Assembly (NCBI GenBank): GCA_964501675.1
Contig: CAZCTJ010000002.1
Span: 1 to 28,987, forward strand
Origin: an uncultured Candidatus Saccharibacteria bacterium
Lineage (GTDB): Bacteria; Patescibacteriota; Minisyncoccia; UBA6257; 2-01-FULL-56-20
DNA: 28,987 bases
Direction: 5' to 3'
A model generated the notes under the pieces. That model did no database searches. It saw only the letters and a list, made by a program, of their open reading frames with translations, and was not told the origin of the DNA. The position numbers and the translations under genes are program-made. Shown here in pieces: positions 1 through 28,987 of this stretch. Within the stretch, counting starts at the first letter, position 1. The number at the start of each line of letters is the position of its first letter.

Positions 1-1011
1 GCTATAAACGGTTTCGGCAGGATAGGCCGCCTTCTTCTGCGCCAGGCGCTCTCGCATCCGGAATTGGAGGTTGTGGCGGTGAACGACTTGGGCGACATCG
101 AGAACCTCGCCTACCTGTTCAAATACGACACGGTCTACGGCCGTTTCCCCGGGGAGGTCTCCGTGGACAAAGCGGCGGGCACCTTGACCGTGGACGGCAA
201 GGTCATCCGGGTCCTGCAGGTGAAGGAACCCAAGGAACTGCCCTGGGGAGAGATGGGGGTGGACCTCGCGGTCGAGGCGACCGGATTTTTCGAGTCCTTC
301 GGCGAGGCGAAGGCGCATCTTCAGGCGGGAGCGAAGCGAGTGATACTTACCGCCCCCGCCAAAGACGAGGACGGCGAAGGCCGCACGGTGCTCATGGGCG
401 TGAACCAAGAGGTCCTCGCGGACACCGTATTGTCTTCGAACGCTTCGTGCACCACCAACTCCGCTTCGCCCGTCATCCAGGTCCTCTCCGAAAATCCCGG
501 GATACTCAAAGCGGTCCTGGGTACGGTGCACGCGTTCACGACCACCCAGAATCTTGCGGACGGCCCGATCCGGGGCGGCCATGACTTCCGCCGCGGCCGC
601 GCGGCCGGACATAATATCGCGCCTTCCACCACCGGCGCGGCCATTGCGGTCACCCGGGCCATCCCTTCGCTCGAAGGCAAGTTCGACGGCCTGGCCTACC
701 GCGTGCCGGTCATCGCCGGGTCCATGTCGGACATCACCCTGGTCACAAGCCGCAAGGTGACCGTGGAAGAGATCAATTCCATTCTCTCCGAGGCGGCCAT
801 GAGTCCCCGCTGGAAAGGGATACTCGCGGTCACCCGGGACCCGATCGTTTCCTCCGACATCGTCGGCCAGCCCTACGGCGCGATCGTGGACCTGTCCCTG
901 ACCAAAGTGGTGGACGGGGACCTGGTCAAGGTCATCTCCTGGTATGACAACGAGTGGGGGTACATTGCGACGCTCGTCGCGCATATTCTCGCGGCACTCG
1001 GCATAAAATGA
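1..1011 (+). CDS. gap: Type I glyceraldehyde-3-phosphate dehydrogenase, 5'-truncated by the window edge
   Basis: Frame +1 is open from base 1 and reads AINGFGRIGR (NAD-binding motif), so the gene starts upstream of the listed ORF. Catalytic NASCTTN and C-terminal SWYDNEWGY are present. Confidence 0.97.
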   Translation, partial: AINGFGRIGRLLLRQALSHPELEVVAVNDLGDIENLAYLFKYDTVYGRFPGEVSVDKAAGTLTVDGKVIRVLQVKEPKELPWGEMGVDLAVEATGFFESFGEAKAHLQAGAKRVILTAPAKDEDGEGRTVLMGVNQEVLADTVLSSNASCTTNSASPVIQVLSENPGILKAVLGTVHAFTTTQNLADGPIRGGHDFRRGRAAGHNIAPSTTGAAIAVTRAIPSLEGKFDGLAYRVPVIAGSMSDITLVTSRKVTVEEINSILSEAAMSPRWKGILAVTRDPIVSSDIVGQPYGAIVDLSLTKVVDGDLVKVISWYDNEWGYIATLVAHILAALGIK

Positions 1012-1400
1012 CCAAGAAACTGCTCGTCCTGTTCCTCGTCCTGCTCATCCTGCCCCCGGGAGCGAGCGCGCAGGAGGGGATAGGCGGAGCGGTGTCGCGG
1101 TTGGACGCCTGGCTCACTTCGCTTCTGGAATTCCGGTTCGGGGACGCGCTTGACCGGGGCTATGAGGAATTGACGGAAGAGGGCGGCATAACCGCGGAAA
1201 AAGCGATCCGGTCCGCTTCCGAACTGGCGGACGAGAACCTGCCTGCGGGGCAATTCCGGCCGGATATCGGAAGCATCGGCGACCTTTTGAGATCGGCCGG
1301 GAACGCCGTTCTCCGGCCGTTCCGGCAGATACCGGACGCCTTCGGCATAATGTTCAAAGCGATGCGCGGCGCTTTTCGCCTCCCGGAAAAGGCGGATTGA
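1008..1400 (+). CDS. Hypothetical exported/membrane-anchored protein, about 130 aa
   Basis: ATG at 1008 overlaps the gap stop (ATGA). N-terminus MTKKLLVLFLVLLILPPGASA looks like a signal peptide. No family recognised. Confidence 0.7.
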   Translation: MTKKLLVLFLVLLILPPGASAQEGIGGAVSRLDAWLTSLLEFRFGDALDRGYEELTEEGGITAEKAIRSASELADENLPAGQFRPDIGSIGDLLRSAGNAVLRPFRQIPDAFGIMFKAMRGAFRLPEKAD

Positions 1401-1402
1401 GC

Positions 1403-1408
1403 TATAAT
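1403..1408 (+). promoter_or_regulatory. -10 box (TATAAT) of a probable leaderless rpiB transcript
   Basis: Perfect TATAAT 7 nt upstream of the ATG at 1416; no SD sequence. Confidence 0.6.
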
Positions 1409-1415
1409 TAAGCAT

Positions 1416-1868
1416 ATGGTCATCTATTTCGGCGCGGACCACCGCGGTTTCGATCTGAAGGGAAAATTGGCCAAGAACCTGCAGGACCAGGGCTACGAGG
1501 TCGTGGACCTGGGGGACAAGGAGCGGAACGAGGATGATGATTACGTGGATTTCGCCGCAGCGGTGGGAGCGAAGGTAAGCGCGGACCCGGACAACGGCAG
1601 GGGCGTGGTCATCTGCGGTTCCGGCGCGGGCGCGGCGATAACCGCCAACAAATTCCGGCGGGTCCGCGCGGCCATCGGAATTTCCAACGACCAGGTCTAT
1701 GACGCCCGGCAGCACGACGACCTGAACGTGCTCGCGCTTGCGGCGGATTTCGTTTCGGAAGAGGCCGCCCGGGAGATGGTCCGCGTTTTCTTGACCGCGC
1801 CCTGGAACGGAGGGGAGCGCTACCGCAGACGGCTGGAAAAGATAGGGGAGCTGGAAATCGGAAATTAG
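1416..1868 (+). CDS. rpiB: Ribose-5-phosphate isomerase B (RpiB/LacA/LacB family)
   Basis: GADHRG, DDYVD and ICGSGAG...ANK motifs; 150 aa; pentose-phosphate context. Confidence 0.93.
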   Translation: MVIYFGADHRGFDLKGKLAKNLQDQGYEVVDLGDKERNEDDDYVDFAAAVGAKVSADPDNGRGVVICGSGAGAAITANKFRRVRAAIGISNDQVYDARQHDDLNVLALAADFVSEEAAREMVRVFLTAPWNGGERYRRRLEKIGELEIGN

Positions 1869-1926
1869 AGATCGGATATTCGATATTGGAGATTGGTCTA
1901 CCACCTACTACATACCACCTACTGAT
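1852..1926. repeat. Two adjacent degenerate 7-nt tandem arrays
   Basis: tggaaat-cggaaat-tagagat-cggatat-tcgatat-tggagat (1852-1893), then taccacc-tactaca-taccacc-tactgat (1899-1926). Confidence 0.75.
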
Positions 1927-1928
1927 CT

Positions 1929-2603
1929 ATGGAAGTCATACCGGTAATAAATCAACCCGACCTGGAGAGGGTCACCCGCACCCTCGCGGCTTTGGAGCGT
2001 TTTCTTCCCGCGGGGCAGCGGGTGCATTTGGACGTGGCGGACGCCAGATTCACGTTCCATAGAAGCTGGAGCGATGCGGATCTGTGGCCCAAGCTCCGCT
2101 CGCCCTACGCGCTGGAGGTCCATCTGATGGCCGAGGAGCCGGAGAAGCTCGCGGCGGAATGGCTCAAAGCCGGCGCGAAGCGCATCATCGTGCATTACGA
2201 AACGCTCCGGGATCCCAAAATGCATCATCATTCTTTTCGTCCGGAGAAGGTGTTCGGGGAGATACTTTCCGCCGCGCGGGCGTCCGGCGCGGAATTGATG
2301 CTTGCCGTAAACCCCGAAACGCCGGTGGAAGCGATCCGCCCGCTGCTCGCGGACGTGTCGGGATTCCTGGTCCTTGCCGTCCATCCCGGACTAGCCGGCC
2401 AGAGCTTCCTGCCGATAGTGTTCGACAAGATACGTCTTTTGCGGCGCGAGAGGCCGGATGCTAAAATTACAGTGGACGGCGGAGTGAACGCGGAACTGGC
2501 AAGAAAGGTCAGAGAGGCCGGAGCCGACGCGGTGACTTCGGCCAGTTATATTCTGGAGAACGACGACCCGGCTTCCGCTTACCAGGAACTTTCCCAGGCA
2601 TGA
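1929..2603 (+). CDS. rpe: Ribulose-phosphate 3-epimerase
   Basis: HLDVAD, EVHLM, V-x-PG-x-x-GQ-x-F and VDGGVN motifs. Confidence 0.9.
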   Translation: MEVIPVINQPDLERVTRTLAALERFLPAGQRVHLDVADARFTFHRSWSDADLWPKLRSPYALEVHLMAEEPEKLAAEWLKAGAKRIIVHYETLRDPKMHHHSFRPEKVFGEILSAARASGAELMLAVNPETPVEAIRPLLADVSGFLVLAVHPGLAGQSFLPIVFDKIRLLRRERPDAKITVDGGVNAELARKVREAGADAVTSASYILENDDPASAYQELSQA

Positions 2604-3487
2604 AAACCATCCGGAAATTGCTGAACGTTCAGGACCTGCACGAGAAGAAGATCCGCTTCTTGGAGGAAACGGCCAATTTCATCCGGCAGGACGTGGTGAA
2701 GATGCTTACCCGGGCCGGATCGGGACATTCCGCCGGGCCCCTGGGCCTCGCGGACGTCTTCACCGCTTTTTATTTTCATATCTTGAATCACGATCCCAAG
2801 CGTCCCAACTGGGCGGAGCGCGACCGGCTGGTGCTTTCGAACGGACACGTTTGCCCGGTGCTCTATGCGGCGCTCGCGCGCGCGGGCTATTTCCCGCACG
2901 AGGAGCTCGCGACCTTAAGGAAGCTCCATTCCCGCCTGCAGGGCCATCCTCATCGGGGCTCCCTGCCCGGGGTGGAGACGACCTCCGGGCCTCTGGGTTC
3001 CGGATTGTCCCAGGCGATCGGCATGGCGCTCGCGGCGCGTTTGGACGGCAAGCGGCAGCGCATCTATTGCCTGATGTCGGATGCGGAGCAGCAGGAAGGG
3101 AACGTCTGGGAAGCGGCGATGTTCGCGGGCAAGAACAAACTTTCCAACCTGACCGCGCTCATCGACCGCAACAACATCCAGATAGACGGCTTCACCGAGG
3201 ACGTGATGCCCCTGGAGCCGCTCCGGGAGAAATATGAGGCGTTCAATTGGCACGTCCTGGAGATCGACGGGCACAGCTTCGAGGCCATCATCTCCGCCGC
3301 CGCGGAAGCGCGCGCGATCTTTGAAAAACCGACCTTGATCATCGCGCATACCGTGCCGGGCAGGGGCGTGAGCTTCATGGAGCAGAACTATTCCTGGCAC
3401 GGGCGCCCGCCCAGCAAGCGGGAATCCAAGCAGGCCCTACACGAGCTCCGGACCCTGGGAAACAAGATAAGGTCTGAACACCAATAA
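2600..3487 (+). CDS. tkt: Transketolase, N-terminal (ThDP-binding) subunit of a split enzyme
   Basis: AGSGH, DRLVLSNGH, LQGHP and TSGPLGSG motifs; ThDP motif is SDAE...DRNN; ATGA overlap with rpe. Confidence 0.93.
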   Translation: MKTIRKLLNVQDLHEKKIRFLEETANFIRQDVVKMLTRAGSGHSAGPLGLADVFTAFYFHILNHDPKRPNWAERDRLVLSNGHVCPVLYAALARAGYFPHEELATLRKLHSRLQGHPHRGSLPGVETTSGPLGSGLSQAIGMALAARLDGKRQRIYCLMSDAEQQEGNVWEAAMFAGKNKLSNLTALIDRNNIQIDGFTEDVMPLEPLREKYEAFNWHVLEIDGHSFEAIISAAAEARAIFEKPTLIIAHTVPGRGVSFMEQNYSWHGRPPSKRESKQALHELRTLGNKIRSEHQ

Positions 3488-3509
3488 TAAAACGTAATAT
3501 TAAAAAAGA

Positions 3510-3548
3510 GCGGACGGGCGGGTTTCGTCGATCCGCCAAGCCGTCCGC
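3510..3548 (+). terminator. GC-rich compound hairpin in an AT-rich spacer; possible terminator or processing stem
   Basis: GCGGACGG/CCGTCCGC outer stem and GGCGGG/TCCGCC inner stem, flanked by A-runs. Confidence 0.4.
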
Positions 3549-3578
3549 ACGGCGGGGGTAAAAATTAAAAAAAACAAA

Positions 3579-4529
3579 ATGTCGAGCAACGAAACAATGC
3601 CGAGCAAGGGGACTCCCCGGGACGTCTTCTTCTACCTGCTTCTCGCAGGCACCTTGTATTTCAGCGTCTTCAATCTCATTCTGCTGCTCTTTCAGTTCGT
3701 GAACGTGCTTTTCCCGGACCCGGTCGACCGCTACAGCGACTATGGCAGCGTCATTCGCTGGACGATGGCGGCCATCATCATCGTTTTTCCGGTCCATGTC
3801 TGGATAGCCAGAATGCTCCGCAGGGAGATCGCCGCAGAACCGGCGCGAGGCGATATCCGGATCCGGCGCTGGATGCTGTATCTCACCCTGTTCCTTGCGG
3901 CAGTGGTCATCATTGGGGACATGGTCGCCCTGGTTTACCAGTTCCTGGAAGGGGAGGCAGCCCTGAATTTTTACCTTAAGGTCTTGGCCGTGCTCGTCGT
4001 AGCCGGCGCGACCTTCTGGTATTACCGGAACAGCCTGCGCTGGGAGCCCGCAAGATTCTCCGCCTGGGGCGCTCGCTTCGGAATTGGGGCATCGGTATTG
4101 GTCGCAGCGATAGTCGTTGCAGGATTCTTTGTGGGCGGCAATCCTTTCCGCCAGCGGCTGATCCGCTTCGACGACCAGAAGCTTTCCGACCTCCAGATGA
4201 TCCAAGAACAGATCCGGATGTATTGGAACCAGGAAGGGAAGCTTCCGACGTCCCTGGCCGAGATGCAGGGCGGACTTTCCGGCTACGTGCCTCCGGTCGA
4301 TCCGGAAACGGGCGCAGCGTACGGATATCGCCCGACGGGCGGCATGAACTTCGAGCTGTGCGCGGACTTCAATCTGTCCTCGGAGGAGATAGCCAAGTAC
4401 CGCCAGGGATACCGCTACACGGATGATCCGCGCTGGAACCATCCCGCCGGGGAATACTGTTTCGACCGGGAACTGGATCCCGAACGGGACGCTTACCCCG
4501 ATAAATTCAGGCCGGTGCCGTTACCTTGA
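3579..4529 (+). CDS. DUF5671-like membrane protein: about four N-terminal TM segments, a further TM, and an extracytoplasmic C-terminal domain
   Basis: PRDVFFYL...FP..., RRWMLYLTLF...GD...FLEGE pattern recalled for DUF5671. C-terminal DPETG..Y.Y....FELCADF. A-rich translation initiation region. Confidence 0.7.
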   Translation: MSSNETMPSKGTPRDVFFYLLLAGTLYFSVFNLILLLFQFVNVLFPDPVDRYSDYGSVIRWTMAAIIIVFPVHVWIARMLRREIAAEPARGDIRIRRWMLYLTLFLAAVVIIGDMVALVYQFLEGEAALNFYLKVLAVLVVAGATFWYYRNSLRWEPARFSAWGARFGIGASVLVAAIVVAGFFVGGNPFRQRLIRFDDQKLSDLQMIQEQIRMYWNQEGKLPTSLAEMQGGLSGYVPPVDPETGAAYGYRPTGGMNFELCADFNLSSEEIAKYRQGYRYTDDPRWNHPAGEYCFDRELDPERDAYPDKFRPVPLP

Positions 4530-5534
4530 ATGCCCTTGGATCCGAAGGCCAAATTGAATGCGGCGGTCTTTGAGGGGGATGTCGCGCAGCGGCCCATCCG
4601 GGACGGCTACGGGGAAGGTCTCGCGCGCGCCGGAGAGACGAACCGAAACGTGGTCGCGCTTTCCGCCGACCTCGCGGAATCCACCCGCAACGAAGATTTC
4701 GCCCGCCTCTTTCCGGACCGGTTCTTCGAGATCGGAGTGGCGGAGCAGAACATGGCGGCCATCGCGGCCGGCCTGGGAGTGTCCGGGAAGATCCCGTTCA
4801 TATCTTCCTATGCGGTCTTTTCCCCGGGGCGGAACTGGGAGCAGATCCGGACCACGATCGCCTATAACGACTCGAACGTGAAGATAGCCGGCCATCATGC
4901 CGGGGTATCGGTGGGTCCGGACGGGGCGACCCATCAAGCGCTCGAGGACATCGCGGCCATGCGCGCCATGCCCAATATGAAAGTTATCGTGCCCTGCGAC
5001 GCGATCGAGGCGCGCAAGGCGACCGAAGCGGCCGCCCGCATCTGGGGGCCGGTCTATCTGCGCTTCGCCCGGGAGAAGAGCCCGGTTCTGACCACGGAAT
5101 CCACGCCTTTCCGTCCCGGGAAGGCCGAGGTCTTTTGGCAGCCCTCCGGCGCGCTCAAGGCGCAGGCGGCGATCGTCGCCTGCGGACCCCTGCTGCACCA
5201 GGCGCTCCTCGCGGCGCGCGAGCTCGAGAAGAACAAGATCGGAGTGTTGGTCCTCAATAGCCACACCGTGAAACCCCTGGATGAGGAAGCGATAATCGGC
5301 GCCGCCCGGCGGACCGGCGCGGTGGTCACCGTGGAGGAGCATCAGATCGCGGGCGGATTGGGCGGGGCGGTGGCGGAGCTTCTGGCGCGGCGGTGTCCCG
5401 CCCCGGTGGAATTCGTGGGCATAGGGGATTCTTTCGGCGAATCCGGAACTCCCGAGGAGCTGTGGCGGAAGTTCGGGCTCACGGCAAAGGACATCCGGGC
5501 GGCGGTAAAACGGGCCTTGCGCAGGAAAGCGTGA
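4530..5534 (+). CDS. tkt: Transketolase, C-terminal (pyrimidine-binding plus C-terminal domain) subunit
   Basis: LSADLAEST, GVAEQNM, GPDGATHQ and VEEHQIAGGLG motifs. Confidence 0.94.
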   Translation: MPLDPKAKLNAAVFEGDVAQRPIRDGYGEGLARAGETNRNVVALSADLAESTRNEDFARLFPDRFFEIGVAEQNMAAIAAGLGVSGKIPFISSYAVFSPGRNWEQIRTTIAYNDSNVKIAGHHAGVSVGPDGATHQALEDIAAMRAMPNMKVIVPCDAIEARKATEAAARIWGPVYLRFAREKSPVLTTESTPFRPGKAEVFWQPSGALKAQAAIVACGPLLHQALLAARELEKNKIGVLVLNSHTVKPLDEEAIIGAARRTGAVVTVEEHQIAGGLGGAVAELLARRCPAPVEFVGIGDSFGESGTPEELWRKFGLTAKDIRAAVKRALRRKA

Positions 5535-7174
5535 ACCGTTCCGCCTGGACGCTCACGGTCATTCTCCTCGCGTTCGGGGCCATCCTGCTTTACGCGGCGA
5601 ATCCGTTCTCGGAATCGGACTCCTTTTATCATCTCAAAACGGGAGAGCTCATTTGGGAAACTCGGAGCATCCCCCAGTCGGATCCTTTTTCGTACACCGC
5701 GGAAGGCCGGCCTTGGGTTCCGCACGAATGGCTGGCCCAACTCTTATTCTACGGCATATCCGTTCTCGGAGGACTTCAGGCAGTGGTATGGTTCGCGGCG
5801 CTTCTGGGCGCTTTGACCTATTTCATTCTCTTCCGGATGCTCATCCGCCGCGGGGCGGATCCCGTCCTTAGCCTCCTGCTCCTGTTTCTCGCCGGATTCT
5901 TGACGCTGGAATTGTGGGTCGGGCGCCCGCAGGTGTTCGCGTATCTTTGCCTTGCCCTGCTCCTTTTCTCGCTCGAGAGGTACCGCTTCGGAGGCGGGGC
6001 CATTTATCTGTGGCTTGCGGCGGGGACGATGTGGCTGTGGGCCAACGTGAACGCGAGCTTCCTCTTGGGCCTCGCGGTACTGGGTCTGTATCTCGCGGCG
6101 TCGCTCGCGAAGCGCTATTTTCCGCGCTTGGGCGTTCCGGGGACTTTGCCCGTGCGGAACATGCTTTTGGTCCTCTTGGCGTCGCTCACGCTCTCTTTTC
6201 TTACCCCCGCCGGCTACCAGGCGTTCCTTTATCCGTTCTACATCCGGCCCGCGGTCGCGGCGCTCAAGGTCTACGAATGGCGTTCCATCCTGGAATATGC
6301 GGCGGAGAGCGAAGCCAAGGTGTTCCTCGCGGAAGTGTCTCTCGCCGCCGTGTTCCTCGTCTGGTGGCTGGGGCTCCGGAAGCAGAGCCGGGACCCGATC
6401 CTCCTGCTCCTCATCGCCGGAGCTTCCGTACTGCCGTTCATTTCCGCCCGGCACGCCGGTTTCTGGCCGATTCTTGCCGGATATCCGCTCGCCCTGGGCA
6501 TCTCCGAGATCCTGAAGCCGGTTTATGCGAACGCCTCTTCGAAGAAGCTCTGGGGAGGCGTCGCGTTCGTATTCCTGGTCTTCATCGGAGCGCGTTCGAT
6601 CGGTTTTCCGGAAATGCCCGTGGATCGCCGGGCGGTCCCGGTCGCGGCGGCCGAATTCCTTGCGGAGAACCGGATCCGGGGGCCGCTCTTTAACTTCTAT
6701 AATGAAGGCGGATTCCTGATCTGGCGGTTCTATCCGGAAGAGAAGGTGTTCATCGACGGCCGCTCCGAAGTGTATCCGCCGGAGGTCATAAGCGAATATT
6801 TTGAGATCGCGACCGCAGGCAAGGATTGGGTGGAGCTCGTGGACCGCAAGTACGGCATCAATTATTTTCTAATTTCCTACCGCACCTTGTCCCCCTCGGT
6901 CATCCGCCTGGTCCAGGTCCTGATGCAAAGGAATTGGGTCCTTGCGTATTGGGACGATGCGGCGGTCATTTTCCTGCGCAATATTCCCGCGCATGAGGAG
7001 GCGATCGGGAAATACGGCCTGCGGCACGTGAGCCCGTTCCGTGAGCCGGGGGATATTACGCCGGAGGAGAACATGGCCGCCGCGGCGGAGCTCAAGGTCC
7101 TGCTCGAACGGTCTCCGGAATCGGATGCCGTCCGGGATTATCTGCGGGCGTTCCTGGGCACCCGTTCGCAGTAG
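5531..7174 (+). CDS. Multi-pass membrane protein, about 547 aa, putative GT-C-type glycosyltransferase-like
   Basis: GTG at 5531 overlaps the tkt-C stop, so the listed start at 5393 is likely over-extended. Many TM segments; D-x-FYHLKTGE, DPFSYT...W..HEWL, GRPQ and IDGRSEVY motifs; soluble C-terminal domain. The GT-C assignment is inference. Confidence 0.65.
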   Translation: MNRSAWTLTVILLAFGAILLYAANPFSESDSFYHLKTGELIWETRSIPQSDPFSYTAEGRPWVPHEWLAQLLFYGISVLGGLQAVVWFAALLGALTYFILFRMLIRRGADPVLSLLLLFLAGFLTLELWVGRPQVFAYLCLALLLFSLERYRFGGGAIYLWLAAGTMWLWANVNASFLLGLAVLGLYLAASLAKRYFPRLGVPGTLPVRNMLLVLLASLTLSFLTPAGYQAFLYPFYIRPAVAALKVYEWRSILEYAAESEAKVFLAEVSLAAVFLVWWLGLRKQSRDPILLLLIAGASVLPFISARHAGFWPILAGYPLALGISEILKPVYANASSKKLWGGVAFVFLVFIGARSIGFPEMPVDRRAVPVAAAEFLAENRIRGPLFNFYNEGGFLIWRFYPEEKVFIDGRSEVYPPEVISEYFEIATAGKDWVELVDRKYGINYFLISYRTLSPSVIRLVQVLMQRNWVLAYWDDAAVIFLRNIPAHEEAIGKYGLRHVSPFREPGDITPEENMAAAAELKVLLERSPESDAVRDYLRAFLGTRSQ

Positions 7175-7268
7175 ATATTCGGCCGGCTTGGTTCCGCAGC
7201 GGAGCCCCGCCCGACCGGACGGGCAGGGAGGCGGGCCGTCCCCTCGGCAACCGCGATCGCGGTCATCG

Positions 7269-7277
7269 TGATATAAT
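7269..7277 (+). promoter_or_regulatory. Extended -10 (TGaTATAAT) of a probable leaderless kinase transcript
   Basis: TATAAT at 7272-7277, 6 nt before the ATG at 7284. Confidence 0.65.
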
Positions 7278-7283
7278 CTTCTC

Positions 7284-8303
7284 ATGGCCAACCAGTACGA
7301 TTTCGTGGCGGTCGGGGACATCATGATGGACGAATTCATCCGTCTCCAGGAAGCGTCCGTGCATTGCAATATAAATAAAGAGGACTGCGAGATATGCATG
7401 AAATTCGCGGATAAGATTCCCTTCGAGGGCGCATACAACATCCCGGCCGTGGGCAACGCCGCGAACGCGGCGGTGGCCGCGGCGAAACTGGGCGTGACGA
7501 GCGCTCTGATGACCAATCTCGGCGATGACCCGGATGGCAAGGATTCTCTCGCGGCGCTCACCAAGGCGGGCGTTTCCCTGGAGTTCGTCAAGGTGCATCC
7601 CGGCCGGAAGACCAACCATCATTACGTCCTGTGGTACCACGATGAGCGGACCATCTTGATCAAACATGAGAATTTCCCCTACGAACTGCCGGACCTGGAC
7701 GACCCCAAGTGGATATATCTCACCTCCATGGGCGAGACCAGTTTGGAATTTCACGCCACGATCGAACGCTATCTCGAGTCGCACCCCGGAGTGAAGCTCG
7801 CTTTCCAGCCCGGGACCTACCAGATCCGCTTCGGTACGCAGGCGCTCGCGGGCGTATATAAGCGGACGGAAGCGTTTTTCTGCAACAAAGAGGAATCCCA
7901 GCGCATCCTGGGAACGGACGAAGAGCATATCCATAAGCTCATTGCCGGGATACATGCGCTGGGTCCCAAGATCGTGGTCGTCACCGACGGCAAGGACGGC
8001 GCGTACGTATCGGACGGAGAGCGGACCTGGTTCACTCCGCCCTATCCGGATCCCAAGCCGCCCTACGAGCGGACCGGAGCGGGGGACGCATTTTCTTCGA
8101 CCTTCGTGAGCGCTTTGTGCCTGGGCCTCGACCTGCCTACCGCCCTCCGCTGGGCGCCGGTGAACTCCATGTCCGTGGTCCAGTCGGTCGGGGCCCAGAC
8201 CGGACTTTTGACCCGCGGAGAAATAGAAAAGTATCTCGCCCAAGCGCCCCCGGATTACCAGCAGAAATTGATGGAATCCCAAGATGTCCATGTCTCTGCG
8301 TGA
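7284..8303 (+). CDS. PfkB/ribokinase-family carbohydrate kinase
   Basis: VGNAANAAVAAAKLG, N..E, VVTDGKDGA and the anion-hole motif GAGDAF; adjacent to fba. Substrate cannot be determined from sequence alone. Confidence 0.92.
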   Translation: MANQYDFVAVGDIMMDEFIRLQEASVHCNINKEDCEICMKFADKIPFEGAYNIPAVGNAANAAVAAAKLGVTSALMTNLGDDPDGKDSLAALTKAGVSLEFVKVHPGRKTNHHYVLWYHDERTILIKHENFPYELPDLDDPKWIYLTSMGETSLEFHATIERYLESHPGVKLAFQPGTYQIRFGTQALAGVYKRTEAFFCNKEESQRILGTDEEHIHKLIAGIHALGPKIVVVTDGKDGAYVSDGERTWFTPPYPDPKPPYERTGAGDAFSSTFVSALCLGLDLPTALRWAPVNSMSVVQSVGAQTGLLTRGEIEKYLAQAPPDYQQKLMESQDVHVSA

Positions 8304-9147
8304 AGCGATAAAAAGCGCGGCGGCGGAGGGGCGGGCGCTGGGCCATTTCAACGTATCCGATTCCGTGGCGTTGCGCGCGGTCGCGGAAGCCGCGGGAGAG
8401 CTGCAGGTTCCCGTGCTCATCGGGGTTTCGGAGGGCGAGCGGGAATTCCTGGGCGTGCGCCAGATAGCCGCGCTCGTCCGCAGTTTGCGCGAAGCGGGAC
8501 GGCCCGTGTTCTTGAACGCGGACCACACCCATTCCCTGGAAAAGATCCGGGAGGCGGTGGAGGCCGGTTTCGATGCGGTGCTTCTGGACGGCGGCAAGTT
8601 GTCCTTAGAAGAGAATATCGCGAAAACCAGGGAGGTGGTGGAATACGTCCGTTCCGTGTCGCCGGAAACGATCGTGGAAGGGGAATTGGGCTATATCGGT
8701 TCGTCTTCGGCGATGCTCGCGGAACTGCCTCCCGATGCCGCTCTGCGGCCGGAGGAACTGACCTCGGCGGAGCAGGCGGAAGAGTTCGTCAGGACCACCG
8801 GCGTGGACCTTCTCTCGCCGGCGGTCGGCAACATCCATGGAATGCTCCGGAATGCGCCGAACCCGGCGCTTGATATCCCGCGGATAAAGGCCATTCGGGA
8901 CCGGGCGGGGGTGCCGCTAGTGCTCCACGGCGGCTCGGGCATATCGGACGCCGATATTTCGGCGGCCGTCCGGTCGGGGATGGCGATCGTGCATATAAAT
9001 ACCGAACTCCGGCGGGCATGGCGGACGGGTCTCGAACGGGGGCTCGCGGCCGCTCCGGAGGAGGTGGCGCCCTATAAAATATATCCCGACGCGCTCCGGG
9101 CCATGAAAGAAGTGGTTTCGGCCAAGCTCCGTCTCTTCGGCGGGTAG
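8290..9147 (+). CDS. fba: Class II fructose-bisphosphate aldolase
   Basis: NADH, EGELG, GNIHG, LHGGSG and INT motifs. Start is 8290 or 8284; it overlaps the kinase 3' end. Confidence 0.92.
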   Translation: MSLREAIKSAAAEGRALGHFNVSDSVALRAVAEAAGELQVPVLIGVSEGEREFLGVRQIAALVRSLREAGRPVFLNADHTHSLEKIREAVEAGFDAVLLDGGKLSLEENIAKTREVVEYVRSVSPETIVEGELGYIGSSSAMLAELPPDAALRPEELTSAEQAEEFVRTTGVDLLSPAVGNIHGMLRNAPNPALDIPRIKAIRDRAGVPLVLHGGSGISDADISAAVRSGMAIVHINTELRRAWRTGLERGLAAAPEEVAPYKIYPDALRAMKEVVSAKLRLFGG

Positions 9148-9154
9148 ATCGGGC

Positions 9155-9183
9155 TTGTCAAAGCGGCTTTGACCTGCTATTAT
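9155..9183 (+). promoter_or_regulatory. Sigma70-type promoter of rplY
   Basis: TTGTCA (9155-9160), 17-nt spacer, TGcTATTAT ending at 9183. Confidence 0.55.
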
Positions 9184-9203
9184 TTTCCCTGCTTTCAATA
9201 ACC

Positions 9204-9860
9204 ATGGAACTCAAAGCGGAAAAGCGCGATAAATTCGGTAAAAGCCTGGCTTCTCTGCGGGAGCAAGGCTGGATCCCGGCGGAACTTTACGGCCACGGAG
9301 TTCCGAACGTGCATCTCATGGTCCAGGCCAAGGATTTCGACAAGGTGCACAGGTCCGGGAGCGGTACCGCGCTCCTTGGTCTTCTCGTGGAAGGAGAAAA
9401 ACGCAATGCGCTCATTCACGACATCCAGGAGGATTATCTGTCCGGCCGACCGGTGCATATCGATTTTTACCAGGTGCGCATGGACGAGAAAACCAAGGGA
9501 CACATACCGATCGAATTCATCGGCGAGTCGCCCGCGGTCAAGGAAGGCGGCATTTTGAACCGGACCATGCTGGAAATAGAGATCGAAGCTCTGCCGGGAG
9601 ACCTGCCTTCCAAATTCGAAGTGGACCTGGGCGAGATAAAGGAATTGAATCAGAGCATTTACGTCAAGGACCTCCGGGTGCCCAAGGGAGTGGAGATCCT
9701 GGTGGAACCGGACACCGTTATCGCGACCGTCACGCCGCCTATGAAGGAAGAAGAGATCGCTCCCGCTCCGGCCGCGGACGTGAGCGAGGTCAAGGTGGAG
9801 ACCGAGGAGAAGAAAGCGGAACGCGAGAAGGAGGCGGCCGCGGAGGGCGAGCCGGCGTAA
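9204..9860 (+). CDS. rplY: 50S ribosomal protein L25/Ctc (long form)
   Basis: LREQGWIPAELYG, HIDFYQV and LPGDLP motifs; acidic C-terminal tail. Confidence 0.95.
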   Translation: MELKAEKRDKFGKSLASLREQGWIPAELYGHGVPNVHLMVQAKDFDKVHRSGSGTALLGLLVEGEKRNALIHDIQEDYLSGRPVHIDFYQVRMDEKTKGHIPIEFIGESPAVKEGGILNRTMLEIEIEALPGDLPSKFEVDLGEIKELNQSIYVKDLRVPKGVEILVEPDTVIATVTPPMKEEEIAPAPAADVSEVKVETEEKKAEREKEAAAEGEPA

Positions 9861-9964
9861 CCAAAGCCGGCCGGCCGCGGTTTCATATATGTCCAACGAG
9901 AAGGCATTCTTTGAAATTAGACCCGTAAAATAAGGTTCAGTTGGTTTCCGGAGGCGAAAAACGT

Positions 9965-9970
9965 TAGAAT
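9965..9970 (+). promoter_or_regulatory. -10 box (TAGAAT), near-leaderless start
   Basis: 8 nt upstream of the ATG at 9979. Confidence 0.45.
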
Positions 9971-9978
9971 ATACAGGC

Positions 9979-11427
9979 ATGTTCAAAAGACCCAAACCCC
10001 GCATCGTACAAGACATCCGGTCCCGAAATCAGAACGTTTTCAAGGCTTCCGCTCCCCGTCTCAATCTGGGATATGCGAGAACGATCAGAATACAGCTGAC
10101 CGCCGCCATAAAAATGGGGCTGGTTTGCGTTTCCGCCTTTTCGCTCGTTCTGGGATCGGTCGCCGCGCCTTCGGTGCTTATCGCCGCGGGCATGGCGCCT
10201 TCCGAGGAGCGGGCGGCGCTCGAGGCGCAGCTCAAGGAGCTGGAGGCGGAAATGGACAAGTACGAGGAGCAGGTCGTGAGCTATCAGAGGCAGGGCAAGA
10301 CCCTCTCGGGCGAGATCAACCGCTTGAACAGCAACATTGCCAGAATAAATCTGCAGATAAAAGCGGTGACCCTGACCCTGCAGGAACTGGACCGCAAGAT
10401 AGACGACACCCAGATCCAGATAAACACTACTAAGGCGAGCATCGATAACAAGAAAGAGGTTCTGCAAAAGTTGCTCAAGAACCTGTATGAAAGCGACCAG
10501 TCTTCGCTGGTCGAGATATTCCTGAAGAACCCGCGCTTGTCGGATTTCTTCTCGGACATGAACGATCTGACCCTGCTGCAGAACAATCTGCGGGTGACCA
10601 TCGCGGAGATCACCGACCTCAAGAGCGAATTGGAGAACCAGAAGGACCAGTATGCCGCCGCCCGTTCGGATGCGACCACCCTGCGTTCCCAACAGCTGGT
10701 GCAGAAGACCCAGGCGGACCAGGTGAAGAAGCAGAAAGATACTTTGCTCACCGTGACCAAGGGCCAGGAATCCAAGTACCAGGCCATGCTCAAAGAGACC
10801 CAAAAGACCGCGGCGCAAATACGCAGCCGCCTCTTCCAGCTCCTGGGCGGAGGAGAGATGAGCTTCGAACAGGCCTATCAGTTCGCCAAGATGGCGGAAG
10901 GAGCGACGGGTGTCCGCGCGGCCTTGATCCTTGCCGTATTGGATAGAGAATCCGCCCTGGGGGCGAACGTGGGCCGGTGCAAGTATAACCAGATAAACGC
11001 CGCGACGGGCAAGGTGACCATGCATCCCACCCGGGACGTGCCCGTTTTCCTTGAGATAACCAGGGAGTTGGGACTCGATCCGGAATCGGTGATGGTCTCC
11101 TGCGCCAACAAGGACGGCGCCTACGGCGGCGCCATGGGCCCCGCGCAGTTCATCCCGTCCACCTGGAAGCTTTATCGCAACCAAGTCGCGAAGGTGACCG
11201 GCTCGAACCCCGCTTCGCCCTGGAGCAACGCGGACGCCTTTGTGGCCACCGGCCTGTATCTGAAGGATGCCGGAGCGGCGAACGCCACCATCGCCCAAGA
11301 GCGCCGGGCGGCGGCTAAGTATTATGCCGGAGGCAACTGGGAGAGATTCCTATGGACCTACGGCGAAGCGGTCGTGAGCCGCGCCCAGCGTTTCGAACAG
11401 GACATCCGGACCATCACCACGGGCTAA
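9979..11427 (+). CDS. Membrane-anchored long coiled-coil protein with a C-terminal lytic murein transglycosylase (SLT-like) domain
   Basis: N-terminal hydrophobic segment; about 250 aa of heptad-rich coiled coil; catalytic ES (RESALG), [13 protein letters not shown] and YYAG motifs. Confidence 0.85.
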
Positions 11428-11451
11428 GACCTCCTTGGGCGGATCATCAAC

Positions 11452-12726
11452 ATGCTTAAGCGCAAGACACTCAAGAACGGATTGCGGGTGATTTTGGCCC
11501 CCCAGGAGGCGAGCCTTGCCGCGACCGTTCTTACCCTGGTGGAGGCCGGTTCGGAATACGAATCCCGGGAAGTGAACGGCCTGTCCCATTTTCTGGAGCA
11601 TCTGGCGTTCAAAGGCACGGTGAACCGCCCCAAGCCGGGAGCCATCTCCGAGGAACTGGAATCTCTGGGCGCCGAATACAACGCTTTCACCGGACAGGAA
11701 TACACCGGCTATTGGGCGAAAGCCCAGAATCACAAGCTGCCCCAGATCCTGAATCTGATCTCGGATCTGTACTTGAACCCGGTGTTCAATTCCGAAGAGA
11801 TAGAGAAAGAGCGGGGCGTGATAATCGAGGAGATAAATATGTATGAAGACATGCCCGCGCGGCGGGTGGAGGAGTATTTCTTCGCTCTGCTCTACGGGGA
11901 CCAGCCGGCCGGCTGGGATATTGCGGGCCGGAAGGAGGTGATAATGAAGCTCACCCGGGATGATTTCGTCGGCTATCGTTCCAAGCATTACGTGGCGCCC
12001 GCGACCGCGGTGGTGGTGGCCGGGAATTTCCCCCAGGAGGAGATGGAGCACCAGGTAGGCGAGCTCTTCGGCCATCTGGAAACCGCGGATAAGCCCGAGA
12101 AGGCCAAAACGATCGAGAAGCAGGATTCTCCCGGCGTGTTCTTGAAATACAAGAAGACCGACCAGACCAACCTGGTCCTGGGCGTCCGCGCCTTCGACGT
12201 TTTCGACGAGCGCCGCCATGCCCTGCAGGTGCTCTCGGAGATACTTGGCGGAGGCATGAGCTCCCGGCTTTTCGTGCGGGTCCGGGGCGAGATGGGCGCC
12301 GCTTACCATATCCGGGCCAATTCGGAGCTCTTCCTGGATCACGGTTTCCTGCAGGTGGTGGCGGGCGTGGATTCCGGCAAAGTGGACAAGGTCATCGGGG
12401 TGATCCTCGAGGAATGCCGGCGGATGGCCGAGCGCCTGGTGGACGCGAAGGAGCTTCAGAAAGCCAAGGACCATATGATCGGCGGGCTGATATTGGGGCT
12501 CGAGACCTCGGACGAACTGGCGGCCTTCTACGGCAGCCAGGAGATCCTGAACGTGCCCCTCCATTCGCCGGAGGAGTCGGTAAAGATGATAGAGTCGGTC
12601 ACGGCGGAAGAGGTCCAACAGGTGGCCAAGGCGGTCTTTTCCGACCAGGGTCTGAACCTGGCCATGATCGGCCCCCACAAGCAGGCCTCGGCCTTCGAGA
12701 AACTGCTCAAATTTCCCGTAACTTAA
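11452..12726 (+). CDS. M16 (pitrilysin-like) zinc peptidase
   Basis: Inverted zinc motif HFLEH, NAFTGQEYT, EKERGVIIEE and GGMSSRLF..VR. Confidence 0.94.
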   Translation: MLKRKTLKNGLRVILAPQEASLAATVLTLVEAGSEYESREVNGLSHFLEHLAFKGTVNRPKPGAISEELESLGAEYNAFTGQEYTGYWAKAQNHKLPQILNLISDLYLNPVFNSEEIEKERGVIIEEINMYEDMPARRVEEYFFALLYGDQPAGWDIAGRKEVIMKLTRDDFVGYRSKHYVAPATAVVVAGNFPQEEMEHQVGELFGHLETADKPEKAKTIEKQDSPGVFLKYKKTDQTNLVLGVRAFDVFDERRHALQVLSEILGGGMSSRLFVRVRGEMGAAYHIRANSELFLDHGFLQVVAGVDSGKVDKVIGVILEECRRMAERLVDAKELQKAKDHMIGGLILGLETSDELAAFYGSQEILNVPLHSPEESVKMIESVTAEEVQQVAKAVFSDQGLNLAMIGPHKQASAFEKLLKFPVT

Positions 12727-12786
12727 GCCCGCCGGGGCCGTTGTAGGGGATGTCCTCTTAGATACATCCCAAAACCTCTCCAGCCG

Positions 12787-13809
12787 ATGGAAAAAAGGAT
12801 CTTGGAACTCTCCTGGGTGAGCCTCTGGCGAGTTTTATTCTTCATTGCCCTGGCCGCGGTCCTGCTCCAGGGGCTTAACGTGCTCCTGGGGCTGTTTTTG
12901 GCCATCGTGATATCTTCCGGCCTGGAATTCCTGGTGAATTTCATGGAGAAAAAGGGGATACCCCGGACGCTGGGGGTCATCGTGATATTCCTTTTGGCCG
13001 CGATCCTGGTCATCGTGCTCGTGGCGGTGGTCTTGCCTCTGCTCATAATCGAGTTCAATACCGCCCTGGTCACCTTGGAGCGCATCGCGGCGGAATCCTG
13101 GTGGGGTCCGTTGGCCGGCCTGCGGGCCACCCAGTCCTTGAGCGAGATAATGAACCGGATCACCGGCCAGATATTCGGCGGCGAGACCTCGCCGTTCGGG
13201 GCGCTGGCCGGCATTTTCGGGGGCATGGCGCTCACGGTTTCGGTGGTGGTGAGCTCTTTCTATTTGAGCTTGAGCCGGGACGGCGTGGAGCGGTTCATCC
13301 GGGCGGTTTTCCCCGGAGATTACGAGGATACCGCCCTGCGGATATACGAGAACTCCCGAAGGCGCATCGGCCTGTGGTTCCGCTCCCAGATATTGCTTTC
13401 GCTCACCATGGGATTCCTCACCTTGATCGCCCTGTCCATCCTGGGCGTGAAGTACGCCGTGCTTCTGGGGCTTCTCGCGGCGGTGTTCGAGCTCGTGCCT
13501 TACATCGGCCCGATCCTGGCCGGTTCCGCCGCGGTCATGGCGGCTTTGACGGCTTCGCCCACCCTGGCCTTCTGGACGCTCGTGGTTTTCGTGATCCTGC
13601 ACCAGGTGGAGAGCCACTTCTTAGTGCCCATGCTCGTGGGCCGGAGCGTCGGTTTGCATCCGGTCATCGTGATCGCCGCCCTGCTTATGGGCGCGGAAGT
13701 GGGCGGATTCCTGGGGATACTCATCTCCGTTCCGGCCGCGGTGGTGGTGCAGGAGATAGTGGAATTCTGGGCGGGCAAGCGGCGCCCGCGCGCGGTGCCC
13801 CTGATCTAG
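12787..13809 (+). CDS. AI-2E family (PerM-like) transporter/permease
   Basis: Multi-TM; FELVPYIGP, P.LVGRSVGLHP and G..GILISVP motifs. Confidence 0.9.
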   Translation: MEKRILELSWVSLWRVLFFIALAAVLLQGLNVLLGLFLAIVISSGLEFLVNFMEKKGIPRTLGVIVIFLLAAILVIVLVAVVLPLLIIEFNTALVTLERIAAESWWGPLAGLRATQSLSEIMNRITGQIFGGETSPFGALAGIFGGMALTVSVVVSSFYLSLSRDGVERFIRAVFPGDYEDTALRIYENSRRRIGLWFRSQILLSLTMGFLTLIALSILGVKYAVLLGLLAAVFELVPYIGPILAGSAAVMAALTASPTLAFWTLVVFVILHQVESHFLVPMLVGRSVGLHPVIVIAALLMGAEVGGFLGILISVPAAVVVQEIVEFWAGKRRPRAVPLI

Positions 13810-13818
13810 GGAACGCGG

Positions 13819-13846
13819 TTCACTTTTTCAAAAATACCCTTACAAT
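13819..13846 (+). promoter_or_regulatory. Promoter of metG overlapped by a 10-bp inverted repeat
   Basis: TTCACT, 16-nt spacer, TACAAT (13841-13846); inverted repeat AATACCCTTA-caa-TAAGGGTATT at 13833-13855. Confidence 0.5.
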
Positions 13847-13858
13847 AAGGGTATTCTT

Positions 13859-15325
13859 ATGTCCGAGAAGTTCTACATCACCACCACTCTGCCGTACGTG
13901 AATGCGCCGCCGCACATCGGTTTCGCCCTGGAAATGGTCCAGGCGGACGCAGTGGCCCGTTTCGAGCGCCTGGAAGGCAAGGAGGTGGTGTTCAACACCG
14001 GCACGGACGAACACGGTTCGAAGATATACCAAAAAGCGCTCGAGGAGGGGAAAGAGCCGCAGGCTTACGCGGACGAGTATGCGCCCCGGTTCGACCGGCT
14101 CCGGGAGGCCCTGGACCTTTCCTATACCCACTTCATCCGCACCACCGATCCGCACCATCTTCTGGCCGCCCAGGAATTCTGGCAGAGGTGCGACCGGAAC
14201 GGCGACATATACAAAGCCGCCTACCGGATGAAATATTGCGTGGGCTGCGAGCTCGAAAAGACCGATTCCGAGCTTGTGGACGGCCGCTGTCCCATTCACC
14301 CCAATCTCGTCCTGGAGGAAAGGGAGGAAGAGAACTATTTCTTCCGTTTTTCGAAATACGGACCGGCGCTGCTTGAGCTGTACGGGAGATATCCCGATTT
14401 CGTCCTGCCCGAGAACCGCCTGACCGAGATAAGGAATTTCGTCGCGGCGGGGCTCAAGGACTTCAGCATCTCCCGGCTTAAGGAAAAGATGCCCTGGGGC
14501 GTGCCGGTACCCGGCGATCCGGACCACGTCATGTACGTGTGGTTCGACGCGCTTGTGAATTACATTTCCACCCTGGGCTGGCCGGAGAAAGAGAACGATT
14601 TCCGGGCCTTTTGGGGGACCCCGGAGGAGCCGCGGGCCCTGCAGATCGCGGGCAAGGACAATCTTCGCCAGCAATCCGCGATGTGGCAGGCGATGCTCTT
14701 ATCCGCGGGACTGCCCACTTCCCGCCGGATACTGATCCACGGGTTCGTGACGAGCGGCGGCGAGAAGATGTCCAAAAGCCGCGGCAACGTAGTGGACCCC
14801 TTCGAGCTTGCGGAAAGATACGGCACGGATGCGGTCCGCTACTGGCTGCTGCGCGAGATGCCCGCCTTTGAGGACGGAGATTTCACCGTGGACAAATTCG
14901 AGGAGCGATATGCGGGCGATCTCTCGAACGGGTTGGGCAATTTCGCGTCCCGGACGACCGCGCTCGCGAAGGAGCCCCTGGTCCTTTCCGAACGGCGTCT
15001 GGACGCGGAAGTGGAATCGAAGATCGACGAGACCCGGGAAAAACTTCGGAAGAGCGTCGCCAAGTTCAATTTCAATGAAGCGCTTGCGGACGTTCAGGCG
15101 CTCGTTAAATTCGGGGACGAGTACGTGAACCGCAAGAAGCCCTGGGAGACCGGCGACCAGGATGCGATCTACGGCCTAGTGGTCCTCTTGGACAATCTCG
15201 GCGCGCTGCTCCAGCCGTTCCTGCCCGGGACGGCCCGGAAAATAACAGGATCCATTTCCCACCAGGACGGCCGGCTGTCGGTCACCCGAATGGAAGCGCT
15301 CTTCCCGCGGCTTCCGAGCAAATAA
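13859..15325 (+). CDS. metG: Methionyl-tRNA synthetase, short form without a C-terminal appended domain
   Basis: TTTLPYVNAPPHIGF (HIGH variant), GTDEHG, CVGCE zinc knuckle, YVWFDAL and KMSKS. Confidence 0.96.
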   Translation: MSEKFYITTTLPYVNAPPHIGFALEMVQADAVARFERLEGKEVVFNTGTDEHGSKIYQKALEEGKEPQAYADEYAPRFDRLREALDLSYTHFIRTTDPHHLLAAQEFWQRCDRNGDIYKAAYRMKYCVGCELEKTDSELVDGRCPIHPNLVLEEREEENYFFRFSKYGPALLELYGRYPDFVLPENRLTEIRNFVAAGLKDFSISRLKEKMPWGVPVPGDPDHVMYVWFDALVNYISTLGWPEKENDFRAFWGTPEEPRALQIAGKDNLRQQSAMWQAMLLSAGLPTSRRILIHGFVTSGGEKMSKSRGNVVDPFELAERYGTDAVRYWLLREMPAFEDGDFTVDKFEERYAGDLSNGLGNFASRTTALAKEPLVLSERRLDAEVESKIDETREKLRKSVAKFNFNEALADVQALVKFGDEYVNRKKPWETGDQDAIYGLVVLLDNLGALLQPFLPGTARKITGSISHQDGRLSVTRMEALFPRLPSK

Positions 15326-16186
15326 ATGAAGTTCATCGACGCGCACACCCACGTTCAATTCGCGGCGTTCCGAGACGACTGGCGGGAAACGATGGCCCGC
15401 GCGCTTAATGCGGGTGTTTTTGTGGTGAACGTGGGCACCCAGAAGGACACTTCCCGCCGGGCAGTGGAGATCGCGCGGGAATACCCGGAGGGGGTTTGGG
15501 CCGCGGTCGGCCTGCATCCCCTCCACACCTCCAAGTCGTTCCATGACGCCGAGGAGTTGGGCGGTAGGGAAGGCGAGGAGTTCACCTCCCGGGGCGAAGA
15601 GTTCGACCGTTCCCATTACCTGGAGCTCGCCCGGGATCCCAAAACGGTCGCGATCGGGGAGTGCGGACTGGATTATTTTCATCTGCCGGACGCGGAGGGC
15701 GCCAAAGCCAAGCAGAAAGCGGCATTCGAGGCCCAGATGGAACTTGCTAAAGAGGTGGGGAAGCCGCTCATGGTCCACTGCCGGCCCGACCCGACCGGAG
15801 CGTCGGGCGATGCCTACCGGGAAACGATAGATATGCTCAAGGCGTCTGATCCCGGACCGGGCATAATTCATTCGTTCATGGGCACCCTGGAGGAAGCCAA
15901 GGAATTTATCGAGCTCGGATATTATTTCACTTTCGCCGGGAACATCACCTTCAAGCCGCGGGCGGATAAGCCGTCGCTCGAACCCGTCATCAGACATATC
16001 CCGCTCGACCGGATAATTTCGGAGACCGACGCGCCCTATCTCGCTCCCGTGCCGCACCGCGGCAAGCGGAACGAACCGTTGTACGTGATCGAGGTGGTGA
16101 AAAAGCTCGCGGAGATAAAAGGAGTGTCCGCGGAAGAAATGGCGGAATTGACGTTTAATAACGCGAAGATGATACTTGGAACATGA
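15326..16186 (+). CDS. tatD: TatD-family nuclease/hydrolase
   Basis: DAHTH, GLHP, IGECGLD, HCR, HSF and SETDAPY motifs. Confidence 0.93.
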   Translation: MKFIDAHTHVQFAAFRDDWRETMARALNAGVFVVNVGTQKDTSRRAVEIAREYPEGVWAAVGLHPLHTSKSFHDAEELGGREGEEFTSRGEEFDRSHYLELARDPKTVAIGECGLDYFHLPDAEGAKAKQKAAFEAQMELAKEVGKPLMVHCRPDPTGASGDAYRETIDMLKASDPGPGIIHSFMGTLEEAKEFIELGYYFTFAGNITFKPRADKPSLEPVIRHIPLDRIISETDAPYLAPVPHRGKRNEPLYVIEVVKKLAEIKGVSAEEMAELTFNNAKMILGT

Positions 16187-16197
16187 CGAACGGCGCG

Positions 16198-16215
16198 GCC
16201 CCGCTCAGGCGGGGC
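16198..16215. terminator. 7-bp GC hairpin after tatD
   Basis: GCCCCGC-tcag-GCGGGGC; no U-tract. Confidence 0.3.
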
Positions 16216-16256
16216 ATAAGAGTCATTAAGCTCGCGGACCCGCCGGATCAACTCTA

Positions 16257-16922
16257 ATGCAAGCGGTGATACTTGCGGCGGGGCTCGGCACCCGCATGAA
16301 AGAATTGACCAAAGACGTTCCCAAGCCGCTTTTGAGGTCCGGGAGCGAGACGCTCTTGGAGCAAAAGCTCAAGAACCTGCCTGACGCGATCGGGGAAGTG
16401 GTCATCGTGGTGGGTTATCTCGGGAACCGCATCCGGGAAGCCCTGGGAGATTCGCAGTTCGGCCGGAAGATAACCTACGTAGTTCAGAACGAGCTCAAGG
16501 GCACTGGGCATGCCCTGTCCCTGTGCAAGCCGGTCCTCGAGGACCGCTTCCTGGTGCTCATGGGCGACGATCTTTACCGCAAAGAAGATCTCACGGAGCT
16601 CCTTAAGCATCCTTTGGCGGTGCTCGCGTGGAACCTGCCGGACGACACGAACGGCCGCCTGTGGGCGGAACTTATCCGCGGGGAGAAGGGAGAGCTCTTG
16701 GGGATCGTGGAGAAGCGGCCCGGCCGGCCCGGCATGCTCATCAACACCGGCGCCTATGCGCTTGACCGGAGGTTCTTCGACCATCCCCTGGAACCGGCGG
16801 GGAACGATACCGCCGAGTTCGGCCTGCCCCAGACCATCGTGCGCATGGCAAAGAAGGGCGAGGAAATAAAAATAGTTCCGGCGAGCTGGTGGAAGAACGT
16901 CACCGAGCCGGGAGACCTTTAA
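16257..16922 (+). CDS. Sugar-phosphate nucleotidyltransferase (NTP_transferase family)
   Basis: AVILAAGLGTRM...PKPLL, Q.ELKGTGHA, GDD and INTGAY motifs; no left-handed beta-helix domain. Confidence 0.88.
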   Translation: MQAVILAAGLGTRMKELTKDVPKPLLRSGSETLLEQKLKNLPDAIGEVVIVVGYLGNRIREALGDSQFGRKITYVVQNELKGTGHALSLCKPVLEDRFLVLMGDDLYRKEDLTELLKHPLAVLAWNLPDDTNGRLWAELIRGEKGELLGIVEKRPGRPGMLINTGAYALDRRFFDHPLEPAGNDTAEFGLPQTIVRMAKKGEEIKIVPASWWKNVTEPGDL

Positions 16923-16924
16923 TT

Positions 16925-16933
16925 TGATAGAAT
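16925..16933 (+). promoter_or_regulatory. Extended -10 (TGaTAGAAT) upstream of leuS
   Basis: 14 nt upstream of the ATG at 16948. Confidence 0.45.
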
Positions 16934-16947
16934 CAACTTATTCCGGG

Positions 16948-19900
16948 ATGAGATACGATTTCAAGAAAACAGAGGCCAAGTGGCGGAAGGTCTGGGAAAA
17001 AGAGGGGATATACGAGCCCGCTCTCAAAAAAGCCGGCAAGCGCAAGCCCTTCTACAACCTGATGATGTTCCCGTACCCTTCCGCGGAAGGCCTGCATATC
17101 GGGGGCGTGCGGACCTTCACCGGCGTGGATATCTACGGACGCTTCAGGCGCATGCAGGGCCGGGACGTGTTCCAGCCCATCGGTTTGGACGGTTTCGGGA
17201 TCCATTCCGAGAACTACGCCCTGAAGGTCGGTAAGCACCCCCTGGAGCACGCCGCGGATTCCGAGAAGAATTTTTACCGCCAACTGGGGATGATCGGCAA
17301 CGGCTTCGCCTGGCGGGAGCGCCTCGAGACCTATGATCCGGGATACTACAAATGGACCCAGTGGATATTCACGGAAATGTTCCGGCGAGGTTTGGCTTAC
17401 CGCAAGAAACAGCCGGTCAATTGGTGCCCGTCCTGCAAGACGGTGCTCGCGGACGAACAGGTGATAGGCGGAGAGTGCGAACGCTGCGGAAGCCGAGAGG
17501 TCAAGAAGGACTTGGAGCAGTGGTTCTTCAAGATAACCGCCTACGCGGACCGGCTGCTACGAAATTTGGATGGGTTGGATTGGGCGGAAGTGATCAAGAC
17601 CGCCCAGCGGAACTGGATCGGCAAAAGCGAAGGCGCGGAGCTGGATTTCCCGGTGGCCGGCAAGTGGAATTTCGTCCTTCTGCATGGGTTCCAGGGTTCT
17701 CCCCGGGCCAATTTCTTCCCTTGGCTCAAAAAAGAACTGGAGTCCCGCGGTTACCCGGTCACGGTCCCGGAGCTTCCCAATTCCAAGGACCCTTCGGAAG
17801 CGGAGCAGGTCGGCTACGTGCTCGCGAACGCGAAATTCGACGCGAACACCGTCATTGTGGGGCACAGCCTGGGCGCAGCGATGGCGATGAAGGTCTTGGA
17901 AAAACTGAAAAAGCCGGTGGCGGGACTGGTCACCGCCGGCGGATTCGCCCGGGCCGATTTCATCGACCATCCCCGGCCCTTCGCCGAAACTTTCCGCTGG
18001 AAATTCGATTTCAAGCGTATCCGCAGGAATGCGGGATTCATAAAGATCCTTTCCGCCCGGAACGATTACGCCGTTCCGCAAAGCGAAGGCAAATTACTTC
18101 GCGACAAGCTGGGCGGCGAGCTTAGGGAGACCGCGGCCCGGGCCGAGCACTTTTGCGGCAAGCAGGAGCCGGACATCCTGGACGCCGCCCTGCCCCGCAT
18201 TCGGGTTTTCACCACCCGGCCGGATACTTTGTTCGGAGCGACCTACATGGTTCTCGCGCCGGAGCATCCCCTGATCCAGAATCTGGAATATAGGATCCAG
18301 AATCTGGCCGAGGTCAAGCGGTATATTGCCGAAGCCAAGAAGAAAACCGATGAAGAACGGATCACGGAGGGCAAGGAAAAAACCGGCGTGGAGCTCAAAG
18401 GCCTCCGGGCCGTGAATCCCGTGACCGGCAAGGATATGCCGGTTTGGGTCGCGGACTACGTGCTTTCCGGATACGGCACCGGCGCGATCATGGCCGTGCC
18501 GGGGCATGACGAGCGCGATTTGGAATTCGCTAAGAAATTCAAGCTGCCCGTCGTCAAGGTGGTGGTGCCCGTCCTGCACCGCCGCATGCTCGACGCCCGA
18601 GGCCGTGCCTCCGGCGCGGAGGAAGTTCTGGCGGTCCAAAGCGAATGCTGGGAAGGCGAGGGGGAATTGGTGAACTCCGGCAGGTTCAGCGGCTTGCATT
18701 CGGACAAGGCCAAGCGGGCCATCGTGAAGGAGGTGGGCGGACGGCAGAAGAGCCAGTACCGCCTGCGGGATTGGCTCTTGTCGCGCCAGCGCTATTGGGG
18801 CCCGCCCATTCCGATGGTCCGTTGCGAGGCGTGCGCGAAGGCCGGCAAAGGGGACCGGCGGGACATGCCCGGCTGGTACGCGGTCCCGCTGAAGGACCTG
18901 CCGGGCAAACTGCCCAAGATAAAAGATTTCCGCCCGAAGGGCACTGGGCTCTCGCCCCTTGCCGCTCACCGCGAATTCTATGAAGCGAAGTGCCCCGGCT
19001 GCGGAGGCAAAGCCCGCCGGGAGACGGACGTTTCCGATACCTTCCTGGATTCCGCCTGGTACTATTTGCGCTATCCCTCCGTCGGATCCTCGCAAGCCCC
19101 CTGGGACCCGGCCGTAAATAAAAAGTGGCTGCCGGTCCACTCTTACATCGGAGGCGCGGAGCATGCCGTTCTGCATCTTTTGTATTCCCGTTTCCTGGCC
19201 ATGGCCCTGAAGGACGCCGGACATCTCCATTTCGAGGAGCCCTTTACAAGATTCCGGGCGCACGGGCTCATAACCAAGGATGGCGCAAAGATGTCCAAAT
19301 CCAAAGGCAACGTGGTCGCTCCGGACGAATACTTCCGCAAATACGGCGCGGACGTCATGCGCATGTATCTCGCGTTCCTTGCGCCCCTGGAACAAGGCGG
19401 AGATTTCCGGGACGAGGGCATTTCCGGCATCACCCGGTTCCTGGAAAGGGTCCGCGATTTCGGGCGGTCCTTCCGGTCGGGCGCCAAGGCGAACGGGAAG
19501 GTCGAGCGCGCGCTGCACCGGACGATCAAAAAAATGACGGAAGACCTCGACGCGCTCAAATTCAACACCGCCACGAGCGCGCTCATGGTGCTTTTGAGGG
19601 AAATGGAGGAAGCCGGCCCGAACGGGGTGACCGCTTCTCAGTGGGACCGCTTCCTGCGGCTTCTCGCGCCCCAGGCGCCATTTCTCACCGAGGAACTGTG
19701 GCAGGCCCGTTTCAGCAAGGACAAATTCCGAAGCATCCATCTTGCGGAATGGCCGGAGGCGGATGCCGCGATGCTAAGATCCGAGACCTTCACCCTGATA
19801 GTTCAGGTGAACGGCCGGGTCCGGGCGGATATGGAAGTGCCCGCGGGCATAAGCGAGAAAGAGGCGACCGAGCTCGCCCTCGGGAACGAACGCATCCGCC

Positions 19901-19971
19901 AGTTCTTGGACAATAAAACCCCCCGGCGGATAGTTTACGTCCCCGGGAGACTTCTTAATATAGTCATTTGA
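16948..19971 (+). CDS. leuS: Leucyl-tRNA synthetase, about 1007 aa, with an inserted alpha/beta-hydrolase domain
   Basis: MFPYPSAEGLHIGG (HIGH variant), WCPSCKTVLADEQ, WIGKSEG, TTRPDT, GTGAIMAVPGHDERD, DWLLSRQRYWG, KMSKS and VQVNGRVR. ATG at 16948 is preferred over TTG at 16924. Confidence 0.97.
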   Translation: MRYDFKKTEAKWRKVWEKEGIYEPALKKAGKRKPFYNLMMFPYPSAEGLHIGGVRTFTGVDIYGRFRRMQGRDVFQPIGLDGFGIHSENYALKVGKHPLEHAADSEKNFYRQLGMIGNGFAWRERLETYDPGYYKWTQWIFTEMFRRGLAYRKKQPVNWCPSCKTVLADEQVIGGECERCGSREVKKDLEQWFFKITAYADRLLRNLDGLDWAEVIKTAQRNWIGKSEGAELDFPVAGKWNFVLLHGFQGSPRANFFPWLKKELESRGYPVTVPELPNSKDPSEAEQVGYVLANAKFDANTVIVGHSLGAAMAMKVLEKLKKPVAGLVTAGGFARADFIDHPRPFAETFRWKFDFKRIRRNAGFIKILSARNDYAVPQSEGKLLRDKLGGELRETAARAEHFCGKQEPDILDAALPRIRVFTTRPDTLFGATYMVLAPEHPLIQNLEYRIQNLAEVKRYIAEAKKKTDEERITEGKEKTGVELKGLRAVNPVTGKDMPVWVADYVLSGYGTGAIMAVPGHDERDLEFAKKFKLPVVKVVVPVLHRRMLDARGRASGAEEVLAVQSECWEGEGELVNSGRFSGLHSDKAKRAIVKEVGGRQKSQYRLRDWLLSRQRYWGPPIPMVRCEACAKAGKGDRRDMPGWYAVPLKDLPGKLPKIKDFRPKGTGLSPLAAHREFYEAKCPGCGGKARRETDVSDTFLDSAWYYLRYPSVGSSQAPWDPAVNKKWLPVHSYIGGAEHAVLHLLYSRFLAMALKDAGHLHFEEPFTRFRAHGLITKDGAKMSKSKGNVVAPDEYFRKYGADVMRMYLAFLAPLEQGGDFRDEGISGITRFLERVRDFGRSFRSGAKANGKVERALHRTIKKMTEDLDALKFNTATSALMVLLREMEEAGPNGVTASQWDRFLRLLAPQAPFLTEELWQARFSKDKFRSIHLAEWPEADAAMLRSETFTLIVQVNGRVRADMEVPAGISEKEATELALGNERIRQFLDNKTPRRIVYVPGRLLNIVI
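17662..18198 (+). other. In-frame RBBP9/YdeN-like serine hydrolase domain inside the LeuRS CP1 region
   Basis: LLHGFQG oxyanion motif, GHSLG nucleophile elbow (Ser 17866), NDYAVP (Asp 18064) and EHF (His 18148). It lies between GAELDFPVAG and IRVFTTRPDT. Confidence 0.88.
18274..18308 (+). repeat. Five degenerate 7-nt repeats inside leuS
   Basis: atccaga-atctgga-atatagg-atccaga-atctggc, encoding IQNLEYRIQNLA. Confidence 0.7.
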
Positions 19972-19993
19972 TCGATGCCCGCGGGCGGGGATG

Positions 19994-21046
19994 TCATTTC
20001 CGTTCCGCGAGGACCGCTTCCGCGTGGAATTCCTTGCCGCCGCGCAAGACCTGCATTTTAAGCTTGTCGCCCACCGCCATGGTTTCCAGAAAATCCTGAA
20101 TGGGTTTTTCCGGCGTGGTTCTTTCGCCGTTCAGGGAAAGGATGATGTCCTTTTCCCGGATGCCCGCCGCGTGAGCGGGACTTTTCGGTATGACCGCTTC
20201 GCGGTGGGGCGTTTCCCGCACGACCAGCGCGCCGTAATCCACGGGCAGTCCGGAGCGCGCCTGGATCTCCTTGTCTATCATTAAATAGCGCACGCCGAGA
20301 AAAGGCCGGCGGATCTCCCCGTAGCGGCGGATGTCGTCCAGGTCCCGCCGGGCGGTATTGATGGGGATGGCGAAGCCGATGCTTTGGGCTCCCGAGACCA
20401 CCGCGGCGTTTATCCCGATCGCGCGGCCGCGGAGGTCCACCAGCGGCCCGCCGGAATTGCCCGGATTAATGGCGGCATCGGTCTGGATCAGTCCCCGCAG
20501 TTCCTCGGTTTTGCCCTTAGCCCCACCTTTCGCGGAAATGGAGCGGGAAAGTCCGGAAACGATCCCCAGGGACACGGTGTTGTTGAACACTCCCAGGGCG
20601 TTGCCTATCGCGAGCACGGTCTCTCCGAGTTCCACGCGGGATGCGTCGCCCAGGGGGACCACCGGCAGGCCTGTCGCGGGTATTCTCAATATGGCCACGT
20701 CGTTCAGGGGGTCCCGGCTCAATATCTCGGCCGGGTATCTTTCGTCCCCCTCCAGGATGACCGTGTATTCGGTGCGCGGGTCTCCCAGAACATGCTTGTT
20801 GGTGAGCACGAGTCCCTGGGGATCGACGAGGAAGCCGGAACCGCCTCCGACGTTCACCATGCCGCGGCTGTCCACGAGTTCCCGGGGGATCCTGAATCCA
20901 CCCTCCTTTTTCACAGGATGCCCGGGCAGAAGGGAATACAGTTCGGAAGGGTCCTTTTCGAGATCGGCCAGGTGTTTGGCGGCCAAGATGGACACCACCG
21001 CCGGCATGACCTTCTTGACGACCTTGATGGTCCTCCGATCGCTCAT
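19994..21046 (-). CDS. htrA: HtrA/DegP-family trypsin-like serine protease with one PDZ domain and no N-terminal membrane anchor
   Basis: GGGSGF, TNKHV (His), NDVAIL (Asp), TDAAINPGNSGGP (Ser); C-terminal PDZ domain. Confidence 0.93.
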   Translation of the reverse strand: MSDRRTIKVVKKVMPAVVSILAAKHLADLEKDPSELYSLLPGHPVKKEGGFRIPRELVDSRGMVNVGGGSGFLVDPQGLVLTNKHVLGDPRTEYTVILEGDERYPAEILSRDPLNDVAILRIPATGLPVVPLGDASRVELGETVLAIGNALGVFNNTVSLGIVSGLSRSISAKGGAKGKTEELRGLIQTDAAINPGNSGGPLVDLRGRAIGINAAVVSGAQSIGFAIPINTARRDLDDIRRYGEIRRPFLGVRYLMIDKEIQARSGLPVDYGALVVRETPHREAVIPKSPAHAAGIREKDIILSLNGERTTPEKPIQDFLETMAVGDKLKMQVLRGGKEFHAEAVLAERK

Positions 21047-21052
21047 GAAGAT

Positions 21053-21061
21053 ATTTTAGCA
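21053..21061 (-). promoter_or_regulatory. Extended -10 (TGcTAAAAT) of a probable leaderless htrA transcript
   Basis: 6 nt upstream of the ATG at 21046 on the minus strand. Confidence 0.6.
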
Positions 21062-21186
21062 TCTGGAGCGGAGAAAGCCGAACCGTATTATTTCGGCCGT
21101 TCATCTGCGTAGCAGAGGATAGCGACAGAGCAGTGCGTAAATTCCGAAGCAGGGATGGCCTGCTTTGTTTGACATGAGAGGAAAAA

Positions 21187-22392
21187 GTGAGAAAGATGCT
21201 GTTCCCTGCGTTCCTGGTCATCCTTCTTGCGGCCGCGACCGCTCCTGCGCTCTCCGCGCAGAGGGCCCAGGCCGCCGTACCCGCGAATGCGGAACTCCAC
21301 CTCTTCCCGCTGGAGCCCGAGAAAGAACTGGGTTCCGGCTGGAGAGCCAAACTGGGGCTCATGCCCGACCGCTTGAGCTCGCCGCTCGACCTCTATAACT
21401 ACCACCGGGAGACGAAGCGCTGGGTATGGGAGACCCTGCCCGCCGGCACGGTGGTGCTCAAAGATGCGGCAGGCGTCGTCCGCTATAAGGTGGACTGCAT
21501 GAATCGCGTGGTTGTCCCCGCGCCCGCTCCGGCAATAACGGAGAAGCCGGAACCTCCCGCGATCCCGGCCCCGCCGCCTTCCGCCGCTCCGACCCGCGAA
21601 CCCGTTACGGTGAACGTGACGGTCTCCCAGGAAGTGGGCGGGGTGAGGACCGCGGAGACCCGGTCCAAGCCGGAAGAGAAAAAGCCCGGCGAAGGAGTCC
21701 AGGTGAACGTGGACGTTTCCCAGAAGGTCGGAGAGAAGCCGGAAAAACCGGGATCGCCTCCGTCGCCGCCGGTCCGTCGGGAACCCAAGCCCCGCCGGGA
21801 GTCCGTCCGGCAGTGGGCTCCGACCGCGGGAGCGCTCGTCGGACCGTTCGATTCGGAAGCGATCTCCGGCGCCTGGACCGGGATGCTGGGGCGGGAATTT
21901 TGCGCCCAGGGGCGGTCCTTCGATCTCGGCCTCGCCTACGGCAGGCCGGGCGGCTCGCTCTGGCGGTTCTCCTTCGCGGGCGTCGCCTTCGACGACAGGT
22001 CGTTCTCCCGCTACAGCTGCGAGGATTGCGACTTGGAGGTGACCGTGGCCGCCCGCTCGGCAAGGGTCTGGGGATTCCGCGCGGAGCGGGTCTTCCGGAT
22101 CGCGAAGCCCGCCTGGCCGGTCGCGCCGATGTTCACGCTCCACGGCGGGGCGGGCAGGGCGACCGGACGGTCGATCCGGATGAAAAACCCGGTCGGCAAC
22201 CGGAGCGACTTCACCCGGGAGACCGTGGCCGCAAGCAGGCTCCTGGACTCCGAATGGTTTCCGATCGCGGGAGGCGGAGCCGGCGTAATGGGGGACATCG
22301 GCCAAAGGCTCACCTGGGGATTCACAGCGGTAGGAGTGGAATTCCCAGGCGTGTACTTCGGAGGGGTCCAACTCACTTATTGGTTCAAATAG
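21187..22392 (+). CDS. Secreted hypothetical protein: signal peptide, small Cys-containing domain, Pro-rich linker, C-terminal beta-barrel-like domain
   Basis: GAGG SD upstream of the GTG; signal peptide ending ALSA/AQA; alternating beta-strand pattern ending GVQLTYWFK. Confidence 0.75.
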   Translation: MRKMLFPAFLVILLAAATAPALSAQRAQAAVPANAELHLFPLEPEKELGSGWRAKLGLMPDRLSSPLDLYNYHRETKRWVWETLPAGTVVLKDAAGVVRYKVDCMNRVVVPAPAPAITEKPEPPAIPAPPPSAAPTREPVTVNVTVSQEVGGVRTAETRSKPEEKKPGEGVQVNVDVSQKVGEKPEKPGSPPSPPVRREPKPRRESVRQWAPTAGALVGPFDSEAISGAWTGMLGREFCAQGRSFDLGLAYGRPGGSLWRFSFAGVAFDDRSFSRYSCEDCDLEVTVAARSARVWGFRAERVFRIAKPAWPVAPMFTLHGGAGRATGRSIRMKNPVGNRSDFTRETVAASRLLDSEWFPIAGGGAGVMGDIGQRLTWGFTAVGVEFPGVYFGGVQLTYWFK

Positions 22393-22423
22393 GCCCTCGC
22401 AAGGAGGCGGGGGAGAGCGTCAG

Positions 22424-22449
22424 AGGCCCGACCGGGAACGGTCGGGCCT
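22424..22449. terminator. Probable bidirectional terminator between convergent genes
   Basis: Perfect 11-bp stem AGGCCCGACCG-ggaa-CGGTCGGGCCT with a GNRA loop. Confidence 0.7.
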
Positions 22450-22463
22450 TGTTCATTGAAAAT

Positions 22464-22775
22464 TCAGCGCAAGAGAAAAACCGCGATTATGACGGCCAGA
22501 AAAATAACGAGCCACCCCAAGGTGGCGAAAAGCAAAAAGAGAGCATCCTTTCTTTGGCCGTTCAAATAAATCTGGATCGGATTCGCCAAAACCATGAGTC
22601 CGGTCAGCGTGGCGGAAACTATGAAAAGAAGGAGCATGAAGACGGGGATAAGGAAAGTGTCCTCTCCGCCGAATATGTCCTCGCCCCTGAACATCAGCCC
22701 GGCCACCGCGGAAACGTAAATCAGAACGCCGGCCGCGTTTCTGAAACTTTTCCAGATGTAATCGGATCTTTTCAT
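22464..22775 (-). CDS. Small three-TM membrane protein, 103 aa
   Basis: Three hydrophobic segments. Starts 7 nt after the tRNA-Ser discriminator base and ends at the 22424-22449 hairpin. Confidence 0.75.
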   Translation of the reverse strand: MKRSDYIWKSFRNAAGVLIYVSAVAGLMFRGEDIFGGEDTFLIPVFMLLLFIVSATLTGLMVLANPIQIYLNGQRKDALFLLFATLGWLVIFLAVIIAVFLLR

Positions 22776-22782
22776 TTATGGG

Positions 22783-22869
22783 CGGAGGGTGGAGGATTCG
22801 AACCTCCGAGGGGATTTCTCCCCAACCGCATTTCGAGTGCGGCGCATTAGACCGCTCTGCCAACCCTCC
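22783..22869 (-). tRNA. tRNA-Ser(CGA)
   Basis: Acceptor GGAGGGT/ACCCTCC with G73; anticodon arm CCGCA-CT CGA AA-TGCGG; long variable arm; GGTTCGAATCC T-arm. CCA is not encoded in register (followed by CCCA). Confidence 0.95.
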
Positions 22870-22961
22870 CTAACTTCCATTTTCCCGACCCGCTTCGCCG
22901 GAACCTCCGCGAGGCGAGCCCTCTTCCGGTTCGATCCGGATGGCTCGGGAGAGCCATTCTG

Positions 22962-23033
22962 TGCCCCCGGAGGGAATCGAACCCCCATTTTATCCTTAGG
23001 ACGGATCTGTTCTGTCCATTGAACTACGAGGGC
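22962..23033 (-). tRNA. tRNA-Arg(CCT)
   Basis: Acceptor GCCCTCG/CGGGGGC; D-arm GTTC/GAAC with A20; anticodon loop GT CCT AA; GGGGG-TTCGATT-CCCTC T-arm; no CCA. Confidence 0.9.
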
Positions 23034-23119
23034 GAGCGAGGAGGAAATGATGCCGAAGGCGATCATTTCCGCCGAACGATGCGCTTGCAAGGCCCGGCCG
23101 CCACGAGGGCGAGCGAGGA
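23026..23119. repeat. 17-bp perfect direct repeat with a 77-bp period, overlapping the tRNA-Arg 5' end
   Basis: ACGAGGGCGAGCGAGGA at 23026-23042 and 23103-23119, flanking a 60-bp insert with the hairpin GGAAATGAT..ATCATTTCC (23043-23070). Confidence 0.9.
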
Positions 23120-23136
23120 CCATTTCCCGCTTCATA

Positions 23137-23166
23137 GTTATACACTTTAGTCCCGTTTCATGGCAA
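23137..23166 (-). promoter_or_regulatory. Promoter of the tRNA-Arg / tRNA-Ser / small-ORF unit
   Basis: Minus-strand TTGCCA (23166-23161), 18-nt spacer, TATAAC (23142-23137). Confidence 0.55.
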
Positions 23167-23253
23167 ACGTCCACTTCCGGGGCTTCAGATCAGTATATCC
23201 AGCAATGGGACCCGCCGAGCGGTTCGGCGGATCATGCATAGGAGTCAGGCACC

Positions 23254-23802
23254 TTGAAAAGAATGATCGTTCTCTGCGCGGCGGTGTTCCTCGCTCTGCC
23301 GGGGTGTGGCAAGGACTGCGACGATTGCAACTTGCCCCCCCCCCCCACGACGCCGGCCCCCCCCACGCCCACGCCCACGCCCACGCCCGGCGGTCCCACC
23401 TCGGCTTCCCTCGCGTACAACATGTGCGAAGGAAGTCCGAACGGAGAAGGCGGTCCGACCGCTCCCTGCGCTCCCTTCCGGGAGATCGCCAAGGACTCCG
23501 ACGGGGGATTCACCATCTCCCGCAACAAGGACCACAAGCTCTACGCCTGGGTGACCCATCCCGGGCGGAACGGCTGCCGCATCGAGGGCAGCATCGTGTC
23601 GAACATCGCCCAGACCGTGATCCCAATGGATTACTATGAGCGGCTGGGGGGGACGATCAGTCCCTCCCCGCTCCGCGTCGGCGGGTACGGCTTCCATTCG
23701 CCGGTGACCGCCGGAGATTCCTATCGTCTGATCGTGAAGGCGAAGGACTCCTGCGATTCGCCCGCGGCGATGGATCGCACCATCCCGGTGAGGGTGCGAT
23801 AA
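23254..23802 (+). CDS. Hypothetical lipoprotein with a Pro/Thr linker and a Cys-containing beta-rich domain
   Basis: AGGAG SD 9 nt before the TTG; signal peptide ending in the lipobox-like ALPG-C; PTPTPTP linker. Confidence 0.75.
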   Translation: MKRMIVLCAAVFLALPGCGKDCDDCNLPPPPTTPAPPTPTPTPTPGGPTSASLAYNMCEGSPNGEGGPTAPCAPFREIAKDSDGGFTISRNKDHKLYAWVTHPGRNGCRIEGSIVSNIAQTVIPMDYYERLGGTISPSPLRVGGYGFHSPVTAGDSYRLIVKAKDSCDSPAAMDRTIPVRVR

Positions 23803-23820
23803 TGAAGGCGCGCGTTGTGA

Positions 23821-23863
23821 GTGGCCCAGTCGGAAAGGAACCGACTGGGCCACGTTAGTTTTT
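23821..23863 (+). terminator. Intrinsic terminator of the lipoprotein gene
   Basis: Perfect 13-bp stem GTGGCCCAGTCGG-aaaggaa-CCGACTGGGCCAC followed by GTTAGTTTTT. Confidence 0.8.
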
Positions 23864-23889
23864 GCAATCGTCCGCGATTTATTTATAAT
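23862..23889 (+). promoter_or_regulatory. Promoter of tRNA-Ala
   Basis: TTGCAA, 16-nt spacer, TATAAT. Confidence 0.7.
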
Positions 23890-23906
23890 GCACTTGTCGG
23901 TGAGCG

Positions 23907-23977
23907 GGGCCTATAGTAAAATGGCATTACGCCTCCATGGCATGGAGGAGGTCGGGGTCCGATTCCCCGTAGGTCCA
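23907..23977 (+). tRNA. tRNA-Ala(GGC)
   Basis: Acceptor GGGCCTA/TAGGTCC with the G3:U70 AlaRS identity pair; anticodon arm CCTCC-AT GGC AT-GGAGG (A32-U38); T-loop reads TCCGATT; followed by CCG rather than CCA. Confidence 0.9.
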
Positions 23978-24016
23978 CCGCCAGGGGATCGAACGAAAGG
24001 CGGAAAGCGGCCGCTT

Positions 24017-24045
24017 TTGACAAATATGATTTTTTATGGTATGCT
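24017..24045 (+). promoter_or_regulatory. Near-consensus sigma70 promoter giving a probable leaderless transcript
   Basis: TTGACA, 17-nt spacer including TGn, TATGCT, then 7 nt to the ATG at 24053. Confidence 0.8.
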
Positions 24046-24052
24046 TTAAGAC

Positions 24053-25312
24053 ATGGTTCGTATCGGCGTTTTTTCGTTTTTGACCGTTCTCTTCCCCGCG
24101 CTTATCTTCTCCGCGGCGCTTTCGGCCGGGGTGCCGTCCCTCGAAACCCGCTCCGCCGCCGATGTTTCCGCGCGACAGGCCGTCTTGCGCGGTTCGGTCA
24201 ATCCGAACGGAGCTCGAACGACCGCCTGGTTCGAATACGGAGAGAACGGGCGTTTCGACAATTCCGCCGGGGTCCAGCCGCTCGGATCGGAGACGAAGAA
24301 TCTGTCCTTCACTTTCACCCTGGCCGAGCTTCGCCCGGACACCACCTATTATTTCCGCTTGGCGGCCGTGAATGAATTTGGAATAAGCCGCAGCCAGACG
24401 CTCTGGTTCAGGACCAAGGCGGCGGACAGTCCCGCTACGCCGCGCGGACCCCGTGCCGTCACTTCCGGAGCGACCGAGATAGGCCAATTCACCGCCCGCC
24501 TGTACGGAAGCGTGGAACCGAAAGGATTGGAAACCCATGCCTGGTTCGAATACGGGACCTCCCGGTCCCTGGGCGAGACGGAGGGCTATAGATATTTTTC
24601 CGGCGGCAACGGGTCCTATAATTTTTCCCAGAGCGTTTCCGGTCTTCGTGCCGGAACGGTTTATTACTATCGGCTGGCCGCGAAGAACAGCAAGGGCGTG
24701 AGCCGCGGAGATATTCGCAGTTTTACCACCGCCTACGCCGAAAGATCGTCCCTGAAGCCGGAAGCGCGGACCCGTTCCGCATCGAACGTGACCTCCAATT
24801 CCGGCATGATGCGGGGAACGGTGAACGCCAAGGGAGGCAAGACCTGGGTTTGGTTCGAATACGGGGCGAGCCGCAACCTGGGCAAAGCGAGCGGCAAAAG
24901 GACGGCCGGCGGGGGAAATACCCCCTTGGGTTTTTCGGAGCGTCTGCGCGCCTTGCGTTCCGATCAGGTTTATTACTACAGGATCGTGGCCGAGAATGCC
25001 GAGGGCAGGACCTACGGCGATGTCTTGAGCTTCCGGACGGCCGTTCAGCGGTCTTCCATCTATCGCCAGAACGACGCCAGCCGTCCCCAGACAATGCTCG
25101 CTTTCTCTCCGTTCCGTCAGCTTAGAGGGGGCTCTTCGGACGGCGTTCCCGCGGGGGATGCCACCATGCTCGCCTCCGCGGAGGGCAGTCTGGGCGGAAG
25201 GCCCTGGTATTTTTATGCCGTTCTCATCCCCGCAATTCTCCTCCTCTTGGGCTTGAGCTATATGTTCTATCGCTACGGCCGTTCCCGGTCCCTGATGAAC
25301 CCCAGGGTATAG
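24053..25312 (+). CDS. Cell-surface protein with three FN3-like repeats and a C-terminal TM anchor
   Basis: N-terminal signal; three copies of (L/M)xG(S/T)VxxxGxxTxxWFEYG...YYxRxxAxN..G.....FxT; C-terminal PWY-TM-LSYMFYRYGRSR. Confidence 0.85.
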   Translation: MVRIGVFSFLTVLFPALIFSAALSAGVPSLETRSAADVSARQAVLRGSVNPNGARTTAWFEYGENGRFDNSAGVQPLGSETKNLSFTFTLAELRPDTTYYFRLAAVNEFGISRSQTLWFRTKAADSPATPRGPRAVTSGATEIGQFTARLYGSVEPKGLETHAWFEYGTSRSLGETEGYRYFSGGNGSYNFSQSVSGLRAGTVYYYRLAAKNSKGVSRGDIRSFTTAYAERSSLKPEARTRSASNVTSNSGMMRGTVNAKGGKTWVWFEYGASRNLGKASGKRTAGGGNTPLGFSERLRALRSDQVYYYRIVAENAEGRTYGDVLSFRTAVQRSSIYRQNDASRPQTMLAFSPFRQLRGGSSDGVPAGDATMLASAEGSLGGRPWYFYAVLIPAILLLLGLSYMFYRYGRSRSLMNPRV

Positions 25313-25415
25313 GCATCCGGGCCGCCCCGCCCCGCGCCGTCTCCGAAACGGCTGATTTCCCGTAGTATAGGTCATTGAAAAAGGATTAGTCGCCGGCGAA
25401 ATATGACTCTTCAAA

Positions 25416-28400
25416 ATGTCTAAGAACATTAGGCTGTTTTTCTCCCGGGGCACCGTTTCGGTCCTCATTTTCTTGACCGTTTTCGGTGCTGTGCCGCTCG
25501 GTACCGCCCCGGCCAATGCCGCGGAAGAGATACTGGTGAACTGCGAGGCGCGCACCCAGGAAGGAGCCGCCGGATATGTCGCCGCGGACAGCACTTCCTG
25601 CACGGTGCCTTCCGGCGCGAGCGTTTCGCGTTTGAATCTGGATTATATTTTGGACGATGGGGGAGAGATATCCATAAACAACTCCGTGGTTTTCGGTTTG
25701 CCTCCGGATTACGGGGTGGACAGCGGGAATCGGGACGTTTCTTACGGACTGTCCGGAGGACAGAGCTTCACCCTTAAGGTCGAAGCGCGAAATGCGGTCG
25801 GAGATGACGGCGACCCGGTAGGACCGGTCTATGGCCGTGCCACCCTGCAGGTTTGGGGGACAAGGGTCACCGCTCCTCCGCCCCCGCCGCCCCCTCCCCC
25901 TCCCCCTCCCCCTCCTCCGCCTCCTCCTCCTCCTCCGCCCCCGCCTCCTCCTCCGCCGGGCAATCCGCCCTCGGTGGTCACCTTCAACGCCACCGGCGTT
26001 TCCCAGTCCTCTGCCACTCTGAACGGGAGCGTCAGTCCCAACGCATCCGGAACGACCGCCTGGTTCGAATATGGTTCGACTCCTTCCCTGGGCCAGACCG
26101 CCGGCTCGCAATCCGTTGGCGGCGGAACCTCCTATGTGAACATTTCCACCGCGATCGGCGGCCTCTCCGCGGGTACCACCTATTATTTCCGCGCGGTGGC
26201 CCAGAACGCGAACGGCACCGCTTACGGCAGCATTCTTAACTTCCGAACCTCGGATATGCCTCCTCCGCCCCCTCCTCCTCCGCCGCCCCCGCCCCCGCCT
26301 CCGCCTCCTCCTCCGCCGGGCAATCCGCCCTCGGTTAGCACCCTGAACGCCACTTCCGTTTCGCAGTCCTCCGCCACTTTGAACGGAACGGTGAATCCCA
26401 ATGGCGAGAACACGAACGCCTGGTTCGAGTACGGACGGACCGCCTCCCTGGGGCAGACCGCGGGTTTTCAGGCCGTTGGTTCTTTAAGCTGGCCGCGGAA
26501 CATTTCCGCTTCCTTAAGCGGCCTTACCGCCGGAACCACCTACTACTTCCGCGCGGTGGCCCAGAACCAGCACGGCACGGCCTACGGCAGCATTTTGAGC
26601 TTTACGACCGCGAGCGCTCCGCCTCCTCCCGGCCAACCGATCGCTGATATTAAGGCGGACGGCTCGGACGGTCCGGTGGTGGCCGTGCCCGGAGGTTTTG
26701 CCACTTTGACCTGGACATCATCCAATGCGACCTTCTGCACGGTCATTCCCGGAAATTACACGGGTATCTTCGGATCCCGGCAGGTGAGCGGCATCAGCAA
26801 TGAGGTCACGTATGTCCTGAATTGTACCGGACCGGGAGGCACCGCGAGCGACTCGGTTACGCTCATTCCGCCTCCGCCCCCGCCCCCACCGCCTCCTCCT
26901 CCGCCGGGCAATCCTCCCTTGGTCACCACCCTGAACGCCACGGGCATATCCGAAACCTCCGCGACCCTGAACGGCAGCGTGAACCCGAACGGGTCGAACA
27001 CCAACGCCTGGTTCGAGTACGGGCGGACCACGGGGTTGGGTCAGACGATCGGCTATCAATCGGTCGGCAGCGGAACCTCCAGCCGTAGCATCTCCGCTTC
27101 GGTGAGCGGCCTGCAATCGAACACCACCTACTATTTCCGCGCGGTGGCCCAGAACGCGAACGGCACAACCTACGGCGGCATCCTGTCCTTTATGACCGGG
27201 GATATCCTTCCGCCGCCGGGCAATGCGCCGCTCGTCACCACTCTTAGCGCCACCGGCGTATCCCAGTTCTCCGCCATCCTGAACGGCAGGGTGAATCCGA
27301 ACGGTGCGAGCACGAGCGCCTGGTTCGAGTACGGGCGGACCACTTCCCTGGGACAAACCACCGGCTATCAGTCGTTGGGCAGCGGGAATTTCGAGCGGGA
27401 CATCTCCGCTTCGGTAAGCGGATTGCAATCGAACACCACCTACTATTTCCGCGCGGTGGCCCAGAACCAGTACGGCACGACCCGCGGCAGCATCCTGTCC
27501 TTCTGGACCGGGGACGGGGGCGAGCAGGGAGGGGCTCCCCGGGTGCAGACCTTCAACGCCACGGGTATCACCAGGACCTCCGCGACCCTGAACGGCAGCG
27601 TGAACCCGAACGGGTCGAACACCGACTATTGGTTCGAATACGGCCCCACCACTTCCCTGGGCAGGACGGCCGGGTCGGGATTCTGGGACAATCTTTTCGA
27701 TTCCCTGGGCAGCGGGAATAATTCCGTGAACGTTTCCGAGGCGGTGCGCGACCTCGCGCCGGACACCACCTATTACTTCCGGGTGGTGGCCCGGAACCGC
27801 TACGGCACGGCTTACGGCAACATCCTGAGCTTCCGGACGGAAACCGACGGCGGGGGGCAACTGGGAGCTCCCTTCGCGAACACCAACGCCGCAAGCGGCA
27901 TCACTCAGACCTCCGCGGTCATGAACGGAACGGTGAATGCGAACGGCAGCGACACGACCGCTTGGTTCGAATACGGCCGGACCGTCTCGCTGGGGCAGAC
28001 CGTCGGTTTGCGGTCCGTGGGTTCCGCGAACGCTACGATACCCGTATCCCAGCAAATAACGAACCTGCAGCTGGGCACCATTTACTACTATCGGGTGGTC
28101 GCCCGGAACCCGTACGGCACCGCCTACGGCAACGTGATCGCCTTCCGGACGCAGAACGGGGCCGTGTATACTCCGCCTCCTTCGTCCAAACCCCCCGTCG
28201 GGGGATCGGCCCTGGTCACGGTGAGCGCGAACATCCAGAGCGGCGGCTTGGTGCCCAATATCAGCAACCTGACGCCCAAACCCGGAGAGATACTGACCTA
28301 TAGCGTTACCTACCGGAATCAAGGGCCGGGCAGCGCGACCAATGCGGTTCTGCGCATAATCCTGCCGGCGGAGGTGGATTATCTGGGCTCAAACCCGAAC

Positions 28401-28754
28401 ACCGCCACGGTCTCCGGAAATCTCCTGACCTTCCAGATAGGAACTATCCGGGCCAATCAGGAAGGCACGGTCACGGTCACCATCCGGGTCCGGGACAACG
28501 TTCCGCACGGCACCAATCTCAACTTCCTCGCGGTCATGGATTATCTGGATCCCTCCGGGCGGCCGCAGTCGGTAAGCGCGCCCCTGACCATCCAAGTTCA
28601 AGACCCGAACGGGGTGGTGGCGACCATCAGCGAGACCGGCGGCTTCCTGCCCTGGTACATCTGGGTCGTCATCATCACGCTCTTCCTCGTCATGCTCGCC
28701 CTAAGCTATGTTTTCTACCGCTACGGAAGGAGCAGAAGGGTGCTCGCGGTTTGA
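25416..28754 (+). CDS. Large cell-surface protein, 1112 aa: unknown N-domain, poly-Pro spacers, six FN3-like repeats, one Ig/PKD-like module, DUF11-like domain, C-terminal TM
   Basis: Signal peptide ending ANA; six ATLNGxVNPNG...WFEYG...TTYYFRAVAQN-type repeats; PGEILTYSVTYRNQG..ATNA DUF11-like motif; PWY-TM-LSYVFYRYGRSR. Confidence 0.88.
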   Translation: MSKNIRLFFSRGTVSVLIFLTVFGAVPLGTAPANAAEEILVNCEARTQEGAAGYVAADSTSCTVPSGASVSRLNLDYILDDGGEISINNSVVFGLPPDYGVDSGNRDVSYGLSGGQSFTLKVEARNAVGDDGDPVGPVYGRATLQVWGTRVTAPPPPPPPPPPPPPPPPPPPPPPPPPPPPGNPPSVVTFNATGVSQSSATLNGSVSPNASGTTAWFEYGSTPSLGQTAGSQSVGGGTSYVNISTAIGGLSAGTTYYFRAVAQNANGTAYGSILNFRTSDMPPPPPPPPPPPPPPPPPPPPGNPPSVSTLNATSVSQSSATLNGTVNPNGENTNAWFEYGRTASLGQTAGFQAVGSLSWPRNISASLSGLTAGTTYYFRAVAQNQHGTAYGSILSFTTASAPPPPGQPIADIKADGSDGPVVAVPGGFATLTWTSSNATFCTVIPGNYTGIFGSRQVSGISNEVTYVLNCTGPGGTASDSVTLIPPPPPPPPPPPPPGNPPLVTTLNATGISETSATLNGSVNPNGSNTNAWFEYGRTTGLGQTIGYQSVGSGTSSRSISASVSGLQSNTTYYFRAVAQNANGTTYGGILSFMTGDILPPPGNAPLVTTLSATGVSQFSAILNGRVNPNGASTSAWFEYGRTTSLGQTTGYQSLGSGNFERDISASVSGLQSNTTYYFRAVAQNQYGTTRGSILSFWTGDGGEQGGAPRVQTFNATGITRTSATLNGSVNPNGSNTDYWFEYGPTTSLGRTAGSGFWDNLFDSLGSGNNSVNVSEAVRDLAPDTTYYFRVVARNRYGTAYGNILSFRTETDGGGQLGAPFANTNAASGITQTSAVMNGTVNANGSDTTAWFEYGRTVSLGQTVGLRSVGSANATIPVSQQITNLQLGTIYYYRVVARNPYGTAYGNVIAFRTQNGAVYTPPPSSKPPVGGSALVTVSANIQSGGLVPNISNLTPKPGEILTYSVTYRNQGPGSATNAVLRIILPAEVDYLGSNPNTATVSGNLLTFQIGTIRANQEGTVTVTIRVRDNVPHGTNLNFLAVMDYLDPSGRPQSVSAPLTIQVQDPNGVVATISETGGFLPWYIWVVIITLFLVMLALSYVFYRYGRSRRVLAV
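25875..26906 (+). repeat. Poly-proline tracts of 28, 20 and 13 residues
   Basis: Uninterrupted CCN codons at 25875-25958, 26259-26318 and 26868-26906. Confidence 0.95.
25959..28151 (+). repeat. Six FN3-like coding repeats of about 290-300 bp with blocks of perfect DNA identity
   Basis: 48-bp identity at 26955-27002 and 27576-27623; 44-bp identity at 27112-27155 and 27424-27467. Confidence 0.9.
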
Positions 28755-28763
28755 AGAAGCTCC

Positions 28764-28895
28764 GGCATCCGGCCTGCGGGAACCGGCGTAGCTTTTCTCC
28801 TGCGGAAAAGCTCGCCTGCTTCTCGTCCGACCGGCTCCCTACCACGGGAGACCGAGCCCGGTCGGATTCCGAAAGCTTCCCGCAAACCGGATGCC
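28764..28895 (-). ncRNA. Putative structured RNA or miniature element with a three-way junction; family not recognised
   Basis: 18-bp closing stem that is continuous only on the minus strand (two G-U pairs), plus two long hairpins. Confidence 0.5.
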
Positions 28896-28987
28896 TTCGC
28901 CCTGCGGCGTGCGGGTGGATCTCTCTGATCTGGCCGCGGGGCCGTTCTGCCTCGGATGATTTTGTGTTATACTGACCCGGTTCATAT

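Follow-up and report, generated by a model that had tools for sequence, protein, structure and literature searches.

The window analysed here, a 28,987-nucleotide stretch of contig CAZCTJ010000002.1 from an uncultured Candidatus Saccharibacteria bacterium, a tiny groundwater organism, carries on its forward strand leuS, the gene for a bacterial-type leucyl-tRNA synthetase (LeuRS; Table 1). A profile search of the 727-kb, 95%-complete genome retrieved this LeuRS only, and the genome record's own protein for leuS (P0003) has the same length, 1007 aa, as the product read from the ATG; residue numbers below are counted from TTG 16924, where the open frame begins. The protein matches TIGR00396 with 826 bits (curated cut-off 548), in pieces flanking a large insertion, and the LeuRS editing-domain family PF13603 with an E-value of 8e-58. 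Its full-length AF2 model (pLDDT 90.3, pTM 0.81) aligns in Foldseek to 2bte_A with a target-normalised TM-score of 0.84. Few proofreading machines have been studied as thoroughly as LeuRS with its CP1 domain, the latter a target of benzoxaborole drugs. Both CP1 editing motifs, TTRPDT and GTGAIMAVPGHDERD, are present in the window LeuRS and conserved among its homologues, where D532 is invariant and D529 is found in 55 of the 57 sequences. The HIGG variant of the class I signature is unique to the window LeuRS among the 57 homologues, the others having H or N at the fourth position.

Table 1. Features of leuS and of the inserted hydrolase; counts out of 54 refer to LeuRS homologues with an insert at the same site as the window LeuRS.
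Feature	Position	Strand	Remark
leuS, bacterial-type LeuRS carrying the insert	16948..19971	+	1007 aa from ATG 16948
Class I signature, HIGG rather than H(V/M)G(H/N)	17095..17106	+	
YdeN/RBBP9-type alpha/beta serine hydrolase insert, K247-R425 (179 codons)	17662..18198	+	HMM envelope residues 244-427
HG oxyanion-hole motif, H254-G255	17683..17688	+	H 53/54, G 49/54
Nucleophile elbow GHSLG	17860..17874	+	Ser315 at 17866-17868
Clade-specific loop ADFIDHPRPF (consensus PxFxDxxRPF)	17953..17982	+	corresponds to RBBP9 substrate-binding loop region
Triad acid Asp381, in NDYAVP	18064..18066	+	D 52/54, E 2/54
Triad His409, in EHF	18148..18150	+	invariant
E415-P416	18166..18171	+	E415 marks the synthetase-linked clade
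CP1 threonine-rich editing motif TTRPDT	18211..18228	+	five residues past the insert
CP1 editing motif GTGAIMAVPGHDERD (D529, D532)	18475..18519	+	
Empty 'site C' loop of CP1	18580..18633	+	pLDDT <50 at residues 553-570, disordered in model
Empty 'site B' loop, after first CxxC of post-CP1 zinc knuckle	18823..18888	+	
KMSKS motif	19288..19302	+	present

Translation of the open reading frame and the breakpoints of the profile matches locate the insertion in the CP1 editing domain, within its first beta-hairpin: GAELDFPVAG (17632-17661) is followed in frame by 179 codons and then by IRVFTTRPDT, as the initial annotation had described. The TIGR00396 match is split between profile positions 237 and 239, and the PF13603 match resumes after the insert at position 22, so that what the insert replaces is a turn spanning no more than one profile position, the short turn named in the initial annotation. 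The linkers joining it to CP1 measure only 2-4 residues. The inserted stretch matches PF06821 (Ser_hydrolase) with 32.5 bits when searched alone and 28 bits within the whole protein (gathering threshold 22; 1e-7), as well as Abhydrolase_6 in the Pfam scan, and its sequence retrieves YdeN (1uxo, 5.8e-14) and RBBP9 (2e-7). A structure model of the insert alone (pLDDT 96.8) superimposes on YdeN 1uxo with a TM-score of 0.86 (rmsd 2.0) and on RBBP9 7oex with 0.83, clearly above the next-best fold (TM ≤0.72), which bears out the YdeN/RBBP9-type assignment first made from motifs.

The HG, GHSLG, NDYAVP and EHF motifs all fall where they had been claimed. Conservation of the triad across orthologues, on which the initial annotation had made its reading depend, is high: the catalytic residues (triad and HG) are kept in 54 of the 57 LeuRS homologues, the catalytic residues also throughout the 72 embedded and free-standing sequences compared, and Ser315 and the second glycine of the elbow are invariant in all 54 embedded sequences and in all 72 embedded and free-standing ones. 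The insert is a complete, folded YdeN/RBBP9-type hydrolase that is predicted from its sequence to be catalytically competent. With both host editing motifs retained, the data also support the view that it adds to the intact CP1 site and does not replace it. An intein or other self-splicing insertion was considered and rejected, the insert being a complete hydrolase fold; Pfam scans of the LeuRS detected no Hint/intein family, and the junctions are ordinary loop residues.

The probability that this architecture is an artefact, whether through chimeric assembly or as an insertion decaying within a pseudogene, appears close to nil. Both junctions are spanned by Logan contigs from separate runs of three studies, which excludes the chimera that had been named as a possible flaw; the insert lies within a single open frame encoding the only LeuRS of the genome, and the 57 homologous clusters come from many assemblies. 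Strain variants within the insert comprise five synonymous and four non-synonymous changes, the latter at variable positions, and no stops. GC and GC3 of the insert equal those of its host, so that recent horizontal acquisition can be rejected, and the matching GC3 indicates that the insert is old.

In a phylogenetic tree the insert falls in a well-supported hydrolase clade (100/97) that unites site-A, site-B, ValRS-embedded and free-standing copies. Members of this clade occupy three or more LeuRS sites, ValRS or separate genes, and are rarely found in AlaRS, TsaD, SecA and UvrA; LeuRS hosts 45 of the 52 fused representatives (about 87%). Other LeuRS carry the same hydrolase at site B, one carries it at site C, and one site-B copy groups as sister with a copy from site A (95/90). 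The ValRS-embedded copies sit in the loop after DTWFSS; equating this loop with LeuRS site B was rejected, the two loops not being homologous. F264, L316, A321, W359 and E415 are signature residues of the clade, and F346, D348 and R351 of the PxFxDxxRPF loop are kept in all architectures of the LeuRS-linked clade, with R351 replaced by F or W in the two ValRS-embedded copies. The same loop is gapped out of the distant free-standing clade, and the position of E415 is occupied by L or F in distant free-standing relatives. The signature residues are common to embedded and free copies, so their role is a functional one and not one of docking. Another residue stands in place of the canonical Asp in the main site-B subclade, an observation that weighs against the LeuRS-coupled hydrolase proposed below. 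Mean net charge is -0.7 for embedded domains and -5.3 for distant free-standing ones, which are thus the more acidic.

Among 401 sampled Patescibacteria genomes, 167 possess some copy of the hydrolase, at least 28 of them inside LeuRS, and far fewer of these genomes have the embedded form than have related free-standing hydrolases (25-37% identical). The hydrolase is also not the only guest of these synthetases: in relatives, the same CP1 turn holds a Ham1, GNAT, DUF559 or IS200-type (Y1) transposase domain, and many relatives have a NUDIX domain at site C (inserts at reference positions 553/568; P0059 and P0057 examined). Apparent N-terminal hydrolase-LeuRS fusions and split LeuRS (P0030, P0085 and others) turned out to be mis-called starts, with the N-terminal part of LeuRS lying in frame upstream. 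Public records call some of the insert-bearing synthetases 'alpha/beta fold hydrolase' or 'hypothetical protein'.

Free-standing members of the clade adjoin leuS in eight of the ten cases examined. These copies represent about six syntenies and lie upstream or downstream of leuS, including archaeal-type leuS; in L062 the hydrolase gene is 7 bp upstream of leuS; one operon comprises two hydrolase genes, a YbaK-like tRNA_edit gene, Ham1 and an archaeal-type LeuRS. In one set of syntenic loci the hydrolase is the gene after leuS (L073/L075) versus a domain inside it (L071). For the distant free-standing clade, no recurrent neighbour was detected in 20 loci, and leuS was found within about 5 kb at only one of the 20, on the opposite strand. 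Given several insertion sites together with separate genes beside leuS, the link between this hydrolase clade and LeuRS looks selected, and comparative genomics supports a functional link; judging from the same distribution, exact placement by the editing pocket is not a requirement for it. The initial annotation is therefore supported in part. Its derivation of function from a position next to the tRNA 3' end is weakened by the close relatives at two other LeuRS loops, in a ValRS loop and in separate proteins. Its alternative, that the turn is a permissive docking site, agrees with the Ham1, GNAT, DUF559 and transposase domains found there in relatives, and leaves the separate genes beside leuS unaccounted for. 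We found the hydrolase-LeuRS link or architecture in no paper, and in a recent survey of domain insertions the LeuRS editing domain figures among the inserts only and in no case as host (PMC13114784). What is new here is the hydrolase clade, its several LeuRS and other hosts, and the adjacency of its separate genes to leuS.

RBBP9 prefers aromatic N-terminal residues, and we know of no established substrate for YdeN. The serine of RBBP9, the one characterised member of the family, traps single Leu/Ile, Met, Phe, Tyr and Trp; the enzyme requires a free alpha-amine and cleaves aminoacyl amides (PMC8866121). It is further cited, in the reference list of PMC7730578, as an enzyme activating valacyclovir, a valyl ester. 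By analogy with RBBP9 we infer an aminoacyl type of substrate for the insert, its hydrolytic activity being predicted from the conserved catalytic residues. By gap-free count, the residue opposite the amine-binding Glu108 of RBBP9 is Arg351, in a loop where the alignment is unreliable, and transfer of the RBBP9 specificity is accordingly uncertain. The N-blocked or peptidyl-tRNA substrates first proposed have lost ground: RBBP9 needs a free alpha-amine (PMC8866121), and the genome encodes its own Pth, which also speaks against replacement of Pth by the hydrolase. DTD and YbaK-type editing factors were not found in the 95%-complete genome. Replacement of DTD, present in 35 of the 401 sampled genomes, was nevertheless rejected since the distributions are not complementary (hydrolase in 19/35 genomes with DTD versus 148/366 without).

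We would put at even the chance that the insert is an autonomous enzyme, coupled to LeuRS, which hydrolyses alpha-aminoacyl esters, anhydrides or amides. Such an enzyme would act alone, through a seryl acyl-enzyme formed by the Ser315-His409-Asp381 triad and the HG oxyanion hole, on alpha-aminoacyl compounds with a hydrophobic side chain. Candidate substrates made or needed by LeuRS would be mis-acylated tRNA(Leu) once released, non-cognate aminoacyl-adenylates or esters that have escaped, or peptide N-terminal residues. It would work beside the intact CP1 editing pocket and not as part of it, as one of a set of small 'house-cleaning' enzyme modules that are attached, interchangeably, to LeuRS in Patescibacteria, and evolution would have kept the clade physically or genetically tied to the synthetase, presumably for a benefit gained from the coupling. 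More speculatively, and with a good deal less confidence, Patescibacteria and DPANN archaea might possess a LeuRS-centred quality-control complex in which the hydrolase, often paired with a nucleotide pyrophosphatase (NUDIX or Ham1), would be a second, chemically distinct clearance site for mis-made aminoacyl-tRNA or aminoacyl-adenylate.

The main rival to the LeuRS-coupled aminoacyl hydrolase is a passenger enzyme, whose task would have nothing to do with leucylation (it might scavenge as a general esterase or aminopeptidase) and which would ride in permissive loops on the surface of large proteins that are essential and constantly expressed, LeuRS being the most tolerant of them in streamlined genomes. 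The occurrence of the clade in AlaRS, TsaD, SecA and UvrA counts against a LeuRS-coupled role and for a passenger, as do the variable position within LeuRS and the free-standing relatives, which are commoner than the embedded form (167/401 genomes with any copy, at least 28 inside LeuRS) and have no conserved neighbours. LeuRS of this lineage also hosts unrelated chemistry (NUDIX, Ham1, GNAT, DUF559 and Y1 transposase), and with such modules a permissive carrier fits as well as a functional partnership. Mere tolerance, however, leaves unexplained why eight of ten separate clade genes lie directly beside leuS, on both sides and next to archaeal-type leuS too, and why LeuRS hosts about 87% of the fused representatives (45/52); we regard the passenger as unlikely.

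Still less probable is a position-dependent second editing site, in which the CCA end of tRNA(Leu) would be handed to Ser315 on the hairpin leading into the threonine-rich CP1 pocket. The TTRPDT motif only five residues past the insert, the 2-4-residue linkers, the less acidic character of embedded domains (-0.7 versus -5.3) and the YbaK-type deacylase in an operon with clade members are consistent with it. Yet close relatives reside at site B in the catalytic core, at site C, in the ValRS loop or in separate proteins, the CP1 editing residues are wholly retained, and to our knowledge no alpha/beta-hydrolase aminoacyl-tRNA deacylase has been described as a precedent. A module for built-in immunity, which with NUDIX or Ham1 in relatives would cleave aminoacyl-nucleotide antibiotics mimicking Leu-AMP, recalls the MccF-type serine peptidases that detoxify processed microcin C. 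LeuRS, ValRS and AlaRS would be the targets of such antibiotics, nucleotide pyrophosphatases recur beside the hydrolase and its family cleaves aminoacyl amides (PMC8866121); as SecA, UvrA and TsaD do not fit as hosts and the window LeuRS has no nucleotide hydrolase partner, we consider this explanation very improbable.

A second catalytic domain nested in CP1 lies outside the textbook picture of LeuRS, and the pairing has arisen anew through insertions at several sites as well as through neighbouring genes, archaeal-type LeuRS included. Should the hydrolase act on aminoacyl compounds, it would represent a new class of translation quality-control factor and hint at what the orphan YdeN/RBBP9 family does physiologically; within a LeuRS-centred complex it would be the first proofreading factor of a tRNA synthetase to be an alpha/beta hydrolase. 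As a passenger, it would show ultra-small genomes packing enzymes into essential genes and identify LeuRS loops that tolerate whole domains. Either reading bears on the annotation of insert-bearing synthetases.

With YdeN (Bacillus subtilis, 1uxo) and human RBBP9 (2qs9, 7oex, 9fcr), the insert shares a small, lid-less alpha/beta-hydrolase fold of about 180 aa, the order of HG, GHSxG, Asp and His, and a WLKK helix motif. Its identity to the solved structures of this family amounts to only 20-26%; the known members are free-standing, whereas the window copy is nested in a synthetase, and its clade has its own PxFxDxxRPF loop and signature residues. BPHL (valacyclovir hydrolase), an alpha-amino-acid ester hydrolase and homocysteine thiolactonase (PMC4198189), is likewise an alpha/beta serine hydrolase, with alpha-aminoacyl esters and thioesters as its substrates; it belongs to a different, lidded family and was not matched above other generic hydrolases in the sequence and fold searches with the insert. 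By this analogy, the insert might clear away products of editing by class Ia synthetases. Free-standing trans-editing factors (YbaK/ProX PF04073, AlaX, DTD) and synthetase-fused editing domains are similarly accessory hydrolases genetically tied to synthetases, and a YbaK-like gene shares one operon with clade members and leuS; the present hydrolase differs in its unrelated fold, its predicted Ser-His-Asp mechanism and a distribution not complementary to that of DTD. Finally, compared with canonical bacterial LeuRS (Thermus thermophilus 2bte/1h3n, Escherichia coli 4aq7/4arc, Neisseria gonorrhoeae 7nu3), the window enzyme retains KMSKS, two zinc knuckles, the CP1 editing motifs, the anticodon-binding domain and the C-terminal domain, and differs in reading HIGG for HIGH and in carrying a 179-aa catalytic domain in place of a turn in the first hairpin of CP1.

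The initial annotation placed an in-frame serine hydrolase within the CP1 editing domain of leucyl-tRNA synthetase (LeuRS), and translation reproduces its position and motifs exactly: 179 codons (K247-R425) separate GAELDFPVAG from IRVFTTRPDT and carry, in order, HG, GHSLG with Ser315, NDYAVP with Asp381 and EHF with His409 (residues counted from the TTG at 16924). The HMM search proposed there likewise bears out the family assignment, with the insert alone scoring 32.5 bits against PF06821, above the Pfam threshold. Among solved structures, the insert matches Bacillus subtilis YdeN (5.8e-14) and human RBBP9 (2e-7) by sequence, and an AlphaFold model of the insert alone, built from 72 sequences (pLDDT 96.8), gives TM 0.86 (rmsd 2.0 A) against YdeN and TM 0.83 against RBBP9, whereas other hydrolases reach TM 0.72 at most. 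In the model of full-length LeuRS (pLDDT 90.3, pTM 0.81) the insert folds as a compact domain that bridges both strands of the first CP1 hairpin with linkers of just 2-4 residues, while the remainder superposes on Thermus thermophilus LeuRS at a target-normalised TM of 0.84.

In a profile search, the host frame matches the bacterial LeuRS model TIGR00396 at 826 bits; this match is interrupted between profile positions 237 and 239, where the insert sits, and the Pfam editing-domain model PF13603 picks up again after it, at model position 22. The insert-bearing enzyme is the single LeuRS of the 727-kb genome (95% complete). Among the 57 homologues, the other 52 that have a residue at the fourth position of the HIGH signature carry H (38) or N (14) there. 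At another locus (L074), a tatD gene likewise precedes a hydrolase-leuS pair, two genes upstream.

Features of the leuS locus and of the hydrolase insert
Feature	Position	Strand	Remark
metG	13859-15325	+	upstream of leuS
tatD	15326-16186	+	between metG and NTP-transferase gene
NTP-transferase gene	16257-16922	+	directly before leuS
leuS open frame	16924-19971	+	likely start ATG 16948, giving the 1007-aa protein on record
class I HIGH signature	17095-17106	+	reads HIGG
hydrolase insert	17662-18198	+	
Ser315 of GHSLG	17866	+	

Junction-spanning sequence, suggested at the outset as a check on the assembly, exists: both junctions are crossed unchanged by Logan contigs from runs of three different studies (groundwater, soil). 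GC and GC3 of the insert are those of the host gene, and its strain variants (5 synonymous and 4 non-synonymous, the latter all at variable positions) include no stops or frameshifts. The same domain, at 39-61% insert identity, is found in 57 LeuRS-length protein clusters, 54 of which have a hydrolase that aligns at the CP1 hairpin turn used in the window (site A). Over these 54, Ser315, Gly317 and His409 are invariant, 52 have D and 2 have E at the Asp381 position, and His254 is retained in 53. The adjoining CP1 editing residues T430, T431, T435, D529 and D532 are also conserved, in agreement with the earlier view that the host editing site is intact.

Hydrolase boundaries were set by HMM for each protein and the LeuRS flanks mapped, which revealed several placements. 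Most homologues use site A; in others the hydrolase follows the first CxxC of the zinc knuckle after CP1 (site B; L061, 45% identical, and P0086, 52%), occupies a distal CP1 loop that bears NUDIX in many relatives (site C; P0059), or lies in ValRS, in the loop after DTWFSS (L060, 48% identical, and P0107). In a maximum-likelihood tree of 86 hydrolase domains, one clade (support 100/97) unites 26 site-A, 8 site-B, 2 ValRS and 13 free-standing copies, and excludes 24 of 24 distant free-standing hydrolases. Within it, one site-B copy pairs with a site-A copy as its sister (95/90), and, counting starred branches alone, the site-A label must have changed at least seven times. Both embedded and free copies conserve the clade-specific residues F264, L316, A321, K323, F346, D348, R351, W359 and E415. 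Arg351, conserved in the copies linked to LeuRS, is replaced by F or W in those embedded in ValRS (L060, P0107/P0152); judging from these 2-3 sequences, the position may be a host-specific specificity determinant. The main site-B subclade (L061, L041, P0056, P0134, P0138, P0143, P0216) has lost the usual triad acid, with F or E at the Asp381 position, but retains Ser and His as well as an Asp three residues before it; the acid could have migrated, or a Ser-His dyad could operate.

Ten free-standing members of this clade were looked up, nine of which could be judged. Four (P0088, P0095, P0101, P0130) lie 3-37 bp upstream of a leuS without insert, two (P0113 and the tandem hydrolase P0092) directly downstream of leuS, and P0109 1.35 kb upstream of it; in the P0097 operon the order is hydrolase, hydrolase, YbaK-like tRNA_edit, Ham1 and an archaeal-type LeuRS (751 bits against TIGR00395). 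One member has no leuS on its 3-kb contig. These cases span about six different syntenies. Where the gene order is leuS, Sua5/YrdC, MFS, the hydrolase either follows leuS as a separate gene (L073, L075) or lies within it (L071).

Related hydrolases occur in 167 of 401 sampled genomes of the phylum, at least 28 of them inside LeuRS-length frames and 1 inside a ValRS; the others are mostly free-standing proteins of 175-215 aa that share 25-37% identity with the insert. A search of 1.84 billion cluster representatives with the insert as query retrieved 1821 proteins at E <=1e-3, 602 at <=1e-10 and 40 at <=1e-30. Named homologues belong to Komeilibacteria, Doudnabacteria, Spechtbacterales and 'Patescibacteria group'. 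Some of the insert-bearing synthetases are publicly annotated as 'alpha/beta fold hydrolase' or 'hypothetical protein'.

In RBBP9, the only characterised relative, the active serine becomes acylated by single hydrophobic amino acids (Leu/Ile, Met, Phe, Tyr, Trp); the enzyme takes off N-terminal residues and depends on the alpha-amine being free (PMC8866121). RBBP9 is also cited, in the reference list of PMC7730578, as activator of valacyclovir, a valyl ester. From this chemistry and the anatomy of the insert, we infer a putative autonomous alpha-aminoacyl hydrolase, whose association with LeuRS, rather than exact position, would be under selection. Candidate substrates would be mis-acylated tRNA(Leu) after release, non-cognate aminoacyl-adenylates or esters that have escaped, among them the thiolactone-type products of class Ia synthetase editing, or leucine-supplying peptides. 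Recurrent pairing with NUDIX/Ham1 pyrophosphatases and a YbaK-like gene points to a putative role in clean-up or quality control. The genome itself encodes Pth (C12:10089-10571) and, outside the window, 14 NUDIX-domain genes; a domain search of it found no YbaK/ProX-type (PF04073) or DTD (PF02580) domain. The idea that the hydrolase complements a missing DTD was rejected, no complementary distribution being seen in the 401 genomes.

The initial annotation had argued from geometry for a second ester-hydrolysing site beside the tRNA 3' end, an argument weakened by the varying positions of the hydrolase. Its alternative was a permissive docking turn, and the tabulation of relatives that it proposed indeed finds other modules there: a Ham1/ITPase-like domain (29.5 bits) about 200 aa after the site-A hydrolase (P0010/P0030), a GNAT acetyltransferase about 190 aa before it (P0180), and, in frame, DUF559 (Vsr-like endonuclease; P0042 residues 462-564) and IS200-type Y1 transposase domains (P0059 residues 263-368). 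NUDIX occupies site C in 16 of 57 homologues. Every insertion site borders highly conserved motifs, a pattern reminiscent of the way homing elements choose their targets and possibly a clue to the movement of the modules. Clade-signature hydrolases also occur in AlaRS (between catalytic and editing parts; P0144), TsaD (P0132), SecA (P0120) and UvrA (P0179), with a single cluster per host, compared with about 45 clusters for LeuRS and 2 for ValRS. These hosts, the other modules in LeuRS and the lack of conserved neighbours across 20 loci of the distant free-standing clade weaken a LeuRS-specific reading. Distant-type hydrolases are also fused end to end with ANT(2'')-like nucleotidyltransferase, inositol monophosphatase and adenylate kinase (L048 in G083, P0192, P0165). 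A 250-aa C-terminal extension of one hydrolase-bearing LeuRS (P0012 residues 1000-1256) starts with a prepilin-type N-methylation motif (PF07963) and may represent a pilin-like gene from downstream that was fused or mis-called.

Our literature search turned up no account of a LeuRS with a nested hydrolase, and in a survey of domain insertions from 2026 the LeuRS editing domain appears solely as an insert, never as a host (PMC13114784). The main new result is that a single hydrolase clade occupies many architectures: a known synthetase and a known hydrolase family are joined in a partnership that is undescribed and evolutionarily recurrent.

Follow-up and report, generated by a model that had tools for sequence, protein, structure and literature searches.

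ERIC/IRU elements of the enterobacteria and the Correia elements (CREE/NEMIS) of Neisseria are structured intergenic repeats of 100-160 bp which lie in transcribed spacers in either orientation and fold as RNA, and ERIC persists across genera. REP/REPIN elements, with RAYT, and PATE elements, from IS200/IS605, have neither terminal inverted repeats nor duplications, and are recognised in the form of a single folded strand. Gyrase and IHF bind to REP/BIME elements. Integron attC sites, which are read as folded single-stranded DNA, conserve structure over sequence and fold differently on their two strands, and large chromosomal arrays of them keep the strand that recombines on the leading-strand template. 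ERIC/IRU and Correia elements are both named in PMC10969869, and Rickettsia palindromic elements (RPE), according to the summary given there, often sit in frame in unrelated housekeeping genes, to which they add a conserved peptide.

The window analysed here is a stretch of 28,987 nucleotides which constitutes contig C2 of the genome of a tiny groundwater bacterium of the Patescibacteria. This 0.73-Mb genome (G000; 726,914 bases in 86 contigs) is an estimated ~95% complete. We find that an interspersed repeat, structured, gene-less and uncatalogued, occurs across an order of Patescibacteria, and that the interval 28764-28895 of the window forms the core of one of its copies.

Fold, borders and neighbourhood of the window copy

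The original prediction had placed in this interval a three-way-junction RNA of 132 nt with helices P1, P2 and P3. All three helices are present in the sequence (Table 1) and make up the minimum-free-energy fold on both strands of the window, at -85.8 kcal/mol on the minus strand (z = -8.42) and -79.3 kcal/mol on the plus strand (z = -8.29), with none of 200 shuffles as stable in either case. While the fold was confirmed, the limits of the element were not, since the repeat unit is longer, at 154 nt. A search of the G000 genome detected two further copies with 97% identity (C18:1344-1497 and C14:16861-17014); identity among the three starts and stops at the same bases and the flanks are unrelated, which defines the unit.

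Table 1. Features of the repeat copy and its neighbours (window coordinates)
Feature	Coordinates	Strand	Evidence or remark
Surface-protein gene, 1112 aa, Fn3 and DUF11 domains, C-terminal membrane anchor	25416..28754	+	ORF list, Pfam
Whole repeat unit, 154 nt	28759..28912	- (model orientation)	97% identical copies ending at identical borders
3' flank motif GGAGC (minus-strand reading), directly after P1, adjoining the stop codon	28759..28763	-	Recurs in most copies, several genera
P1 closing stem (19 bp), 3' arm	28764..28782	-	Folding; 14 of 14 modelled P1 pairs doubly changed, 48 copies
P2 hairpin, conserved loop	28785..28816	-	Helix 7: double changes in 9 of 10 pairs
P3, long interrupted arm; internal loop conserved, tip variable	28818..28876	-	Helices 2-6
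P1, 5' arm; bears two changes private to the strain, which form G-U pairs in the minus strand	28877..28895	-	
5' extension of the unit: mini-hairpin (4 bp, 4-nt loop), then GCGAA, then P1	28896..28912	-	Common to the G000 subfamily
Terminator-like hairpin between repeat and uppS promoter; host sequence, outside the repeat	28937..28954	+	Terminator scan
Extended -10 box of uppS, TGnTATACT	28965..28973	+	Sequence reading; uppS start confirmed
uppS start codon, first two bases	28986..28987	+	Gene runs on in contig C73

The element had been called unassigned, and the Rfam comparison agreed: at curated gathering thresholds the repeat matched no family, and relaxed searches returned chance-level matches only (window, E up to 10; 15 other loci, E up to 5).

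Two sequence details had been taken as telling. A CC/AA mismatch in P1 exists as described, but is private to the window's strain and is no strand signature: the two sister copies, and contig L099, taken from a different assembly of this population and matching the window at 99.4% identity along 2.5 kb, have GG where the window has AA, giving a perfect helix on both strands. L099 carries the repeat at the identical position, with 15 differences from the window, five of them inside the 154-nt unit; a single metagenome scan yielded this one strain variant, with the site filled. The minus-strand heptamer CCGCAGG does occur at 28773, 28799 and 28901, but it is common in the window, with 15 matches against 7.9 expected, and a diverged copy on contig C1 does not retain it.

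On the plus strand, the surface-protein gene (TGA stop, 28752-28754) is followed after 4 nt by the repeat, whose model strand (defined below) is antisense, and then by the terminator-like hairpin, the extended -10 box and uppS. Contig C73 overlaps the end of the window by 55 bases, and L099 bridges the junction. The box lies 12 nt upstream of the uppS ATG (28986), a spacing at which the uppS mRNA would be leaderless or nearly so, without a Shine-Dalgarno sequence.

A minus-strand TATAAC (28971-28966) had been suggested to drive a single transcript of about 200 nt converging on the surface-protein gene. The hexamer is there, but it is the complement of the plus-strand extended -10 box of uppS, and no consistent promoter is found upstream of the copies; the single minus-strand transcript is not supported. 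A two-hexamer scan of the window returned no promoter on either strand, and no T-run of the kind that marks an intrinsic terminator follows P1 on either strand of the window. We infer that the surface-protein transcript carries the window copy as a passenger in its 3' region, where the copy would at most add a stable 3' structure.

Copies and covariation across the order

Copies and homologues, which the original prediction had left to be sought, turned out to be multiple in G000 and widespread among its relatives. We built a covariance model on seven copies from five genomes, oriented as the minus strand of the window (the model strand), with which the window copy scores 118.6 bits. The model finds at least 12 copies in G000, three close and nine diverged, and more than 535 matches in 81 of the 125 genomes of the host's family, the other 44 having none. 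Across the order, matches occur in 73 of 151 sampled genomes and in ~22 of 32 families; the distribution is patchy, with whole families lacking the repeat. The copy load reaches 28 or more per 0.6-1 Mb genome. A search of the literature returned no description of the repeat; the family is new to Rfam and to the literature searched, and RPE-like behaviour as such is already known in Rickettsia. A phage origin was rejected, as 14 viral contigs were picked out by the core pattern and none of them matched the covariance model.

Among 48 aligned copies, 95.9% of cells were paired, compared with 65.7% in column shuffles and 33-47% when partners were slid, and double-sided changes were seen in 37 of 42 pairs. 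Homologues show compensatory changes in all three helices, as would be expected if the predicted fold is real. In the diverged copy on C1, the P2 and P3 stems differ in sequence and pairing is retained. Judged from the alignment, the fold of the repeat is kept by selection.

The sequence of P1 is specific to each copy, yet its length is 19 bp in most copies, and only the innermost 4-6 bp are conserved between them. The junction, an internal loop of P3 and the loop of P2 show conservation of sequence. Outside P1, most copies have a small 5' hairpin ending in GCGA(A) and a GGAGC-like 3' motif, and hairpins of this kind that resemble the 5' extension of the window copy are found in other genera too. 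Each unit consists of a small 5' hairpin, a copy-specific closing stem of ~19 bp, a conserved three-way junction carrying one long interrupted arm and one short hairpin, and a short 3' motif. We also observed a subfamily among copies of a sister species (G002, contigs C10, C1 and C4; L023, L088, L199), where a conserved module of ~90-100 nt takes the place of the P3 tip.

Orientation, insertion sites and turnover

In the model orientation the copies contain 104 G-U pairs as against 27 A-C mismatches. The model strand is ~5 kcal/mol more stable than its complement in 39 of 44 copies, and in 26 of 27 copies of G217, a genome of another family that was left out of model building. Preference for the minus strand thus holds for the repeat family (better fold in 65 of 71 copies), though not on the ground first given for it, the CC/AA mismatch being a strain-private polymorphism. 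Deamination bias would be expected to favour leading-strand G-T wobbles, contrary to the pattern observed here.

Usually the model strand is antisense to the genes of the host and forms part of the C-rich (lagging) strand. In G217, cumulative GC skew along a 608-kb contig reaches its lowest point at ~285 kb; by this measure 72% of genes are on the leading strand, and 20 of the 27 copies have their model strand on the lagging, C-rich one. Between tandem genes of G217, 15 copies are antisense and 4 sense. All 14 copies on two contigs of a further genome (G192) have the model strand on the C-rich strand. Copies flanked by lagging-strand genes number only seven and split 4 to 3, and the effects of replication and of transcription on the bias could not be separated. 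Stop codons were rejected as the source of the antisense bias inside genes, open frames being equal on both strands. On one contig of G192 (C3; L168-L177), we noted that GC skew is negative along 200 kb though 77% of long ORFs are plus-strand; either genes there are mostly on the lagging strand, or skew is a poor guide.

The better fold of the model strand in 65 of 71 copies, the conservation of core and loops across the order, and the antisense placement of most copies, as expected of a convergent gene, could also be read as the marks of an independent minus-strand sRNA gene with many paralogues, acting in trans, for instance by sponging up a protein with the conserved loops that contain GGA. 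We hold this to be very improbable. A promoter at a fixed distance upstream is missing in G000, in G217 and at other loci, the candidate in the window being the uppS -10 on the other strand, and no terminator follows, so that the promoter and terminator at fixed positions which mark a stand-alone sRNA gene were not seen. Moreover, several copies lie ~12 nt from a neighbouring start codon, which leaves no room for a promoter, and some lie within open reading frames and introns.

Many copies sit in the gaps between genes. Four copies in G000 end directly at the upstream edge of sigma-70-type promoters (groES, rpsA, tuf and one more). The -35 hexamer was considered as a part of the repeat and rejected; it belongs to the host, because relatives keep it, and is conserved in sister species. 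Eleven copies sampled across the host's family end within ~10 nt of the stop codon of a convergent gene, and some copies have a neighbouring start codon ~12 nt from P1. In G217, the four sense copies between tandem genes all lie between a canonical terminator and the next promoter, and antisense copies directly follow stop codons, with several stem ends rich in A and T runs. Ribosomal RNA operons are also occupied: copies antisense to the rRNA lie in the 23S-5S spacers of four genera, where the stems of the G071 and G053 copies differ by three compensatory double changes, and of two further antisense copies, one adjoins a group I intron in a 16S gene (~position 794) and the other lies within an insertion in a 23S region.

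Several features near these sites were recorded separately. Many -35 hexamers in G000, G002, G003, G005 and G013 are preceded by a C run (CCC, then TTGACA), which may be a lineage-specific upstream promoter feature. A DnaA-box-like 9-mer was rejected as a part of the repeat; it is a feature of host promoters, the promoter of an oligolysine micro-gene being one example. On contig C19 of G000 (~5580-5800; L074:2576-2800), downstream of another copy, such a 9-mer precedes an extended -10 promoter and a leader, after which comes an oligolysine micro-ORF of 19 codons that has a terminator to itself; the same arrangement occurs on contig C1 of G013. Unusual rRNA gene structures were seen in G041:C21 (L040), where a 16S gene has ~1.2 kb of insertions including a group I intron, and in G005:C4 (L046), where a 23S match spans four tRNA genes.

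Other copies lie in frame within protein genes. The mnmA gene holds in-frame copies in four genomes, which represent three genera, and two reading frames are used among them; a PIG-L gene holds another copy; in G217, copies are in frame in the genes for a class-V aminotransferase and a phosphoglucomutase (PGM/PMM) and in mnmA, where the copy is sense. Pfam domains read across the inserts in all four families, and the copies add ~40 residues to mnmA, phosphoglucomutase and the cysteine desulfurase-type aminotransferase. Such copies are not expected of a dedicated RNA gene. Of the two identities first proposed for the element, an undescribed ncRNA or a structured miniature mobile element, the second is supported, because the repeat is multicopy, widespread and absent from Rfam, has a compensatory fold, and occurs in frame inside protein genes.

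The intergenic placements invite a different view, in which the repeat would be a cis-acting RNA element serving the host, one that ends, insulates or stabilises transcripts, or provides an RNase III-type processing site, in genomes whose intergenic spacers are very short. Copies lie exactly between a stop codon and the next promoter; the groES, rpsA and 23S-5S sites stay filled across species and genera; P1 forms a long perfect helix in either orientation; and in G217 the tandem-gene sense copies all follow canonical terminators, while antisense copies come directly after stops, several of them with A/T-run-rich stem ends. We nevertheless consider this rather unlikely. In-frame copies in at least four enzyme families cannot be terminators, both orientations are found, and the strand that is usually transcribed is the worse-folding one. 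In the window no U-tract follows P1 and a separate terminator-like hairpin is present at 28937-28954, and 44 of the 125 genomes of the family do without any copy.

Comparison of orthologous sites pointed to turnover of whole units. The site upstream of groES is filled in all three species of the genus, and that upstream of rpsA in both species that could be checked; at these sites the stem and core variant is species-specific and is joined to the promoter at the identical base. Since the sites of the three near-identical G000 copies are filled by other variants in relatives, these copies look like the product of whole-unit replacement or homogenisation and not of first-time insertion, and gene conversion rather than transposition could account for them. 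G049 and G050 have different subfamilies at two orthologous loci, and in G050 one remnant has shrunk to a bare stem. At the uppS site of a sister species (G002:C26, L090), we found an unrelated palindrome, with 13-bp arms around ~95 nt and no match to the model. The loop of mnmA holds different structured inserts in five species of one genus, and in G070 a bare palindrome occupies it. Between the TGHY and KDQSYFL motifs, this loop ranges from 30 to 69 residues among relatives (L081-L085, L042, L044, L063, L065); the inserts are unrelated palindromes or repeats in different species, which marks the loop as an insertion hot spot.

The G217 stems and the G070 palindrome suggest that the repeat may insert into the loops of pre-existing hairpins; as the G050 remnant indicates, such hairpins can equally come from internal deletion. 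Every orthologous site examined held some structured element, so that no clean pair of filled and empty sites is available and the insertion event itself is never directly seen. Orthologous copies, such as the spacer copies of G071 and G053, retain the fold through compensatory changes, which speaks for selection acting locus by locus; pure parasitism would predict less than this.

Exchange of whole units at apparently fixed sites, with identity ending exactly at the unit borders, would also suit a site that acts as DNA. By analogy with the protein-bound and single-stranded sites described above, the repeat might serve as the binding site of a nucleoid protein, a topoisomerase or a site-specific recombinase, or be read as folded single-stranded DNA. 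Its orientation follows GC skew, with the model strand on the C-rich strand in the 20 of 27 (G217) and 14 of 14 (G192) copies noted earlier, its fold is strand-asymmetric, and a DNA-level function would ignore coding context. We regard this possibility as unlikely: no partner protein was identified, and the 4 to 3 split among lagging-strand-flanked copies leaves the bias inseparable from the direction of transcription.

Mobility and relation to known repeat families

No mobilising enzyme was found among the families tested (Y1, TnpB, IS110 and one reverse transcriptase), and no copy with a gene inside it was seen. A Y1 transposase (PF01797), TnpB or IS110 was not detected in G000. Y1 transposases are present in 22 of the 125 family genomes, including some without the repeat, and are absent from the copy-rich G009, G117 and G053; an IS200/IS605, TnpB or IS110 partner was accordingly rejected, Y1 being uncorrelated with the repeat across the 125 genomes. 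A retro-element was likewise rejected, as the only reverse transcriptase of G000, a 520-aa orphan, is found in just 3 of the 125. A DGR template/variable repeat arrangement was discarded too, the four inter-copy differences all involving A in both directions and the repeat lying outside the coding region.

These searches brought up some unrelated elements. The orphan reverse transcriptase (G000:C25:6528-8087; L077:1306-2868) has RVT_1 at residues 66-258 and a C-terminal half of 260 aa without assignment, and no group II intron RNA is nearby. G129 and G100, with genomes of ~1 Mb, have eight to nine identical IS200-type Y1 transposase genes, indicating active IS in otherwise IS-poor relatives, and about a dozen genomes encode a second class of proteins, 225-260 aa long, that match Y1 weakly.

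The reading that we consider probable, with a fair measure of doubt, is that the repeat is selfish, structured and RPE-like, and that some factor reads its conserved junction on one folded strand. The observations behind it are the recent near-identical copies, compensation in all helices, the strand-asymmetric fold, the orientation bias, the in-frame inserts, the variants held by sister species at the same sites, and decay to simple hairpins. The lack of a transposase, the stem of fixed length and free sequence, the asymmetric fold and the biased orientation together point to a step in which one folded strand is read. Such a repeat would behave as selfish DNA, settling where the harm is small: in stop-to-promoter gaps (the situation of the window copy), in rRNA spacers, in introns, and, in frame, in enzyme loops that tolerate an insert. 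Its conserved junction would be a cis-acting structure for a trans-acting host factor, which would read one folded single strand, most likely of DNA, during copying or exchange.

A bolder form of this proposal, to which we would give only a small chance, sees in the repeat a new class of mobile cassette that encodes no protein and is recognised by its three-way junction, with the 19-bp stem as a ruler; it would be copied or swapped as folded single-stranded DNA at fixed docking sites by a housekeeping enzyme of the host, with its orientation policed by the replication fork. The enzyme might be a Xer-type recombinase, or a replication or repair nuclease. If true, bacterial repeats would have a kind of mobility not previously described for them, and it would become clear how CPR genomes with few genes can maintain dozens of these elements and trade them with no transposase.

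The genomes of Patescibacteria are among the smallest and most streamlined known, yet a folded repeat persists in them at high copy number, altering essential enzymes, sitting in rRNA operons and filling the gaps between genes. A curated model of the repeat would prevent its mis-annotation as spurious ORFs or candidate riboswitches. The repeat also breaks assemblies, and can serve as a marker to follow the dynamics of strains. New biology would come from identifying the factor by which the fold is read.

With regard to known classes, the hallmarks of a MITE are missing: the arms of P1 are inverted but copy-specific, so that terminal inverted repeats common to all copies are lacking, and the three 97% identical copies have no flanking direct repeat. 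Target-site duplications, which the original prediction had proposed to look for if the element were multicopy, were thus not seen. ERIC/IRU and Correia elements resemble this repeat in the features given at the outset. Correia elements, by comparison, have conserved terminal inverted repeats and a TA duplication, whereas the arms of this repeat vary by copy and no duplication is seen. ERIC is a single imperfect hairpin, while this repeat has a branched fold.

REP/REPIN and PATE elements resemble the repeat in lacking terminal inverted repeats and duplications and in an orientation tied to replication, and recognition of a folded strand would be common to them and to this repeat. Unlike REP/REPIN, however, the repeat has no GTAG/CGTC head, G000 has no Y1, and the distribution of the enzyme does not follow that of the repeat; a RAYT gene does not regularly accompany the repeat. 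The better-folding strand of the repeat is on the leading-strand template, which is the opposite of the IS608 rule if that strand is the active one. The attC sites resemble the repeat in conserving structure more than sequence, in their strand-asymmetric fold, in a variable central part that is able to branch, and in the placement of one particular strand on the leading-strand template. In contrast to attC, the repeat comes without an integrase, attI or a cassette array, and its conserved part is the junction and not the base of the stem.

The closest likeness is to RPE, which in the account of PMC10969869 are also palindromic and gene-less, are ~150 bp long, and have many copies in a reduced genome and no known transposase. 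A gene-less palindrome of 100-150 bp that lies in frame in protein genes, as RPE are defined, describes this repeat family as well, the window copy itself being intergenic. The likeness is one of behaviour only, RPE being from a different phylum. Compared with RPE, this repeat has a conserved three-way junction set on a copy-specific stem of fixed length, and is conserved across a whole order with a bias of strand and orientation.
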